The notes under the pieces: model-generated
Database searches by the model: none
The model's input: only the letters and a program-made list of their open reading frames with translations
Told to the model about the DNA's origin: nothing
Translations under genes and position numbers: made by a program
Source of the DNA: a virus
Taxonomy: Duplodnaviria > Caudoviricetes
DNA: 64,000 nt
Direction: 5' to 3' (one strand)
IMG/VR virus record: IMGVR_UViG_3300002552_000444
Coordinates: 36,088-100,087 of that record
In this document: piece after piece, positions 1-64,000 of the stretch
Layout: each line of letters opens with the position of its first letter
Position numbering within the stretch: position 1 is the first letter of the stretch

Positions 1-2969
1 CCTGTTCTTATGGTTATTTGCGAACCAACAGGAGCATTATCGTTTATTAGGACTTGAGTGCTTAGTGTTTCATTAAATAATTGTGCTAAATTTCTTGATA
101 ATGATATTGCTTGAGGTTCTAGAATTTGAGCATACCCCATTACTACTTCTACTGATTCAAAACCACTTCTTGTTGTAAATGCAGGGAAAACTGTTGCACT
201 GTTAATAGCAAAATCAATCACATCTCCCGCCTGAGCAGTGTTTTGTTGTGCAACGACTCCATCAACGACAACCCCAACTTCAAACGAAACAACGGGGATT
301 TCCGTTATGATTATTCTCTGAGTTGTCGTGCTAGTAACATTCATATCTGACCATTGTCCAGTGTATCCAACACTTCTTGCAGATATAGTTATTTCTCGTC
401 CAACAAGCGAATGATCTTTTCTTATCCTAAATTCAAGATGAGTCGTTCCGTTCAGCCAAAAAGTACGATAACTCATGATATATGGTGCTGATGCTCCAAA
501 ATCAAATTCAAGTTCTCTAAAAGATGCGTTCAATGGATAGATTCTTGGAGACACTCTTACTAATCGCCCTATTTGAAAATCGAGCATTCCATATTCCATC
601 ATTTCACGAGGTGAAAATTCTACTATCTCATCTTGTGTCAAATCAAAAACATTAGCAAAATTTGGGTCTACTGTTTCAGGAGAAAATCCTAGAGTCAAGG
701 ACTGTATTGCAATCGGCGCTAAGGTCACTGACAAACTTGTTCTTGCTCTCAAATTTCCAAGCTCAAATACAAACCACCCAGCGGTTGAAGGACTTTCTAA
801 TATTCTAAGGTTAACATTTATTGTGGTATTAATCGTTTCAATGTGTGGATTTGTTAGATGAACCATTTGTGTTTGATTATTTATAATTACATTATTATGA
901 TTAACTTCAAATCTCAGTCTATAGTCATCTGGTCGTAGCAATATTTGTTCTTTATCTCCAGTCAAAATACACATTGAATTAAGCCAAAAATTAGGGAGAG
1001 ATACGCCCGTATCTCTTTCAAGTATTATTGAATCGCCTACTGCCTCTAATGTTACAAATCTTGTATAGCCAACTCTCAAAATAGGCCATCTAACCTCAAG
1101 CAAATCCACTCTAGCGCGCCAAATGAAAATCCTTCCGACAAGTGAAACTTGTGCGTAAATCCCTAACTCAAAGTATGCTGCACCATGAACTCCCTCACCA
1201 CTAATGTCTAATAAGTTCGGGATGTAGAACACTCCTGCTATTCGTGCATATAACCCTACCTCGATCTCCAGTCCAACCTCTACTAAGAGCAACAAACTAA
1301 AATGCACCCCAAGAGATAGACCAACCCTTGCCTCAATGTATCCCTCAATTCTTATAGAGGGAGGAATAAATTCTGTTGTTCTGTTTGTTAAAACTCGTCT
1401 TGTTCCATTTATCTCAACTGAACGAGTTTCATCTGCAACTCTTAATCCCAATGTTGCCTCAATCGAAGCTCTTGAGACAATAGTTAGTCTCACCTCTAAA
1501 GCAATTCTTATAACAAGACCCGTTTTTCCAACAGGCTTTGGTTTGTTTAAAATTCTAATAGCACCCTTACCTGTTTCTTGACTCATTGCATTTTCAAGTG
1601 TGCTTTTCAATCGGGAAATATCATCATCCCCTTCGGGAGACCATGCTCCACCTCCCCACCGATGTGAAATGCTAACACCAATCGTAATTGTATAAATTGT
1701 TTCAGTTCTTGTCGCTGGCTCAAAAACTTCGTCATTAGTGCTTGCTTGAACACCAACATTACTTCTCCATCTGATTTGTGGCTTTATGTAAGCAGTAACA
1801 GTAAAAGGTATTCCTCTAATATTTACTTGCTTTGACCATGTGACAGTTGCTTGAATGTGCCAATCTCCATTTTGGAATCTAGCTCCAAAGTTTATTGTTG
1901 GTCTATTGCTGTTAAAGAGTCTTGCTGTTATTCCCACGACTGGCTCACTGTTTGCAATATTATAATAAATATCGTCATGCAATTCGTCCATATCAAGCAT
2001 ATCATCATCTATGTCAAATGTCATATTCATTTCCAACTCTTCATAGACTTCATTTAAATATGGGATTTGGACTGACAAAATATCTCCTTGAATTCCCATA
2101 ATTCTATAAGCAAAAGAAATAACGACACCTTCCATCATAACATCAACAATATAAATTCCTCCAATGGAAAATTTGCTCGGATCATCAACTTGTATTCTAT
2201 ATTGACCGAGATATATCGCAACCATATCCTCAATAATTACTACATTATTTCTTAGAATTGAATGATAGAATTCTTCTTGTTCAACGCTGAAAATTAGTTC
2301 ATCTTGATCTTTAAAGCACTCTTCAGCGAACCTAGCATTAGTTAAATTGATTGCATATGTTCTTCCTTCCGAATAACCACCAGCAGGTGGCAAAATTCTA
2401 AACGATCCATTTTGTCCCTCAACTCTAATATCTTGCGGCTCACCTCTAAAGCTGTTGACAATAACAAAATTATTCAAGTTTTCATTTGTTATATTTTGAG
2501 TTGAGCTTATATCAAAAGCAAAGAATGGGTCAACACTAGAAATAAATTCATTAAAATGCTGGACTCTTTGAATTCCTTGATCTGGCGGTCCATTTTCATA
2601 TCCATCATTGTTAGGTAAAAAATAAAACAACAAACCAAAAGATAGCCCCACTATTAAAACTAGCGACGCAACAGCACCAAATTTTTTATTAAACCACGCC
2701 AAGCGAGATCTCTTTTTCGTAGGTTTGTTGTGGCAAGGCTTTCTAGAATTACTATCTGTTTGAGACCAATCTTTGTCATTCGTCATTTTAACAGGCGCAG
2801 TAGTTGAAAGAGTTTCCGAATTAACTTTCTCTTTCTCCACCTGCTCCTTTTCTAGTCTAGCAGTTTCTTTTGCTCTCTCCATAATTTGCTGAATCTTCTC
2901 ACTTGAAAATTCCGCATTATTTTTATCAAAAACCTTATTGATTTTTTCTTTAAATTCTCTCTCGTCCAT
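1..2969 (-). CDS. Large membrane-anchored extracytoplasmic protein, partial (runs off left edge); probably host
   Basis: Absent from the ORF track. Translated by hand from ATG 2969 (MDEREFKEK...) with GGAGGA upstream. One TM helix (GAVASLVLIVGLSFGLLFYFL) then a long beta-rich region; no stop seen down to position 1. Confidence 0.75.
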   Translation of the reverse strand, partial: MDEREFKEKINKVFDKNNAEFSSEKIQQIMERAKETARLEKEQVEKEKVNSETLSTTAPVKMTNDKDWSQTDSNSRKPCHNKPTKKRSRLAWFNKKFGAVASLVLIVGLSFGLLFYFLPNNDGYENGPPDQGIQRVQHFNEFISSVDPFFAFDISSTQNITNENLNNFVIVNSFRGEPQDIRVEGQNGSFRILPPAGGYSEGRTYAINLTNARFAEECFKDQDELIFSVEQEEFYHSILRNNVVIIEDMVAIYLGQYRIQVDDPSKFSIGGIYIVDVMMEGVVISFAYRIMGIQGDILSVQIPYLNEVYEELEMNMTFDIDDDMLDMDELHDDIYYNIANSEPVVGITARLFNSNRPTINFGARFQNGDWHIQATVTWSKQVNIRGIPFTVTAYIKPQIRWRSNVGVQASTNDEVFEPATRTETIYTITIGVSISHRWGGGAWSPEGDDDISRLKSTLENAMSQETGKGAIRILNKPKPVGKTGLVIRIALEVRLTIVSRASIEATLGLRVADETRSVEINGTRRVLTNRTTEFIPPSIRIEGYIEARVGLSLGVHFSLLLLVEVGLEIEVGLYARIAGVFYIPNLLDISGEGVHGAAYFELGIYAQVSLVGRIFIWRARVDLLEVRWPILRVGYTRFVTLEAVGDSIILERDTGVSLPNFWLNSMCILTGDKEQILLRPDDYRLRFEVNHNNVIINNQTQMVHLTNPHIETINTTINVNLRILESPSTAGWFVFELGNLRARTSLSVTLAPIAIQSLTLGFSPETVDPNFANVFDLTQDEIVEFSPREMMEYGMLDFQIGRLVRVSPRIYPLNASFRELEFDFGASAPYIMSYRTFWLNGTTHLEFRIRKDHSLVGREITISARSVGYTGQWSDMNVTSTTTQRIIITEIPVVSFEVGVVVDGVVAQQNTAQAGDVIDFAINSATVFPAFTTRSGFESVEVVMGYAQILEPQAISLSRNLAQLFNETLSTQVLINDNAPVGSQITIRT

Positions 2970-3187
2970 TTTTAATATCTTCCTCCGCATTAAGGCTCGT
3001 TTTAAACCTTCTATATATTATTTCGCTTGAGAGAGACAAAACGTTTAGTCTATTTTAAAGTTTTTTTAATTTTTTTAAAATTGTCATACGAAATAATCTG
3101 TTATTTTTATAAATTAGATATAACTGAAAATTAATACACTAATGCGTTGAACTTTACTCAATCCCCAAATGCCTCTTTGGTCAGTTT

Positions 3188-3664
3188 TTAGATGTTTTTT
3201 TCTGCTATATAGCCTCTAATGTTTTGGGCTTTGTTGTAGAGGATTTCGCCTGTCTTTAGGTTTTCGATTAGTAGGACTTTTTCAAGTGCAATATCTTTTT
3301 CGGATACATACCATGTGTTGCGATCTTCGTCTGCGTTGGCTGATATAATTAATGTTTGAGCCATGTTTTCGCTTTGGTTGTTTGCTTTAATCCATTTGTT
3401 CCACGGCTTCATATAGCACATTCTTCTTATTGTTATTCTGTAAACCTTTTTGTCATAATCATCAACCAGATTTCCTAATCCTAAGCCTTCTGGCGAAGAC
3501 GAACTTGTTAGCCAAACCACATCGTTATTAAATCCTGTGTTGCTGAGAGTTCTTTTAATCACACGCTTATCCATGATTGTGCCTATGTGAAAAAGCGAAG
3601 TGTAGTGATATAGCACTTCCACTTCCTCTAGGAAATATTTGAATTTGTCTAGCGACTCTTTCAT
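3188..3664 (-). CDS. Hypothetical protein, possibly ADP-ribosyltransferase fold (HYD1-like)
   Basis: LYHYTS...I...VVWLTSS pattern. Leaderless arrangement: TATAAT 6 nt before ATG. Confidence 0.45.
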   Translation of the reverse strand: MKESLDKFKYFLEEVEVLYHYTSLFHIGTIMDKRVIKRTLSNTGFNNDVVWLTSSSSPEGLGLGNLVDDYDKKVYRITIRRMCYMKPWNKWIKANNQSENMAQTLIISANADEDRNTWYVSEKDIALEKVLLIENLKTGEILYNKAQNIRGYIAEKNI

Positions 3665-3714
3665 GCGAACATTATATCACTTTTCGCAAGCGCAAGCAAC
3701 TGCAAAGTGTCGAT

Positions 3715-3763
3715 AAAATAAAAAAAGACGAAGCGTTAACGCAGATGGTTAATGCTTCGTCTT
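3715..3763 (-). terminator. Rho-independent terminator ending the late operon
   Basis: Stem aagacgaagcgttaac/gttaatgcttcgtctt followed by a U-run on the minus strand. Confidence 0.8.
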
Positions 3764-3767
3764 GATT

Positions 3768-3935
3768 TTAGTTGTCCTGATTTTCAAGGACTGGTTGTAG
3801 TTTTTTTAATAGGTTTTCTAGGTTGGCAACTCTTTCTTCCAATGAGGAAATTTTTTGAGTGTCACATTCGAATTCAAGGATTGTGCCGTTTTTGGTTTTG
3901 ATTTTTATCTTTTTAACTTTTTTTGTTTGTAACAT
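3768..3935 (-). CDS. Small coiled-coil protein (55 aa)
   Basis: Hand-translated MLQTKKVKKIKIKTKNG...LEERVANLENLLKK..., AGGAG upstream; below ORF-track cutoff. Confidence 0.6.
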   Translation of the reverse strand: MLQTKKVKKIKIKTKNGTILEFECDTQKISSLEERVANLENLLKKLQPVLENQDN

Positions 3936-4806
3936 TTGCAACGATCTCCTTGATTTTTTGTTGAGATTTTTTGAAGTAATGAGGGTTTCCCTTTTTTAGT
4001 TGGACTTTTATTTCCTCTAGCCAGTCATATTTTACGCTTGACATGAAGTGGTTAAAGCCTAGTGAAGTTGCGGTGTTTTTGTTTGATGTGTTACCGAAAG
4101 ATGGCCCGAACAGAACATGATAAGAATGGTTATGCTGAAGAACTAGGTTAAGTAAATAGGATTGTTCTAGGATAATGTCGGGAGTGAAGTTTTTGTCGTT
4201 TAGGACTTCGGGATTATGGCGCATAAATTCGTCATAGATTTTCCAATAGCCTTTGATATATTTATCCTTCAACTCTTGGCTGTTTATCTTCACTAGACCG
4301 CAACGAAAAGCGTCGTATTTTTTGTAAGACGACATATCGAGCCTAGGAAAATTTGGCACAATTTCCCACAGTTTGTTTGTGGTATAGTCATACAATTGAG
4401 TCTCGTATTCATGAGCTTCAACAACTAAATCCTCGGTTGAGTTTTCAAGCACTCGCACTAGGTCAATCTTCTTTATGACTGCATCCATGTCATAGTGGAC
4501 GCTTCCTAGAGGCTCATGCTGATGTGCTAACATTTTTCCAGACGCCCAGAAACGCTCATGACATTTGTGTTTGTCGAGAGTTCGATAGATGTTGCGATAT
4601 GGCAAAAAACCAAACATTCGCTCTCCTAGTTCGTCTGTGTGAAGGACTAATTCAATGTCTAGTCTTTCAGCTTGCAAGCACGACAGCGTTGCGATTGTTA
4701 TTATGCAGTCGATTTGTTTATCGAGTTTTCGATTGTAGTTTTCCGCACGAAGCGGTCTTGTTGAAAAAGAGTGAAATGCTCTCATTATTTTAATTTCCTC
4801 CAGCAA
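3913..4806 (-). CDS. DUF6734-like protein, possible nucleotide-diphospho-sugar transferase fold
   Basis: LVLHTD, FWASGK and HYDMD (DxD) motifs. Confidence 0.55.
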   Translation of the reverse strand: MLEEIKIMRAFHSFSTRPLRAENYNRKLDKQIDCIITIATLSCLQAERLDIELVLHTDELGERMFGFLPYRNIYRTLDKHKCHERFWASGKMLAHQHEPLGSVHYDMDAVIKKIDLVRVLENSTEDLVVEAHEYETQLYDYTTNKLWEIVPNFPRLDMSSYKKYDAFRCGLVKINSQELKDKYIKGYWKIYDEFMRHNPEVLNDKNFTPDIILEQSYLLNLVLQHNHSYHVLFGPSFGNTSNKNTATSLGFNHFMSSVKYDWLEEIKVQLKKGNPHYFKKSQQKIKEIVANVTNKKS

Positions 4807-5792
4807 AATTTTAAGTCACCAAAATAGGTTCTTCTCCAGTAGTCGCTTAGGTCGTCATGATGTTTTGAGTAGTCCTGACGAGTTGTGTTTAATCCTTTGC
4901 AATCATCACAAGTGCAGTCTGGATTTTCGCAAATTTCGCAATTGTCTTCTTTTGGCAATTCGTCCATTCCCATCATTGCAAATGAGTATTCTTCGTCATC
5001 TTCACAAATAAAAGTTAAAATGGCATCAGGTATAAACCCAATGCCATCTTTACCATTTTTTCCGTCTTTCCCGTCACGACCATCTCTGCCATCACGACCA
5101 TCATTTCCTGTTCTTCCAATCTCGCCATTTAGTCCGTCTCTACCGTCTTGCCCGTCGATGCCATCTCGCCCGTCCTGTCCATTTTGTCCATCGACACCAT
5201 CTCTGCCATTATTCCCATCCCGACCATCTCTGCCATTCTGTCCATTGAAATCGCCTCGTTCTGATCTTGCCAGCAAATCATCAACTGCCTTTATCGCAAA
5301 CTCTTTAACACCAACTAACTGACTCTTTAACTCTCGGACATCATCAATTAGCGTTATCAAAATACTTAGATTTTCTTCACCTTGAGTGCCGTTGCCGTCG
5401 CTGTTTTGGGAGAATGCAACATTGACATAGAAGGTCTGACTCGTTAAAAGAATTACCTCGCCATGCTCGTCCTTTCCTTGAAGTGAGATGTCGCATGAGA
5501 GTCTTCCTGATTGAGATAGCATTGATGAAGTTAGTTTGACATAGACAACGCCGTTTTCAATTTCACCCTCATAATACTGCACAGTTTCGTCTGGAAGCGT
5601 TGCGGACAATTGAACAAGAGTGTAGAGCGATAAATCAATAGTCCCCCTATCATCATAGAGCGTGATTGCAAAGTAGCGTGAGTTAATGTCCCCTGACTTT
5701 GCTTGGGTTAGTTGAATCGGTGCGCCGGTGTAGTCAACGGTTGGAAGCCTTAGACTTCGGACTGCTTTTCCTTTTAAATCAAATGCCATCAT
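4785..5792 (-). CDS. Baseplate upper protein (BppU-like N-terminus) with collagen-like repeats; tail fibre
   Basis: QAKSGDINSRYFAITL BppU-like start, more than 20 G-X-Y triplets, position after Tal. Confidence 0.8.
   Translation of the reverse strand: MMAFDLKGKAVRSLRLPTVDYTGAPIQLTQAKSGDINSRYFAITLYDDRGTIDLSLYTLVQLSATLPDETVQYYEGEIENGVVYVKLTSSMLSQSGRLSCDISLQGKDEHGEVILLTSQTFYVNVAFSQNSDGNGTQGEENLSILITLIDDVRELKSQLVGVKEFAIKAVDDLLARSERGDFNGQNGRDGRDGNNGRDGVDGQNGQDGRDGIDGQDGRDGLNGEIGRTGNDGRDGRDGRDGKDGKNGKDGIGFIPDAILTFICEDDEEYSFAMMGMDELPKEDNCEICENPDCTCDDCKGLNTTRQDYSKHHDDLSDYWRRTYFGDLKFCWRKLK
5045..5250 (-). repeat. Collagen-like 9-bp-period coding repeat
   Basis: GRD/GQD/GKD/GKN triplet repeats. Confidence 0.85.
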
Positions 5793-8700
5793 TCCCTCCG
5801 TCGAGTTCGCTGACTCGTTTTTTTAGTTTTTGAATTTCATTAACACACATTGATATTAATTCAGTATAGTTTAATGATTTTGTGCTTCTGCCTTTTTTCG
5901 TTTGTCCATCGTGAAAAAGATTTAATGTTTTTGGGTCAATACCAGCTTGCTTGATCGCTTTTTCAACATCTTGCGCTATTAGTCCAAATCGAGTTTTTTC
6001 ACTCTTGTCACTCTTCAACTTGTAAGTCACTGGCTTTAATTTATCGAATAATTTTGAGTGATTTTCCGAAATGCTTTTGATAGAATTTTTCAAAGCTTTA
6101 TCGCTACTCGTCCAAGTATTAACTGCCCAGACATCGTTCCATCTTTGACCGCTCTCGCCTAAATCGTAGCGCTCGTTCTCGGCTGGCAAAAGATTTCCAA
6201 CAATTGAAATCGAATCACCCATTGGTGGCGATTGCATGAAGTTAATCGTTTGTGCAAGAAAAACCGATTGCGTTCCAAGTGCCCAGTTCAAAACGCTAAC
6301 TCCAGTCCACATTGTTCCTTCGCTGGTCGTTCTTGTTCCACTCGATTCTCCACGACCAACCGTTACCCTAAACGAGCGGTTCGCTGAAGTGCCACCAAGA
6401 GGCGGCGGAAAAAATACTGTTAAAAGCATTGTTCCAGTGAATGACACTTCTCGAAGTAGATTTGCTGGCTGACCTGTTGCCGCGTCTGTAATATTGACCG
6501 TTGTTGTGACCATTCCACCAGTCCCTAGGCTTATTGAGACATTTGCCGAATAATGTTGCGGAAATCCTTCTTCCTGTGGGTCGTTAAAAATTATTGAACC
6601 ACTTGCAGCACGAATACTGTTGTGGTCGATTGTAAAACCTCCAAAACCTTCAACTCCACCGATATTCATTGCCTTTGAAACAACTAAGTCACCGCAATCA
6701 ACAACGAGTGAGCGAACTCCAAGATTGTCAACCGTTGTTATCGTGTCATCATTTGCGCCTACAACTGCGAGTGATGTTATACCTCCAGCATCGGTGCTTA
6801 ATGAAAAATTATTGCTAACAAGGTTTCCGTTTTCATCAATCGTGAGTCTTCCAATACTTCCAGATAACGCTTCAATATTTCCCTTAATTGAAACATCGCC
6901 GTTTGGTTTTGCGTGGAAAGTTAGCTCGTTCGAAGAAGGTCTTTTAATCATGATGCCGTTTTCGTCAAGGGTGATTGTGTTTTCTTTGTTTGAGATGTAG
7001 AGCGTGTTTCCGATGATGACTGAGCCCACAAGAGCTTCCGCGAGAAGTCCATAGGCTTTGGTTTCACCGTTTGTTGGGTGGTTGAAGTGAATTTTTCCGA
7101 GGGCTGTTTTTGCGGTTTGCCATGAGTCGTTTGTGAAAAGCATGACATTATTTATGATACGAATTTGCTCTGACTCAAATGATGTATGTCTGTCGTTGTT
7201 AATGCGGCGTCCTAGAATTCCAGTCTCATCAACGACAAATTCTTGGTTATTCATGTTGCCTTGAGCAATTCGCAATGTGCGGTTTAGTGGCTCGTTTAAA
7301 AGGTTGTAGATAGCGTCGGACTGACGATTAAACTGTGTTAGTTTTTGCCAATTCGCTGAAACTGTTCTCGCTGAACTTACGCTTTCATTGATTAAATCAG
7401 AGAACAAAAAGTCCTTGCTATCTGGCTTTAGTGCATTTGAAAATTCGAGCAAGAAGTTGTCGGGTTTAAGCAAATTTAACGATATTGTCGTCAAGGCTGG
7501 ATAATAGTGCGTCCATTCGTCTTTGGCTATGGTTATGACCTTTCCTAGCGCCAACTCCCCACTAAACGCTTTAAAATGATATATCTTAGTGAAATCTATC
7601 GAGTCAACAGCTATTGAAAAGCGAGGACGGCTGTTTTTTGCCAAGTGCTTTCTGCCTTCTTCGAGAAGTTCTAGGCTCAAATCAATTGCTTCTTCGGGAG
7701 TTGTTGTGTCGAGAATCGCTAGACCCGAACTTGTGTAGTCATTTTCAATCCAGTATCTACGCAACTCCCGAAATTCTTTTGGATTTAGAAAATTAGTTAG
7801 ATTGAGCGAGGACGATATTTCATTCATCTTCGCTTGAATTTCCTCAATCGCTTTATCGTTCAAATCTATTTTTTCACTAAGTATGCGTGACACAGTTCGG
7901 TGCTTTTCAAGCCAGAGCCATGCGTTGTTAAAGGTTGTGTAGCGCTCAAAACCAGCGACCCAGAAATGCGCTTCATACATCTCTTCAAGTCCTGTAATAG
8001 GGTCAGGCTTGAAGATTTGATACACTTCTCCATAGAGTTTGCAATATGACGAGTTGTCGTTTGAAACAGGGTCGGGGAAATATATGAATCCACCAAGTGG
8101 TTCGGATTGAGGAACGCCGCTTGGGTTAGTTGAGCCGAAAAGATAATTTTCGTTAAAGGTTGCTCGTCTTCCCTGTTGTTCTTCAAATGAAAATCTTCCC
8201 GACCAGACGCTTTCGCCGCTTTCGGTCATTCGCTCACTTGGAATAAATCGTGGTTGGTTTTGATAGCAAGTGTGGATAGTGTCCCTGTCGAATACCCCAA
8301 GCGTTGATGCTTCGTCTAAACTCAAACCTCCAACTTTAACATCTTCAGCTGTGAAGATTGCACGAGAGCGTTCGAGTTGCTCAAGGTTTTCAAGTCCGTT
8401 TAAAACACCGTCGCTATGTGCTTGCGCCCACAACGACAATGCATTTTCTAGGTCTAAAATTCTTTTATCGACAATAACTTTCTCGGCTTTTATTTCGGTG
8501 TTAGATAGATATTTATCTCGTAACTCCATCACAAGCCTAGTCCATTCGGGAGCTGCATTTTTCACCGCTATATCCCACTCACGCAGTTGTTGAGAGAGTT
8601 CTTTTGACATGAAATTAGTTTTTTCATTATCTATGTCTGACATAAAATACGAAAAGTCGGTGATGTAGTTCGTTCCTGTTGGGTTAACCGCACGAATGTC

Positions 8701-9534
8701 AAGGTTGTTTCCGTTGCAATTTAAGACTGTGACGAGTTCATCCATTCGCTCTGTCGTTTGCAATTCACTCACGACATTATCGTAACTAAGATAAATATTT
8801 GTTCGTCCTGTTACCTCTTCCACCGTCTTAATTTGGATTGACTGACGAAGAAAGTCAAACTCGAAAATGACCTCAAAGATTTGAGAGGCATAGTTCATGA
8901 TAAATTCATAACCCCAGAGAGTCTTTTGCTCCGTGAACGAGCGAACAATTTTATTCTCGTCTCTTTCATGGAATCGAAGTGCTGGGTTGATGTAGGAAAT
9001 AGTCCACTCGTCGTAAGACTGCTCAATCGCCTCTAGCCCCTGATTAACTCTTGGGTCAATCTCAATTCCTAACTGCTGGTGTAACTGCCCTACTACGCTT
9101 GGAACTTCGTCATATCTTGCTCCGCAATAATTCTCATCAAACGGGTCTCTTGGGTCAAAGAATTTATAGACCCTTTCTTCCATGAAGAAGCCTTTGTCGT
9201 TTAATCGAATTTGAAGAGAACTTGCTTTAACAAACTTCATTGAATTTAGTCCGTTTTCAATTTCGTTAACTTCCATGATGCGAAAGTATCCAACTCCGTC
9301 AATAAGGATTAATCTTTTTGCTCTAAGGTTCTCGTAATGCTTACATCTAACTTTCTTCCCTTTTGTGTTTGTTGCATGAGACGACACTTCCAACGACAAT
9401 TCCGATAGGTCATTGAATCGCAAAGTCAAATGAGCGTCTAGCACATTTAAGACTGCTAACTTTTCCTTGTCAGGATTGCATAAAAAAATTTCAGGACTTT
9501 TTAAATTCCTGAAATAATCAAAAGTATTATTCAT
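5779..9534 (-). CDS. Tail spike/Tal-like protein with C-terminal peptidase S74 intramolecular chaperone
   Basis: Follows Dit. C-terminal SSDKALK...LKPVTY...FGLIAQDV...LNYTELI plus terminal coiled coil. Confidence 0.85.
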   Translation of the reverse strand: MNNTFDYFRNLKSPEIFLCNPDKEKLAVLNVLDAHLTLRFNDLSELSLEVSSHATNTKGKKVRCKHYENLRAKRLILIDGVGYFRIMEVNEIENGLNSMKFVKASSLQIRLNDKGFFMEERVYKFFDPRDPFDENYCGARYDEVPSVVGQLHQQLGIEIDPRVNQGLEAIEQSYDEWTISYINPALRFHERDENKIVRSFTEQKTLWGYEFIMNYASQIFEVIFEFDFLRQSIQIKTVEEVTGRTNIYLSYDNVVSELQTTERMDELVTVLNCNGNNLDIRAVNPTGTNYITDFSYFMSDIDNEKTNFMSKELSQQLREWDIAVKNAAPEWTRLVMELRDKYLSNTEIKAEKVIVDKRILDLENALSLWAQAHSDGVLNGLENLEQLERSRAIFTAEDVKVGGLSLDEASTLGVFDRDTIHTCYQNQPRFIPSERMTESGESVWSGRFSFEEQQGRRATFNENYLFGSTNPSGVPQSEPLGGFIYFPDPVSNDNSSYCKLYGEVYQIFKPDPITGLEEMYEAHFWVAGFERYTTFNNAWLWLEKHRTVSRILSEKIDLNDKAIEEIQAKMNEISSSLNLTNFLNPKEFRELRRYWIENDYTSSGLAILDTTTPEEAIDLSLELLEEGRKHLAKNSRPRFSIAVDSIDFTKIYHFKAFSGELALGKVITIAKDEWTHYYPALTTISLNLLKPDNFLLEFSNALKPDSKDFLFSDLINESVSSARTVSANWQKLTQFNRQSDAIYNLLNEPLNRTLRIAQGNMNNQEFVVDETGILGRRINNDRHTSFESEQIRIINNVMLFTNDSWQTAKTALGKIHFNHPTNGETKAYGLLAEALVGSVIIGNTLYISNKENTITLDENGIMIKRPSSNELTFHAKPNGDVSIKGNIEALSGSIGRLTIDENGNLVSNNFSLSTDAGGITSLAVVGANDDTITTVDNLGVRSLVVDCGDLVVSKAMNIGGVEGFGGFTIDHNSIRAASGSIIFNDPQEEGFPQHYSANVSISLGTGGMVTTTVNITDAATGQPANLLREVSFTGTMLLTVFFPPPLGGTSANRSFRVTVGRGESSGTRTTSEGTMWTGVSVLNWALGTQSVFLAQTINFMQSPPMGDSISIVGNLLPAENERYDLGESGQRWNDVWAVNTWTSSDKALKNSIKSISENHSKLFDKLKPVTYKLKSDKSEKTRFGLIAQDVEKAIKQAGIDPKTLNLFHDGQTKKGRSTKSLNYTELISMCVNEIQKLKKRVSELDGGNDGI

Positions 9535-9621
9535 TTTTTCTCCCTTGCGTCAATGACACTCTTGTCACAATCATTTCTTTAAAACAATCACTTCAATAAC
9601 TGCATAAATTTTTCAAGGTTG

Positions 9622-10443
9622 CTAGAATCCAATCTTAATGTATGTCTGGCATACTATTTGCATTTCGCCGTTTATTTTCACTTTCAAGATATTGACACCC
9701 TTAACGAGCCGAAGCCAATTAAGGTTAAATTTTGAGAGTAAGTTTCCACTATTCGAAACTGAGTTTTTATGTCGGTATATTATTTTAAGTTCGTTGTCAA
9801 CGATTACCCTCTCATTTGGAAGTAGCGCATCAAACTTAAACTCTCTATTTGGATTTGCTTTATCGCTAGTGTTTTTAATTATAATCGCGCAATCTTCGAT
9901 TGGTGCAAATTGCGTAAAACTAACTTCGGGATAGACATAATCATCAATGATATCAGAGTCGTTTATTATTTTCAATTCAACCCAATCAGATCCATCACTC
10001 GAAAGATTTTTCTTTCGAGGCTTGCCGTAGGCGAATTGCGAGTCAAAAGTTGCAGTCAAAATAATGCCGTGACAAAATCCGTTGACATACTGCTTTCCCA
10101 CTTCCGAGAATATGCAATTGTATTCGTAGTCGTTATATTCTGGTTGATGAAATTGCAATTTGCGAAAGCCGTTTCGAGAGACTAACCATGTCAAAAGTTC
10201 TCTTTGGACTATATTTGATAAAGGCTCATCTTGTGGCGAAAAAATACGAAATTGAAATTGTGGCATATCTTCTTGCTCAATTCCAGCAAACGAAAACCTT
10301 CTGCTTTTTGGGGTTTTGATTGCATGAATAGTTGACTGAAACGGCATTGTTTCCTGAATGTTTTCAGCATCAAGTTGAGCAATGACCAAACCAAATTCAC
10401 CAGAAAACCTACCGTCATAGGTATATGTTGTAGCGTTAAGCAT
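9622..10443 (-). CDS. Distal tail protein (Dit)
   Basis: N-terminal YTYDGRFSGEFGLVI, C-terminal WLRLVKGVNILKV, position between TMP and Tal. Confidence 0.8.
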   Translation of the reverse strand: MLNATTYTYDGRFSGEFGLVIAQLDAENIQETMPFQSTIHAIKTPKSRRFSFAGIEQEDMPQFQFRIFSPQDEPLSNIVQRELLTWLVSRNGFRKLQFHQPEYNDYEYNCIFSEVGKQYVNGFCHGIILTATFDSQFAYGKPRKKNLSSDGSDWVELKIINDSDIIDDYVYPEVSFTQFAPIEDCAIIIKNTSDKANPNREFKFDALLPNERVIVDNELKIIYRHKNSVSNSGNLLSKFNLNWLRLVKGVNILKVKINGEMQIVCQTYIKIGF

Positions 10444-10455
10444 TAATCTTTCCCC

Positions 10456-11106
10456 CTATTCACAATCCACAAAGTGCGAAAGTAATGCCCCACTAGAGCA
10501 ATCAACATCCATTTGCTCTAGTTCATCACAAGTGACTGACTTAAAGAAGTTCACTAAATCATCATACGACACTCCAAAATCTTCAGTCACACAAATCTGC
10601 TTTTTTGTTCTCATCGAATGCTTCCCTTTGTATTCAGAACTTTTAGTGCAAGCAAGAATATCTTTTGTTTTCTGCTTGTTGCGAATGACTGATAATAGAA
10701 AGTGAATTGAGATTATGGACTTTTCCTCTAACTCAATTGAGTGAGAGACAGACGCTGCGAACTTGCGATTATTTTTTGCTAGAATGTCGCAATTGACTTT
10801 TGTGAAACATGCTCCTTTAATCTTCCCCTTAAAATGCTGACAGAATTTGTTGGCAAGATAGTATAGCACGCTTTTCTTTTGAGTTTGCAATTCAACTCCT
10901 TTTTTATCGGAGTGCAAGACATATCCAACGAGCAAATCGCCAGGGTATAGAATGAACTTTCCGCCGGGGTGATTACCTTGAACATCACCCTCGGCAAATC
11001 GTCCTGCAAGTGACACTTTCTCTGGGACTTTGCAATATAGACTTCCTCTTTCAATTCTGCGCCAGCCGTCTCTAAGTGCTTGCACCGTTGCTATTTCTTT
11101 TTTCAT
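10456..11106 (-). CDS. Hypothetical protein
   Basis: 216-aa ORF with GGAG RBS, co-oriented between TMP and Dit. Confidence 0.65.
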   Translation of the reverse strand: MKKEIATVQALRDGWRRIERGSLYCKVPEKVSLAGRFAEGDVQGNHPGGKFILYPGDLLVGYVLHSDKKGVELQTQKKSVLYYLANKFCQHFKGKIKGACFTKVNCDILAKNNRKFAASVSHSIELEEKSIISIHFLLSVIRNKQKTKDILACTKSSEYKGKHSMRTKKQICVTEDFGVSYDDLVNFFKSVTCDELEQMDVDCSSGALLSHFVDCE

Positions 11107-11119
11107 TTTTTTGTTTCTC

Positions 11120-14100
11120 CTATTGTCTGAATTTATTGATACTGTTTTTATAACCTGACCTAACCATGCCTGACCCTATTTCCTCTTTGAACCTATTAAC
11201 CGCTTCATTGATTATTTTCTCGGTTTGCGGAAGGCTCTCACGAGTGACGGCTCCGACATTGAACTCAAAATTGAAGTTATTAATGTCTGTGTTTGTCGAA
11301 CCAGTTCCACCCTTTAAAAGAAATTTGTTCGTGTCGATTAGGTGGGATAGGTTTCGCATATGATGCCTTGTTAACACCCCTTCGCCGTTTTGAAGGATTG
11401 CTAGTAGTTCATCATTCTTCATTCCGGGAACGCTTCTGTTCGTGTTGATAACTCCACCAGTATGAAATTTTGGAAGGTTCTGCATTCGCTTTTCTAACTC
11501 TCTTAGGTGTGCGTTAAGATTGCTTAAATCTGCTTGGGCAGACGAGTAAACTCTGTTAGCAGCGTCTCTGTCGCGCTCTAAAGCATCAACATCGTCGTGC
11601 TTTGTTGCGTTATCAACAAATGATTGAGCGTCGTTTGCACTTGCCCTTGCCGAGTTGACAACAATTGTCTGCCTTTGGGCATCCGCTCTTGCGGCATCAA
11701 TTTGTGCTTGAAGGCTATTTCGCTGAAGTGCGCTTGCATCAACCGAGCCAGCAGGCTCAGTTCGTAGTGAGTTAAGTTTATTTTCCAATCCTGTTCGTTT
11801 TGCCTCTAACTCGTTCATTTCTGCAATTGCTTTTCTCATCGCTTCTTCTGCTTGACTCAAAAGATATTCAGCGGATTCAACATCACCGTGCTTATCGCTA
11901 AGTGCGTCTGCGAGATTTTGTTGAGCGATTGTCTCTTGAAGTCTTGCGTCATTAAGCCTTGTGTCTTGCTGCTCAATTCTTCTATTTAACGCATCAAGTT
12001 GACCTTGCTTTCCAATGATGGCAACTTGATTTTCGACTCCCGCCGTGTCTGTTGCTGGGCGATCAATAATAACCTTTAGCATATCCGCTAGGTTTGCAAT
12101 CTCTTCAACAATCCTATCGATTTCTGCATTAATTAAGAGTTCGTATTCTCTAAATTGATTATCAAGTTGCCTTGTCAAAACATCAACTGCTCGCTCTAGC
12201 GTAAAGTCATCTAACGCTTCTTGTGCCTCACGAAGTCTTGACTCTAACTCACGAGTTCTAGCCCTACCTGATGCCGAATTGTCCATTCGAGATAGCGTTA
12301 ATTGAGCTTGAATGTCGGCAAGATTTTGTTGCCTTCGTGCTAGTTCTCGTTGAAAATTTATCTCTTGTCGATATGTCCTAAGTAGGTCACGACGAATGTT
12401 AATCAAGTCTCGATATGCCGAGAGTTGATCGCGAAGTGCGTCTCTTTTGTCGTTTAAAGCGTCTGTAGCGTCTCTGATAGCGACAGAGCGGATATGTATT
12501 GCCCAAGTCTCTGTTGCTATGTTAAGGTTAGAGTAGGCATTGTAGGCTGTTTTAATTGCCCTCTGATGCTCATGCCACGCTCTCGAATATTGCACATGCT
12601 CACCAGCAGTATCAGCAACCTGCCGTCTTGCAATTTCAAGAGCTGCGACATATTGTTTTAGTGATTCAGTCGCAAATGCTTGCAGAATTTCCGATTGTGT
12701 TAAACCCGAAAATTCGTCAGACAAAACAAAGCCTTGTGATGTCCGAGAAAAGAATTTTGCAAGGTGTTCGTATTCTTCAATTAGCAGTCGAGTTCTTTGC
12801 GCGGATAAAACCCCGACCCTGAAAACATCATCAAGTCCACGAGCAAGTGCATCAAAACTACCTTGTGTTTCTTCGATGATGTCAAGGTGATCTAGTCTTC
12901 CGACCCTAAAAAGAGACGAACTCCACAGTTCATTAATTGAAACAATGAACGAGTCAATAAAGCCGTTATGGTCTCGCAAAGTATAGCCTAGACTTTCGAT
13001 GTAAGAAATGAAACTTTGAATTTGCGAATTACTTCTTGCTAGTTCTTCTAGGCTTTGTGCAGTGACTTCTCCAGCATCAGCAAAAATCCTAAGCTCGTTT
13101 GCGGCGTTTGAAAAATTACTCCTCGTCAAAAGACTTCCCCAGATATCCGAAAGTCCTCCGCCTGATGCTATAACGAACCTGTCTCGTTGCTCCCAAATTC
13201 TTCTGTAAGCTTCGTTTGCCGCTTGTTGCTCGGTGTTAACCGCTCCAGCAACATATCGTATCGCCTCGGCATTTTCCGCAAGGTCTCCGATGACCTCTGC
13301 GACAAACGCTCGTTGTGTTGCGTTCGCACGACCCCAGTTATCCATGATGATGTCAATGCGTTCAAGGTTTGACCTACTTTGTCTCCCTGATGCGAGAACT
13401 TCAGAGCGCAAATCAATACGATTTCCAGTATCGTCATAAATGTGTCTGTTGTCCCTATTTCGCATTTCTCTGCTCGCTTGTTCTCTTTGGTCAAGTTGAG
13501 CATTTGCTGCGATTGTTGCGGTGTTTTGAGCGACTGATTGAGCAGCATTTTTTCGTATTTCTAACTCTCTTTGCGTTGCAACAAGTTCGCTGTTTAATGC
13601 TCGAAGTCTATTAAGTTCGTCTTCTTCAACAAGGTTAAGTGGACGCTGTCTAGACAGTTCTTCAATCTCTCTAATTCGCTCGGCGGTATCTTCTAACTTG
13701 GAATTGACATCTTCAATTTCTTCCTTTAACTCGTTAACTGCGTTCTTCGCTTCTCGCGCCGCATCTTGCAAGTCTGCAACCGACGGACGACGAAAGAGGT
13801 TGACAAGAGCCATTGTAGCGGTCACAATGGCGCTCACAAGAAGCAAAATCCAACCAATTGGGTTTGATGCCATGAACGCCCTGATTGTTTTATCCACACC
13901 CTTAATTCCAAGTCTTGTCTTTAAAAAGAAAATTCTAACGGCAAATGCGGCAATCCCTAGAACACCTGCTAAAATGCCTAGAACCCTTGCCCATCTTTGA
14001 CCGCCGTTTCGGATGGTGATAAAGGCAATCGTAAGCATTGCAGTCGCGGCAGTTAGAGAAATGGTTGCTAATCTTGCGTTCTTTTTTGCAATCGTTAGTG

Positions 14101-16186
14101 CCTCTGTTTGGGTCATTTGTATGCCTTGTGCTTTAGCGTTAGCAAGTATTGTTGCCGCTTCTTTTTGGAGTGCTGCCTCACTTTTAAAGACGAGTAATGT
14201 TTTATTTTGATACGCAGTCTTAACTTTTTCAAGGACAGTTCCTAGTTTTCCATACGCCATAACGACAACTGCAATAGCGGTTGCGGCAAGCATTGCAGAA
14301 ACTAAAAAGCCATCGCCGACTGACATAATAGCGCTAAGTATCTCTGCAATGCCTTTAATAATCCCTAGAAAAACTTTGACAAAACTGCTGTCGAGTAGCG
14401 TTTGAGAAAAGTCCACCCATGTCGCACGAAGTTGAGAAAGCCTTCCTTCGATAGAGTTCATATACTCTTCTTGAACCCTTCTCATGTTTCCAATTCCGCT
14501 TGAATAACCCTCGACAATATCCTGAGCCTGTTGCCAATTCTCGATAATGCTCTTGAACGCTGTGGCTTGACTGTCTCCAGCAATCATGGTTGCGATTGCA
14601 TTTCGTTGTGAGTCATTAAGATTTTCCCATGCATTTGAGACATCGTTTAAAACTGCAAAGGTTGAGCGAAAGTTTCCGTTAACATCACGAATTGAAATTC
14701 CAAGGTTATCCATGCGTGATGCTAGTCGCTCGGTTTCAATGACACTATTTTCGTCAATTCCTAAAACTCGAAGTTGCGACTGATTTCTTGACAGTCTTGC
14801 TGAAATGTGGTTAATAGCAGTTGCTGCGCTACTCTCATTTTGCAAAGCAGATGTCGCAGCACCTAAAATACCAAGCGACTCAGAGAGCGTGTTTCCGCTT
14901 AGTGCTAAACTTTGGGCGGCGTCGTTTAAAGCACGAGAGATTTGTTCTGATGTGATAGCGAAGTTTTGTCCGATGTGGATAAATTGGTCGAAAACGCTTT
15001 CTAGGTCATTAGTTGACAGGTTAAATTCTTTGATTGCCGACGACATAACTGTGGCGATATCATCAATGCTCTCGCCTGTTATTCGTGAGTAGATTATGGC
15101 TTGTTCTGCTAAATTTTGCGCTTGACCTAACGAATGGCCCAAGCGAGTAAAGACAGTAACAGCCTCAACAAGTTCGCTAACTGATGCTCCAACACTCCTA
15201 GCCGACTGCGAAACGCTCCTTGAAAAATCGTCAAACTCTCGTTTTGTTGCTCTCGCCGACATCCTCAAATTCGTCATGGCAGTGTCGAGTTCAACGACAT
15301 TTTGATAGACCTGTCGAAATGCTCGCATTAAAGTTCCGACGAGCAAAACGGATAAAGTGATGAAAACTCGGCGGTCAAACATCTGTCTTAATTTGCTTCC
15401 GAAGGTGCTTGTTGAGACAGTTAGTTGGTTTAAAGAAGTGTCGGCATCTCTAGTTAAATTGACAAATTCTCGAACTTGGTCAGCACTTCCTGAAAAGGTT
15501 TGCCCTATTTTTTCATACAACTTATCTGCCCATACCGCCGCTTCTTTGTTGTGTTTGATGAGGTCTTGGTAGCGATTAAGTAGTGCCGATGCCGCAGCCT
15601 GAGCGCCTTTAAATTTTGTTTCTAACCCCAAGTCCTGATGCTCTGCAATCTTTTGTTTCAACAAAAATTGCTTGCTTAATTTTGCGTTCAGTTCTTGAAT
15701 TTGTTTAATTTCATTCGCATTAATTCCGCCTGATTTTTTTGCATTTTCAAATGCTTCTTCAAATTTTTGCGTTGCTTCTTGAGCCGTTAATAACTGCAAA
15801 CGCATAGCGTCATTGCCATGCTTTCTTGCCATGAGCAATCTGTTCTCTTCGGCGTATTGCTCCTTTAAAAGCGTTATAATGGCTTTATTTGTGCTTATTT
15901 TCTCTTTATGCGCAGTTTTTTGCGTGTTCGTCCCAGTTTTAACCCCGATATTGTTCGATATTTTTATATTACTCGTTTGAGCATTAATCTTCTTCGCAAG
16001 TGCGCTAATCTGCTTTTTAAAATGGTTTTCATCAACACCAAGTTTGACTTTAAATCTATTAGGGTTAGCATTGATTTTCCCGACAATTTCTTTGAGTTGT
16101 TTTAATATCCTCGCTCCTGAATCACCGCTAATACTACCTTTTCCAAGCACACCAAAACTAATGCCTACTACATTTTTGTCCGACAT
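11120..16186 (-). CDS. Tail tape measure protein
   Basis: ~1690 aa helical protein, VYQNVVELDTAMTNLR tape-measure core, central hydrophobic segments, C-terminal FHTGG. Start refined to ATG 16186 after GGAGG. Confidence 0.92.
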   Translation of the reverse strand: MSDKNVVGISFGVLGKGSISGDSGARILKQLKEIVGKINANPNRFKVKLGVDENHFKKQISALAKKINAQTSNIKISNNIGVKTGTNTQKTAHKEKISTNKAIITLLKEQYAEENRLLMARKHGNDAMRLQLLTAQEATQKFEEAFENAKKSGGINANEIKQIQELNAKLSKQFLLKQKIAEHQDLGLETKFKGAQAAASALLNRYQDLIKHNKEAAVWADKLYEKIGQTFSGSADQVREFVNLTRDADTSLNQLTVSTSTFGSKLRQMFDRRVFITLSVLLVGTLMRAFRQVYQNVVELDTAMTNLRMSARATKREFDDFSRSVSQSARSVGASVSELVEAVTVFTRLGHSLGQAQNLAEQAIIYSRITGESIDDIATVMSSAIKEFNLSTNDLESVFDQFIHIGQNFAITSEQISRALNDAAQSLALSGNTLSESLGILGAATSALQNESSAATAINHISARLSRNQSQLRVLGIDENSVIETERLASRMDNLGISIRDVNGNFRSTFAVLNDVSNAWENLNDSQRNAIATMIAGDSQATAFKSIIENWQQAQDIVEGYSSGIGNMRRVQEEYMNSIEGRLSQLRATWVDFSQTLLDSSFVKVFLGIIKGIAEILSAIMSVGDGFLVSAMLAATAIAVVVMAYGKLGTVLEKVKTAYQNKTLLVFKSEAALQKEAATILANAKAQGIQMTQTEALTIAKKNARLATISLTAATAMLTIAFITIRNGGQRWARVLGILAGVLGIAAFAVRIFFLKTRLGIKGVDKTIRAFMASNPIGWILLLVSAIVTATMALVNLFRRPSVADLQDAAREAKNAVNELKEEIEDVNSKLEDTAERIREIEELSRQRPLNLVEEDELNRLRALNSELVATQRELEIRKNAAQSVAQNTATIAANAQLDQREQASREMRNRDNRHIYDDTGNRIDLRSEVLASGRQSRSNLERIDIIMDNWGRANATQRAFVAEVIGDLAENAEAIRYVAGAVNTEQQAANEAYRRIWEQRDRFVIASGGGLSDIWGSLLTRSNFSNAANELRIFADAGEVTAQSLEELARSNSQIQSFISYIESLGYTLRDHNGFIDSFIVSINELWSSSLFRVGRLDHLDIIEETQGSFDALARGLDDVFRVGVLSAQRTRLLIEEYEHLAKFFSRTSQGFVLSDEFSGLTQSEILQAFATESLKQYVAALEIARRQVADTAGEHVQYSRAWHEHQRAIKTAYNAYSNLNIATETWAIHIRSVAIRDATDALNDKRDALRDQLSAYRDLINIRRDLLRTYRQEINFQRELARRQQNLADIQAQLTLSRMDNSASGRARTRELESRLREAQEALDDFTLERAVDVLTRQLDNQFREYELLINAEIDRIVEEIANLADMLKVIIDRPATDTAGVENQVAIIGKQGQLDALNRRIEQQDTRLNDARLQETIAQQNLADALSDKHGDVESAEYLLSQAEEAMRKAIAEMNELEAKRTGLENKLNSLRTEPAGSVDASALQRNSLQAQIDAARADAQRQTIVVNSARASANDAQSFVDNATKHDDVDALERDRDAANRVYSSAQADLSNLNAHLRELEKRMQNLPKFHTGGVINTNRSVPGMKNDELLAILQNGEGVLTRHHMRNLSHLIDTNKFLLKGGTGSTNTDINNFNFEFNVGAVTRESLPQTEKIINEAVNRFKEEIGSGMVRSGYKNSINKFRQ

Positions 16187-16232
16187 AAAAAAACCTCCAG
16201 CAATAAAAAATCTGCCGAATATTTTCGACAGA

Positions 16233-16490
16233 TTAATTATCAATTTCTACGAACCAGCGACCACCGATTACTTTGTTAAACTTCACATCTTCGAGCCAAA
16301 TACATCTCTCCTCACCATCAATCGTTATACTATAACGATATCCAGTCCCCCCAGCTGTTGAAGCCATTCTTCTTGCGTCGTGAGCATGAGTGATTTTCAA
16401 TTCTCGACCATCTTCCCAAATCAACACTTTCGGCGTTATATTTCCTTCCTCATCAAATTCGGCAATAACTTTCACATACTTCTTCCCCAT
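16233..16490 (-). CDS. Small protein accompanying Y-family polymerase
   Basis: YVKVIAEFD..G.ITP....WEDGR...AGGTGYRY pattern directly downstream of the dinB-like gene. Confidence 0.65.
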   Translation of the reverse strand: MGKKYVKVIAEFDEEGNITPKVLIWEDGRELKITHAHDARRMASTAGGTGYRYSITIDGEERCIWLEDVKFNKVIGGRWFVEIDN

Positions 16491-16507
16491 AGAAATAGTA
16501 TGTGCAA

Positions 16508-17737
16508 TTATTTAAAGTAACTTGTGGGAAAAACTGTGTTTTCTTCTTTGGGGTCAATTCCACACAGTTCTTTATCGACATGCTCAATGCCTCGCTTAAT
16601 TGCGACATGACCGTGCTTACTACGAATTCTATCAATTGTGTGCTCCAAACTTTCCGCTTCTTTTTGCTCGGCATCATTTCCAAAAAGGTCTAGTTGAACA
16701 GGAGTGTCAGCTGAACTTAAATTCGTCATTCTCACTCCAATACTTCTAATGGGCTTAGAAAAGTCATAAAACTTGAATAGTTCCATCGAAGTTTTAATGA
16801 TGTCCTCTGAAAGAAATGACGGTTTTTCAATCTTTGTTTGCTTGCCCCAGTCAACAAGTTCGTTGTCCCTGACAGTTAAATGAACCACCTGACCTTTAAG
16901 CCATTGTTCACGAAGTCTTGCGGCAACGCTTTCAGATAGAACCGTTACAATCATCAAAACATCGTCAAGAGTTTTTAAATCGCGCATTGTTGTTGTTGAA
17001 TTGCCAATGGACTTAACATCATTATCGTCAACATACTTTGCAACAGGTGATAGGTCAAAGCCATTTGCGAAATTCCACAAAACCTCACCCCACTTTCCTA
17101 ATCGAAGTTTTAAATCCGCTACATCCGCGTTTGCAATATCACCAATAGTTTTAATTCCAAAGCTCCCTAGTTTTGCTTTTGTTGCTTTGCCGACATATAG
17201 CAAGTCATTTGCTGGAAGTGGGAAAATTCTTTGCTTAAAATTCTTTCTTGAAATTTCAGTCACTATATCTGGCTTTCTTAAATCCGAGCCTAGTTTTGCA
17301 AAAATCTTATTCCACGACACCCCGATACTAACTGTTAGCCCCGTTTCCCTTTTAACTCGTTCTCTAATTTCTTCTGCGGTCTTTTTCCCGTCTCGCCCCG
17401 TCACATCAAGCCAAGCTTCGTCAATTCCGAATGGCTCAATCTGATCGGTGTAGTTGTTGTATAAATCTTTCACGATTTGTGAGTAGCGCTGATACTTATC
17501 AAAATGTGCTGGAACTGTCACTAAATCCGGACATTTTTGTTTTGCTTGCCAAATGACTTCCCCTGTCTTAATCTTGAACTTTTTTGCAATTTCGTTTTTA
17601 GCCAGAATGATACCATGCCGCTGGTCAGCATCGCCGCAAACCGCAACTGGCAAATCCCTAATCTTAGGGTTTTCAAAACATTCAACAGCCGCATAAAAGC
17701 CGTTTAGGTCGCTATGTAGTATAACTCTATCGCTCAC
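16508..17737 (-). CDS. dinB: Y-family DNA polymerase (DinB/Pol IV-like)
   Basis: ILHSDLNGFYAAVE, GIDEAWLD, SIGVSWNKIFAKLGSD and beta-clamp motif QLDLF. Confidence 0.93.
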   Translation of the reverse strand: MSDRVILHSDLNGFYAAVECFENPKIRDLPVAVCGDADQRHGIILAKNEIAKKFKIKTGEVIWQAKQKCPDLVTVPAHFDKYQRYSQIVKDLYNNYTDQIEPFGIDEAWLDVTGRDGKKTAEEIRERVKRETGLTVSIGVSWNKIFAKLGSDLRKPDIVTEISRKNFKQRIFPLPANDLLYVGKATKAKLGSFGIKTIGDIANADVADLKLRLGKWGEVLWNFANGFDLSPVAKYVDDNDVKSIGNSTTTMRDLKTLDDVLMIVTVLSESVAARLREQWLKGQVVHLTVRDNELVDWGKQTKIEKPSFLSEDIIKTSMELFKFYDFSKPIRSIGVRMTNLSSADTPVQLDLFGNDAEQKEAESLEHTIDRIRSKHGHVAIKRGIEHVDKELCGIDPKEENTVFPTSYFK

Positions 17738-17746
17738 AAGAAATTA

Positions 17747-17775
17747 AGTATATCACATAAAAAAGGAATTGTCCA
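17747..17775 (-). promoter_or_regulatory. sigmaA-type promoter for dinB, near-leaderless
   Basis: TGGACA-17nt-TATACT with extended TG, 9 nt before the GTG start, no SD. Confidence 0.55.
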
Positions 17776-17797
17776 TACCTTTTTGCAAATTAATTTA

Positions 17798-17826
17798 AAA
17801 AAGTCGCATGGCCTTTGCGACTTTTT
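17798..17826. terminator. Bidirectional terminator hairpin
   Basis: aaaaagtcgca-tggcctt-tgcgacttttt. Confidence 0.75.
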
Positions 17827-17848
17827 CATAAAAAACTGCTATACTATT

Positions 17849-18016
17849 TCACGCTGCGTTGACACTGACTATGTAATTATTTCCATTTATCATTGTCACT
17901 TCAAAAGAAGTTATTTCTTCTTCTCTCTTGTTAGAATACTCAATTCCCTTAACTTCGGGAATTTCCATATTCACTAACTCTCCCATCTTGGTCGTTAGTT
18001 TTTCAATTTCAGACAT
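17849..18016 (-). CDS. Small hypothetical protein (55 aa) divergent from XRE gene
   Basis: Hand-translated MSEIEKLTTKMGELVNM...VNAA with AAGGAGG RBS. Confidence 0.65.
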   Translation of the reverse strand: MSEIEKLTTKMGELVNMEIPEVKGIEYSNKREEEITSFEVTMINGNNYIVSVNAA

Positions 18017-18079
18017 TGATTTTAAGCCTCCTTGTGTTTAATATATTTTGTGATCACATAAATATATTATATCTTAGAT

Positions 18080-18109
18080 GTAGGCACAATGCAATTATTT
18101 TGTGCCTAC
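18080..18109. promoter_or_regulatory. Candidate operator between divergent genes
   Basis: Perfect inverted repeat gtaggcacaa-N10-ttgtgcctac. Confidence 0.55.
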
Positions 18110-18145
18110 TTTTGAGATAATTATTTAAATAGGAGACTAAATTCA

Positions 18146-18583
18146 ATGAATTTTTTGTCAAACTTTAGCGAAAGACTTTCGGAACTAATTATTGAACATG
18201 AATTAACAACTGATAAACTAGCCGCTGAACTTGGTGTCATCGGCTCAACTGTTCGCCGTTGGAAACAAGCAAAGCGAAGTATTTCATTATCTAATGCCCT
18301 ACTTTTGGCAAACTATTTTGACTGTTCTCTTGAATTTCTTATTGGAAAAACTGATAATAAACTTGACTTCACCCCAAAAGAACATCTTCCGTTTTATGAG
18401 CGTTTGCGTGAAGTTATGGAAGAAAAAAATGTCACTTGGTATCAAATCGTTAAAGACGATATAGTTTCAGATAACAATCTTTCGGTTTGGAAAAATGGAA
18501 CATCACCCTATTTGCAATCGGTTATTGACATTGCCAACTACTTTGATTTAACTCTCGACCAGTTCATTGGTCGTGACCTTTAA
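18146..18583 (+). CDS. Tandem XRE-family HTH regulator
   Basis: Two HTH_3-like repeats ending LANYFDCSLEFLIG and IANYFDLTLDQFIG. Confidence 0.88.
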   Translation: MNFLSNFSERLSELIIEHELTTDKLAAELGVIGSTVRRWKQAKRSISLSNALLLANYFDCSLEFLIGKTDNKLDFTPKEHLPFYERLREVMEEKNVTWYQIVKDDIVSDNNLSVWKNGTSPYLQSVIDIANYFDLTLDQFIGRDL

Positions 18584-19149
18584 TTCAAACTTTCAAAATC
18601 GTCGATAAGTCTTGCAACAGCAACTCCTTTTGCTTGAGCGTTGAAACTTGAGATTGCATCATTCAAAAATGAATTCGGAACTTCAGCAATTCTACTTCGG
18701 ATATTTGTCTTTCCGCTCCAACTTCCCCAAACATAATCCCTTGCTGTCCAGCCTTTAGCGAAATGAATAACTATGTTTTCAACGCCGCTATAGCGACTTG
18801 GTTGCAAGGACTCTCTAAATAAAGCCCCCTCTCGGAACGATAGTTTGATTTCTATCGTTCCATCTCTTTTCTTAGAGGACTCACTTATGAGAATGTCATC
18901 AAGGGTTACGCTTGCGACAACTGGCTGGATATGTGAGTGCAGAATCTTTCGCGCCATTGCTCCCAATTTTTTTAAGTCTTTGAAACTCAGACCGTTTGGG
19001 TCGTAGGAAATGCCAGTCTTATCTTTAATCTTCTTTCGTCCTTGCGAAGTCTTTGCAAACTTCTTCACTTTCTTCATTATCTCATTTTTCGAAATCACTT
19101 CAACCTCCATTATGCGAAAAAATGCAATTTCAATTGAAACCGCCCTCAT
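18580..19149 (-). CDS. Phage protein, possible tail completion/morphogenesis
   Basis: 189-aa ORF inside the tail operon; function inferred from position only. Confidence 0.55.
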   Translation of the reverse strand: MRAVSIEIAFFRIMEVEVISKNEIMKKVKKFAKTSQGRKKIKDKTGISYDPNGLSFKDLKKLGAMARKILHSHIQPVVASVTLDDILISESSKKRDGTIEIKLSFREGALFRESLQPSRYSGVENIVIHFAKGWTARDYVWGSWSGKTNIRSRIAEVPNSFLNDAISSFNAQAKGVAVARLIDDFESLN

Positions 19150-19197
19150 TCAAAACCCACCTATTTTGGTGGGTTTAAAAAATTCTATTTAGTGTAA

Positions 19198-19512
19198 TTA
19201 TTTGTTCACCTTTTTGACAGCAGATTCCAAAATGAAGGTGTCGAGTTCTTTTTCAACAACTGCGAAGGCTTTCTTTGCACAGTCTAACTCTCCATTGACT
19301 TTGCCAGTCTTAATCGCAATGCTATTCGCTTCGGTTAGTTTTCCAATACTTTTAAGAGCTCGTAAAACTAGCAAGTCTTTTTTCGTTCTTCTTTCTTCCG
19401 ATGCTTCAGCATACTTTTCCATGCGCTTAAAATGTCTTTGCAAGAAATAGATGAAGACTCCGCCAAGACCACTGACGATTGTGCAAATTAATGCAATTAG
19501 TAATTCATTCAA
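19198..19512 (-). CDS. Holin-like membrane protein
   Basis: N-terminal TM helix followed by charged coiled coil. Confidence 0.55.
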   Translation of the reverse strand: MNELLIALICTIVSGLGGVFIYFLQRHFKRMEKYAEASEERRTKKDLLVLRALKSIGKLTEANSIAIKTGKVNGELDCAKKAFAVVEKELDTFILESAVKKVNK

Positions 19513-19515
19513 ATT

Positions 19516-20115
19516 CTACTCACCCCCTTTTTCAGCCATTCCTGAAAATGATTTTATCAAACTGCTGATGTCGAAATTCTTACTAAGTCCAGACAACATT
19601 CCAAAGGTTTTTTCAATATCCAAATCTCCAAGGTTTTTAGTCAGTTTTTCAAGAATTCCACCAATTCTATCAAGCATACGATTCCAATTTGTTGCGTAAG
19701 CGATTTCTAAAATCCTTGCATCCACTAACTTGTTGAAGTTTGACACGAAATCACCCACAATTTTTTCGCCAAGCAATTCGGAAACACTTTCATAGATTGG
19801 GGTATACATCACAATCAGCCATGCGGTATTTAAATCGTGTGGAATATCAATGTCGGTGTAGCACGACAAAATCCCATATCTTTGAGCAAACTGAGTGAAC
19901 GCGGGCATATATGAATTCATGTCAGTTGTATCATCTTGAAACAAAAAGTCAACCGACATCTTTATTTCTTGCGCCATAACTCCCTCACTTGATGCAAATG
20001 AAACATTGACAATGAGTTCGTTTTCCCCTTCTCCAAATCTTAGTTCTTTTCTTTCAGGCGCGGAATTCACTATTAAATTAGCTAACGCTTTTATTTTTCT
20101 ATTTTCTTTTTCCAT
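19516..20115 (-). CDS. Phage protein, possible tail assembly chaperone
   Basis: Directly downstream of the tail tube gene. Confidence 0.55.
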   Translation of the reverse strand: MEKENRKIKALANLIVNSAPERKELRFGEGENELIVNVSFASSEGVMAQEIKMSVDFLFQDDTTDMNSYMPAFTQFAQRYGILSCYTDIDIPHDLNTAWLIVMYTPIYESVSELLGEKIVGDFVSNFNKLVDARILEIAYATNWNRMLDRIGGILEKLTKNLGDLDIEKTFGMLSGLSKNFDISSLIKSFSGMAEKGGE

Positions 20116-20179
20116 TTCTTTGTTCCTCCATGAATTTGAGCCTCGACATCAGTTGTCGAGGCTCTATCAAATCGTTGTT

Positions 20180-21079
20180 TTATGCAATTAATACCTCAAA
20201 CACATACGCATGAGGGTTTCCATCAACGCTCATTGTGATTATTATTTCACCATCAGCGTAGGCGTTTGCAATATTTTCAACAGTATGCCCTGTGTAGCCG
20301 AGTAGCGTCAAGATTTCTTTCGTCATGGTTATTTTCCCGTCAACCACCAATGCCGTTTCAGCATTGCCGTTCAATAGGAATGTGACCGCACTATCGCTGA
20401 CAGTTATTGTTGCATCAACACCCGCAATACTTTGACTCACTCCACCAACCTCTCGTGAAGTCAAACGAAATACTCCGTTTGGCGCGGGAACTTCAACACT
20501 TGGATATTCACCCTCATCAGCGTCCTCAAAGCCAAGAGTTACAAGGTCTGCATCTTCATTATCTGCAAGATCGAGCGTGATTGTGATTGACTGCGGATCG
20601 CCGTCCCCTGTGTAGCCCGCGCTAAATGCTCTTTGAACTGACGCTTTGTGTAGCGTGATATTTTGCGTATGATTAACTCCGTCTTCATCACGATAGAATG
20701 TCACGCATTCAAGCACAAAATAGAACTTGCGCCTTTTGGGGTCATTTGAAAAATTGATTCTTTTCTTGTCGAAGGCTTTCGGGTCGAGTCCTGCAATCAT
20801 CGCCCACACCGCTGGATTCGTGATTTGTGTTTCGATTGTGAAAGTTCCTTCCAGCGGATTGTCAAAACCAATCTTGCGTTTGAACCCCATTCCACCTGTT
20901 GCCCAAACAGTGTCACCGCTTGTTTCAAGTGTGCAGGAATTCACGAAGTCAACCACTAGCGGATCTTCCGCCGACTTGAACCCATTCGCTCCGCGTGATT
21001 TTTCATACTTGTAGAATTTTAAGTCAAGCCCTGACCTATTTGCAAACTGAGTCGTTTGCCCCAATTCATTTCTTTTCAT
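20180..21079 (-). CDS. Major tail (tube) protein with C-terminal extra domain
   Basis: ANR...DFVNSCTLETSGDTVWATGG...F...EGTFTIETQ...GDGDPQSITITLD pattern of SPbeta-like tail tubes. Confidence 0.8.
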   Translation of the reverse strand: MKRNELGQTTQFANRSGLDLKFYKYEKSRGANGFKSAEDPLVVDFVNSCTLETSGDTVWATGGMGFKRKIGFDNPLEGTFTIETQITNPAVWAMIAGLDPKAFDKKRINFSNDPKRRKFYFVLECVTFYRDEDGVNHTQNITLHKASVQRAFSAGYTGDGDPQSITITLDLADNEDADLVTLGFEDADEGEYPSVEVPAPNGVFRLTSREVGGVSQSIAGVDATITVSDSAVTFLLNGNAETALVVDGKITMTKEILTLLGYTGHTVENIANAYADGEIIITMSVDGNPHAYVFEVLIA

Positions 21080-21153
21080 TCATTTCTCCTTGGCGCCACT
21101 AGCGCTTTTGTCGGGCAAAATATTTTAGTTGCTGCTTTTTCTAAATGCAACTA

Positions 21154-21576
21154 TCACCCATTAATTTTAACTCTATTTTTTAATTCTGTTGATGATTTTC
21201 CATGAGAACGGTCAATATAAAGCGTTTTAATGCCCATACAAGCCTCGTAACCTATGCCAGTCCATTCTCGCCCTAGGTAATCTTCGCCTAGGATTCTGAC
21301 ATCATATGTCGTAGTTTGCAAGAGCAACAACAAATCCTCCTCGCTTTCATATGGGATAATTTTGCTGATATTCTTACACATGGAGAGCTTCTTATACCGC
21401 TCATAAACCGATTGAACAGGCTTGTTTTTCCAGCCATTCTCCGGCACAACATTCAAACAAACGATTATCTTTTCGCATTGCTCACTTGCAACTTCGAGCG
21501 TCCTTAAATGCCCGATATGCATTAAATCGAATGACGAACATAACAGTCCGATTTTGAATTTTGGTTTGTTTTCCAT
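21154..21576 (-). CDS. Glycerol-3-phosphate cytidylyltransferase-like (TagD family)
   Basis: SSFDLMHIGH (HxGH), PVQSVYER, C-terminal RSHGKSSTELK. Confidence 0.85.
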   Translation of the reverse strand: MENKPKFKIGLLCSSFDLMHIGHLRTLEVASEQCEKIIVCLNVVPENGWKNKPVQSVYERYKKLSMCKNISKIIPYESEEDLLLLLQTTTYDVRILGEDYLGREWTGIGYEACMGIKTLYIDRSHGKSSTELKNRVKING

Positions 21577-21588
21577 TTCTTCTCCTTG

Positions 21589-22341
21589 TTATTTCAGCAG
21601 TTCTGGAACAGGTTTGAGCCAGTTCTGAAAGTCAAATTTGTCGCCCCCATGCGTTGCGTATGCGTTTTCACCAACAGCACAACTTCGCAAGTGGCTCAAT
21701 TGAAAAAACTGATCGTGCAGTTGATAGACAGTTAAGTCATAGATATTTGCGAATGTGTAGCCAGAATGCGAAGCACACAGTTTTGAAATCATATTGCCAA
21801 GCCGCATCCACTTATTCCCGCTCGTCTTCTTGCCCTGCTCCTTTTTGAACTTTTGCTCCAACTCCCAATATTTCTTGGCTTTTGCATTTGCAAATTTTGG
21901 TTGAGCATTATCTTCCAAGTCAAGGAAATTCAGTTGCAAAATCATACTTCGAACTTTATCGAAATTATCTCTGTCAATCTTTCCAATTTCTTTTGAATCA
22001 CTCGAAGTGACAAAGCAACTTTCAGTCTCGCTCCAACCAACATCTTCAACCATGAAAAAAGAGAGTGCCTCACGAAGCAACTCTCTAAAGTCAAGTTTCA
22101 AAATCGCCATCATATCGAACAATGTTAGACTCTCGTTTTTTGAGAATATGGCAGAATGATTGTGAGGTAAATTTTTTAAGAACTCTTCCTTATCCCAAGA
22201 CAAAATGGCAATGTAGATGTTATATGCTGAAAATCCTATTCCACTTGACCCCAACTCTTTTAAGCGCGGCGAGCGAAAGTATCCTATGCCCTCAACAAAA
22301 ATTGGCTCGCCCGAAAGCAAGTCTTCATAAGAAAACCTCAT
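21589..22341 (-). CDS. Phage tail assembly-type protein
   Basis: NIYDLTVYQLHDQF motif, position in tail operon. Confidence 0.6.
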   Translation of the reverse strand: MRFSYEDLLSGEPIFVEGIGYFRSPRLKELGSSGIGFSAYNIYIAILSWDKEEFLKNLPHNHSAIFSKNESLTLFDMMAILKLDFRELLREALSFFMVEDVGWSETESCFVTSSDSKEIGKIDRDNFDKVRSMILQLNFLDLEDNAQPKFANAKAKKYWELEQKFKKEQGKKTSGNKWMRLGNMISKLCASHSGYTFANIYDLTVYQLHDQFFQLSHLRSCAVGENAYATHGGDKFDFQNWLKPVPELLK

Positions 22342-22841
22342 CGCACACCACCTCTATAATTGAACTCTGGAATTTCATATTCCAATTCTTTGATTGTGAA
22401 GTCTTGTGGCGCAGATAAAGTTTTCACACTCCTGAGCGACAACTTTCCAATTCCAAAAACATCTTGAAAATTCAAGAGCCTATCGACATATCGAACAATG
22501 TTGTCACGACGATTCCCCATCACACTTGGAAAGGTTTGACTTGAAAGATTCATGAATTGTTTGTGACACGCAATCGAGATATAGAGTCGCATTCCCTTGA
22601 TTCTCATATTCTGAACACTCGGCACATCAGCCTCTGCCCAAACAAATGCGGCAGTCTCGGTTATAGTTCCATCGACATATTGATAGGTGAAAAGGTTTTT
22701 ATCAAAACAATCGTCCTTGTGTTCATCTTCCACATCGCTAACTGCGACATTGCGGATTAGTCCAACGCAGTGCGTGTCCTCGCTAATGAGTTTAATTGCT
22801 CGTGCAGGATATGATACTATTTCATCGAGAAAAGTTTTCAT
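22338..22841 (-). CDS. Putative tail terminator
   Basis: Start refined to ATG 22841 (GGAGG). NRRD...VDRLLN...GIGKL pattern and position. Confidence 0.6.
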   Translation of the reverse strand: MKTFLDEIVSYPARAIKLISEDTHCVGLIRNVAVSDVEDEHKDDCFDKNLFTYQYVDGTITETAAFVWAEADVPSVQNMRIKGMRLYISIACHKQFMNLSSQTFPSVMGNRRDNIVRYVDRLLNFQDVFGIGKLSLRSVKTLSAPQDFTIKELEYEIPEFNYRGGVR

Positions 22842-23571
22842 TGTGTTGCTGCCTCCTAGATATTGTTGGTTGTGGTGGATCACCTGTTGACTCAAAAAAG
22901 TCGCAAACCATTTCGTCAATTTTATCTCGCTCACGATTAAAAACATCATTTTCCATTCTTAATTTCAAAAGTTTATCGCCCTCTGAAAGATTTCCACTTG
23001 CCCTATCAATGAAAACAGTTTTCAAAACGGTCAAGATTTCTTCTTGTTGACGATTGAACTCGTGTCCTATAGCAAAGCGTTTATCAACATAGATTCTATT
23101 TGTCGCTTCATCAAACGGCAAAAACATTCGCCATCGCCCTTGCTCCAATGGCAAGGCTTGACTTCCCCCGACTACATAACTGCCATCATCAAGAACAACT
23201 CGCCTCTCGTGAATTTCGGAAGTGTTGTTTTGAAAACGAATCGAGACATTGCAAAGCCACGCTCTCGCAAAACGAATACTGTGTTCGTCAACAAATCGCT
23301 CCACGACAAGCCAACGCTCGCCGAACGCATCAACATAATCACCCGCAAAAATCTCGTCACCGTCACGCATGGTTATGCGAATTTCTTTCGGCTTGAGCCT
23401 CACCACCAATAACGGATGCGGCTCATCGTTCAAAAGTGCGTCTTTTAGTAGTGCCGCGCTGTTTCGCTCAATTATGAGCAGTGAGTTTCTTGCAAACTGC
23501 TCGACATGATTTTGTTTTGCTTGAACACTGTCACCTAGCAATTCAATTTGCTTATTCAAAACATTACGCAT
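22822..23571 (-). CDS. Putative head closure/neck protein
   Basis: GDY...WLV...CN..IRF pattern, position after connector. Confidence 0.6.
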   Translation of the reverse strand: MRNVLNKQIELLGDSVQAKQNHVEQFARNSLLIIERNSAALLKDALLNDEPHPLLVVRLKPKEIRITMRDGDEIFAGDYVDAFGERWLVVERFVDEHSIRFARAWLCNVSIRFQNNTSEIHERRVVLDDGSYVVGGSQALPLEQGRWRMFLPFDEATNRIYVDKRFAIGHEFNRQQEEILTVLKTVFIDRASGNLSEGDKLLKLRMENDVFNRERDKIDEMVCDFFESTGDPPQPTISRRQQHNENFSR

Positions 23572-24103
23572 TGAAATTCCTCCGCCTTATGCAAAGTCTA
23601 TCGAGATTGGAATGCCGAAAACTGTATGAAGTAATTAACCCACGAAAATCTCTTCTAATCGCCGCTCTCAACTCTCGAAGTTCTTTCAAAAGATTTGCTG
23701 GTGAATATGAGTTGAAGTCCTTGTTGTGAAGGATATTTTTCATGTGTTCGGACTTCAAGACTTGAGATGAAAGCCAATGAAAAACAATTCCTGTTGCAAG
23801 GATCTGAATCTCCTCTTCGCCGAGTTCAACATCAAAAGCATATTTTTCAATTGGCTCAACCTCTTCGTCCTCTTCGAGATTCTCGTCACAATCATCATCA
23901 ACAACTGTATCGTTAAGAGTTTCCACCTCTATGATCCTTCGATAAGTCAATGGAAACCTTGACGAATTTTGAAAGTCAACGATTGCTGAAATCAAGTGTT
24001 GAAAAAGAATTTCACTTCGTATGCTTTCCGAAAATGAGATATGAGCGAAGTCAGAAAACTTAAAAATCGCCCTCTCAAAAACTTGCTCAAAAATTGTTCC
24101 CAT
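23564..24103 (-). CDS. Putative head-tail connector
   Basis: MGTIFEQVF...EIQILA...KDFNSYSPANLL pattern, position. Confidence 0.65.
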   Translation of the reverse strand: MGTIFEQVFERAIFKFSDFAHISFSESIRSEILFQHLISAIVDFQNSSRFPLTYRRIIEVETLNDTVVDDDCDENLEEDEEVEPIEKYAFDVELGEEEIQILATGIVFHWLSSQVLKSEHMKNILHNKDFNSYSPANLLKELRELRAAIRRDFRGLITSYSFRHSNLDRLCIRRRNFNA

Positions 24104-24117
24104 TGCTCACTCCTTCG

Positions 24118-24732
24118 CTACTCTTTGCTTGTCAAAGTCACTCCGAGCGCATCTTCAAACGCTTTAATCTTTTTCACGCTATCTAGCGCACCGCTCTCAA
24201 TAAAGCCGTTCAGGGCTATTACAAGGCTTTCTCGGACACCTTGATTCATGAGTTTGACGCGTTCAGCGATTTCTTTCTCGCTCCACGAACAAATATTCTT
24301 GAACGAGCCAACTTCCAACATGTTCTCATAAAACCTTGTGATTCCGAGTTGCTTGTAGACATCTCCGAGCTTCGCCTCGCTATCCGATGCCGCATTGACG
24401 CCGAGAATAATTACCCATTGTTTCTCGAAAAACTTGAGCATTGACGCTTTCATAGCGCGAAGTTCACGCATTGTCAGTTGTTGCGTTTCGCCACATTTTT
24501 CCCAACGAATCGTGCCGTCTTTTCCCGAAAACACAAGCACACCAAAAACATTCGACTTGACATCGACAATAACATCATCACCAATCTTGATATTCTTTGT
24601 CGTGTCCTTCAAGTTGATTTTCGCGGGCGGCGTCTCCTCGACGATTTCGTCTAACTGCTCTTTCGCGCTCTCTTCAATTTTCTTGTCTTCATCTTTTTTT
24701 GCTGAAGCATTTTTTCTTTGACTATTTGCCAT
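24118..24732 (-). CDS. Phage head-associated protein
   Basis: Directly downstream of MCP; start refined by AAGGAG RBS. Confidence 0.6.
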   Translation of the reverse strand: MANSQRKNASAKKDEDKKIEESAKEQLDEIVEETPPAKINLKDTTKNIKIGDDVIVDVKSNVFGVLVFSGKDGTIRWEKCGETQQLTMRELRAMKASMLKFFEKQWVIILGVNAASDSEAKLGDVYKQLGITRFYENMLEVGSFKNICSWSEKEIAERVKLMNQGVRESLVIALNGFIESGALDSVKKIKAFEDALGVTLTSKE

Positions 24733-24779
24733 TCTTAAATTCTCCTTCGTGGTCACAACCACAAAACAACAACCTCGCT

Positions 24780-25769
24780 CTATGCGAGGTTGTAAACTCC
24801 TAGTGGCGCTGACGCAACCACTGCCAATCCCATGAGTTGAGCATACGCATACTCTTGCGTTAGGTCAGCATTATCAAGCGGATTGCCCTCAATAATCAAC
24901 CCTTCACCCTCGTTGACGAATTTGATTGGTCTATCGTCCGACGCCAAAATCAAAAGACGGTCATTCGATAAAATGAATGAGCCGTCTTTGTTCGTCGCTT
25001 GCTTCATGACAACCATGTCCGTTCCGTTGAACTTCCCATAGAAGCCCGCATCATACATGCTAGATTTCGCAACCTCTCCTTCAGCGTCAGTTCGCACTCG
25101 GCGCAATGCCAAACGAGTTCCAACAATCTTTGCTGTCTTTCCTGTGATCGCCTCAACTCTGTCAATCAATCTCACAAGTTCTTCTTCATCAAAAGTTCCG
25201 TTGACAACAAAGTTTGCATTCATTCCTTGCGTAGCCGCACCAATTGATTCAATCGCTGTGTGAATGTCTTTGAGAGCCTGTCTAGTGAACGCAGTATAGA
25301 CCGCCTCGACAAGTTCTTCAAAAGAAATGCGACCCGCCATGAGTCTGTCAAGATCTTCATAGACTTTGACGATTTTTGTTTCAGTTTCTACCCTTAGAGT
25401 GTGACGCCCCATCAAGCGTTGTCTGCGAACAGAGCCAATCCCACGAGCAACGCTGCTCACCAACAAGTCATTGATATTCTTGATGATGAACTCATTAACA
25501 TCGCCAAGCGCAATGTTTCGATATTCAACAAGATTCATCATGAGCGGGTCGCTTCTCAGTCCCGTTTCAATCATGACTGGCAAAATCTCTTGAACCAACT
25601 CGAAAAGAGCATTTCCACGATGAAAATTTTTGCGATTGATTTTGTCACTCCCGCCATTCAGTTCGATGAATGCTTTTCTAAGCGCATCGCTCGTTTGTTG
25701 TGAGCTGAACTTTTCAACTCTTCCCTCAATGGCATCAATCGCCACCTTTAGAATTCCTTTCTTATCCAT
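24780..25769 (-). CDS. Major capsid protein
   Basis: 329 aa, VEYRNIALGDVNEF...RRQRL pattern, position downstream of protease and decoration genes. Confidence 0.82.
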   Translation of the reverse strand: MDKKGILKVAIDAIEGRVEKFSSQQTSDALRKAFIELNGGSDKINRKNFHRGNALFELVQEILPVMIETGLRSDPLMMNLVEYRNIALGDVNEFIIKNINDLLVSSVARGIGSVRRQRLMGRHTLRVETETKIVKVYEDLDRLMAGRISFEELVEAVYTAFTRQALKDIHTAIESIGAATQGMNANFVVNGTFDEEELVRLIDRVEAITGKTAKIVGTRLALRRVRTDAEGEVAKSSMYDAGFYGKFNGTDMVVMKQATNKDGSFILSNDRLLILASDDRPIKFVNEGEGLIIEGNPLDNADLTQEYAYAQLMGLAVVASAPLGVYNLA

Positions 25770-26268
25770 TTACACCTCCAACTTCAATGACAACAAATGT
25801 GTTGCCATTTGTTTCAATTTCAACATCAATGACTCGTCCGATAACCGTTGCAACCTCTGTAGCACTCAGCCTGATTCGAGTTCCGCTTACCAAGCAAGCA
25901 AACAGACCTCTCGCTGGCTCAACGCTATCCTCACTCAAACACTCAGTTGTGATGCTGAAAATGTCATGTGCGTTCAAACGATACCCTCGAATGAGCGTTC
26001 CTGCTCTGTTGAAAAAATCAAAGATGTCATGTTCTGCCACATCTCGAACAACTTCAGGTGTTGCACAAAGCGCCAACCTCCCAATCGCCGTTCCAGTCGT
26101 TGGAACACTTGCCGTTCTCACTTCACGAGTCGAGTCTTCATACTCATCAATCGCCAAAAGATGTCCGTTGTCAATATCCTCATCGTGTCGAATCGAAACC
26201 AAGAAACTCCCAAGTTTCGTTCCCGCCATATTATCGGTGCGCACCACACCATGTCTTTCATTTGCCAT
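25762..26268 (-). CDS. Putative capsid decoration/stabilising protein
   Basis: IDNG...R.Y.L...DIFSIT pattern immediately upstream of MCP. Confidence 0.6.
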   Translation of the reverse strand: MANERHGVVRTDNMAGTKLGSFLVSIRHDEDIDNGHLLAIDEYEDSTREVRTASVPTTGTAIGRLALCATPEVVRDVAEHDIFDFFNRAGTLIRGYRLNAHDIFSITTECLSEDSVEPARGLFACLVSGTRIRLSATEVATVIGRVIDVEIETNGNTFVVIEVGGVNG

Positions 26269-26341
26269 TTTTTCTCCTTCAATAGAAAAACGCATCTCCA
26301 AACTTTAGAAATGCGTTCAAACTATTATTAAATTTTTTATT

Positions 26342-26671
26342 TTAATTCTTTATCATTTTCAAGTGTCTTGATTGATCCATTGTTCCATGCAAAACCCTAA
26401 TCACATTAACTTGTTTTTTATCCTCGTCAACAAAGTAGTGAGCGATATGGCTAATGCAAACCAACTCTCGGTATCCCAGTCTTTTCAACCTTTTTTCGGT
26501 GTGAGGCCTTCCAAGAAACGGCTCCTTTTCCAAAAGAGCAAGTTTTGCAATAACATCGTTGTGGTATTGATTTGCCCTTTCAATACTGCTTTTTGCAACA
26601 AATTCAATCGCTCCAACTAGGTCAAGCGCAGCAGAATCAACAATCACCAATTCATATTTTTCGTTCTTCAT
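26342..26671 (-). CDS. RelE/ParE-family toxin
   Basis: AALDL..I.F...P.LGR...GYR.LV...VIRVLHG. Confidence 0.88.
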   Translation of the reverse strand: MKNEKYELVIVDSAALDLVGAIEFVAKSSIERANQYHNDVIAKLALLEKEPFLGRPHTEKRLKRLGYRELVCISHIAHYFVDEDKKQVNVIRVLHGTMDQSRHLKMIKN

Positions 26672-26685
26672 TCGTGTCCACCTCC

Positions 26686-26955
26686 CTACGCTTGGCTCGC
26701 AATCGCCTCTTTCATCATCGTGCTAACTTGCGACAATGTTTTGACTCTACCATGCTTCAAATCTTCTTCGCCTTCACTCAGTTTTTCATATAACTCCAGA
26801 CGAGACATTTGCCTGTCGTATTCTTCCATTGACATAAGAACTGTGTCGCCTGTTCCGTTTTTAGTCAAAAATACAGGCTGGTTTGATTCTTTCACAAGCC
26901 TCGATATTTCAACATAATCATTCCTAAGCGCCGATGCTGGTCGTATATTTGGCAT
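26686..26955 (-). CDS. Phd/YefM-family antitoxin
   Basis: IRPASALRN...PVFLTKNG...VLMSMEEY. Confidence 0.92.
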   Translation of the reverse strand: MPNIRPASALRNDYVEISRLVKESNQPVFLTKNGTGDTVLMSMEEYDRQMSRLELYEKLSEGEEDLKHGRVKTLSQVSTMMKEAIASQA

Positions 26956-27065
26956 AATTTTACCTCCATTATTTGTGAGCAGTCACAACCACCCTCTCAA
27001 TATATTATCCAAATTATATCATAATATTGATAATATTTCAAGTGTTTTTGCAAAAGTTTTGAAAA

Positions 27066-28427
27066 TTATTTTTGCACCAAATATTTCTCCATGAATTCAT
27101 CATGGAGTTCGTTTTTTGTTGTTTCAGTTTTTTTGCCAATGTCAATTGGTATTTTTGTTGCGCTTTTGCTGGTGGAAAAGCATTCATTTTTTTGCTCAAT
27201 TTTCCTTTCCTTATGCTCAGTATACCATGTTGTCAAAATTTCCAATTGTTCTCTTTGATTATCAAGAGCGACCGATTCTGCAACCGTTAGCCATTTGACA
27301 ACCATGTTTTCAAATGACATTATATCAATCGTTGCAACTTCGTTCGCATCAACTTCATATGACATTCTGCCTTTGGTCAAGACTCCACTAGGGTGTTCAT
27401 CATTGATGAACAGACGCTCAACATAGACAAATTTGTCATCAAAATCTGCAAGAGAATATGTCAAATACACTTCGTCAGTGTAGACTCGCATTGCATATAA
27501 CGCACTTGAAATCGCTTCTCGTTTTGCATTATAGGTTGTCGCAAATTGATATTCTTTTGCTCCCTCCACACGCATACCCTCGCCATCGCCTTTCTCATCG
27601 TTTTCACCGCTTTCGTGCGTTATAGGTGCATTTAACGGCATATCTAAGCATTTTCTTTTCGTTTCAGTAGATTGATAATCTTTTTCATTATCTTTTTTAG
27701 CCACTTCATCATTTTCCTCCTTGATATTTTTATCGTCAAAACAATGCTTCAATTTCTCTCGCATCGTTTCAAAATTTAGTGCTTGCTCATTGTCAAGTTC
27801 AAAGTTATATGGAACAACTTTCGCCTCTGGAAAACAAGGCGAATAGTCGAAGTTTTCGTCATCAGATTTTCCCAAAAGACACAGTCCAGAAAAGGAAAAC
27901 TTATTGATGTGAATAAAGTCTTTGTCACTTTCAGTTGTTCCTCTAACTACCTCATGCGCTTTGATTTCCATACTTTGCCCAAACCATAAATTGTCGTTAT
28001 ATATCGCTTCTTTCAGTTGCGGATATCTGTCCGTCCAGAGAATAACATCTGCAACCATGTAGGTTTTTGTTTCGCCATTTGACTCAACCACTTCTTCATA
28101 GGCAATGTTGTTATTTTCAGGAACTACACCAAAAGGAACGGTCAATACTTTGTGCTTCAGTTTTCCGCTCTCGTCTTTTTCAAGCGCAATATCGTGACCG
28201 CCCATGCGGTGATTCCCGTCATCATCGACAAACACATGTCCAACTACTGGAACATTGAAAAGCGTCTCAATGGCACCGTCTGCCGCTTCTTTTGAAATGA
28301 TTGATTTGTTGCGGTTTTTACCAAGAGCCATGACATAGCACTTACACAAAGTAAACTCGTTGTTCAGCGGTTTAATAGGTCTGATTCTTGCGTTAAAATT
28401 TATCCTTGCTTTTTCCAATCTAACCAC
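27066..28427 (-). CDS. Prohead protease/scaffold
   Basis: GKNRN.S.I, PVVGH, GQSMEI, FSGLCLLG...PCF motifs, position after portal. Confidence 0.75.
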   Translation of the reverse strand: MVRLEKARINFNARIRPIKPLNNEFTLCKCYVMALGKNRNKSIISKEAADGAIETLFNVPVVGHVFVDDDGNHRMGGHDIALEKDESGKLKHKVLTVPFGVVPENNNIAYEEVVESNGETKTYMVADVILWTDRYPQLKEAIYNDNLWFGQSMEIKAHEVVRGTTESDKDFIHINKFSFSGLCLLGKSDDENFDYSPCFPEAKVVPYNFELDNEQALNFETMREKLKHCFDDKNIKEENDEVAKKDNEKDYQSTETKRKCLDMPLNAPITHESGENDEKGDGEGMRVEGAKEYQFATTYNAKREAISSALYAMRVYTDEVYLTYSLADFDDKFVYVERLFINDEHPSGVLTKGRMSYEVDANEVATIDIMSFENMVVKWLTVAESVALDNQREQLEILTTWYTEHKERKIEQKNECFSTSKSATKIPIDIGKKTETTKNELHDEFMEKYLVQK

Positions 28428-28620
28428 CTCCCCCGAAAGTCAAAGCATTGTCTTCAAAAATTTCAATGTGACTATATTTGTGAATCAACATTTTCCGCAA
28501 ATCAATCGTATCTTCAAAAACATAAACTTTAAAATTCTTGTTTCGCTTCTCAACAGTAAAAGCGAAACCGCTCTTGCTTAATGCACGAGCGGTCTTATCA
28601 TCTAAAATTTTTACAAACAT
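28420..28620 (-). CDS. Small hypothetical phage protein
   Basis: 66-aa ORF with RBS between portal and protease. Confidence 0.6.
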   Translation of the reverse strand: MFVKILDDKTARALSKSGFAFTVEKRNKNFKVYVFEDTIDLRKMLIHKYSHIEIFEDNALTFGGGG

Positions 28621-28635
28621 TTTTTCCTCTCCTTG

Positions 28636-30153
28636 CTAACGATTTCCGTTAGCGTCATTTGCGCGAGTGCTTTCGCCCTCACCGCTCAAATCTTCTTCAT
28701 CAGACTCAGGTCTTCCTGCACCACTTTCACTTGATGTCGTGTAAGAGCTTTTTAGTGGTGTCAAAGTTTCCTCAAGGTTTAAGATTGTTTTCTCAATTAA
28801 ACCAAGACCCAAAATATCATATTGCGAAATGCCGACTGCCGCCATGTAATATGACTTTCCAATTCCAAAGCTCGCCGCCGACTTGTAACGGTCAATCCAC
28901 TCTTCTATATTGAAAATCGTTGTCGGCAAAAGGTTAATCTTGAATGAAGTTGTTCCACCCATCTCAGCCTTTAGGTAGCGATTAACCAGTCTTTCAACTT
29001 GTTTAACGACCCCTGTGACATACGATTCGTCATTTTTGATGGCAAGTTTAGTGACACCCGCCGTTGCATTTGTTATCCCATGCAATAATCCAGAAGTTCC
29101 TGCCGCCATCCAATAGTTTGATGTCGCTTCCAAAATCTCTTTCGTCTCATGTAAGTTGCCGCTTTTGTCGAAATTGAACGAATGAAGTTTGAAGGGCGTC
29201 ACCGCAAGTCCAACTCTATCGCCGACTGCATTTGCAAGGTGCGAATAGTATTTCAAGAACTCATCGAATTCAAGTAGCGGTCTACCCTCTGAATCAACTG
29301 GTGATTGAGCACCAATCATTTTGTAGTTGTTGTTTTCCCTATCTCGCTCCGCCAGATCCTCAGCTTCAGCAATCTTGAACAGCTTCGGCAAAATCGCCGC
29401 AAATGGTGGTAATGAATACTCCATAGTGCTTGGGTCTGCTTTCACACATACTGAAATCTCACTCGGAACTTCTTGATAGTCATCACCAGTTTCTAAATAT
29501 TGCAAATACATATCTTCAAATTCTGGCGGATAAAATTTCAACTTCTCTTCTGGAATCTTCGACATATCCACAGAGTAAAGAAAAGTCCCATCAGAAATTG
29601 ATGTGACTCTGCAATACTCTGGCGGTATTCGCTGAACAAAATATGAGTTTTTGTCTTTCCAGCGAGCCCCATAGAAAATACCCTCACGAAGAACAACTAT
29701 TAAAATCATTCGCATTGTTTCAGGCATTGTCATGAGTTCAAGTAGATGAGCAGTCTTGTAGAATTGTTTTTCAAAACTGTCTTTGATGTTTTCAGGAATA
29801 AACTGAAATGGCGAAATGACATATTGCCATAATGGAATTCCCGCGTAATACGCAATGAGTCTTTGGTAGTGCATTGAAGTGAGATACATAAAGACACTCG
29901 CTCTTCGCAAGTTCGTCTCATTCCTTTGCGGATTTTGCAACCACGACAGGATTGTTTCCTTGTTGTAGCGCGAATACGGCTGTGATGCCGATGTTCTCAC
30001 ATTCGAGTCGAATACGATTTGCCTAATCAATTCTCTTGCAAAAAGCATTTGCTTTTCCGCATCTTGCGGATTTTGACTAGCATATGCTTTCGTAATTTTC
30101 TCAACCCTCTCGAACAGGTCTTGGTCATACCGTTTTTTCTTTTTTCTACTCAC
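28636..30153 (-). CDS. Portal protein
   Basis: 505 aa right after TerL, C-terminal PLKSSYT...AGRP. Confidence 0.82.
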   Translation of the reverse strand: MSRKKKKRYDQDLFERVEKITKAYASQNPQDAEKQMLFARELIRQIVFDSNVRTSASQPYSRYNKETILSWLQNPQRNETNLRRASVFMYLTSMHYQRLIAYYAGIPLWQYVISPFQFIPENIKDSFEKQFYKTAHLLELMTMPETMRMILIVVLREGIFYGARWKDKNSYFVQRIPPEYCRVTSISDGTFLYSVDMSKIPEEKLKFYPPEFEDMYLQYLETGDDYQEVPSEISVCVKADPSTMEYSLPPFAAILPKLFKIAEAEDLAERDRENNNYKMIGAQSPVDSEGRPLLEFDEFLKYYSHLANAVGDRVGLAVTPFKLHSFNFDKSGNLHETKEILEATSNYWMAAGTSGLLHGITNATAGVTKLAIKNDESYVTGVVKQVERLVNRYLKAEMGGTTSFKINLLPTTIFNIEEWIDRYKSAASFGIGKSYYMAAVGISQYDILGLGLIEKTILNLEETLTPLKSSYTTSSESGAGRPESDEEDLSGEGESTRANDANGNR

Positions 30154-30162
30154 AAAACCTCC

Positions 30163-31929
30163 TCACAAGACTTCCAAAAAATATTTTCGCTTCTTAACTT
30201 TCGGAAATGAAACCATCTGCATAATCTGATCCATTGGCTTATTTGACTTCGAGTTTTGCTCACGCTCAATTTCCTTTGCTACATAGACATTATAAGAAAG
30301 ACTTGAATACCTATCCTTTCGCTGCCCTGACTTTTCTTTGATTTTGATGCTATTGTTCTTGACTTCAAAATCTAATCCCACCAATTCATTCACGAGCAAT
30401 GTTGTTTGGATATATGGCATTTTCAAATTAACTTGCTCTTCTGGCGAAAGATTGCGATACCAACTAAAACCGTTTAGCATATCTTCGCCGTCATATTCGT
30501 TGATGAGCAAGCGAATTTGTCCCTGACGAAACGATTCACGCAAAAGCGATGCACAGCGAGAGTTTAATTCTTGAGAGCCATGAATTGCCCAAATTTTCTT
30601 CGGCGCACCTTTGACTGAACATCGCTTTGCAATTTCCTCATTATTGCAACATGACAAAGCATTATAGGTTTCCCCAGATGTTGCGTCATACATATCTGCC
30701 ATGAGAGCGTCAGCAATACTTAGTCCAAAGCCTTTACAGTCAAGCGCGAGATAGTCGCAGTCAAACTCCTCAAACAACTTTCGAATATTGAGTGCTTGCG
30801 CGTCTGTTCTCATTCCCTCATTGTTTTCGGGGTAAATGATGTTATAGGTAAACTTTCCGCTTGCCGTTGGTAGCATTTGGTTAATGTAGAGAGAAGTTGC
30901 GTCGTTCTTATTTTTTGACGAGGACATGAGTGCAATATCCGCCGACATTATTCTAATTTCGCCTTTTTGTTTTTCGGGCAGTGTGAATTTTTTATCGCTG
31001 ACCTTGTAGCCTCGCTTTGGTAAGTACGGATATTTAATCCGACGGCTTTTGTCAATCTCATTAAAAGCAAACCAACTTCCATTCCCTTTTCCCCAGAACA
31101 ATGCTTCCATTTCCATTGTGAAAGAAACAATGTTGAAATCACTTTCCATCATGTCATCTTCGACTCTTGCCCTATCTAGCAAGTCTTCCTTGATAGCGAG
31201 CTGATAAGGCATAGCACAACAGAAGTGAGTTCCACGCGTCAGCATATTTGCTGCATAGTCCCGCACTAACTCAAATGAATAATGGTCTTTATACCAACAA
31301 GACGAAGCATATATCGCTTTCGTCCTTTCTTTAGGAGCATTCTTAAATTCAGCCTTTTGCAAATATGCTGGCTGACGATTTGTGCTTAAAAATTTCTTCA
31401 AAATTGTGTCAATGATTGTTTTATCAATCAAGCGGTACTCATCACAGATTAAGACTGTTGCTCTGTTTGAACGAGCTGATTCACCGGCCGTAACAACCGA
31501 TATTTCAGAAGCGTTCTTAAACCACACCTTCGCCATAGACTGGTCAATCTTAATTCGTGAAATTTCAGATCTCAAATTAGCCGAAAGTGGCATGAGAATT
31601 GACTGAATTTTATTGATTGTTTCAGTTGCTTGTCCTCTTGTTTTTGATGCAATGCGAACCCACGATCCAGGATAAAGAATGCAGTAACAGGTGCAAAAAA
31701 TTGCCATAAGAAATGTTTTACCGCCGCCCCTTGATGCCAAATATATTGCATTAGGAAAACGAAACATCGCCCAAAGGATTACTTGTTGAAATAAACGAAG
31801 ATTAAGCCCTAGGTAATCTCTTGCAAACTTGTGAGGATTTGCTCGATAATATGCTGTCCACTTACTCACCCCACCCATTAGCAAATTCTCTTTCTCTTGC
31901 AATACTTCGCTTTCAGTTTTATTATTCAT
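30163..31929 (-). CDS. terL: Terminase large subunit
   Basis: Walker A SRGGGKT, Walker B LICDE, nuclease motifs SADIA and KDRYSS. Start refined to ATG 31929. Confidence 0.92.
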   Translation of the reverse strand: MNNKTESEVLQEKENLLMGGVSKWTAYYRANPHKFARDYLGLNLRLFQQVILWAMFRFPNAIYLASRGGGKTFLMAIFCTCYCILYPGSWVRIASKTRGQATETINKIQSILMPLSANLRSEISRIKIDQSMAKVWFKNASEISVVTAGESARSNRATVLICDEYRLIDKTIIDTILKKFLSTNRQPAYLQKAEFKNAPKERTKAIYASSCWYKDHYSFELVRDYAANMLTRGTHFCCAMPYQLAIKEDLLDRARVEDDMMESDFNIVSFTMEMEALFWGKGNGSWFAFNEIDKSRRIKYPYLPKRGYKVSDKKFTLPEKQKGEIRIMSADIALMSSSKNKNDATSLYINQMLPTASGKFTYNIIYPENNEGMRTDAQALNIRKLFEEFDCDYLALDCKGFGLSIADALMADMYDATSGETYNALSCCNNEEIAKRCSVKGAPKKIWAIHGSQELNSRCASLLRESFRQGQIRLLINEYDGEDMLNGFSWYRNLSPEEQVNLKMPYIQTTLLVNELVGLDFEVKNNSIKIKEKSGQRKDRYSSLSYNVYVAKEIEREQNSKSNKPMDQIMQMVSFPKVKKRKYFLEVL

Positions 31930-32929
31930 CGCCATCCACCTCAGATTTAGTTTTCGTAAACCTATCAAAGATTGAAGTTTCGCCGTCACCAAACATCTCT
32001 TCAACCTTTGGCGGTTTCACAGTATACTTTTCCATCTCTTCAAGATACTGCGCCTCAAAATCGTTGTGAATATCCAAAAGATTACACATATGGCCCAAAA
32101 AGAATGTTTCTAGCATTTTCTTCACCCCATCAACATCTGCCCACTCTGGATCAGGCTCGCACACTGGTCTTTCATTTTCGAGCTTTCGAATCAGCGTTCC
32201 AAAAGTATCATCGCTTGCCGCAGCCGTAGCACTTCGATTCGGCTTCAAGTCTGCGGTTTTAATCAAGTCCTGAAAAGTTCTCATCGCCTTTTCTAGTTCT
32301 TTAATCTCACGAGTTTGTCTAATTGACAACTGAGCAACGCAAATCGCTCTAATGAGTTCTTCGTCTGCTTTCATTGAAATATCGTATCGCTGACACCAAT
32401 CATTGAACTGCATATCAAGATACTCATACTCATCGTTTGTGAAACCATTTCCAAAAGCTCTGATTATTTCTCTTGTTGGCGAATATTCGTTATTAACTAA
32501 ATCACCAGTCTCATCATTTTCAGCATTCTCAAAAGGAACCACAACTTCACTCTGTTTTTCTCGAACAGTATCTAGATAGTCAGTTTTGCTTTTGAACTGC
32601 GCCATTCTTGCTCTTGAAGGATATGCCGAGAGTCTTGTTGTTGGCGCCATAACATTTGCAGTTGCTCCAACAATCTTTTCGTCAAAATACCAATCAAATT
32701 TCCTCGCACAATGCTCAATCGCCTTGTTAATGTCCCCATCATAGAAACCAACAAGTTGTCGATAATAGTCGTCAGCGCAATTTTTACAAATAGTTAAATA
32801 TCCGTTGTTCCCCACATAGAGCCTTGATTTCGTTGTCAAGAAATTGTTTTTCTGTGTTTGATAAACCACCGCACAACAAACGCATTTAAAATGAATATTA
32901 TTATCAATGCCGTTTTTTACTACTCTCAT
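31922..32929 (-). CDS. Zn-binding protein upstream of TerL, putative terminase small subunit
   Basis: CxCC and CKxC motifs, DTFGTLI, overlaps TerL start. Confidence 0.6.
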   Translation of the reverse strand: MRVVKNGIDNNIHFKCVCCAVVYQTQKNNFLTTKSRLYVGNNGYLTICKNCADDYYRQLVGFYDGDINKAIEHCARKFDWYFDEKIVGATANVMAPTTRLSAYPSRARMAQFKSKTDYLDTVREKQSEVVVPFENAENDETGDLVNNEYSPTREIIRAFGNGFTNDEYEYLDMQFNDWCQRYDISMKADEELIRAICVAQLSIRQTREIKELEKAMRTFQDLIKTADLKPNRSATAAASDDTFGTLIRKLENERPVCEPDPEWADVDGVKKMLETFFLGHMCNLLDIHNDFEAQYLEEMEKYTVKPPKVEEMFGDGETSIFDRFTKTKSEVDGDE

Positions 32930-33150
32930 TTTCTACACAATCCCCCACATGCATCAAAAAATTTTTTGTCCTTAACATTTAGCTCTCTGCAAAACCTAAT
33001 ATGAGTGCTTCCACAATAACTACAAACGCACAACCATCTAGGCAACCTATCCCCATTTGCCGCTATATCGTCTGCATATCGACTGTGAACAAACAGTCTA
33101 CCAAAATTTTTTCCTGACAAATCCTTCTTTGCTTTAATATACTTTTGCAC
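32926..33150 (-). pseudogene. Probable remnant of an HNH/AP2 homing endonuclease N-terminus
   Basis: DLSGKNFGRLFV...RWLCVCSYCG, no nuclease domain. Confidence 0.5.
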
Positions 33151-33164
33151 TCTTTAATCTCCCT

Positions 33165-34145
33165 TTATGTTAAATATAGTTCGTCTAAATCTTCCGAGTC
33201 ATCACGCACAACATACAGTTCAGTTGTTGTGCTTGACTCGTGTCCGAGAAGCTTTTGGGCAACCTTGATATCAACCCCCTCATCAACAACAAGTTGTGTC
33301 GCGCGAGAACTGCGAACTAGATGCGGATAAACTCTGCGCCCAACAATCTTTGTGAATGTATTGGATGCCCAAGTGTTGAATGTCGTGTCGTTGACTTGTT
33401 TGACTTTTCCGCACACCTTGTGGACGAACATGAATGGACAATCGTCAACCCCACGCGCCTCAAGCCACTTCTTCAAAACCTGCATAGTTGCTTCGCTAAA
33501 CGCAAATTGTCTCACTTTCCCAAGATCACCTCGCCCCTTGCAACGAATTTTGTTTGTCAAATAGTAGACAACCTTTTTATCGCCCTTCTCTTTCACAATA
33601 GGCTTACTGTCAACGACATTCTTCAAAAGTTGCCTACTCTCAGCTCTGCGACACCCTGTGTCATGAGTGAAAACAAGATAGGCTATTTTCTGATGCTCTT
33701 GTTTTTCTGCAAGCGATTCAATGAGATTGTCAAACTCCGCTTTTGTCAGCGGAACTTTCACATGCTTGTTGACTTTCGCTGGTCTTGCGATACTTTTGTT
33801 AATGAAGTTGCGAAACATTTGATAGTCATCTGAAAAATAAATTTCGATGTAGTTGTTCAACGAACTTATCGCCGCACGTTTATTTGCGCAATCACTTGAC
33901 GAACACTCTCTCGCAACTAGCCAATTTTGAAATCTCTTGAACTCCAAAGGCTTGATGTCAATTTGCCTTTTATTACTCAAGTTATCTTTGACCCACACGA
34001 ACCAAATCCGCAAATTCGATTCATATGCTTTTCTTGTTTTTTCCGACAGCTCGGTTGAGTCTGCCAGAAAGTTAGTTAGCAGTTCTTTGTTAAAATCACA
34101 AACGCCGTCCCAAACAGACGGCGTTATTGGCTCTAATTTCTTCAT
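33165..34145 (-). CDS. Tyrosine recombinase
   Basis: TGCRRAE, KGRG, HLVRSSRAT, LGH...TTELY catalytic set. Confidence 0.92.
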   Translation of the reverse strand: MKKLEPITPSVWDGVCDFNKELLTNFLADSTELSEKTRKAYESNLRIWFVWVKDNLSNKRQIDIKPLEFKRFQNWLVARECSSSDCANKRAAISSLNNYIEIYFSDDYQMFRNFINKSIARPAKVNKHVKVPLTKAEFDNLIESLAEKQEHQKIAYLVFTHDTGCRRAESRQLLKNVVDSKPIVKEKGDKKVVYYLTNKIRCKGRGDLGKVRQFAFSEATMQVLKKWLEARGVDDCPFMFVHKVCGKVKQVNDTTFNTWASNTFTKIVGRRVYPHLVRSSRATQLVVDEGVDIKVAQKLLGHESSTTTELYVVRDDSEDLDELYLT

Positions 34146-34163
34146 TCAATTTCCTCCAAAATT

Positions 34164-34466
34164 TTATTGCTCCCAAGGTGGCTTGTCCATTTCAAGCGGA
34201 TTTTTTGTTGCCTTGAACTTTATCATATCTTTCGACTCACGAATAATCATCTTGCCGCTCTTTGGGTGTTTAAAACGCTTAGGGGCGGTTTTCTTGTGTC
34301 TGAGCGCGCCGAAACGATGAAGACTAATGTCCCTCCCTTCTACATAGAGCAAGTGACTTCCAAGCAACCGAACTCGGTTACAAATAACTTCCGCCTCATT
34401 CAGCGGAACTCCAAACTCATCGGAATACCTTTTAGCAAATTCTTTTGCATTAATGGTTTTTCTCAT
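34164..34466 (-). CDS. HU/IHF-like DNA-binding protein
   Basis: ISLHRFGAL...PKRFKHPKSGKMI...IKFK. Confidence 0.8.
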   Translation of the reverse strand: MRKTINAKEFAKRYSDEFGVPLNEAEVICNRVRLLGSHLLYVEGRDISLHRFGALRHKKTAPKRFKHPKSGKMIIRESKDMIKFKATKNPLEMDKPPWEQ

Positions 34467-34565
34467 AAAAAATTCACCTCCGAAAATCACATCCCTCTAC
34501 TTCTATTATAACTGGGTTTTGTTTTACTTTTGGTTTACATGGGCAGTAATTTGTATACTCTTTTG

Positions 34566-34853
34566 CTAAAATGGGGTGTTTGCGAGTATAAAATCAATCT
34601 TTTCACACACTTTTTTGATGCGTTTGTATACTGCTTGCCTTGTCATGAACACCTTTGCTGCGACAAAATACATATCGGCTTTGTTAAAATATCGAGTCAT
34701 TATTATGATTCGATTTACATCATCAAGGTTTTCCACGCACCGTTCAACCACATCAAGCATTTTCGCAACTTTCGCATCTTCATTCGAAATACAACTCTTG
34801 TAGAAGTGCCAGTTTTTCAGCAACTCTTTTGTCTTCTTCATTTTCAAATTCAT
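34566..34853 (-). CDS. Sigma70 region-4-like HTH regulator (ArpU/RinA-like late activator candidate)
   Basis: LDDVNRIIIMTRYF...VAAKVFMTRQAVYKR. Confidence 0.65.
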   Translation of the reverse strand: MNLKMKKTKELLKNWHFYKSCISNEDAKVAKMLDVVERCVENLDDVNRIIIMTRYFNKADMYFVAAKVFMTRQAVYKRIKKVCEKIDFILANTPF

Positions 34854-35352
34854 TTAATACCTCCTGAAGAACATTTTTGAATTTTGTCTTCATTGTGTTG
34901 TTTATTACTTTTGCTACTCTCAAAACGATTGAATCGTCAATCTCATCTGGAGCATCCTCAATTTTTGTTTTAAGCCACCTTCGTATGTAACCATCTTCTT
35001 CCAACTCAATTGACCAATCTTTCGCCAAGCAAACACCAACTAATTCCCAGCACTGCATATAACCGAAATTGGCACCTTCTTGGATAAAGAGCTTTAGAGT
35101 CTTACCAGTCTTTTCGTCTATGAAGTCACATTGAAAATATCCACACCATGGTAATCGCCCTGCCTCGCCCATGCGTTGCAAATATTCTTCGAGTTCAATT
35201 TTCAATTTTCGCTTATTGAAATGCGACGCACCCAAGCACTCGTATATATCCAAAATCGCCTCTGGTGTTATTGAAATTTTTTGAATTGATATTTTCATTT
35301 TTCCTCTCTTTTTTAAGGCACAAAGTCTATGCACTCTCTCCGCTTTTTCCAC
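34780..35352 (-). CDS. Hypothetical protein
   Basis: Co-oriented ORF; start probably internal (MKISIQ). Confidence 0.6.
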   Translation of the reverse strand: MEKAERVHRLCALKKRGKMKISIQKISITPEAILDIYECLGASHFNKRKLKIELEEYLQRMGEAGRLPWCGYFQCDFIDEKTGKTLKLFIQEGANFGYMQCWELVGVCLAKDWSIELEEDGYIRRWLKTKIEDAPDEIDDSIVLRVAKVINNTMKTKFKNVLQEVLNEFENEEDKRVAEKLALLQELYFE

Positions 35353-35864
35353 TCACTCCAAAACTTCGGCGTGTGGTGTCGCTCAATGTTCCCATGCTTT
35401 TTATCATAGCGATCATCATATTTTCGCTCAACGATGAACTTGATGATAATATCTGGACTACCGCTCTCTGAATACCAACGCTCAGTTATAATTCGTGTTG
35501 CTTCATCAAAAGTCGCATCGCTACTGCACTCATAACAACTGGGAATTTCGACATCATCACACCACACCATGTTAAAAGCGATTCTATAAAATGTCAGTAT
35601 GTAATTGATGTCGAAAAAAGTTTTGGGGCTTTCGGATCGAGCAATTCTGTAATTCTGTGTCGCAAGTTCACACATCTTTTGCAAGACTGGTGGGTCTATA
35701 TTCGAAGTCAACATTTCAATCGCCATTTTTTCCGCCACCATATCTGTGCGCGAAAGCCCTTTGTAGAATTGCGGAGTGATGACCCTGCAAAATGCCATGA
35801 TGTGTTCAGCTGTTGTTGGCGATGTCAGCGACACATCATTTTTTGTCTTGACCAATTTAACCAT
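35313..35864 (-). CDS. Hypothetical protein downstream of replication initiator (helicase loader position)
   Basis: Overlaps the rep gene stop; function inferred from position only. Confidence 0.55.
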   Translation of the reverse strand: MVKLVKTKNDVSLTSPTTAEHIMAFCRVITPQFYKGLSRTDMVAEKMAIEMLTSNIDPPVLQKMCELATQNYRIARSESPKTFFDINYILTFYRIAFNMVWCDDVEIPSCYECSSDATFDEATRIITERWYSESGSPDIIIKFIVERKYDDRYDKKHGNIERHHTPKFWSEWKKRRECIDFVP

Positions 35865-36702
35865 ATCGCTCCCCCTTTAGAAAATCATGCAAGTCCTCAA
35901 GTGGACTTCTACCTTTTTTCGGCGAATCTCGGAGCGATCCTTGTGGTGGTTTCAATTCAAAAACATCACCCCAGTTATTGATAATACTGCGATTTAGAAT
36001 TTCAATCTTCATCTCATCATTCGGTGCAATTTTATCTAACTTTTCAAAAATAAGCTCAAGTGCACGATTAGTTGGAGTTTTTTTCATACTCACCCGCATC
36101 TTAATAAAATCCTTGACCGCTTCTTGTAGTCTTTGATTTGAGGTGTATCTTGCGATTATCTCATCAAAAGCAGGAATCGCCGCCGTCTCTTTCTTACTTA
36201 CTTTCTTTTTAGATGTAATGGTAGTCTCTGTAGTATTCTCTGGTATTGGTTGGTGCGTATTGCCACTATTAATCGGTGCAATTTGCTCTGATGTCTCTTG
36301 GTCAATTTGCTCCGATTGATTTGTGCAATTTGCACCTATGTCTTTTTGCTGTTCAAAGAAGCTTCTTTCTTTAACTGTTTCATTCAGTGCATCATAATCA
36401 AGCCTATACCAAAGCGTCCTGTCAAAACTCGATTTATTAAAGTGTCCTTTAATGATAAGCCCACTATCAACCAATCTAGCAATGGTTCGCTTGACTGTAT
36501 CAAAACTCCAAAATGGAAATTGTGAATGCCACTCTGAAATTGAATTATATATCCAGCTGTGCCCGTCGCGCATCTTTGGATTCTTCTTTAACCAATAATG
36601 AAGCTGTTGCAAAACAATAGCCTCATTAAGACCCAAAAGCGTTGCTAGTTTCGGCAGAACTATTAGTGGTTGTTCGTCAAGTAAAATGTTCGAGTTTTCC
36701 AT
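35857..36702 (-). CDS. Phage replication initiator (lambda O/replisome-organiser-like)
   Basis: LLDEQPL...GLNEAIVLQQLHYW, DRTLWY, PIPENTTETT linker, C-terminal SIINNWGDVF. Confidence 0.85.
   Translation of the reverse strand: MENSNILLDEQPLIVLPKLATLLGLNEAIVLQQLHYWLKKNPKMRDGHSWIYNSISEWHSQFPFWSFDTVKRTIARLVDSGLIIKGHFNKSSFDRTLWYRLDYDALNETVKERSFFEQQKDIGANCTNQSEQIDQETSEQIAPINSGNTHQPIPENTTETTITSKKKVSKKETAAIPAFDEIIARYTSNQRLQEAVKDFIKMRVSMKKTPTNRALELIFEKLDKIAPNDEMKIEILNRSIINNWGDVFELKPPQGSLRDSPKKGRSPLEDLHDFLKGERYG
36255..36335. repeat. Iteron-like repeats inside the rep gene (candidate origin)
   Basis: CAATTTGC at 36279, 36303 and 36326 (23-24 bp period). Confidence 0.65.
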
Positions 36703-36838
36703 TTGAGTTTTCTCCTGAAAATTTTGTCGCTGTGATTGTAATTATACAAAATAAAAGACCCAACGGCTTTTTGGTCTTTTAATGAAATCTTTATATAATT
36801 TTGTCTAATCTTGACGATTGGAACAGTTGCAAAATATT

Positions 36839-37035
36839 AATTCTCGGTGGAAGTCAATTTTTCCCGAGAATTGGCTGTTTTCGCTCTAAAAACACGATTC
36901 TCGGTAAAGTTCCCTATTATAGGAGCTTTTTGCTCATTTTGGGCAATCTAGCGCAAAAATTATGCTTTTTTACTCAAAATCACAAAAAAATATGCCCCAT
37001 AATAGGACACTTTTCCGAGAATTGCTCCGAGAATT
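36839..37035. repeat. Five CCGAGAAT(T) sites, direct and inverted
   Basis: Inverted at 36839 and 36897; direct at 36864, 37015 and 37027. Confidence 0.7.
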
Positions 37036-37339
37036 TTCAATCAATTTTTGCCCTATTTTTGAAAAAATCTCGTAACAGTGAGAAAGGGTTACATAGTGTT
37101 TTTTTGCTCTCTGAATATGCGTTCATAGTGTAAAATATCCCCTACTATGCAAACAATTTTGTGCTAACTTTTAACATTAGTTAGCATAAAAGCAACAACA
37201 CGCAACCACGCAAGCAACCACAACCACACAAACAAATTTGCTTGCTTGTTAGTTGCTCAACCACGCAAGCAAAATTTTTCAAGCATGGGCAAAAACAAAA
37301 ATGACTTGCAATTATTTTTCAAAAAAAGCGTTCAAACGC

Positions 37340-37399
37340 TTTACACAATTACTCAATTATGTTATTATTGTATTGTAGTTGCTCACTACAATACAATAA
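37340..37399 (+). promoter_or_regulatory. Promoter with overlapping 15-bp perfect inverted repeat
   Basis: TTTACA-17-TATTAT. Arms ttattgtattgtagt (37365) and actacaatacaataa (37385). Confidence 0.6.
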
Positions 37400-37424
37400 A
37401 TTTAGAGCAAAGGAATAACTAACC

Positions 37425-38270
37425 ATGACAAAAACAACAACCACAAAAAACAGCAAAAAACAAGCATTAAAAAATGCCGTCACCACGCAAAGCGTGAGCG
37501 TGACAGATAACAAAACAAGTGATTTAATCACTTGTAACAATGTTCAAAACATGGGGGAATATATAGCATTAAGGGCTATAAAAACTGTTCTGGATAGAGT
37601 GTCAGGAACTGAAAAAACAGCAAAAAATGACACTAAAAAAAATGATATTATCAAGGGCAATTCACTAGCAAGTTATGGAACATATCAATTCACACACAAA
37701 TTATACTGTGACTTGATTAGTGACTTAAACAACAAGCATTTAATCAATCACACTATAACCGATGGATATGACATAGCACAAACTGCAACCGCCTTTTTAT
37801 GTGAACACATAGGAAAAAAACTTGACAACATAGCAAGCGTGGAACAACTTGACAAGCAAGGACAACCCATCACAATTAAAAGGGCTTGTTTTAGAGTTGT
37901 AAACAAGTATATCATGGAACATAGACAAAAAGACTACAAGCAAGTTGCAATATTTGACAATGGACAATATATAACGCCTCCGCCATTGTGGAACATTGAC
38001 AAAATACATGACTTGCACTTGCTCAATCAAATAATTAAAGATATGCAACTATCAAGCAAGGAAAAAACAATTCTATCATTAAGACTAAAAGGCATGGGAT
38101 ATGACAAAATAGCACAACATTTGAGCATTACAAAAAGCACAATTAGAGTTTATATAAAACGCATACAACAAAAAGCAAGCAAAATAGGTTTGACAAGTGA
38201 GAACGCAAAAAACGCATTAAAGTCATTAAAAATAGACAAATTACAAGCAATTAAGGCAAGCAAACAATAG
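37425..38270 (+). CDS. Protein with C-terminal LuxR/sigma70-r4-type HTH
   Basis: LSSKEKTILSLRLKGMGYDKIAQHLSITKSTIRVYIKRI. Confidence 0.75.
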   Translation: MTKTTTTKNSKKQALKNAVTTQSVSVTDNKTSDLITCNNVQNMGEYIALRAIKTVLDRVSGTEKTAKNDTKKNDIIKGNSLASYGTYQFTHKLYCDLISDLNNKHLINHTITDGYDIAQTATAFLCEHIGKKLDNIASVEQLDKQGQPITIKRACFRVVNKYIMEHRQKDYKQVAIFDNGQYITPPPLWNIDKIHDLHLLNQIIKDMQLSSKEKTILSLRLKGMGYDKIAQHLSITKSTIRVYIKRIQQKASKIGLTSENAKNALKSLKIDKLQAIKASKQ

Positions 38271-38294
38271 GACTAGAAAATCAAATTTAACCAT

Positions 38295-38329
38295 GCAAAA
38301 ACACTAGATTAAATGCTAGTGTTTTTTGC
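38295..38329 (+). terminator. Terminator-like hairpin
   Basis: gcaaaaacactag...ctagtgttttttgc. Confidence 0.65.
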
Positions 38330-38484
38330 TTGTCACACGCTAGTTACTATTTAAGTGTAGCGTGGTTGTGTGCTTGTCACACGCTAGTTACTATTTAAGT
38401 GTAGCGTGGTTGTGTGCTTGTCACACGCTAGTTACTATTTAAGTGTAGCGTTTGCGTTTGTCTAACAACAAACGCAAACGCTAC
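38327..38484. repeat. 44-bp tandem repeat (2.8 copies) followed by a 17-bp perfect inverted repeat
   Basis: tgcttgtcacacgctagttactatttaagtgtagcgtggttgtg at 38327, 38371 and 38415; IR arms 38445-38461 and 38468-38484. Confidence 0.92.
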
Positions 38485-39010
38485 GAATTTATGAGCGATG
38501 ATGGGAAACTCTGAACTACCCATTGCCACTTCCCGCCCATGACTATCTGAGTCATGGTATGGCTGGCTGCATCGGACTAGAGAATAATGCAGATGAAACT
38601 AACATCAAATACTGTCGGTCGCTTGACTAATCGTGAGTAGTCAACATTTTGCGTGAACGGAATGGAGCAGGTATGCCATGAGCCTAAATTCGTGTTGAAC
38701 AACTGTGGCTAGTGTGATGTTATCATTATGTTGTATAATTCTGAGGCAACTCACTTGCATTATTACAATCCTACTGGCTAGGGTTTATAGGGATACGCAA
38801 GTAAAAATGACGACGACAATCTGATTCGAGGAAATAGCCCCAATTGATTTGGGAGTGTTACAGATAAAGTTTATACTAACTAATGAAAAACAGCATGAAG
38901 TAATGAAAAATGCTCTGCGTCTTTATGACGCATTTAAGACCGCTCATCATAGCAATATTTTGAGCGGTCATCGTGTCCAAAAAGACCGTATGAGGTTGGC
39001 ATGGGCAAAG
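38483..39010 (+). ncRNA. Candidate large structured ncRNA or long structured leader
   Basis: Dense hairpins, GNRA loops and long-range complementarities; the downstream CDS has its RBS and ATG only at 39023. Confidence 0.5.
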
Positions 39011-39022
39011 GAGCAAATCATT

Positions 39023-39982
39023 ATGGAAAAAGAAAAGAAATTCGTATTGACTGGCAAAGAAACTCTTGCCCAACTTGAAGACGGTCTGAAACTATTAACT
39101 GAGGAATCCACTGCTGCGATTAAAAGCGGTAAGTTGACCGATGAAATGGTTGCAAGTCTGCTCGCATGGGAAACTGCTTGTGCCAACAAGCAAACAGATG
39201 TCACCTATCGTGCTTTAGGCAAAAAGGAAAAACCTATGGTTGAAGCAAGTATTCTATTCAAATTCCCAGTCAAAAAAGTCACAGTCAAGCGTGACAAAGA
39301 CACGCAAAAAATAGTTGAAGTCAAATTGGGCGAATATGACAAGAAGATTGACATCAAAGATTTTTGCACAACAAATAAACTTTCATTGGATTGGTTGCCT
39401 GAAATTCAATTCTTCAAGCAAACTATGATATTGAAAGTTGCGTATGACCGCAAAATGACACCAGCGCAATTAAAAGAAATCTCGAAATCCTACTACATGG
39501 ACAAAAAAATCGCTCATCTTGCAGAGGGACGAACTCCATTTAGCAACAATTCAGTTTGCAAGGACTTGCAAAGGCTTGTTGACGCTATCGTTCCCTTTGA
39601 GGGCTACAAATGTCATAATGAGGACTTTGGTTTTATTCGTGATTGCATGACCCAAATGGGCAAAGAGCCTCGCTCGACAAGACTTGTTGGCGATAAAGCG
39701 ATAATGATTGCAGTTCTGAACCTTTTGAACAAATTCGCAACCAAAAGAGCGTATAATGTGGACTATCGCAAAATAAAAGTCAAAACTGAAAAAACCGCTC
39801 CAGCGCCACAATCAAAAGCACCAAAGAAAAAATCTGGCAAAACATCTGCCATTGTCCAAAAGCAAAAAAGAACCCGCAATAAAAGCAAATTGACCTTGCT
39901 CGCTAATGATGACATATTGAAGCAACCTCTCGAAATCAAACAAGTTGACATGAGCGACTTGAGACTTGACATAGCGGCATAA
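39023..39982 (+). CDS. Hypothetical basic phage protein
   Basis: Start refined to ATG 39023 after AAGGAG. Confidence 0.75.
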   Translation: MEKEKKFVLTGKETLAQLEDGLKLLTEESTAAIKSGKLTDEMVASLLAWETACANKQTDVTYRALGKKEKPMVEASILFKFPVKKVTVKRDKDTQKIVEVKLGEYDKKIDIKDFCTTNKLSLDWLPEIQFFKQTMILKVAYDRKMTPAQLKEISKSYYMDKKIAHLAEGRTPFSNNSVCKDLQRLVDAIVPFEGYKCHNEDFGFIRDCMTQMGKEPRSTRLVGDKAIMIAVLNLLNKFATKRAYNVDYRKIKVKTEKTAPAPQSKAPKKKSGKTSAIVQKQKRTRNKSKLTLLANDDILKQPLEIKQVDMSDLRLDIAA

Positions 39983-39996
39983 CATTTGAGTGCAAC

Positions 39997-40037
39997 AAAT
40001 CCTGCACTGATAGGAATATCTGTGCAGGATTTTTTTG
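39997..40037 (+). terminator. Rho-independent terminator
   Basis: aaatcctgcac/gtgcaggattt plus T-run. Confidence 0.8.
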
Positions 40038-40136
40038 CATCTTTTTACTTACCTATTTTTTACTATGAAAAACTGTGCGACAATTTGAGTGGTATTTCCG
40101 CTTGACTTACCAATCATATTTTCGTATAATGTAACT

Positions 40137-40451
40137 ATGGATATTGAAAATCAAACTAAAAAAAGGGGTCGTGGGCGTCCACAGCTAACTCCTGAGCAAA
40201 AAGAACAACGACGAATTAAAAATAACAAGCGCTCTAGTGAACATCACAAAAAGACTGGATATGCTGCTCAAAAAAAATATAAAGACGCCCACCCTGAAAC
40301 TTATAATTTCTATGAACCCGCCATTAGAATAGACAGAGTTTTTGAAAATGCTTTTATAAAATTATGCGAAAATGAGGAAAAATCACATTCCGAGATTTTT
40401 ATATACGCTATAGAAAAAGTTTTTGATATTACTCTATCTAAAAAAGATTGA
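40137..40451 (+). CDS. Small basic DNA-binding protein (AT-hook-like RGRGRP), leaderless
   Basis: TTGACT(40102)-17-TATAAT(40125)-6nt-ATG(40137). Confidence 0.7.
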   Translation: MDIENQTKKRGRGRPQLTPEQKEQRRIKNNKRSSEHHKKTGYAAQKKYKDAHPETYNFYEPAIRIDRVFENAFIKLCENEEKSHSEIFIYAIEKVFDITLSKKD

Positions 40452-40476
40452 CATCCATTTAAATTTATGTTATTAT
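40448..40476 (+). promoter_or_regulatory. sigmaA-type promoter
   Basis: TTGACA-17-TATTAT with extended TG. Confidence 0.7.
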
Positions 40477-40677
40477 CTAGGCGAACAATTGCTTCGTGGT
40501 TGTTGCGATTGTTCTCATGGTTTTCTGTTCCTAAAGCAGACGGTCTGGCACGACATCGTTAAGTCTGCCCACCCTTTGGGTGTTTTGATTGACCGACGGT
40601 CTCATGAATAACTGATATCATAAGACAGTCGGCACTTAGTCTTCTGTCTAACTTAATAAATTTTACAGGAGGCTTGT

Positions 40678-41115
40678 ATGCCAAAAAAAATGCCCCAATT
40701 TAAGAACACAAAAGAATTCTGGAAATGGTTTGACTCTATTAGAACATCTGAAAGTTATCATATCATAAACAAGAAAAGATTTGATAATGCCATTAGTGCA
40801 ATCAACACAATTTTCGCCTTAATCTCTGAATCAAACCCCAATAGAACAGCCATCTCGCTAAAGCAAGATGATTTATTGGGAACTGCTCTTGATATAGAAA
40901 TTATCACAGATGTTGCAATTATTGATGACCTCGAAACTTTTTGCAATGCTTTGCGCAAGGCTGATGTTTATGAAACTTGCAGTTTAACAAATGGAAAACA
41001 TTCAATCGGCATTAGTTTTGAAGATGTTTTTGACTTTGCACCACCAACTAACTCCCCTTTTCCTGAATATGAAAAAGGGCATGGTGAACCTGTTCTTGTT
41101 AAAAAACTGAAATAA
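40678..41115 (+). CDS. Hypothetical protein
   Basis: AGGAGG RBS; terminator hairpin at 41140-41168. Confidence 0.75.
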   Translation: MPKKMPQFKNTKEFWKWFDSIRTSESYHIINKKRFDNAISAINTIFALISESNPNRTAISLKQDDLLGTALDIEIITDVAIIDDLETFCNALRKADVYETCSLTNGKHSIGISFEDVFDFAPPTNSPFPEYEKGHGEPVLVKKLK

Positions 41116-41240
41116 ACTGAATCAAATAGCACTTTTATCGAAAGTGTCTTGTTTTCAAGACACTTTTTCAATTAGAAACCAACTTGGAGTCACGCAAAAT
41201 TTGTGTGACTTTTTTGCTGCCCTTTTGGGTGGAGGCTATC

Positions 41241-41567
41241 ATGAGAAAAAAGAAACATCAATACGATTGGGTCAGCATGACTGAAGTGAAAAAATTATTC
41301 AAGCAATCTTCTCACTTTAGTTTTGCACTTCGTAACATTTCAATCAACGGACAAAAGCGTGGGTGTAGCGGTTTTATTCTCAACAAACTAACAGGCAAAG
41401 TAGCCTACATAACTACTGAGCCGTTTTGGGACGGCGGGCTTTGGGGCAACTTGTCTCAAAGCATTATGATGAGAACTGCAAAGCACATAAAAGACTATTC
41501 TGGTGGCAACAACCAATGGCTAAGTTTTGAAAGTATCTTTGAGTTTGCAGAGCAACTAACCGCTTAA
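41241..41567 (+). CDS. Conserved-looking phage hypothetical protein
   Basis: GGAGG RBS; NGQKRGCSGFI...RTAKHIKDYSGG. Confidence 0.7.
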   Translation: MRKKKHQYDWVSMTEVKKLFKQSSHFSFALRNISINGQKRGCSGFILNKLTGKVAYITTEPFWDGGLWGNLSQSIMMRTAKHIKDYSGGNNQWLSFESIFEFAEQLTA

Positions 41568-41639
41568 TCAAAAGAGATTGCTATTCAAACTAGAGATAGT
41601 TTGACTGTGATAAAAAATCTAAAAAGGAGGATATGCAAA

Positions 41640-42032
41640 TTGAAAACAAAAATTCTAGGAAAGACATTTGTTGCAACATCATCAATTCCTGCTGATGACA
41701 TCAAATTGCTTGCAGAAAAGGCACCTGAAAAGCTGACGGTTCAAGATGACAAAGGCAATCATCTTTTTGCTGTTTCATTCAACGAAAAGCACAAAGGCAT
41801 CACACCGCAAGGCATTGCTTTTGATGGTATTTCTGACTGCGATCAAAAATTTGCAACGCTATCGGGAACTATTCCTGACACTGTTGATACAAAAGATGCT
41901 ATAGGACATGTCGCAGATTATCTCAGTGGCATCAGCAGTCATTTTGGAAAGTTGGAAAAAACAATTCCAGCTGCGGCAAGCGGTTTGAGAGAAAAACGCA
42001 AGAAAATTCTCGAAAACATCGAAAAAGTCTAA
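41640..42032 (+). CDS. Hypothetical protein heading the Ubl operon
   Basis: TTG start 9 nt after AGGAGG. Confidence 0.7.
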   Translation: MKTKILGKTFVATSSIPADDIKLLAEKAPEKLTVQDDKGNHLFAVSFNEKHKGITPQGIAFDGISDCDQKFATLSGTIPDTVDTKDAIGHVADYLSGISSHFGKLEKTIPAAASGLREKRKKILENIEKV

Positions 42033-42124
42033 TGCGCACTTGGCGAACGGGAGTCGTAGAATTATGCGGCTCTCGTTTATCGCCTAATCAAAAAAGAGCA
42101 AATCGCTCGAAGGAAAACAATAAA

Positions 42125-42367
42125 ATGATAACAGTAAAATTGAACACAGACTCTATAAGAGACAAAATGATTGTCTCTGAACTCGACAAAACTCCAAACT
42201 CGATTTTCTCAACTCTCGGAATCAACCCAAGTGGCTCAATGGTGAGCATTGACGGAAGAACTTTGGAGTCTCATGAACTGGACTTGACTTTCGAAGAACT
42301 GCATGTCAAAGCGGGCGCAACAACAAGTCTCAATTCCAATGTTAAGGCTGACGGCGGGACTAACTAA
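42125..42367 (+). CDS. Ubiquitin-like beta-grasp protein (Ubl)
   Basis: 80 aa from ATG 42125. IDGRTL...LDLTFEEL resembles the ubiquitin GKQL..GRTL segment; ends KADGG-TN; adjacent to E1 and JAB genes. Confidence 0.8.
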   Translation: MITVKLNTDSIRDKMIVSELDKTPNSIFSTLGINPSGSMVSIDGRTLESHELDLTFEELHVKAGATTSLNSNVKADGGTN

Positions 42368-42382
42368 AAACAAGGAGGCGAT

Positions 42383-43780
42383 ATGCCCGTGAATTTGAAA
42401 GACAATCTTCTTTTGAGTGACGATGTTGGCTATTTCTTTCATGATGGCTTTTCTTTTTCTAATGATGCCATGTTGAAAGTTGCGCTTAGGCATATCGCCA
42501 TCCGTCGCGCTCAAGATGACATTGAAAAAATTAAGCCAATCACTTTTCACTATTCGTCGTTCAACTACGGCAACAATATTGCCGTTCACATAGACGCTTA
42601 CAAAAACCACACTGAAAACATTTTCATTTTTGACAGGTCTTCCCTTCCTCAGCAAACCAGCCCTCTTCAAGAGGGCTGGGAGGAATTGCGTTATGAAAAA
42701 TATCCCATCTTAGAGTTTCTTTCAAAGGCAGCACCAACTTCAATCTATATCAACAAAGAGCTAGAAAAAGTGATTGTTTTTGTTGCGAAATTAAACGAAA
42801 AATGGGTGTCTAGTTTTTCATCTAGTCTGTTTCGAATTTTGACCTGGCTATTTCCAGACACACAGCCAGACGATGATGAACTCATCTTGTTCAAAGCTAT
42901 TTCAGAACGCAATCTTGACTCACTCGAAAAGCTGTCAAATGATGTTTGCAAGACAATCGACTTCGCAAAAGAAAAAAGGCAAAGAGAAACTGAACACTTC
43001 AAAAAAGACTTGCATGGTTGGGGTAGTGGCGCCTACTATTCCATGGTTCAAAACCTTGAAAATGGCGCTGGAAACACTAGGCAAAGCATCTCAGTCAAAA
43101 CTTCTGAACTTGCTAAACTCATTGAAACATTGAACGAGCAAACAATGCAACTAAATGCACTACGGAACAGTCCCCCACCAAACTCAGATGATGTCTTTGA
43201 GTTCTTTGATATGCATAGACAACTCACAACCTTGAAAGTCGAAAAAGACTATGACGGAAAGCATTTGTTCTATTTGATAAATGAAAAAATCGAATACTAC
43301 GATGTCGATGAGTTTGTCAAGCAATTCAAAAACAAACATTCAGATTTGAACAAAGCAAAGTTCTCAAGTGAGTTTCTCGAGATTGTCTATGGCTTATTTG
43401 CACTAGGAAAAGGCAGCGTCAAGACACGATGCGTTTTCAAGCTAACTGGAATATCCCAATTATACCCAGAGATGCACTGGAAGTATGGAGACACAAAAAT
43501 TCTTCCACATCCGCATCTTGACATGGGCGCATGTCTTGGGAGAAATTCATCTGCAATCGTCGCATATCTTGCTAATAGCAATTGGAGTCAAGCAGTATTG
43601 CAATCAATTGTAGCAACAAAAAACATCAACTTTCGTGACACACATGTGGTGATGAAAATGATGCGCTGGCTAAACAGCAAACTCAATTCAAAATCAAAAC
43701 TGATCGTTTCAGACAAAGGCATAGAAATGTCTTTGAGTGAATTTCATGCCTATCTAAAGGAGCTAACTAATAATGGCTAA
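42383..43780 (+). CDS. Coiled-coil protein with C-terminal E2-like domain
   Basis: PHPHL...ACLG resembles the E2 HP[NH]..CL active site; operon context. Confidence 0.65.
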   Translation: MPVNLKDNLLLSDDVGYFFHDGFSFSNDAMLKVALRHIAIRRAQDDIEKIKPITFHYSSFNYGNNIAVHIDAYKNHTENIFIFDRSSLPQQTSPLQEGWEELRYEKYPILEFLSKAAPTSIYINKELEKVIVFVAKLNEKWVSSFSSSLFRILTWLFPDTQPDDDELILFKAISERNLDSLEKLSNDVCKTIDFAKEKRQRETEHFKKDLHGWGSGAYYSMVQNLENGAGNTRQSISVKTSELAKLIETLNEQTMQLNALRNSPPPNSDDVFEFFDMHRQLTTLKVEKDYDGKHLFYLINEKIEYYDVDEFVKQFKNKHSDLNKAKFSSEFLEIVYGLFALGKGSVKTRCVFKLTGISQLYPEMHWKYGDTKILPHPHLDMGACLGRNSSAIVAYLANSNWSQAVLQSIVATKNINFRDTHVVMKMMRWLNSKLNSKSKLIVSDKGIEMSLSEFHAYLKELTNNG

Positions 43781-44498
43781 ACCAATAAATCTTCCTGCTG
43801 ACTATGTTGCAAAGCACATGGAAAAGGTTCGCAACGAGTTGTCAGGCAGAAACTACAAAATAGACAAATTAAAACTATCCATTCCACTCGAATCAGACGA
43901 TCGCCGCGCCATCGTTTATTTCACGCTGAAAGCGTGGACAAAGATGAACGCTCTAGTGAGAGATTTCAAGACAGAGGTTCAGTGGCATGGGATTGCCGAC
44001 AGGATTTGCGAAAATCAATTCATTGTTCAAGACCTTCTCATCTTCCCACACGAAGCGACTGAAGTGAGCGTAGTCTCAGACGCTATGGAATATAAAGAGT
44101 GGCGAGATAATTTGGATCTGGACACATTCACAAGACTTCGGTTTCATGGGCATAGCCATGTCAATATGCGAGTGATTCCGTCTCAAATTGACGATGAATA
44201 TCGCAGAGGAAAATTGAATAATTTTGCCAACCCAACTCAAGAAGACGATTATTTCTACATTTTCGCAATCCTCAACAAAAGGGGCGACATTGACTGTCAA
44301 ATCTATGACATCACAAACAATGCTAGATACGATGATAACGAAGTTTTCATTGACATCTTGCTCGAAGATGATTCTTATCTCAGCTCGTTTGTTGAAGAAG
44401 TGAGAGATGTTGTCAGAGAGCCAATTCCAAAAACCAAATCTATCGTCAACAATGCAAACCAAAAAACAATCAATTCAAATGTTAAGGAGGCTTCATGA
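43773..44498 (+). CDS. JAB/MPN (JAMM) metalloprotease
   Basis: EVQW.G plus HSH-VNMRVIP-S-QI-D = HxHx7Sx2D. Confidence 0.88.
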   Translation: MAKPINLPADYVAKHMEKVRNELSGRNYKIDKLKLSIPLESDDRRAIVYFTLKAWTKMNALVRDFKTEVQWHGIADRICENQFIVQDLLIFPHEATEVSVVSDAMEYKEWRDNLDLDTFTRLRFHGHSHVNMRVIPSQIDDEYRRGKLNNFANPTQEDDYFYIFAILNKRGDIDCQIYDITNNARYDDNEVFIDILLEDDSYLSSFVEEVRDVVREPIPKTKSIVNNANQKTINSNVKEAS

Positions 44499-45178
44499 AT
44501 TTAATCAAATCACAAGACTTTTTCAATCCTCTCGATGTCGATGGTCGTTGTCATATCATAGGCTGCGGCTCTGTTGGCTCGACTGTCGCTGAACTTCTCG
44601 CAAGACTTGGCATCACGAGAATTTCACTCTATGATTTCGACGATGTTGCGCCACACAATCTAGCAAATCAAATGTTCTATAATGAGGACATTAAACGAAA
44701 CAAGGTTGATGTCGTTAGCGAGATGATTTGCAAAATCAACCCTAATGCAGACAACGAAGTCCATGTGTTCCCTGACGGCTGGAGCAATACCGTCAGACTA
44801 AGTGGATATGTTTTTCTTTGTGTTGATAACATCGACCTTAGGCGCGAGATTGTGACACTCAACAAAATGAATGGTTCTATCAAAGCCATGTTTGATTTCA
44901 GGACTCGTCTTGAAGATGCCCAGCACTATGCCGCTGACTTTAGCGACCCCATGCAAGTTGAAAATCTCCTCAAGAGCATGGCGTTCACTCATGAAGAAGC
45001 AAAAGCTGAAACACCTCAAACTGCTTGCAATGTCGAGATGAGTGTTGCTCCAACTATCCGCATCATTTGTTCATATGGAGTTGCAAACTTCATGAATTTC
45101 ATTCGAAAAAAAGAAGACAAACCGCTCAAAAAAATCGTAACTATTGACGCATTTGACTTTCACATCATTGCAAACTAA
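44495..45178 (+). CDS. E1-like ThiF/MoeB adenylyltransferase
   Basis: IIGCGSVGS, DFDDV..HNLANQ, K, CVDN; candidate catalytic Cys in TACN. Confidence 0.92.
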   Translation: MNLIKSQDFFNPLDVDGRCHIIGCGSVGSTVAELLARLGITRISLYDFDDVAPHNLANQMFYNEDIKRNKVDVVSEMICKINPNADNEVHVFPDGWSNTVRLSGYVFLCVDNIDLRREIVTLNKMNGSIKAMFDFRTRLEDAQHYAADFSDPMQVENLLKSMAFTHEEAKAETPQTACNVEMSVAPTIRIICSYGVANFMNFIRKKEDKPLKKIVTIDAFDFHIIAN

Positions 45179-45220
45179 TAGCCCTTGACGAAAACATAAA
45201 GGGCATTTTGCAAATTAAAA

Positions 45221-45541
45221 AACTAACAAAGTTATACCTATTTTTTCTATATTTTAGGACTTTTGATTACATCAAAAGTATCATTTTGTGAAGATGATAA
45301 CGCAGCCAGCTACCGAATCCCATCAGAATGCCGTTCTTGGTCGCTCTGATTTTCGAACAAATGCTGTTGATTTGTCAGCAATCGACTTCTAATAAGAAGT
45401 GCGATTTAGATGTTGTTTTAGCGCTAAAGGTGCGATTTGGCTAAAGCATTATTTATTTTATCACCAAGTTCGGCTTCAGAACCCTTGTTGGCGTCGCCAT
45501 TGCCTCCTTCGTCTTCTTCATTTCATTCGTGTTTGTTAGTT
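45221..45541 (+). ncRNA. Retron-like msr-msd ncRNA, unit 1
   Basis: IR aactaacaaa (45221)/tttgttagtt (45532), G45231, hairpins ccta..tagg and acttttgat-tac-atcaaaagt. Confidence 0.8.
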
Positions 45542-45560
45542 ATATATTTCATCTAAAACA

Positions 45561-45846
45561 CCAATAAAGTTATTCTTAAATTTCCATTTTAAGGCTTTTG
45601 ATTACATCAAAAGTATCACATTGCAAGGATGAAAATCCCACCCGCTGGTCATGCACCGCTCTCTGCCACGAACTTAAGGTCAAGGTTTCTTGGCATTGCG
45701 AAGTGCGCTTACGCTTTGGTCGATGTCGATTCCCACTGTTTTTTCTTAACTTTTTCTTTAAGAAATTATCTAATAGGATTCCTTATCGGCTTGCCCAGAA
45801 GCGCTGAGTTTCTTCCTTCTGTCGTTTTTTCAATCATGTTTATTGG
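45561..45846 (+). ncRNA. Retron-like msr-msd ncRNA, unit 2
   Basis: IR ccaataaa (45561)/tttattgg (45839), G45569, hairpins cttaaa..tttaag and cttttgat-tac-atcaaaag. Confidence 0.8.
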
Positions 45847-45940
45847 ATGTAATCAGCACTTTTGTGTTGAATTTTTAATCAAAAAATTGGGAGGTAATTA
45901 TCATGAAAAAATTGTAAAACTATAAACCCTAAAAACTATT

Positions 45941-46226
45941 AACTAATAAAGAAATTCTTAAATACATTTTAAGGCTTTTGATGAAATCAAAAGTATCACA
46001 TTGCGAGGATGAAAACCTGCCTACAGGCATCGCTGGTCTTCAGGATAGCGCTTCCTTGTTGGGCTCGCGAACTCTTAGGCGTGGGTTACTCATTAGAAAA
46101 GGAACTGTTTTCCCTATTTCTATTTCGTTGAAGTTTAATATTTTTTTATAAATTCATCGTTACGACGGGTATCCTTCTGCCGCATTGGCCGCTGGTCAGT
46201 GCCAAGTTCAATCGTGTTTATTAGTT
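45941..46226 (+). ncRNA. Retron-like msr-msd ncRNA, unit 3
   Basis: IR aactaataaa (45941)/tttattagtt (46217), G45951, hairpins cttaaa..tttaag and cttttgat-gaa-atcaaaag. Confidence 0.82.
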
Positions 46227-46258
46227 TACTTACCTAATCTTTTGAAGGAGTAAAATCT

Positions 46259-47446
46259 ATGCCATTTATAACAATACCAACGACACCTAGAGAGTATCAA
46301 TACAGTTTCGATGACATTCTCTTTGGGATAAAAAAATCAGTCTTTGAAAGCCATCGAAACCAACAAGGAAACACTAGGACTGTCTTTAGAGAAGTCACTC
46401 CTAGTCGGCTCCTTGAATTCAATGACTTCCCGAAAATGTTGAGCGTGCTTGTTGACTTCAACAAAAAGCATGAGAACTTAATCAACATGAAAAACAAAGC
46501 AACTCTGTATGAGAGCTTCAAAATCAAAAAGAAAGGTGGCGGCGGACTAAGACAAATTGATGCACCTCTTGACGAATTAAAATGCGCGCTCCGCGAGTTG
46601 AAAGATATTCTCGAAACCACATTCCATGCGACCAATCACACAACTGCCTTTGCTTATATCAAAGGGCGCTCTACGCTTGATGCCGTCAAACGACATCAAA
46701 GTAACAACTCAAAATGGTTTTTGAAACTTGATTTCAAAAACTTTTTCGGCAGCACAACTCTTGATTTCGTCATGCGCCAACTAGAACACATATTCCCTTT
46801 CAACGAAGTCTTAAAATTGCAATGTGCGAAAGAGGAATTTCAAAAAGCATTGTCATTGGGATTCCTAAACGATGGACTCCCGCAAGGAACTCCGTTATCC
46901 CCTATTCTGACAAACATCATGATGATTCCGATTGACCATCATATCGCTACCATCATGCGAAAGCAAACCCCTCATATTGTCTACACACGATACGCTGATG
47001 ACCTTTTGTTGTCTGCTGATGTTTCGTTTAAGTTCCGCGGCATTGAATCGCTAGTCATGGATATTTTGAAAAATTATGATGCACCATTCACTCTCAAAGC
47101 GGAAAAAACAAGATACGCCTCGTCTTCTGGGCGCAACTGGAATCTCGGGGTTATGCTTAACAAGGATAATCAAATCACAATCGGACACCAAAAGAAAAAG
47201 CACTTCAAGGCAATGCTGTTCTCTCTCCACACCGACTACGAAAAGGGTGTTGTTTGGAGCATGAGCGATGCACGAGAGTTGCAGGGTCTTATTTCCTACT
47301 ACTCAAATGTCGAGAGTGAACAAATCAAAAAAATCATTGACGGCTATGACAAAAAATTCAACCGCAAAACAAAAGACATAATCAAAAACACACTTCGAGG
47401 ACTCATTCCTCGAAAGCAACAACCAAAAACGGCATATGCCGCTTAA
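46259..47446 (+). CDS. Retron-type reverse transcriptase
   Basis: KKKGGGGLRQIDAP, AFAY..GRS..DAVKRH (region X-like), KLDFKNFF, LPQGTPLSP.LTN, YTRYADD, NLG in place of VTG (region Y). No maturase or endonuclease domain. Confidence 0.92.
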   Translation: MPFITIPTTPREYQYSFDDILFGIKKSVFESHRNQQGNTRTVFREVTPSRLLEFNDFPKMLSVLVDFNKKHENLINMKNKATLYESFKIKKKGGGGLRQIDAPLDELKCALRELKDILETTFHATNHTTAFAYIKGRSTLDAVKRHQSNNSKWFLKLDFKNFFGSTTLDFVMRQLEHIFPFNEVLKLQCAKEEFQKALSLGFLNDGLPQGTPLSPILTNIMMIPIDHHIATIMRKQTPHIVYTRYADDLLLSADVSFKFRGIESLVMDILKNYDAPFTLKAEKTRYASSSGRNWNLGVMLNKDNQITIGHQKKKHFKAMLFSLHTDYEKGVVWSMSDARELQGLISYYSNVESEQIKKIIDGYDKKFNRKTKDIIKNTLRGLIPRKQQPKTAYAA

Positions 47447-47449
47447 ATC

Positions 47450-47743
47450 AAAAAGCAAATCGTAATTCTTTCATATTTTTTAATGAAAGGCATTGGATTA
47501 CATTCAATGTTCCATCTTGAGAGAGCGAAAGGCACGCAGCCAAGGAGAGCTGCATGTCATCCGTCCCGCGCTCAAGACACTGCTCTGCCTGCAAAGGTAT
47601 CGGTTTAATATTTAGTCCCCGACTTTATGTGCTATTTACAACGCCGACCTAAATCTTTCCCAAAGAACCAGCACGGTAGCCCGCTGAGTCAGGTGAGATT
47701 TGGATTCGCTGATGCAGTTTATTATTTGATGGATTTGCTTTTT
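47450..47743 (+). ncRNA. Retron-like msr-msd ncRNA, unit 4 (divergent, downstream of RT)
   Basis: 12-bp IR aaaaagcaaatc (47450)/gatttgcttttt (47732), G47462, hairpins ctttcat..atgaaag and cattgga-ttaca-ttcaatg. Confidence 0.72.
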
Positions 47744-47765
47744 AACTATTTAGGAGAAAACAAAA

Positions 47766-49058
47766 ATGGATTTAAAAATTCAATCTAATGAGCAAGGCAC
47801 TTGCCCTGTCTGCAAAAGCACAAATCTTGAGATATGTGGCAGCGAAAATGTTGATGAAAGCGGATATTATGAGGAATGGCAATGCTCCAACTGCGAATGC
47901 ACTGGCAAACAATACTTTGAATTTGCTGATCACTATGATGTATATGCAAAAGACGGCGAAACTCGAATTGACAAAGAGGAGCAAAACAACTTCCCTTACT
48001 TGAAAAAAGATCGCCTATTGATTTTGCTAGACAATGCGCTAACAGTTATTCATGAACTAACAGGCGAAGAAAGCGGCTATGCTAATCTCCATGACTTGCA
48101 ATGCGAGTTAGGGATTGCTCGTGAGGAATATGCCGCTATAACAAAACTAAAAACGAAGAAAACGATGACGAGGAGAACAACCAAAATGAGCAAATTTGAC
48201 TTAGCCTTTGAGAAAGGCTGTATAAGCATCATGAACGAATATAACCAAGCTAAATGGAACGATGACGATATTGAGCCTTTAGATGGTGATGAAGTCGATG
48301 CTCTAACTGAGCGCATCAGAAATCGACTGAATTTGATGAACGGAAACATTACTGGTGCTGAATATGAGGAATTAGAAGGCAGGGTCTCGCCTTCAATTAA
48401 AACAGGCATTCATCAATGCTTAATGTGTAATAAGTCAGTAGATATTGCCAAGAGTAATTATTGGTCTGCCCCATCAATTGACAATGGTTCAGATGAACCT
48501 CTATTTTGTTCTGAAACATGTATTGTTGATTACTTTGGTTTGCGTTGGATTGAAAACAAGAAAAATGATAATTTCAAAATTGTCAAATGGAACAATGAGG
48601 AAGGTGTTAGAAAATTTAAATGTTTCAACATCAAGCATGATGTCGGGACTTCAATTGCTTCAGATATTTTAGAAGATATGCTCAACTCAGTTGGACTGCA
48701 ATTAGCATTGAGCGGTGATTTTGAAGAAGAATTATATGACCTGATTGAAAATGCTAAAATCCGTCAGCTCAGAAAACAATTTGAAGAAATCATCATAGAA
48801 GTTCATGGCGAAATTGACGATGAGCATATTGAGGATATGCTCTGCAACGAGATTAGCGAAATCACAAACTTTCTGCACGAGGGTTTTGAGTTTGTTGAAA
48901 TAATTTATCCCCCGCACATCAACTGCAATCACTGCGGTTATAAGCAGCATGATGAACAAACAATCAAATCTCATTGTGACAAATCTAACGAATACTCGGA
49001 GATAGGCTCGTATATGTGCGGCACTTGCATGGACATGAGCGCGGAGGAAGAATTTTAA
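47766..49058 (+). CDS. Acidic multi-domain protein with several CxxC motifs
   Basis: AGGAG RBS; CPVC, CSNC, CLMC, CNHC, CGTC. Confidence 0.75.
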   Translation: MDLKIQSNEQGTCPVCKSTNLEICGSENVDESGYYEEWQCSNCECTGKQYFEFADHYDVYAKDGETRIDKEEQNNFPYLKKDRLLILLDNALTVIHELTGEESGYANLHDLQCELGIAREEYAAITKLKTKKTMTRRTTKMSKFDLAFEKGCISIMNEYNQAKWNDDDIEPLDGDEVDALTERIRNRLNLMNGNITGAEYEELEGRVSPSIKTGIHQCLMCNKSVDIAKSNYWSAPSIDNGSDEPLFCSETCIVDYFGLRWIENKKNDNFKIVKWNNEEGVRKFKCFNIKHDVGTSIASDILEDMLNSVGLQLALSGDFEEELYDLIENAKIRQLRKQFEEIIIEVHGEIDDEHIEDMLCNEISEITNFLHEGFEFVEIIYPPHINCNHCGYKQHDEQTIKSHCDKSNEYSEIGSYMCGTCMDMSAEEEF

Positions 49059-49546
49059 TGAAAGACAAAACAATCGAATGTAATGAGTGCGACTGGGAAG
49101 GCGAAGTTCAAGGCGACTCATGCCCTGCTTGTGGCTCATTCATCTATGCTGGCATTTCCTATGCGGAATATCTTGCACTCAAAAATGATGTTCGCAAACA
49201 AGAAGAGTTGAACGAGCAATTGCAAATTGAACTAAAAAAAGAAAAGTTTGTGCTGCTTGGAAAACTCATAGCAACCATTTCGCAATACGATTTTGTTGAT
49301 GAAGAAGGACATGGAAACACTGCAAAACGAACAATATTAGCCATTATTAAAGATGTTATCATGAATCCAGATGATTATTCAAAAGTTACCAAGGAAATCT
49401 GTTGCACCGAGTGTAAAATCTGTAACGGGCACCGTTGGCGCGAAGTGTTTTGGAATATCGCTGAGAGAGGTGATGATGGAGTGATTGACCGCCTTCTCAT
49501 TGAAGTTGGATTAATCAACAAAAATGAAGAAAGTAGTAATGACTAA
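49058..49546 (+). CDS. Zn-ribbon hypothetical protein
   Basis: Start refined to ATG 49058 (GGAGG); CNEC...CPAC. Confidence 0.7.
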   Translation: MKDKTIECNECDWEGEVQGDSCPACGSFIYAGISYAEYLALKNDVRKQEELNEQLQIELKKEKFVLLGKLIATISQYDFVDEEGHGNTAKRTILAIIKDVIMNPDDYSKVTKEICCTECKICNGHRWREVFWNIAERGDDGVIDRLLIEVGLINKNEESSND

Positions 49547-49706
49547 CTAGGAAAAACATCAGGCGCTCGAGAGGCAGAAAACGCGGCACTTTAGCCAATG
49601 CGGCACTTAGGAACTGGGTAGGTCGAGCGATGTCTATATGCGTAGCGGTGGGTGGCATATAGAAATACTTTTAAAAAAAGCGCGTGAAAAAAATTAAGGA
49701 GAACAT

Positions 49707-50228
49707 ATGACAATAGAAGAAAACAAAGATAAAATTATTCAAAAAATCAAATTGGAAATTACTAAAGACGAAAAACACCTTGAGAAAATTGAAGAAAGCG
49801 AGAATCCATATGAGCTAATTGGAATCAGTGGAAATGTTGATTGCGACGAAGAACTTAATCAAGAAATCGGAAAAATCAATGGAAAAATTGACGGCTTAAA
49901 GTTTGCATTACAGTTGCTTGAGTGTTTCAATGATTCGATCACAGTTAATAGCAACGAAGATAATCGCCCAAAGTTCATCGTCAAGCACAATGGCAAGGTT
50001 CATGAGTTCCAGTGCGGCAGTTACGCCTATCTCTATGATATTGCTGTCTGCAACAATATCACTGACGATGAACAAATCATGGAAATGATTAACTCAATCG
50101 AAGAATGCTATCGAAAAGATGACAATCAAACCCCTCTCGGCTCGCTCGCAGATTATGTTATAGCAAACTGGGAATCTGTTAAAGACTCTAGCCCCAAAGA
50201 CATCTTGTTTGACTTCTACTCGGACTAA
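49707..50228 (+). CDS. Hypothetical protein
   Basis: AAGGAG RBS, 173 aa. Confidence 0.75.
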   Translation: MTIEENKDKIIQKIKLEITKDEKHLEKIEESENPYELIGISGNVDCDEELNQEIGKINGKIDGLKFALQLLECFNDSITVNSNEDNRPKFIVKHNGKVHEFQCGSYAYLYDIAVCNNITDDEQIMEMINSIEECYRKDDNQTPLGSLADYVIANWESVKDSSPKDILFDFYSD

Positions 50229-50270
50229 TTTTAGTCCATAAATCACAGTTAAAAAAACATAGGAGAATGC

Positions 50271-50459
50271 ATGAAAACAATATTAACTTATGACGAGGCG
50301 CTTGTCAAAAATGGTGGCGCAATCGTCAAACTAGAAAATGCTGAATACTGCAAAGCTGGTGAAACTATAAAACTTTCGATACTAGATGTTACCCGCATTT
50401 TCAAGGTTGTTAGTTCTAACAAGAATGAGCTTGAACTAAAATTTCTACGAAATTTATAG
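50271..50459 (+). CDS. Small hypothetical protein
   Basis: AGGAG RBS. Confidence 0.65.
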   Translation: MKTILTYDEALVKNGGAIVKLENAEYCKAGETIKLSILDVTRIFKVVSSNKNELELKFLRNL

Positions 50460-50467
50460 GAGACAAC

Positions 50468-50863
50468 ATGAACTACATTAACAAAAACTTTGACATTCCA
50501 AAGTCGCTAAATTTTTTAATAGCAACCCAGGAAAATGGCGATATGATTTTCATTGCAACGACAAACTCCCTAATTGTATCATATGGAGACACTGAAAAAG
50601 ATTTAGCCACACTGAAAAAAGTTATCATAGCGATTTATATTGCTGATAACAAAACTCTATATCATTGCGAGAAGCACTGCACTCGTGACATTTTAGATTG
50701 CATTGAAAACGGATATGGTCAACAAGTTGCAGCTGTTTCCAAGGATATTTCAAATCAAATTGAACTTTACTTTTCAACAACAAACTGCGACTGCTGCACC
50801 TGTGATATTGAAGATGGTTTTGAAAAATGCTCACCCCCTTGTTGCAATTGCATCAAAAAGTAA
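50468..50863 (+). CDS. Hypothetical protein, Cys-rich C-terminus
   Basis: AGGAG RBS. Confidence 0.7.
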   Translation: MNYINKNFDIPKSLNFLIATQENGDMIFIATTNSLIVSYGDTEKDLATLKKVIIAIYIADNKTLYHCEKHCTRDILDCIENGYGQQVAAVSKDISNQIELYFSTTNCDCCTCDIEDGFEKCSPPCCNCIKK

Positions 50864-50877
50864 ATTAAGGAGACATA

Positions 50878-51126
50878 ATGGAAAAATTAAACAGGATTCT
50901 AATCCCCTACAAAGATGTTGTCTTTGCTATTAACTTAACCAAAGTTGGCGGCAAGTTCTATATTGAATGTTTTGAGAAGCTCAGCTCTAAAGAAAATGGC
51001 ACTGAAAACATTTGTATCATCGGCGAACTTTGGGATGAGCTGAATATTATAGCGCAAGCATCAACAGGACTCTCTGTGACGGAATACGAGCTTGAGCGAT
51101 GGCATGGGCTTATCTACACTATCTAG
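50878..51126 (+). CDS. Small hypothetical protein
   Basis: AAGGAG RBS. Confidence 0.65.
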   Translation: MEKLNRILIPYKDVVFAINLTKVGGKFYIECFEKLSSKENGTENICIIGELWDELNIIAQASTGLSVTEYELERWHGLIYTI

Positions 51127-51231
51127 GGGACATGAAATGACCCGTTCATTAAAAGATTTTGGGAAAATCATACTGACTGGGCTGAAAACGAATAACAATA
51201 ACATATCCGCAAATGCGGAATAGGAGTTACT

Positions 51232-51414
51232 ATGAAAAACAAAAAACTGTATTGGGTAAAGAAAGAGTCCACAAATGACTATTCAATGTTTGGCTTTGTT
51301 ATGTGGACAGAGCAAAAACAAAATGCTAAAAAATATTCCCTTGAAGAAGCGGAAAAGCTTATTGCGGAAATGCCAACACATCAAGGCAAAGGGGTTTTGA
51401 TTGAGGCAGAGTAA
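51232..51414 (+). CDS. Small hypothetical protein
   Basis: AGGAG RBS. Confidence 0.65.
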   Translation: MKNKKLYWVKKESTNDYSMFGFVMWTEQKQNAKKYSLEEAEKLIAEMPTHQGKGVLIEAE

Positions 51415-51452
51415 AATCCAAAACTCAATTTCAAAACCAAGAGGATAAAAAT

Positions 51453-53021
51453 ATGTTTAACAATACTTTCTACCCTACACCTGATGACCTCATATCTAAA
51501 ATGTGGTATAAACTTGATAAAAAAAAGCCACTGAAATATATTTTAGAGCCATCAGCGGGTAAAGGCGACATTTGCGATTATCTCAAAGATGCTACTCGCT
51601 TTAGAAATCAAATTGCCAAAATCGACTGCGTTGAAATTGACCCAGAATTAAGCAACCTGCTATTCAGTAAAGGTTATTCAATTGTCGGCGATGACTTTCT
51701 TTCTTTTAAGACACACACTCAATATGATGCTATTATTATGAATCCTCCATTCGATTACGGGGATAGACATCTGTCGCGAGCTATTGATTTAATCGAACCA
51801 TGCGGCGGTCAGATTGTTTGCTTGCTTAACGCAGAGACACTAAAAAATCCTTACAGCAACTCACGCAAAGCTCTTGTCGCGAAATTAGATGCACTCGGCG
51901 CGAGCGTTGAATATGTTCAAAATGCCTTTTGGAATGCAGAACGCAAAACTAATGTCGAAATCGCAGTCGTCTACATCAACATTGAAAAACCACTTGAGAG
52001 TAATAATATTTTCAATGAAATTGAGTTTGAAGTGGCTGAGGAGTTAAAAGATTTTCCACTTATCAAAGACTCTAATCTACCTATCAATAAATCCGAAATT
52101 ATTTTCATCTTAATTCAAGACTACGAAAAAGAGACTCGCTATGTTAAACGGGCTGTTGAAGCCTTGCTTTCTTACAAACAATTTTTAGCAACAAGAGGCG
52201 AAAAGCCTGACATAAGGCTAATATTAGGACATACTCATGAAAGTTTATATCGCGACGCTAACTTCAACGATATGCTTGCAGATATCCGCAAGCGCTATTG
52301 GAGCAAGGCAGTTCAACTTGATATTTTCTCTAAATATCTTGTCGGGAATGTTTGGCAAAAATTCCAAGAACGCATCGAAAAACAATCTAATATTGAGTTC
52401 AATTATTCAAACTTAATGAAAGTTCTTCAGATGCTCTCTAGCGTTTTTTGTGATAATGTTGGCGATTCTGCTGTCAAAATATTTGACGATATCAAAGCAC
52501 AAAGCCACTATGACTTTTCCACCAACATTCATTTGTATAACGGCTGGAAAACTAACAATGGCGCTAAAATCAACAAGAAAATAATCGTGAGAACTTGGGA
52601 TAGGCATTTTTGCAACATTGATCGAACTGTTCCAGACATTGTTGTCGAACTAGACAAGGTGCTTAACTATTTTGACGACTTCAGCCAAGGCAGCAATGGC
52701 TTTACAAGTTACTATGACCGAAAAGTCAAAGTTGGAGTAGAAACTAGGTATAGATATTTTTCTGTCAAGGCTTATATAAAAGGAACATTTCATATCACTA
52801 TCCACCGCCTAGACCTTTTGGACAGATTCAATATTTATGTGGGTCAACGCAAAAACTGGTTGCCGCCACCAGAAGATATAAAAACTGAAAAAGAGCGCGA
52901 AGAAGCTGAGAAAATCTATGCAGAAATTTGTGAGAGCGATATTCCCTATCAAGTAATTCTTTCAACACTATCGTTCAATGCAAACCAAGCACTTCTTTTA
53001 GGACAAGGAAAATCTGCATAA
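51453..53021 (+). CDS. Orphan amino-DNA methyltransferase with DUF4942-like C-terminus
   Basis: FYPTP, ILEPSAGKG (motif I), IIMNPPF (motif IV), GWKTN...KGTFHI. Confidence 0.88.
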   Translation: MFNNTFYPTPDDLISKMWYKLDKKKPLKYILEPSAGKGDICDYLKDATRFRNQIAKIDCVEIDPELSNLLFSKGYSIVGDDFLSFKTHTQYDAIIMNPPFDYGDRHLSRAIDLIEPCGGQIVCLLNAETLKNPYSNSRKALVAKLDALGASVEYVQNAFWNAERKTNVEIAVVYINIEKPLESNNIFNEIEFEVAEELKDFPLIKDSNLPINKSEIIFILIQDYEKETRYVKRAVEALLSYKQFLATRGEKPDIRLILGHTHESLYRDANFNDMLADIRKRYWSKAVQLDIFSKYLVGNVWQKFQERIEKQSNIEFNYSNLMKVLQMLSSVFCDNVGDSAVKIFDDIKAQSHYDFSTNIHLYNGWKTNNGAKINKKIIVRTWDRHFCNIDRTVPDIVVELDKVLNYFDDFSQGSNGFTSYYDRKVKVGVETRYRYFSVKAYIKGTFHITIHRLDLLDRFNIYVGQRKNWLPPPEDIKTEKEREEAEKIYAEICESDIPYQVILSTLSFNANQALLLGQGKSA

Positions 53022-53116
53022 AATTGAGGTGAACTATGAACGATAATCAGACTACTCTTGACATATTGTAGGGCCTTGAAATTTCATGGCAAATTGATTA
53101 GAACAGGAGAAATCAT

Positions 53117-53635
53117 ATGAATGAAAAAAACCAAAAAGTAAAAAATGCAACCGAAAGAGTCTATGAGTCTTTTAAAAAATATGCTGTTCCTGCTACTAGC
53201 GTAGAAGATTTCTGTGCTAGATATCACAAATCCTTTGCTGACAATCAATTTGGGATTGAGCAAAGAGAAGCATGCTTGAAGTCATACACAAGCGATCTTG
53301 AAAAACTGGGATTTGCAATGATTCCTAATAGTTCAACTATATCTGGGAAATACGAGGTTTGGTATGGGAATGATAATCCCATAAACAACATTCCTATTGG
53401 CGCAAAAATACGAATGACGGGGAAAAATTGGACAGGCAAGGAGTTTGAAATTCTAGGTCGCAAACATTATGAAGATGAAAATGAGTGGCTATATAAAATT
53501 CGAGTTGAATTTCCTAAACTAGATGGCACAGGCATGAATTCAGCATATAACTTTATCCCAACTGACTGGTTTGAAGTTATTGAAGACGCTGAATTCATTG
53601 GAACAAAAATTAAGGGAGAAGAATCATCATGCTAA
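53117..53635 (+). CDS. Hypothetical protein
   Basis: AGGAG RBS, 172 aa. Confidence 0.7.
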   Translation: MNEKNQKVKNATERVYESFKKYAVPATSVEDFCARYHKSFADNQFGIEQREACLKSYTSDLEKLGFAMIPNSSTISGKYEVWYGNDNPINNIPIGAKIRMTGKNWTGKEFEILGRKHYEDENEWLYKIRVEFPKLDGTGMNSAYNFIPTDWFEVIEDAEFIGTKIKGEESSC

Positions 53636-54213
53636 AAATTATCGCAAACAAAGAACATAATGGACTCGAACTTTACTTCGAGTCAAAGCCAGAACAAAAA
53701 GTAATCGACTGTCTGAAATCTGCATTCTTTCGCTGGCACAACCTCAAAAAATGTTGGTTTGCCAAAAACACTGAAAAGAATCAAAGGCTTATCAAAAGCC
53801 TATTGCCCGATGCTGAAATATCTAACAAAACTATGTTTTCTTTGCCAGTAAAAGTTCAGGCGAAATTAAACAAATACGGTGTAAAGGTTGGAGATATTTT
53901 CTACATCTCTTGGGGCTATGACCAGACTAATGTCAACTTTTTTCAAGTCGTAGAACTTGTCGGCAATGTGTCAATAAGAATTAAAGAAATTTGCGACAAG
54001 CATGTTAGAAGCAACTACTCAATGTCTAGCTATGTCAGCCCTGTGAAAGACAAATTTATTGACGGAATATTTATAAAGGATAGAACTAATGGCGATCTAA
54101 AAAAGATTCAACTTTCTTCAAGAGATGACGGCTCTGTTTACATAAAGGTCAGCAGTTACTATGCACACTTAACAACTGAAACAGCGACACATTTCACTTC
54201 GTCATGGGCTTAA
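53629..54213 (+). CDS. Two-domain phage protein
   Basis: NGLELYF..KP...FRW...KCWFAK domain plus VGDIFYISWGYDQTNVNFFQV domain. Confidence 0.75.
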   Translation: MLKIIANKEHNGLELYFESKPEQKVIDCLKSAFFRWHNLKKCWFAKNTEKNQRLIKSLLPDAEISNKTMFSLPVKVQAKLNKYGVKVGDIFYISWGYDQTNVNFFQVVELVGNVSIRIKEICDKHVRSNYSMSSYVSPVKDKFIDGIFIKDRTNGDLKKIQLSSRDDGSVYIKVSSYYAHLTTETATHFTSSWA

Positions 54214-54227
54214 AAGGAATTTATTGT

Positions 54228-54464
54228 ATGAGAGAAAAAATAGGACACTCGGCAAAAAAACGATTTTCAACCAAAATATTTAATCTATTGATGGATTCCA
54301 GAAACAATAAAATCTGGTCAGCAATAGACGCTGAAAAACTACAATCACTAATAGACCGTTATACAAAAATTGACCCTGCTTTCGTTCAAAGCAAGGTCAA
54401 TTTTTATGAAAACAAAACCAAGCAAACGCTAACAGCCGCCATCTCTGCGGCAAAGGACGGATAA
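54228..54464 (+). CDS. Small hypothetical protein
   Basis: AAGGA RBS before ATG 54228. Confidence 0.55.
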   Translation: MREKIGHSAKKRFSTKIFNLLMDSRNNKIWSAIDAEKLQSLIDRYTKIDPAFVQSKVNFYENKTKQTLTAAISAAKDG

Positions 54465-54470
54465 TAGAAA

Positions 54471-55001
54471 ATGAATTTTTACACAAGTGACAACCACTTC
54501 TTTCATAGAAAAATCATTCAATATCAAGACAGACCATTTTCCACTGTTGAAGAAATGAATGATGAGATGATAGTTAAATGGAACAAAAAAGTGAAGCCTG
54601 AAGATAATGTTTATATACTTGGTGACTTCGCTTTGACCAGCGGTATAAATGCAAATGAACTTTTGCAGAAACTTAATGGTCGGAAGCATCTAATCAAAGG
54701 AAACCATGACTACGGATTCTTAAACGATAAAGATTTCGACCATAGTTTATTTGTTTGGATTAAAAGTTATGAAATGATTGAAGATGCCGGGCGAAGCATA
54801 GTTCTATTTCACTACCCTATTGCCTCTTGGAACAAGCAACACTATTCTAGCCTTCATTTTTACGGACATATCCACAACAACGCAAAAACACCACATCCAT
54901 TAATGTTAGACTTGAAAAATGCTTTCAATGTCGGGGTGGATGTAAATGATTTTGAACCAAAAACCTTAAATGAGATTTTAGAAAATCAAGTAAAGTCTTA
55001 A
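54471..55001 (+). CDS. Calcineurin-like metallophosphoesterase
   Basis: SDNH, LGD, GNHD, HYP, GHIH, NVGVD. Confidence 0.92.
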   Translation: MNFYTSDNHFFHRKIIQYQDRPFSTVEEMNDEMIVKWNKKVKPEDNVYILGDFALTSGINANELLQKLNGRKHLIKGNHDYGFLNDKDFDHSLFVWIKSYEMIEDAGRSIVLFHYPIASWNKQHYSSLHFYGHIHNNAKTPHPLMLDLKNAFNVGVDVNDFEPKTLNEILENQVKS

Positions 55002-55304
55002 TAAGTAATGAATAAAAAATATTTAGGTTTTTATAAATAATTTTTTTGAAATACCCCCGATAAAAAACTGCAAAATGCTTTAGTTTTTGATATAATTATG
55101 TTGTGCTATTAAATTTTATATCAATAAAAATAACCAGCAAAAAAACATCAAAAGATAAATCTTTGTGGCTTATTGGGTCAACAATTAAGAAATTTTAGTC
55201 AAGATTAGACAATTAAATTGCTTCTTTTTATTAAATGAACCAAAAGCCCTTGGTTCATTTATTTTGTATAATTAAATCATACAAAATATTGAAGGAGCAG
55301 CATT

Positions 55305-55661
55305 ATGGCGGCGTCATTTTCAACACCTTATGAAATGGTAAAAATTTTGCTATCTAAAAAGCGATACCCAGCACATGTCATTGCTGACAGATTAAAGATT
55401 AGCAAAAACACCGCTCAAAGCCATGCTAGAGAAATGTCGTCACAAGGTTTAGTGAACATAACTTTAGGCAGAAATGGTGGCATTCAATGGATAGCCACGA
55501 CACCACAACTCAAGCAATATTGTTTTGAGCATATTTTTGAATTGACAACAGAGATTCAAAAAATATTGACGAGCAATCCTGATAAAGACAAGTTGTTTAG
55601 ATCAACGACAAAAACATACGCAACTTTGATTGAGATTCTACAATTTATTGGCGCACCTTAA
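55305..55661 (+). CDS. Winged-HTH DNA-binding protein
   Basis: IADRLKISKNTA...GRNGGI. Confidence 0.7.
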   Translation: MAASFSTPYEMVKILLSKKRYPAHVIADRLKISKNTAQSHAREMSSQGLVNITLGRNGGIQWIATTPQLKQYCFEHIFELTTEIQKILTSNPDKDKLFRSTTKTYATLIEILQFIGAP

Positions 55662-55718
55662 ATGCGTGGATTGTTTTTACGATTGGACATCCTCGCTTTT
55701 AAGCAAGGAGAAATCACT

Positions 55719-56576
55719 ATGAAACAGCCACTCACAAATATAATATTCGTTCCTTATCCTATTCAAATTGAAAACGAAGAGAAACCCAAAAAAATCAAGA
55801 ATAAGCCTGTTCCCTACTCTGAGTTCAAATCCGACGGTAAACCTAAACCACAAGCAGCAGATTCAATTCGTTCTTATGACGATTTCGTCGCTATTCAAAA
55901 TTATCTATTGAACAATGGACATAAGCACTTGCGAGTCCGCAACTGGGCAATCTGGACGATTGGAGTAAGTTTTGGAATTCGCGCTTCAGATGTCTGCATT
56001 TTGAGAGTATGCCATTTGATTGACGAAAACGGCAACATTCGCAAGAGGTTGAAAATCAATGAAAAAAAGACAGGAAAATTTAATAACATTCTCATTACGG
56101 AGTCCGTTCAAGATGCTTTGCAAAAATATTTTTTGTCTTTAAAAAGCCCGCTTGGCTATCTTGGCTATGATGATTATTTATTCCCTAGCGAAAAAGGCAA
56201 TCAACCTCTTGAAAAACAACAACGCTGGCGCATATTCGATACTGCTGGTAAAAAGTTGAACTTACCTTTTAATGTCGGCGCCCACACCATGCGGCATAGT
56301 TTCCAAAGTATTGTTGCCTCGGTTGACAAAACCAAGATTGATATGAATTTTATCACAAAAGCACAGTTCATGCTAAACCACACCGACCAACGAACAACAA
56401 TGGCATATTTGAAAATCTTTGATAAAGTGAGCGACAAAGCTCGCATTGCTGTGAGTGAATTCATCCTTGGACGAACTGATGTGAACGAACTAATCCCATT
56501 AACTTATGAAGACAAACACTCACTTGACGATGTTGTAAAACTGCTAGAAGAACTAAAAACCAATATAGGAGACTAG
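55719..56576 (+). CDS. Tyrosine recombinase (catalytic domain only)
   Basis: GIRASD, EKKTGK, HTMRHSF, LNH, TMAY. Start refined to ATG 55719. Confidence 0.9.
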   Translation: MKQPLTNIIFVPYPIQIENEEKPKKIKNKPVPYSEFKSDGKPKPQAADSIRSYDDFVAIQNYLLNNGHKHLRVRNWAIWTIGVSFGIRASDVCILRVCHLIDENGNIRKRLKINEKKTGKFNNILITESVQDALQKYFLSLKSPLGYLGYDDYLFPSEKGNQPLEKQQRWRIFDTAGKKLNLPFNVGAHTMRHSFQSIVASVDKTKIDMNFITKAQFMLNHTDQRTTMAYLKIFDKVSDKARIAVSEFILGRTDVNELIPLTYEDKHSLDDVVKLLEELKTNIGD

Positions 56577-56580
56577 ACAA

Positions 56581-56868
56581 ATGGGAAAATTGAAAAAAGG
56601 AAAAATGTATCAAGAGAAAGCAAAGTTCGTGAAGAAATATCTTCTTCCACTACTTTGCAATCTTGATTTCGATATTGTTGACGCCGAATATGTCAACAGC
56701 GCCACAAAAAAGGAACTTGATCTCTGCGAAAGTCCTAGTGAGATTGATGTAGTCATATCTGGCGAATGGGTTATTCTAACCTTTTCGAATAACTACACAA
56801 AAGGCATCAATGTCGCTGCAGACAGCAATCTTGGAATCTGCAAAGACATCTTAAAAACTCTAAACTAA
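56581..56868 (+). CDS. Hypothetical protein
   Basis: AGGAG RBS. Confidence 0.65.
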   Translation: MGKLKKGKMYQEKAKFVKKYLLPLLCNLDFDIVDAEYVNSATKKELDLCESPSEIDVVISGEWVILTFSNNYTKGINVAADSNLGICKDILKTLN

Positions 56869-56877
56869 TTTGATTGA

Positions 56878-57198
56878 ATGAACTGTGTTATTTGCCAAAA
56901 GGAAATTATTAGAAGCAGTTATTCCAACGCTGACCTATGTTCGAGTGACTGCTTCACCGCACACTTTTGGCAAGAAAAGATAAACGAAAAAGACAACCCC
57001 ATGGTCGCAAGAATAAACAGTTGCCATTACTTCATTCAACCAGACGACCCAACCGCCGCCTTTCAAGGCTATGGCGGACAGTTACACAAAATCAAATTCT
57101 TCGACGGCAGAATCATCGAAACAAAGAACCTTTGGTCACAAGGTCAAATTCCAACAGAATACCGTGATGTTCTACCTAACAACGCTGAATTCATCTAA
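56878..57198 (+). CDS. Zn-finger phage protein
   Basis: CVIC...CSSDC; GYGG...FFDGR...TKNLWSQG.IP. Confidence 0.7.
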   Translation: MNCVICQKEIIRSSYSNADLCSSDCFTAHFWQEKINEKDNPMVARINSCHYFIQPDDPTAAFQGYGGQLHKIKFFDGRIIETKNLWSQGQIPTEYRDVLPNNAEFI

Positions 57199-57306
57199 TT
57201 GCCCTTTTGTCATATTTTGGCGAATTTTAGCATAAAAATCTACACCACCTTTCTACGAAAGAACTTTTGATAAACGCAAGAATTAACTGATTTTTGAGTA
57301 GCTATT

Positions 57307-57474
57307 GTGGAAAAACAAGATTTACAATTAGAAGCCGTCTCTATTAAGGCTACGCCTGAATTGAGGTTAAATCTTAAATTATCTATTTATAGAGAGTTGC
57401 ACCGTGAAGGTTTTATAACCAAAAAGCAACTCAATTTTTTAATTGAACTACAATACAAGGAGGACAAAACATAA
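57307..57474 (+). CDS. Small protein upstream of serine recombinase (recombination directionality factor candidate)
   Basis: Hand-translated 55 aa with ELHREGFITKKQ; contains the integrase RBS. Confidence 0.5.
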   Translation: MEKQDLQLEAVSIKATPELRLNLKLSIYRELHREGFITKKQLNFLIELQYKEDKT

Positions 57475-57476
57475 AA

Positions 57477-59117
57477 ATGCATTCATACAAAAATATATTT
57501 GAGCAACATATAATTGTCTCTGCGTATTGTCGAGTTTCAACCGACAAGGACGACCAAGCAAACTCACTTGATAGTCAAATTAAATACTTCACTGATTTTA
57601 TAAAAAACCACAAAACATGGCAGTTAGGTGAAATATATTACGATGAAGGATTAAGTGGGACATCTGTTAAAAAACGCAAAGCATTTAACCGAATGATTCA
57701 AGACGGATTAAATGGAAAATTCCATTTAATTATCACCAAAGAAGTCAGTCGATTTGCCAGAAACACCGTTGACACGCTCCAATATACAAGAACACTCAAA
57801 GATAAAAATGTTGGCGTTTATTTCATGACAGACAATATTTGCACACTAGACAGCGACGGAGAGTTGCGTCTTACCATCATGGCAAGTATCGCTCAAGAAG
57901 AAAGTCGTAAAACAAGTGAGCGTGTTAAATGGGGTCAAAGGCGCCGAATGGAGCAAGGAGTTGTTTTTGGCAATGGAATAATATATGGTTACTTTTTGAA
58001 AAACGGCAAGTTGTCTATAAACCCAGAAGAAGCTAAAACTATAAAATTCATATTCACCAGTTTTTTAGAGGGTCATGGAATAGAAAAAATTTCAACAATG
58101 CTTGATGATGCGGGCTATAAAACTAAATGGGGAAAAAGATGGTATTCAAGAACTGTTTACGATATTTTGAAAAACGAAAAATATGTCGGCGATTTAGTGC
58201 AAAAGAAAAAATGCACACCAAACTTCTTGACTAAGCATAGAATAATGAATCCAGACCAAGATGACTTAATAATTAAACAAAATACTCATGAAGGAATTGT
58301 TAGCAGAGAAATTTGGAACCAAGTTCAACTTGAAATTGAAAGACGCTCAACTTCCTCAGAAAGAAAGATAAGATTTTCAAGTCGATATTGGTGTAGTGGA
58401 AAAGTTGTTTGCGGAGACTGTGGCGACACTTACACCTCTGTCAACAAAAACCACAACACTAGAAAAAAATCACATTACTTTTCGTGTAAAACTTATGCTC
58501 GAAGAGGAACAAAAAAAGTAGATGAGTTTGGAAAAACTATTGGCTGCGACAATAGACCCGTTCAAGAGTATGGAATTAGATATATATTCCAAGAAGCACT
58601 CCGTTTTGTTGAGTTTAATAAGGACGAGATAAAAAAGGAAATTTTGCAAGAACTAAGATTAATTCAACAAGAGCAAGAACTCAAAAGCGTCGAAAACTTT
58701 GACAAAAAAATTAAAGAACTTGAACACAGGAAAATCAAATCTATCGACTTAGTTTTTGATGGAGTAATAAGCAATGAGAACTTGAAAAAATTAGTTTCAA
58801 AATACGACGAGGAAATTGCTGAACTAAATGCAAAGAAAATTGAGACTGAATTATATAATCACAAACTCTCGAACAGAGGCGATTTCTTCTCATCCCTAAT
58901 AAATGAAATTGACAAAATATTGCTCTTGGAATTAGAGGAAGAAAGAATTGAGAGTTTCAATAGCATCCTTGAGAAGATAGTTGTTTTCAGCAATAAAACC
59001 ATGCTGATATATCTAAGTGGACTGGGTTTTGGCATCAAAGCACAGTATAAAACAACTGGCGGCTACCATGGCTATAACATTAATGTCGAAAGCATCAACA
59101 TAGAAGAAATCGCATAA
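57477..59117 (+). CDS. Large serine recombinase (integrase)
   Basis: AYCRVST, DEGLSGT, SRFARN, LKNEKYVG, Zn ribbon CGDCG, coiled coil. Confidence 0.95.
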   Translation: MHSYKNIFEQHIIVSAYCRVSTDKDDQANSLDSQIKYFTDFIKNHKTWQLGEIYYDEGLSGTSVKKRKAFNRMIQDGLNGKFHLIITKEVSRFARNTVDTLQYTRTLKDKNVGVYFMTDNICTLDSDGELRLTIMASIAQEESRKTSERVKWGQRRRMEQGVVFGNGIIYGYFLKNGKLSINPEEAKTIKFIFTSFLEGHGIEKISTMLDDAGYKTKWGKRWYSRTVYDILKNEKYVGDLVQKKKCTPNFLTKHRIMNPDQDDLIIKQNTHEGIVSREIWNQVQLEIERRSTSSERKIRFSSRYWCSGKVVCGDCGDTYTSVNKNHNTRKKSHYFSCKTYARRGTKKVDEFGKTIGCDNRPVQEYGIRYIFQEALRFVEFNKDEIKKEILQELRLIQQEQELKSVENFDKKIKELEHRKIKSIDLVFDGVISNENLKKLVSKYDEEIAELNAKKIETELYNHKLSNRGDFFSSLINEIDKILLLELEEERIESFNSILEKIVVFSNKTMLIYLSGLGFGIKAQYKTTGGYHGYNINVESINIEEIA

Positions 59118-59207
59118 AAAAACCACTTTGAGCGAATTTCCGCTTAAAAACGGCTGTTTTTAACTCTTTTTAACCCATTTTACCCCTAAAAACTATATGG
59201 TGCTTTT

Positions 59208-60206
59208 ATGTGCCTAATAGATGCTGGGCACGGAGGAAGCGATCCGGGGGCAGTTAATGGAAACAGATTTGAAAAGGATGACACGCTAAGAATGGCATTT
59301 GCTGTTCGAAACATTTTAAGAAGCTGTGGGGTTAATGTCGTGATGACTCGCTCAAACGACACCTTCATTCCACTTGGAGAACGCTCAAGAATAAGCAACA
59401 ATCTTAACCCTCAACCGAGACTTTTTGTGTCAATACATCGAAATGGTTCAACAAACCCAAATTTCAATGGGACAGAAGTTTTCGTTCACCCGACTCGCCC
59501 ACCCGCTTCAGTCGCAGCTGGAAACACTGTTTTAAACAACATTGCTAATATTAGTCCAATGGCAAACCTTGGTTTGCAAGAGGGTAATTTTAGTGTTTTG
59601 AGAGAGACTCGTGCGCCGGCAATTTTATTGGAACTTGGATTCATCTCAAACACAAGAGACAACCAGTTGTTCGATGAACACTTCTGCGAATATGCAAGGG
59701 GTGTTGCTAATGGAATTATGCAGTCAATCGGTGTTACTTGCGGAAACCCTTTGCCCCCATCTCCTCCACCTGTTGTTCCACCACAACCAACCCCACCAAT
59801 TCCACCACCAACCGACATCATCAGAAATATTCAATCGACCCTAAACTCGCGTTATGATGCTGGACTTAATGTTGACGGTGTTTGGGGAGCAACATCAAAT
59901 CGTGCGCTAATCAGAGGGTTTCAAACCGAACTTAATCGCGAATTCAACGCAGGACTTGTCGAAGACGGCATCTGGGGGCCAAGAACAAGAGGTGCAACAA
60001 GAATTCTCAGAAACGGTGACAGAGGCAATCTTGTCTGGATTCTACAAGCGGCTTTAAATCGCCAAGGTTTTCAGACTGGCGGACTAACAGGAGTATTTGG
60101 CCCAATGACAGAAGCAGCAGTCCGCTCATTCCAACAATCTGTCGGACTTCCAGCCGACGGCCTAGCTGGACCAAACACCTTTGAAGCATTGTTCCGATTA
60201 AATTAA
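59208..60206 (+). CDS. N-acetylmuramoyl-L-alanine amidase (Amidase_3) with Pro-rich linker and PG-binding domains
   Basis: IDAGHGGSDPGA, EK, SIHRN, ILLELGFISN; DGxWG and DGLAGPNT repeats. Confidence 0.92.
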   Translation: MCLIDAGHGGSDPGAVNGNRFEKDDTLRMAFAVRNILRSCGVNVVMTRSNDTFIPLGERSRISNNLNPQPRLFVSIHRNGSTNPNFNGTEVFVHPTRPPASVAAGNTVLNNIANISPMANLGLQEGNFSVLRETRAPAILLELGFISNTRDNQLFDEHFCEYARGVANGIMQSIGVTCGNPLPPSPPPVVPPQPTPPIPPPTDIIRNIQSTLNSRYDAGLNVDGVWGATSNRALIRGFQTELNREFNAGLVEDGIWGPRTRGATRILRNGDRGNLVWILQAALNRQGFQTGGLTGVFGPMTEAAVRSFQQSVGLPADGLAGPNTFEALFRLN

Positions 60207-60277
60207 TATAGGTATTGAGACAAAAAAATTGTTTCAAACTTCTTCGTTCAATTGAACATCTTCATTTCATAAAATCA

Positions 60278-60318
60278 AAAATAACCTTGACTTGTTTTTC
60301 TAAGCCAAGGTTATTTTT
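60278..60318. terminator. Bidirectional terminator between convergent genes
   Basis: aaaataaccttg...caaggttatttt. Confidence 0.7.
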
Positions 60319-60326
60319 GATTATCT

Positions 60327-60533
60327 TTAGAATGATTTGAAAGTTGTGTTTAGCACTATTTCACAACACAAACAGAATTTGCAAAACCAACACGAACAAC
60401 AACATCTGCAACAACAGCAAGCAGATTTGCGTAAATTTTTCACAAAAACTGCAACCTCATTCGTTTCTAGTTCAATTTTTTCTCCATGAATATTACCTTT
60501 GATATGCGACTTGCTTGTTAGTGTTTTGTTCAT
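60327..60533 (-). CDS. Small Cys-rich protein (spore-coat-like)
   Basis: CCCCRCCCSCWFCKFCLCC. Confidence 0.55.
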   Translation of the reverse strand: MNKTLTSKSHIKGNIHGEKIELETNEVAVFVKNLRKSACCCCRCCCSCWFCKFCLCCEIVLNTTFKSF

Positions 60534-60544
60534 TTTGAATTACC

Positions 60545-60928
60545 CTAGACCATCTCAACTTGGAATGTTATTATCATTGTTTCGCCTTGTTCGATTGTTG
60601 GAAGAACGATTGTCAGTAGTCCAGTCAAACCGACATAAGTGTAGGTCGTTATTATCCCATCAACTTCCACGCTGTTTGCAACGAGTTTGATTTGAGTGAT
60701 ATCAAGAATATCAGTTAATGTTGGAGTCACAAAATCTTCATCTGCTTGATTGTCAATTGTGATGGTATAGGTTAAATACCCGCTCGCCCAAACTGACACA
60801 CTCGCTGACTTTACCGCCGTCAATCCCGAAACAATTGTCGTGTTTAATTCGTTTGAATCAACGCCAAGTGGCAAGCTATCATATGTTCCGGAAACCAAAA
60901 CCTTATTAAACAAAATTGAATCTGCCAT
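60545..60928 (-). CDS. DUF11-like Ig-fold protein
   Basis: KSAS...LTYTITIDN...LTD...SVEVDG...ITFQV; AGGAGG RBS. Confidence 0.75.
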   Translation of the reverse strand: MADSILFNKVLVSGTYDSLPLGVDSNELNTTIVSGLTAVKSASVSVWASGYLTYTITIDNQADEDFVTPTLTDILDITQIKLVANSVEVDGIITTYTYVGLTGLLTIVLPTIEQGETMIITFQVEMV

Positions 60929-61446
60929 GTTTTTTTACCTCCTTTCACATACCTTTTGGAATATTGGTATATGTAGAAGAAAAACATCAAAAAAATCTGC
61001 ATCTCTCTCAATGCAAATCAATGTCTTCAAACCCACATCCTTAACAATTTATGTCCCAAAAAAATTTTAGTCCCCTATTTTAATCAAATATATTTTTATT
61101 TATTTCGACAAACCTTGCACAACATCAACACTCAAAAAACACAAAAAAATGACCCTTACACTCACAAACATCCTTTTATAAATTGCGCCATATTTTAACG
61201 CTCTTGGTTGCAATAACTAATCTGCTTTATTGTGTGATTAGTTTTCATGCATTGTTTGAACATAAAAAAAATCTAGTCTAGGATTAATCCTAAACTAGAA
61301 ATTATGTGGCAAAGGAGACGCAAGAGTATCAATAACTTAAATTTAGTTAATTTTCGTTCAAAAAGGTTGAAAAAAGTTCAATTTTGCTCAAATTTGTAAT
61401 ATTTGCAACATAACTTTGAAAAACCTTCTAGCAACCATATATAAAA

Positions 61447-62487
61447 CTATTTATCGTCCATCAACTCTTCAAGAAATTTATCGTAATCACTCACGAATAA
61501 ACGGTCTTGAATAATTCGGTATTTTTCAAATTCTGTTTCTGCGTGATTTTTTGCGATTTCGGCAGTGATTTTTCCTAAGTCGCCCAAAACTTCCCTGTCG
61601 GTTGCAGAAATAAAAATATCTAGGCGCTTTGCCCAATCATTCATCGTCATTGGAATTTTTCGTTTCGCCATGTCTTCGGCAATGTCAAGATACGCGGAAA
61701 CAATTCGATTAAGGCTATAGATTTCATCTTCAGTTAAATAATTTTTTGCAACACTAACATCATGTTTTTGAATTTTTCCATGCGGAGCATCAGCCCAAGT
61801 CGTCAAACCCATACTTTCTTTCTTTGAATCAGCGCGATGATAAACAACCTCCGCCGCCGTGTTTCCATGAACAGCATAGTGCATTTTGTTTTGGACTTTT
61901 GCAAAAAATTCTTTTGTTGATTTCGCCGTCACATCGTAGTCAAGCGAGGTTGCATAAATATCAGTAATTTTTTGATAAAACTTTCGCTCCGAAACCCGTA
62001 TTTCCCTAATTTTTTCAAGTTGCTCTTCAAAATACTTTTCAGTCAAAATGCTCCCGCCATTTTTCAACCGCTCACTATCCATGACCCAGCCTTTGATTGT
62101 ATAATCCTTGACAACTTGATTCGCCCACTTTCGAAATTGAACTGCTTTTTCATTGTTCACTTTGAATCCAACCGCAATAATCATTTGCAAATTATAATGC
62201 TCAATTTCTCTTTCAACCTCACGACTGCCCTCTTTCTGAACTATTAAGTATTTCTTAATAGTTGCCGCCTCTTCCAACTCCCTATCGTCAAATATTTTCT
62301 TAATGTGTTGATTTATCGCAGAAACAGTCACACCATAAACAGCTGACATCATTTTTTGCGTCAGCCAAATATTCTCATCCTCATATCGCATTTCAAAGCC
62401 ATCACCACCAACCGCCGCAACATAAGTCAAATACTCTGCCGCCGAACTACGAACGCTAATTTCATTTTTCAATTTGTTATTTTTCAT
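61447..62487 (-). CDS. rhuM: Virulence RhuM-family protein
   Basis: IWLTQKMM, HYNLQMIIAVGFKVN, QFRKWA, IREIRVSERKFYQKITDIYATSLDYD. Confidence 0.92.
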   Translation of the reverse strand: MKNNKLKNEISVRSSAAEYLTYVAAVGGDGFEMRYEDENIWLTQKMMSAVYGVTVSAINQHIKKIFDDRELEEAATIKKYLIVQKEGSREVEREIEHYNLQMIIAVGFKVNNEKAVQFRKWANQVVKDYTIKGWVMDSERLKNGGSILTEKYFEEQLEKIREIRVSERKFYQKITDIYATSLDYDVTAKSTKEFFAKVQNKMHYAVHGNTAAEVVYHRADSKKESMGLTTWADAPHGKIQKHDVSVAKNYLTEDEIYSLNRIVSAYLDIAEDMAKRKIPMTMNDWAKRLDIFISATDREVLGDLGKITAEIAKNHAETEFEKYRIIQDRLFVSDYDKFLEELMDDK

Positions 62488-62966
62488 CTACAACAAATAT
62501 AACACAATTACACTCAAAACGCAAACAAAATTATTGGCAATTTTAGTGTGTTTTTTCCGCGAAATTAGTCACGGAAAAAGCAGTCCGTGACTAAAACCAT
62601 GACTAAACCGTGACACATTTGTTTTTTCTCGCATAAATAATGGAAAAAACCGCCCCTTTTTACCATGTTTTGGGCGGTTTTTTGCTGTGGGCTTACACAC
62701 CAAAAAGTCGACTTTTGAATTTTTGGTTTGATTTTGCGATTTGATTGTTTTGCCGTTTGATTTTGCGATTATCGCAAAATGTTTTGCGATAGCCTTTTTT
62801 GAAATTGCGTTAATCAAAATAAATCTTTTTCGCAACAACCTATATATTATAGCATATAATAAGTCATCCTGTCAACAAAAGGACATACCCTAAATTTTAT
62901 TTATATTACATTTCTTGCTTGATTTATTTATATAGAAATGTTACAATTATATAGGAGGACAGCACC

Positions 62967-63827
62967 ATGAAAAAACCTAATTCATATGAAGCAAAAAAAA
63001 TATTAGTTGTTCGCTACGGATGCGAAAACTATGATTATATCTTTGACTATTTGAAAAAACGCTTTGTCGGCTCCAAAACTATTAGACCCCAAAAAAGTCC
63101 GTTGTTTGAATTAACTGTAACGGACAAAATTGACTTGCCCTATCCTGAAACAAAGAGATCAACTAAAGCGGCAACCAAAACAGCAACATATAAGCAAGCA
63201 GGAAATTCTGATTATAATTTCGAAAGGCAGTCACTGCATAAAGATCTCATTGAGAGGGCTAAAGATTACGACTTGTGCGTTGCTATACTTGATGTTTCCG
63301 TGCAAGGCAATAAATATGGTGCTTGCTTAGATACTGAACAAAATGAAAATGAGGAACATGGGGAAAAGCATTTTTACTTAAGCTTAAAGGAAGCCGGTGG
63401 AATTTTGCGTGAAAATGGAATCAGTGCTGTAAACTTTGTTGTCGCTGGCATCTATCGGCAATTGATTCGCCATATCTGCTTCCCTACGATTATGATGAAA
63501 GACGATGGAGATCTCCGTTGCATTTTTACCAGAAGCCTTTATGATAGGATTAACGATATAAAGTTTGCAACTCTTTTCCCTATATTGAGCCGTGCCGCAA
63601 TCAAAAAAATTAAGTCAAGTGGCTTAGAACCCGACTATGCAAAATTCCTATATAAGACAACAAAAAAAGAGCTTGCATATTACAAGCCCGTATTATATAA
63701 AAGAATCTTGTGCCGCCTAGAGATTCGACCAAAAACACATATTTTAGTCGGTATCTTGATAGCCATTGGAACAGGGATTATTGGTGCAGGCATATTTGAG
63801 TTAATAATGTGTGCATTTAGATGTTAG
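62967..63827 (+). CDS. Hypothetical protein with C-terminal TM helix
   Basis: AGGAGG RBS; promoter TTGATT...TACAAT upstream. Confidence 0.7.
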   Translation: MKKPNSYEAKKILVVRYGCENYDYIFDYLKKRFVGSKTIRPQKSPLFELTVTDKIDLPYPETKRSTKAATKTATYKQAGNSDYNFERQSLHKDLIERAKDYDLCVAILDVSVQGNKYGACLDTEQNENEEHGEKHFYLSLKEAGGILRENGISAVNFVVAGIYRQLIRHICFPTIMMKDDGDLRCIFTRSLYDRINDIKFATLFPILSRAAIKKIKSSGLEPDYAKFLYKTTKKELAYYKPVLYKRILCRLEIRPKTHILVGILIAIGTGIIGAGIFELIMCAFRC

Positions 63828-64000
63828 TTAGGAATAATTTTCGCCACCATTCTTAGTAACTTTACAAGCATTTCACCATGTTCATCGCTCATACTGTTAC
63901 AAACCTCAGAAAGTTCGTTAAGCACTTTTGCGATGCCTGTGACTTCACTTTTTATAGCTGAAATATCATTTTTTATCTCTTCTATTGCTTCGTTACTCAT
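63824..64000 (-). CDS. Small hypothetical protein (may extend beyond the window)
   Basis: Hand-translated MSNEAIEEIKNDISAIK...IIPN*. Confidence 0.45.
   Translation of the reverse strand: MSNEAIEEIKNDISAIKSEVTGIAKVLNELSEVCNSMSDEHGEMLVKLLRMVAKIIPN

What the first reader, a model, noticed from the sequence alone, without database searches (positions are those of the whole stretch)
41640..45178. Phage-encoded complete ubiquitin-like conjugation operon (Ubl, E2-like, JAB, E1)
SEEN: tightly coupled genes for an 80-aa beta-grasp-like protein ending ADGG-TN, a 465-aa protein with HPH..CLG, a JAMM protease with intact HxHx7Sx2D, and a ThiF/E1. No thiamine, Moco or sulfur-transfer genes are nearby. 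KNOWN: E1+E2+JAB+Ubl sets conjugate proteins in bacterial defence (Bil; CBASS Cap2/Cap3). INFERENCE: the JAB removes TN to expose GG, and the phage ubiquitylates host or competitor proteins (counter-defence, takeover or superinfection exclusion). The E2 call is the least certain.
Basis: partly seen in the sequence, partly recalled or inferred. Interest (0 to 1): 0.82.

Follow-up and report, generated by a model that had tools for sequence, protein, structure and literature searches.

The report
Phage ubiquitin-like tagging operon
A prophage of a gut Clostridia-type bacterium carries a tight operon for a small ubiquitin-like tag, an activating enzyme, a transfer-enzyme candidate and a trimming protease, and across about 140 related phage loci this kit almost always sits directly before a retron-type reverse transcriptase, a pairing I found in no paper.

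Summary
At 41640-45178 (+) five translationally coupled genes encode an unknown 130-aa protein ("UP130"), an 80-aa Ubl ending KADGG-TN, a 465-aa protein, a JAMM/JAB peptidase and a 227-aa ThiF/E1.

Only the E1 reaches a curated family threshold. The other assignments rest on evidence gathered here:
- **E2 call (the doubtful one):** supported at fold level. AlphaFold models (pLDDT 93-95) give a C-terminal domain whose structural neighbours are almost all E2/UEV/RWD folds, but only at Z 5-6.8. His378 and Cys384 are invariant in 130 homologues and lie in the β4-α2 loop, where the E2 active site lies.
- **JAB:** E68, H127, H129, S137 and D140 are invariant.
- **Ubl:** the family ends in KAD[N/G/S][A/G] plus 0-3 residues. 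In some phages it is fused at exactly that point to UP130, which supports trimming by the JAB.

In 142 loci (IMG/VR, GTDB MAGs, GenBank) the order UP130-Ubl-E2-JAB-E1 is conserved. A retron-type RT follows in 113 of 118 loci that are long enough to show it.

It is not a sequence member of Bil, CBASS Cap2/3 or PRTRC. Target and purpose are unknown.

This scan has noted the same Ubl+RT block before on other DNA (54 notes). I found it in no paper.

The parts
41640..42032 (+). UP130: 130-aa protein of unknown fold and the first gene of the conserved module. In some phages it is fused to the C-terminus of the Ubl.
   Evidence: TTG start after AAAGGAGG. Homologues lie upstream of the Ubl in 101 of 122 loci. 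The five Ubl-UP130 fusion loci are counted among the 21 without a separate hit. No Pfam, PDB or PHROG assignment.
42125..42367 (+). Ubl: 80-aa ThiS/ubiquitin-like candidate tag ending KADGG+TN.
   Evidence: The family motif VVKAD[N/G/S][A/G] followed by 0-3 residues is seen in about 50 distinct homologues. Sub-threshold PDB hits are enriched in beta-grasp proteins: SAMP2, TtuB, ThiS and ubiquilin, E 0.6-1.5. Pfam gives DUF2604 and TUG-UBL1 weakly. The fold was not modelled here.
42383..43780 (+). E2-like protein, 465 aa: N-terminal alpha/beta domain (1-200, unassigned), a 50-residue helix (213-262), and a C-terminal UBC/RWD-like domain (266-465) with invariant H378, C384 and G386.
   Evidence: AF2 pLDDT 93.2 for the full protein and 95.0 for the domain. 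VIA-align neighbours are RWD, UEV and E2 folds at Z 5-6.8, including the Cap2 E2 domain 7to3_A (Z 6.2) and the Bil E2 8tyz_C (Z 5.4). The family has 1748 representatives at 50% identity. No Pfam E2 model matches any of 83 members.
43773..44498 (+). JAMM/JAB metallopeptidase, 241 aa, with a complete E…HxH-x7-S-xx-D site.
   Evidence: E68, H127, S128, H129, S137 and D140 are invariant in 48 and in 72 homologues. The family profile aligns to Rpn11 over 110 residues with these residues in register, E=0.011. No Pfam or NCBIfam hit.
44495..45178 (+). Minimal E1/ThiF-type adenylating enzyme, 227 aa, a single Rossmann adenylation domain.
   Evidence: Pfam ThiF 5.2e-25, 88.4 bits. PDB sequence neighbours are TcdA, UBA5, ThiF, MccB, MoeB and Uba1, over the first ~100 residues only. 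Family-conserved residues are G23xG25xxG28, D47, D49, K70, D111, R116 and C178. The canonical Arg of the 'NRQ' motif is Asn58.
45179..46258 (+). Non-coding spacer between E1 and RT. Other notes of this scan read it as template-RNA units; I did not analyse it.
   Evidence: No ORF with family support. No Rfam match at E<=1. An E1-to-RT gap is present in related loci, median 354 bp, range -9 to 2284.
46259..47446 (+). Retron-type reverse transcriptase, 395 aa, YADD intact. It lies outside the finding's coordinates but is part of the conserved block.
   Evidence: RVT_1 4.8e-24. NCBIfam retron St85 family 193.5 bits, below the cut-off of 235. PADLOC RT_II-A 1.1e-52. Present downstream of E1 in 113 of 118 loci.

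Best explanation
This is a phage-borne ubiquitin-like conjugation cascade built from diverged, uncatalogued families. It is part of a larger conserved module: UP130, Ubl, E2-like, JAB, E1, spacer, retron-type RT.

Proposed mechanism (all steps inferred):
1. The JAB peptidase cuts directly after the KAD[N/G/S][A/G] end of the Ubl. In this phage that removes Thr-Asn; in phages with the fused gene it releases UP130.
2. The minimal E1 adenylates the exposed C-terminal Gly or Ala, possibly passing it to its conserved Cys178.
3. The tag moves to Cys384 of the UBC-like domain of the 465-aa protein.
4. The N-terminal domain and long helix of that protein choose the target.
5. The JAB can also reverse the tagging.

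Shown here: the identity of the E1, the intact JAMM site, the UBC/RWD-like fold with an invariant His/Cys pair, the conserved Ubl end, and the gene linkage.

The target is unknown. The best candidates are UP130 (the fused genes look like a ready-made linear conjugate), the neighbouring RT, or proteins of the host or of rival phages. Because the RT is linked in 96% of informative loci, I expect tagging and reverse transcription to serve one pathway in phage-host or phage-phage conflict.
For: - E1: Pfam ThiF above threshold. Nucleotide-binding and Mg-binding residues and a loop Cys are conserved in 61 homologues.
- JAB: five catalytic residues are invariant. The family profile aligns to Rpn11 in register.
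- E2-like: confident models. Structural neighbours are almost only E2/UEV/RWD domains, including two bacterial conjugation E2s. H378/C384/G386 are invariant in 130 sequences, placed between strand 4 and the next helix as in E2s.
- Ubl: a conserved small-residue C-terminus with 0-3 extra residues. Fusion to UP130 occurs exactly at that site in L006, L028/L032, L033, L058 and L133.
- In that system a JAB pre-processes the Ubl, which carries up to nine extra residues.
- Overlapping stops and starts show co-translation.
- The module is conserved in 120 of 142 loci, with an RT in 113 of 118.
- No ThiG, MoaE or rhodanese in the record.
Against: - No curated E2, JAB or Ubl model matches, and Foldseek found nothing.
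- The structural Z-scores (5-6.8) are in the range the tool calls middling, and the top rows are non-catalytic RWD domains.
- The Ubl fold was not modelled. Its sequence evidence is sub-threshold.
- The E1 lacks the near-universal Arg of the SNLNRQ motif (Asn58). It has no separate Cys domain or ubiquitin-fold domain, unlike Bil E1.
- Most family Ubls end in Ala, not the obligatory Gly reported for BilA.
- No E3 was seen and no target is known.
- The loci were mostly retrieved with the JAB as bait, so JAB presence is biased by design.
Confidence: 0.6

Rival explanations
1. E2-independent tagging. The E1 alone activates and transfers the Ubl, as in archaeal SAMP/UbaA and TtuB/TtuC. The 465-aa protein would be a non-catalytic RWD-like adaptor or scaffold, for example one bridging to the RT or UP130.
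For: The best structural matches are non-catalytic RWD domains: Knl1 Z 6.7, Csm1 Z 6.8 and the SEA complex Z 6.4. No E2 sequence model matches. The E1 has its own conserved Cys178.
Against: His378, Cys384 and Gly386 are the only invariant residues in 130 sequences that are only about 20-40% identical to the window protein. They sit where the E2 active-site loop lies. A pure scaffold would not need them.
Confidence: 0.15
2. Sulfur-carrier pathway. The Ubl is a ThiS/MoaD/QbsE-like carrier, trimmed by the JAB as QbsD trims QbsE (my knowledge) and thiocarboxylated after adenylation. The sulfur would go to a small molecule or to the RT's RNA or DNA product.
For: The Ubl alignment pattern and its weak hits resemble ThiS, TtuB and SAMP2. 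The nearest E1 sequences in the PDB include ThiF, MoeB and the tRNA-modifying TcdA. An Atlas lead points to a cluster in which 10% of members carry ThiS.
Against: No rhodanese, ThiG, MoaE or other sulfur-transfer gene in the 100-kb record or in the conserved module. The family end is mostly Asn-Ala rather than Gly-Gly. A conserved E2-like protein has no role in such pathways.
Confidence: 0.08
3. Nucleic-acid or nucleotide conjugation. The activated Ubl (or UP130) is joined to the RT's cDNA or RNA, or stays as a peptidyl-nucleotide as with MccB, so the protein part primes, caps or marks the reverse-transcribed product.
For: Near-obligate linkage of the cassette with an RT and a non-coding spacer. 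MccB is among the nearest E1 sequences. An Asn is common at the penultimate Ubl position.
Against: There is no precedent known to me for a Ubl-E1-E2 system acting on retron products. MccB needs a terminal Asn, whereas here the terminal residue is Ala or Gly. At least five loci carry the cassette without an RT within about 6 kb.
Confidence: 0.07

Closest known systems
BilABCD (Bil) bacterial ubiquitin-like conjugation systems, Type I and II (10.1101/2023.09.04.556158; 10.1101/2023.09.26.559546)
   Same: Four separate genes in the same order: Ubl, E2, JAB deubiquitinase, E1. The Ubl often carries a short C-terminal extension that the JAB removes. The E2-like domain here superposes on Bil E2 8tyz_C at Z 5.4, rmsd 3.4 Å, 90 residues.
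   Different: - Carried by phages rather than bacterial defence islands.
- The E1 is a 227-aa single adenylation domain, not the multidomain BilD with inactive and active adenylation domains plus a CYS domain.
- The E2-like protein is three times longer, with an extra N-terminal domain and a long helix.
- The Ubl usually ends in Ala, whereas BilA's terminal Gly is fully conserved.
- Two extra conserved partners: UP130 and a retron-type RT.
- No detectable sequence homology apart from the E1 Rossmann core.
Type II CBASS Cap2 (E1-E2 fusion) and Cap3 (JAB)
   Same: E1, E2 and JAB chemistry attached to a nucleotidyltransferase-based conflict system. The E1 here matches the E1 part of the PADLOC 'E1-E2' models (best 3.7e-15). 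The Cap2 E2 domain 7to3_A is a structural neighbour (Z 6.2).
   Different: E1 and E2 are separate proteins. A dedicated Ubl exists, whereas CBASS uses the enzyme's own tail. The partner is a reverse transcriptase, not a CD-NTase.
Retrons (RT + msr-msd RNA + effector; 13 types, PMC7736814)
   Same: The adjacent RT is nearest to retron RT families: St85 model 193.5 bits, PADLOC RT_II-A 1.1e-52. It is preceded by a non-coding spacer.
   Different: The RT scores below the St85 family cut-off of 235. No retron type in that classification has ThiF, JAB or ubiquitin-like partners (0 mentions). The partners here are a five-gene Ubl module, and the carrier is a phage lineage rather than a bacterial island.
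PRTRC cassette (ParB-related, ThiF-related cassette) of plasmids and integrative elements
   Same: A mobile-element cassette with ThiF-type E1, JAB, E2-like and small Ubl proteins (my knowledge of the NCBIfam TIGR03735-03742 set).
   Different: PRTRC_ThiF scores 31.3 bits against a cut-off of 144.75. No PRTRC A, B or C model matches the JAB, E2-like or Ubl proteins at E<=0.1. I noted no ParB-like gene in the module.
Lambda/T1 tail-assembly Ubl (TAPI) with JAB-NlpC protein (TAPK) (PMC1779556)
   Same: Phage-encoded beta-grasp protein with a JAB peptidase predicted to cleave after its C-terminal small residue.
   Different: That pair lies in the tail operon and has no E1 or E2. Here the genes are in the early arm, on the opposite strand from the tail genes, and include an E1 and an E2-like protein.

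Membership tests
E1/ThiF superfamily (Pfam PF00899) | Score above the curated Pfam threshold; GxGxxG nucleotide loop and Mg-binding Asp | tested here: met
   88.4 bits against a cut-off of 28.1. G23xG25xxG28 and D111 are conserved in 61 homologues. The Arg of the NRQ motif is replaced by Asn58.
JAMM/MPN+ metallopeptidases | E…HxH-x7-S-xx-D zinc site | tested here: met
   E68, H127, H129, S137 and D140 are invariant in 48 and in 72 homologues. They align in register to Rpn11, E=0.011.
JAMM/MPN+ metallopeptidases | Match to a curated JAB/MPN sequence model | tested here: not met
   No Pfam or NCBIfam hit at E<=0.1 for the window protein. No precomputed Pfam domain on 59 homologues.
UBC/E2 superfamily | UBC-type fold: helix, four-strand meander, active-site loop, then helices | tested here: met
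   Domain model pLDDT 95. The structural neighbour lists consist almost entirely of E2, UEV and RWD domains at Z 5-6.8, with rmsd 3-4.5 Å over 80-119 residues. These Z values are middling, and Foldseek found nothing.
UBC/E2 superfamily | Catalytic Cys in the loop after strand 4, preceded by an HPN-like motif | tested here: inconclusive
   P377-H378-x5-C384-x-G386-x-N388 is invariant or nearly so and lies between strand 97-101 and helix 124-135 of the domain model. I could not obtain a residue-level superposition on an E2 Cys, and thioester chemistry is untested.
UBC/E2 superfamily | Match to a Pfam E2 model (UQ_con, Prok-E2_A to E) | tested here: not met
   None of 83 family members matches any such model at E<=1. 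PF14460 gives no hit in the record at E<=10. The only pointer is an Atlas lead of 0.87 to a Prok-E2_D cluster.
BilABCD | Four genes in the order Ubl, E2, JAB, E1 | tested here: met
   order compared.
BilABCD | Multidomain E1 (inactive + active adenylation domains, CYS domain) | tested here: not met
   The E1 here is 227 aa with one adenylation domain.
BilABCD | Ubl with a fully conserved reactive C-terminal Gly | tested here: not met
   The family end is [N/G/S][A/G], and most members end in Ala, against BilA as described. The window's own copy does have Gly-Gly.
Type II CBASS Cap2/Cap3 | E1 and E2 fused in one protein; a CD-NTase as substrate | tested here: not met
   E1 and E2-like are separate genes. 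The PADLOC matches cover only the E1 part. No CD-NTase model matched the seven module proteins scanned.
PRTRC cassette | NCBIfam PRTRC models above cut-off | tested here: not met
   PRTRC_ThiF scores 31.3 bits against 144.75. No PRTRC A, B or C hit.
ThiS/MoaD sulfur-carrier pathways | Partner sulfur-transfer or cofactor enzymes (ThiG, MoaE, rhodanese) nearby | tested here: not met
   No match in the 100-kb record while the control genomes matched.
Ubiquitin-like beta-grasp fold (for the 80-aa protein) | Beta-grasp fold | tested here: inconclusive
   Only sub-threshold sequence hits, though 9 of 14 are beta-grasp proteins. Weak DUF2604, TUG-UBL1 and SAMP2 Pfam hits.
Retrons | RT above a retron family cut-off | tested here: not met
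   The neighbouring RT scores 193.5 bits against 235 for the St85 family. PADLOC retron RT models match strongly.
Retrons | msr-msd RNA beside the RT | not tested
   I did not test the msr-msd RNA beyond one Rfam scan of 40000-48500, which found no match at E<=1.

The most novel reading that the evidence does not exclude
The Ubl cassette, UP130 and the retron-type RT with its non-coding RNA form one phage-encoded machine: a new kind of retron-like system whose partner module is a ubiquitin-like conjugation cascade. The natural Ubl-UP130 fusion genes would be the genetically encoded form of its conjugate (Ubl joined to the N-terminus of UP130). Tagging would then switch on, localise or prime the reverse-transcription arm during phage-host or phage-phage conflict.
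Probability: 0.45. Interest if true: 0.9.

Novelty: new variant of a known kind. Interest (0 to 1): 0.78.

Why it matters
Ubiquitin-like conjugation in prokaryotes is so far known as a bacterial defence (Bil, CBASS Cap2/3). Here a complete kit, made of families that no curated library recognises, is a stable part of a large group of gut phages:
- The JAB bait found 290 IMG/VR contigs and 59 bacterial species genomes.
- The E2-like family has 1748 clusters at 50% identity.

The kit is locked to a reverse transcriptase. If the parts work together, this links two so far separate branches of conflict biology, protein tagging and retron-type reverse transcription, and puts them on the virus side.

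The system offers simple handles for the bench: a tag of about 75-80 aa ending in Ala or Gly, a 227-aa minimal E1, and natural fusion substrates for the protease.

Tried and rejected
- **Sequence libraries.** Pfam, NCBIfam, PADLOC and PHROGs gave nothing for the Ubl, the E2-like protein, the JAB or UP130. The one PHROG hit of UP130 (RusA-like, E 5e-4) is matched by 1 of 28 homologues, so I discard it.
- **PDB sequence searches.** The E2-like profiles found only coiled-coil noise, and the UP130 profile found nothing.
- **Foldseek.** Searches against the PDB with both models found nothing at E<=0.001. BFVD returned only an uncharacterised Siphoviridae protein.
- **Word-index search.** It made the E2-like family look tiny (3 clusters) and the Ubl look unique. 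The exhaustive HMM search and the locus census showed this to be an artefact of divergence.
- **First locus scans.** Scans with the three-sequence E2-like alignment failed in IMG/VR and GTDB. The 130-sequence alignment was too diverse for pattern design. The JAB alignment worked.
- **Nucleotide search.** blastn of the region against GenBank phages found no match.
- **C-terminal 'NG' of many E2-like proteins as a diGly-like tail.** Rejected: it comes from the overlapping ATG of the JAB gene.
- **Internal duplication of the E2-like protein (double RWD).** hhalign of the N-half against the C-half gave probability 0.6%.
- **Rfam.** It found nothing in 40000-48500.

Full report
**1. What is there**

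The window is part of a 100,087-bp IMG/VR provirus. It has about 39% G+C. The late genes lie on the minus strand: minor tail/fibre protein, tape measure, portal, large terminase and integrase. An early arm on the plus strand starts near 37.4 kb, followed by further recombinases and an amidase endolysin.

In the early arm, five genes are packed head to tail:
- UP130, 41640-42032. TTG start behind AAAGGAGG.
- Ubl, 42125-42367. 80 aa, ending NVKADGGTN.
- A 465-aa protein, 42383-43780.
- A 241-aa JAB, 43773-44498. It overlaps the previous gene by 8 nt.
- A 227-aa E1, 44495-45178. It overlaps the JAB gene by 4 nt.

After a 1.08-kb non-coding spacer comes a 395-aa retron-type reverse transcriptase, 46259-47446.

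**2. The E1 and the JAB**

The E1 is the only part that a curated library recognises. Pfam ThiF gives 88.4 bits against a cut-off of 28.1. All NCBIfam and PADLOC matches cover only the Rossmann core and stay far below their family cut-offs, for example PRTRC_ThiF at 31.3 bits against 144.75. In the PDB its nearest sequences are TcdA, UBA5, ThiF, MccB, MoeB and Uba1, over about 100 residues.

Across 61 homologues the following are conserved: the GxGxxG loop, D47/D49, K70, the Mg-binding D111, R116 and a loop cysteine, C178. The almost universal Arg of the "NRQ" motif is Asn58. At 227 aa it is a bare adenylation domain.

The JAB has no library hit. However, E68, H127, S128, H129, S137 and D140 are invariant in 48 and in 72 homologues. 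The family profile aligns to Rpn11 over 110 residues with exactly these residues in register (E=0.011). I accept it as an active-type JAMM peptidase.

**3. The 465-aa protein (the doubtful E2)**

The word-index search found three clusters. The exhaustive profile search found 1748 representatives at 50% identity, 225 of them at E<=1e-30. The family is therefore large but uncatalogued. None of 83 members matches any Pfam E2 model.

In 130 sequences that are 18-42% identical to the window protein, only H378, C384 and G386 are invariant. P377, N388, Q407, N414 and D419 are nearly so.

AlphaFold2 gives a confident model (pLDDT 93.2):
- an N-terminal alpha/beta domain, residues 1-200
- a 50-residue helix, residues 213-262
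- a C-terminal domain

Modelled alone, the C-terminal domain has pLDDT 95.0 and pTM 0.89. Its topology is helix, hairpin, helical insert, hairpin, long loop, then three helices.

Foldseek finds nothing. The Foldseek-independent aligner gives lists made almost entirely of the UBC superfamily (by my reading of the entry titles):
- RWD domains: Knl1 Z 6.7, SEA complex 6.3, GCN2 5.9, FANCL 5.7, Csm1 6.8
- UEV domains: Tsg101, Vps23
- True E2s: P. falciparum E2 Z 6.2, Ube2W 6.2, Ubc9 5.8, Ubc13 5.6, UbcH5/7/10, Ubc12
- Two bacterial conjugation E2s: the Cap2 E2 domain 7to3_A at Z 6.2, and the Bil E2 8tyz_C at Z 5.4

The Z values are middling by the tool's own yardstick, so the weight lies in the uniformity of the list.

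The invariant P-H-x5-C-x-G-x-N lies in the loop between the fourth strand and the next helix. That is where E2s carry HPN…Cys.

My verdict: a UBC/RWD-like fold is likely (about 0.85), and a catalytic E2 role is plausible (about 0.65). The N-terminal domain is unassigned and is not a duplicate of the C-terminal one.

**4. The Ubl and UP130**

The 80-aa protein looked unique by word index. The locus census recovered about 50 distinct homologues.

The alignment has a ThiS-like rhythm and a sharply conserved end, VVKAD[N/G/S][A/G]. This is followed by nothing in most phages (…KADNA-stop) or by 1-3 residues: R, AA, RK, AI, LAA, VVM, and TN in the window. The window's "GG|TN" therefore aligns with "NA|stop".

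Stronger still are loci L006, L028/L032, L033, L058 and L133. There the Ubl is fused to UP130, with the junction directly after the motif: …KADNA|AKIKVAG and …KADNA|AYIKIAG. Free-standing UP130 starts MAKIxIxG.

This fusion resembles a ubiquitin-fusion precursor. It is also what an N-terminal linear conjugate of Ubl on UP130 would look like.

The beta-grasp fold itself is only weakly supported:
- 9 of 14 sub-threshold PDB hits are beta-grasp proteins (SAMP2, TtuB, ThiS, ubiquilin, a designed ubiquitin) at E 0.6-1.5.
- Pfam gives weak DUF2604, TUG-UBL1 and SAMP2 hits.
- The Atlas gives a 0.85 lead to a cluster in which 10% of members carry ThiS.

UP130 has no assignable fold.

**5. Conservation and context**

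With the JAB alignment as bait, 290 IMG/VR contigs matched and 80 were fetched. In GTDB species genomes, 59 matched. I added two RT-seeded loci and one GenBank gut phage, MT835544.1.

HMM annotation of all ORFs gave:
- Ubl+E2-like+JAB+E1 in 120 of 142 loci, always in this order. Most of the rest are cut by contig ends.
- A Ubl in 124 of 128 loci with room upstream.
- A UP130 hit in 101 of 122 loci. The fusions are counted as missing.
- An RT downstream of E1 in 112 of 118 loci with at least 3.5 kb of room. This becomes 113 after Pfam found a diverged RT in L136. The median gap is 354 bp.

Five loci (L056, L110, L118, L131, L132) carry the cassette without an RT within about 6 kb.

The carriers are 40-130-kb phage contigs. 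Two of five records tested share the window's terminase. The three without a match include two complete or nearly complete ~50-kb phages, one of them with terminal repeats. The module thus crosses phage lineages.

MAG titles point to Clostridia of animal and human guts: Christensenellaceae, Oscillospiraceae, Lachnospiraceae and Acutalibacteraceae. Some copies sit on contigs of 240-430 kb, i.e. as prophages.

No ThiG, MoaE or rhodanese is present in the record.

**6. How it most likely works**

I read it as a Ubl conjugation cascade, in these steps:
1. JAB trimming or de-fusion.
2. E1 adenylation of the terminal Gly or Ala.
3. Transfer to Cys384.
4. Delivery to a target chosen by the N-terminal half of the E2-like protein, with the JAB also able to reverse it.

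All steps are inferred. What is shown is the parts list, the catalytic residues, the fold and the linkage. Rivals are an E2-independent route with the 465-aa protein as scaffold, a sulfur-carrier route, and conjugation to the RT product.

The purpose (exclusion of other phages, counter-defence, or a step of the phage's own cycle) cannot be decided from sequence. The RT linkage makes a joint pathway likely.

**7. Comparison and novelty**

The nearest described system is BilABCD. It shares the gene order and JAB pre-processing of the Ubl. This module differs in these ways:
- a minimal E1
- a three-domain E2-like protein
- a Ubl that mostly ends in Ala, against a fully conserved Gly in BilA
- two extra conserved partners
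- residence in phages

It fails the tests for CBASS Cap2/3 (no fusion, no CD-NTase) and for PRTRC. Iyer et al. 2006 describe phage Ubl-JAB pairs only in tail operons. The retron classification of Mestre et al. 2020 mentions no ThiF, JAB or ubiquitin partner.

Full-text searches combining RT, ThiF, JAB, phage and ubiquitin-like returned nothing. A 2026 preprint on RT loci with repeat arrays does not mention these genes. Papers outside the searchable library could still describe it.

Within this scan the same Ubl+RT block has been noted many times on other DNA: 54 notes in at least 32 genomes. Those are unchecked AI notes. The linkage claim I re-derived myself.

I class the finding as a new variant of a known kind (bacterial-type Ubl conjugation). 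The open possibility is that the whole module is a new kind of retron-like system.

Noticed in passing
window 43773-43780; family in P0004-P0151: Many E2-like homologues end in …NG or …NE. In the window this comes from the JAB start codon lying inside the last codons (AAT GGC TAA / ATG GCT AA). I read it as conserved translational coupling, not a diGly-type tail.
   Followed up: partly
L006:5797-6438, L028:5826-6446, L033:5040-5738, L058:4945-5565, L133:5787-6431: Natural Ubl-UP130 fusion genes, with the Ubl first although the free genes lie in the opposite order. The junction is directly after the KADNA end, and UP130's initiator Met is replaced by Ala.
   Followed up: partly
L131:1177-2209 and L132:5265-6295: Two Ubl genes with the same C-terminal end flank UP130, and these loci have no RT after E1. 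A Bro-N protein follows instead.
   Followed up: partly
L143:7070-9630; L135:6426-7848: L143, on a 244-kb Oscillospiraceae MAG contig, holds a decayed copy of the whole module: E2-like 157 aa, JAB 190 aa, E1 65 aa and the RT in three pieces. In L135 the E2-like gene is split into 334 + 134 aa.
   Followed up: no
L041:4532-5221, L050:3110-3739, L053:4534-5223: A second, short (209-229 aa) protein matching the E2-like family lies about 1-2 kb upstream of the module in some phages.
   Followed up: no
window 47766-49058: A 430-aa protein rich in paired Cys motifs (zinc-ribbon-like) lies directly after the RT block. It has no hit in Pfam, PADLOC or PHROGs, and no homologue was found in the other loci.
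   Followed up: partly
window 33165-34145 (-), 55662-56576 (+), 57477-59117 (+): Three recombinases in one prophage: two tyrosine integrase-type genes and a large serine recombinase. The serine recombinase lies just before the amidase endolysin at 59208-60206.
   Followed up: no
G001:C1:29008-30795 (record of L003): The large-terminase relative (59% identical) in this related phage has one in-frame TAA.
   Followed up: no
L093, L095, L117, L123, L127, L132, L137, L139 (record titles): Some module-bearing contigs are binned with Bacteroidales, Prevotella, Alistipes or even 'archaeon' MAGs, while most are Clostridia. These are probably phage contigs mis-binned into MAGs.
   Followed up: no
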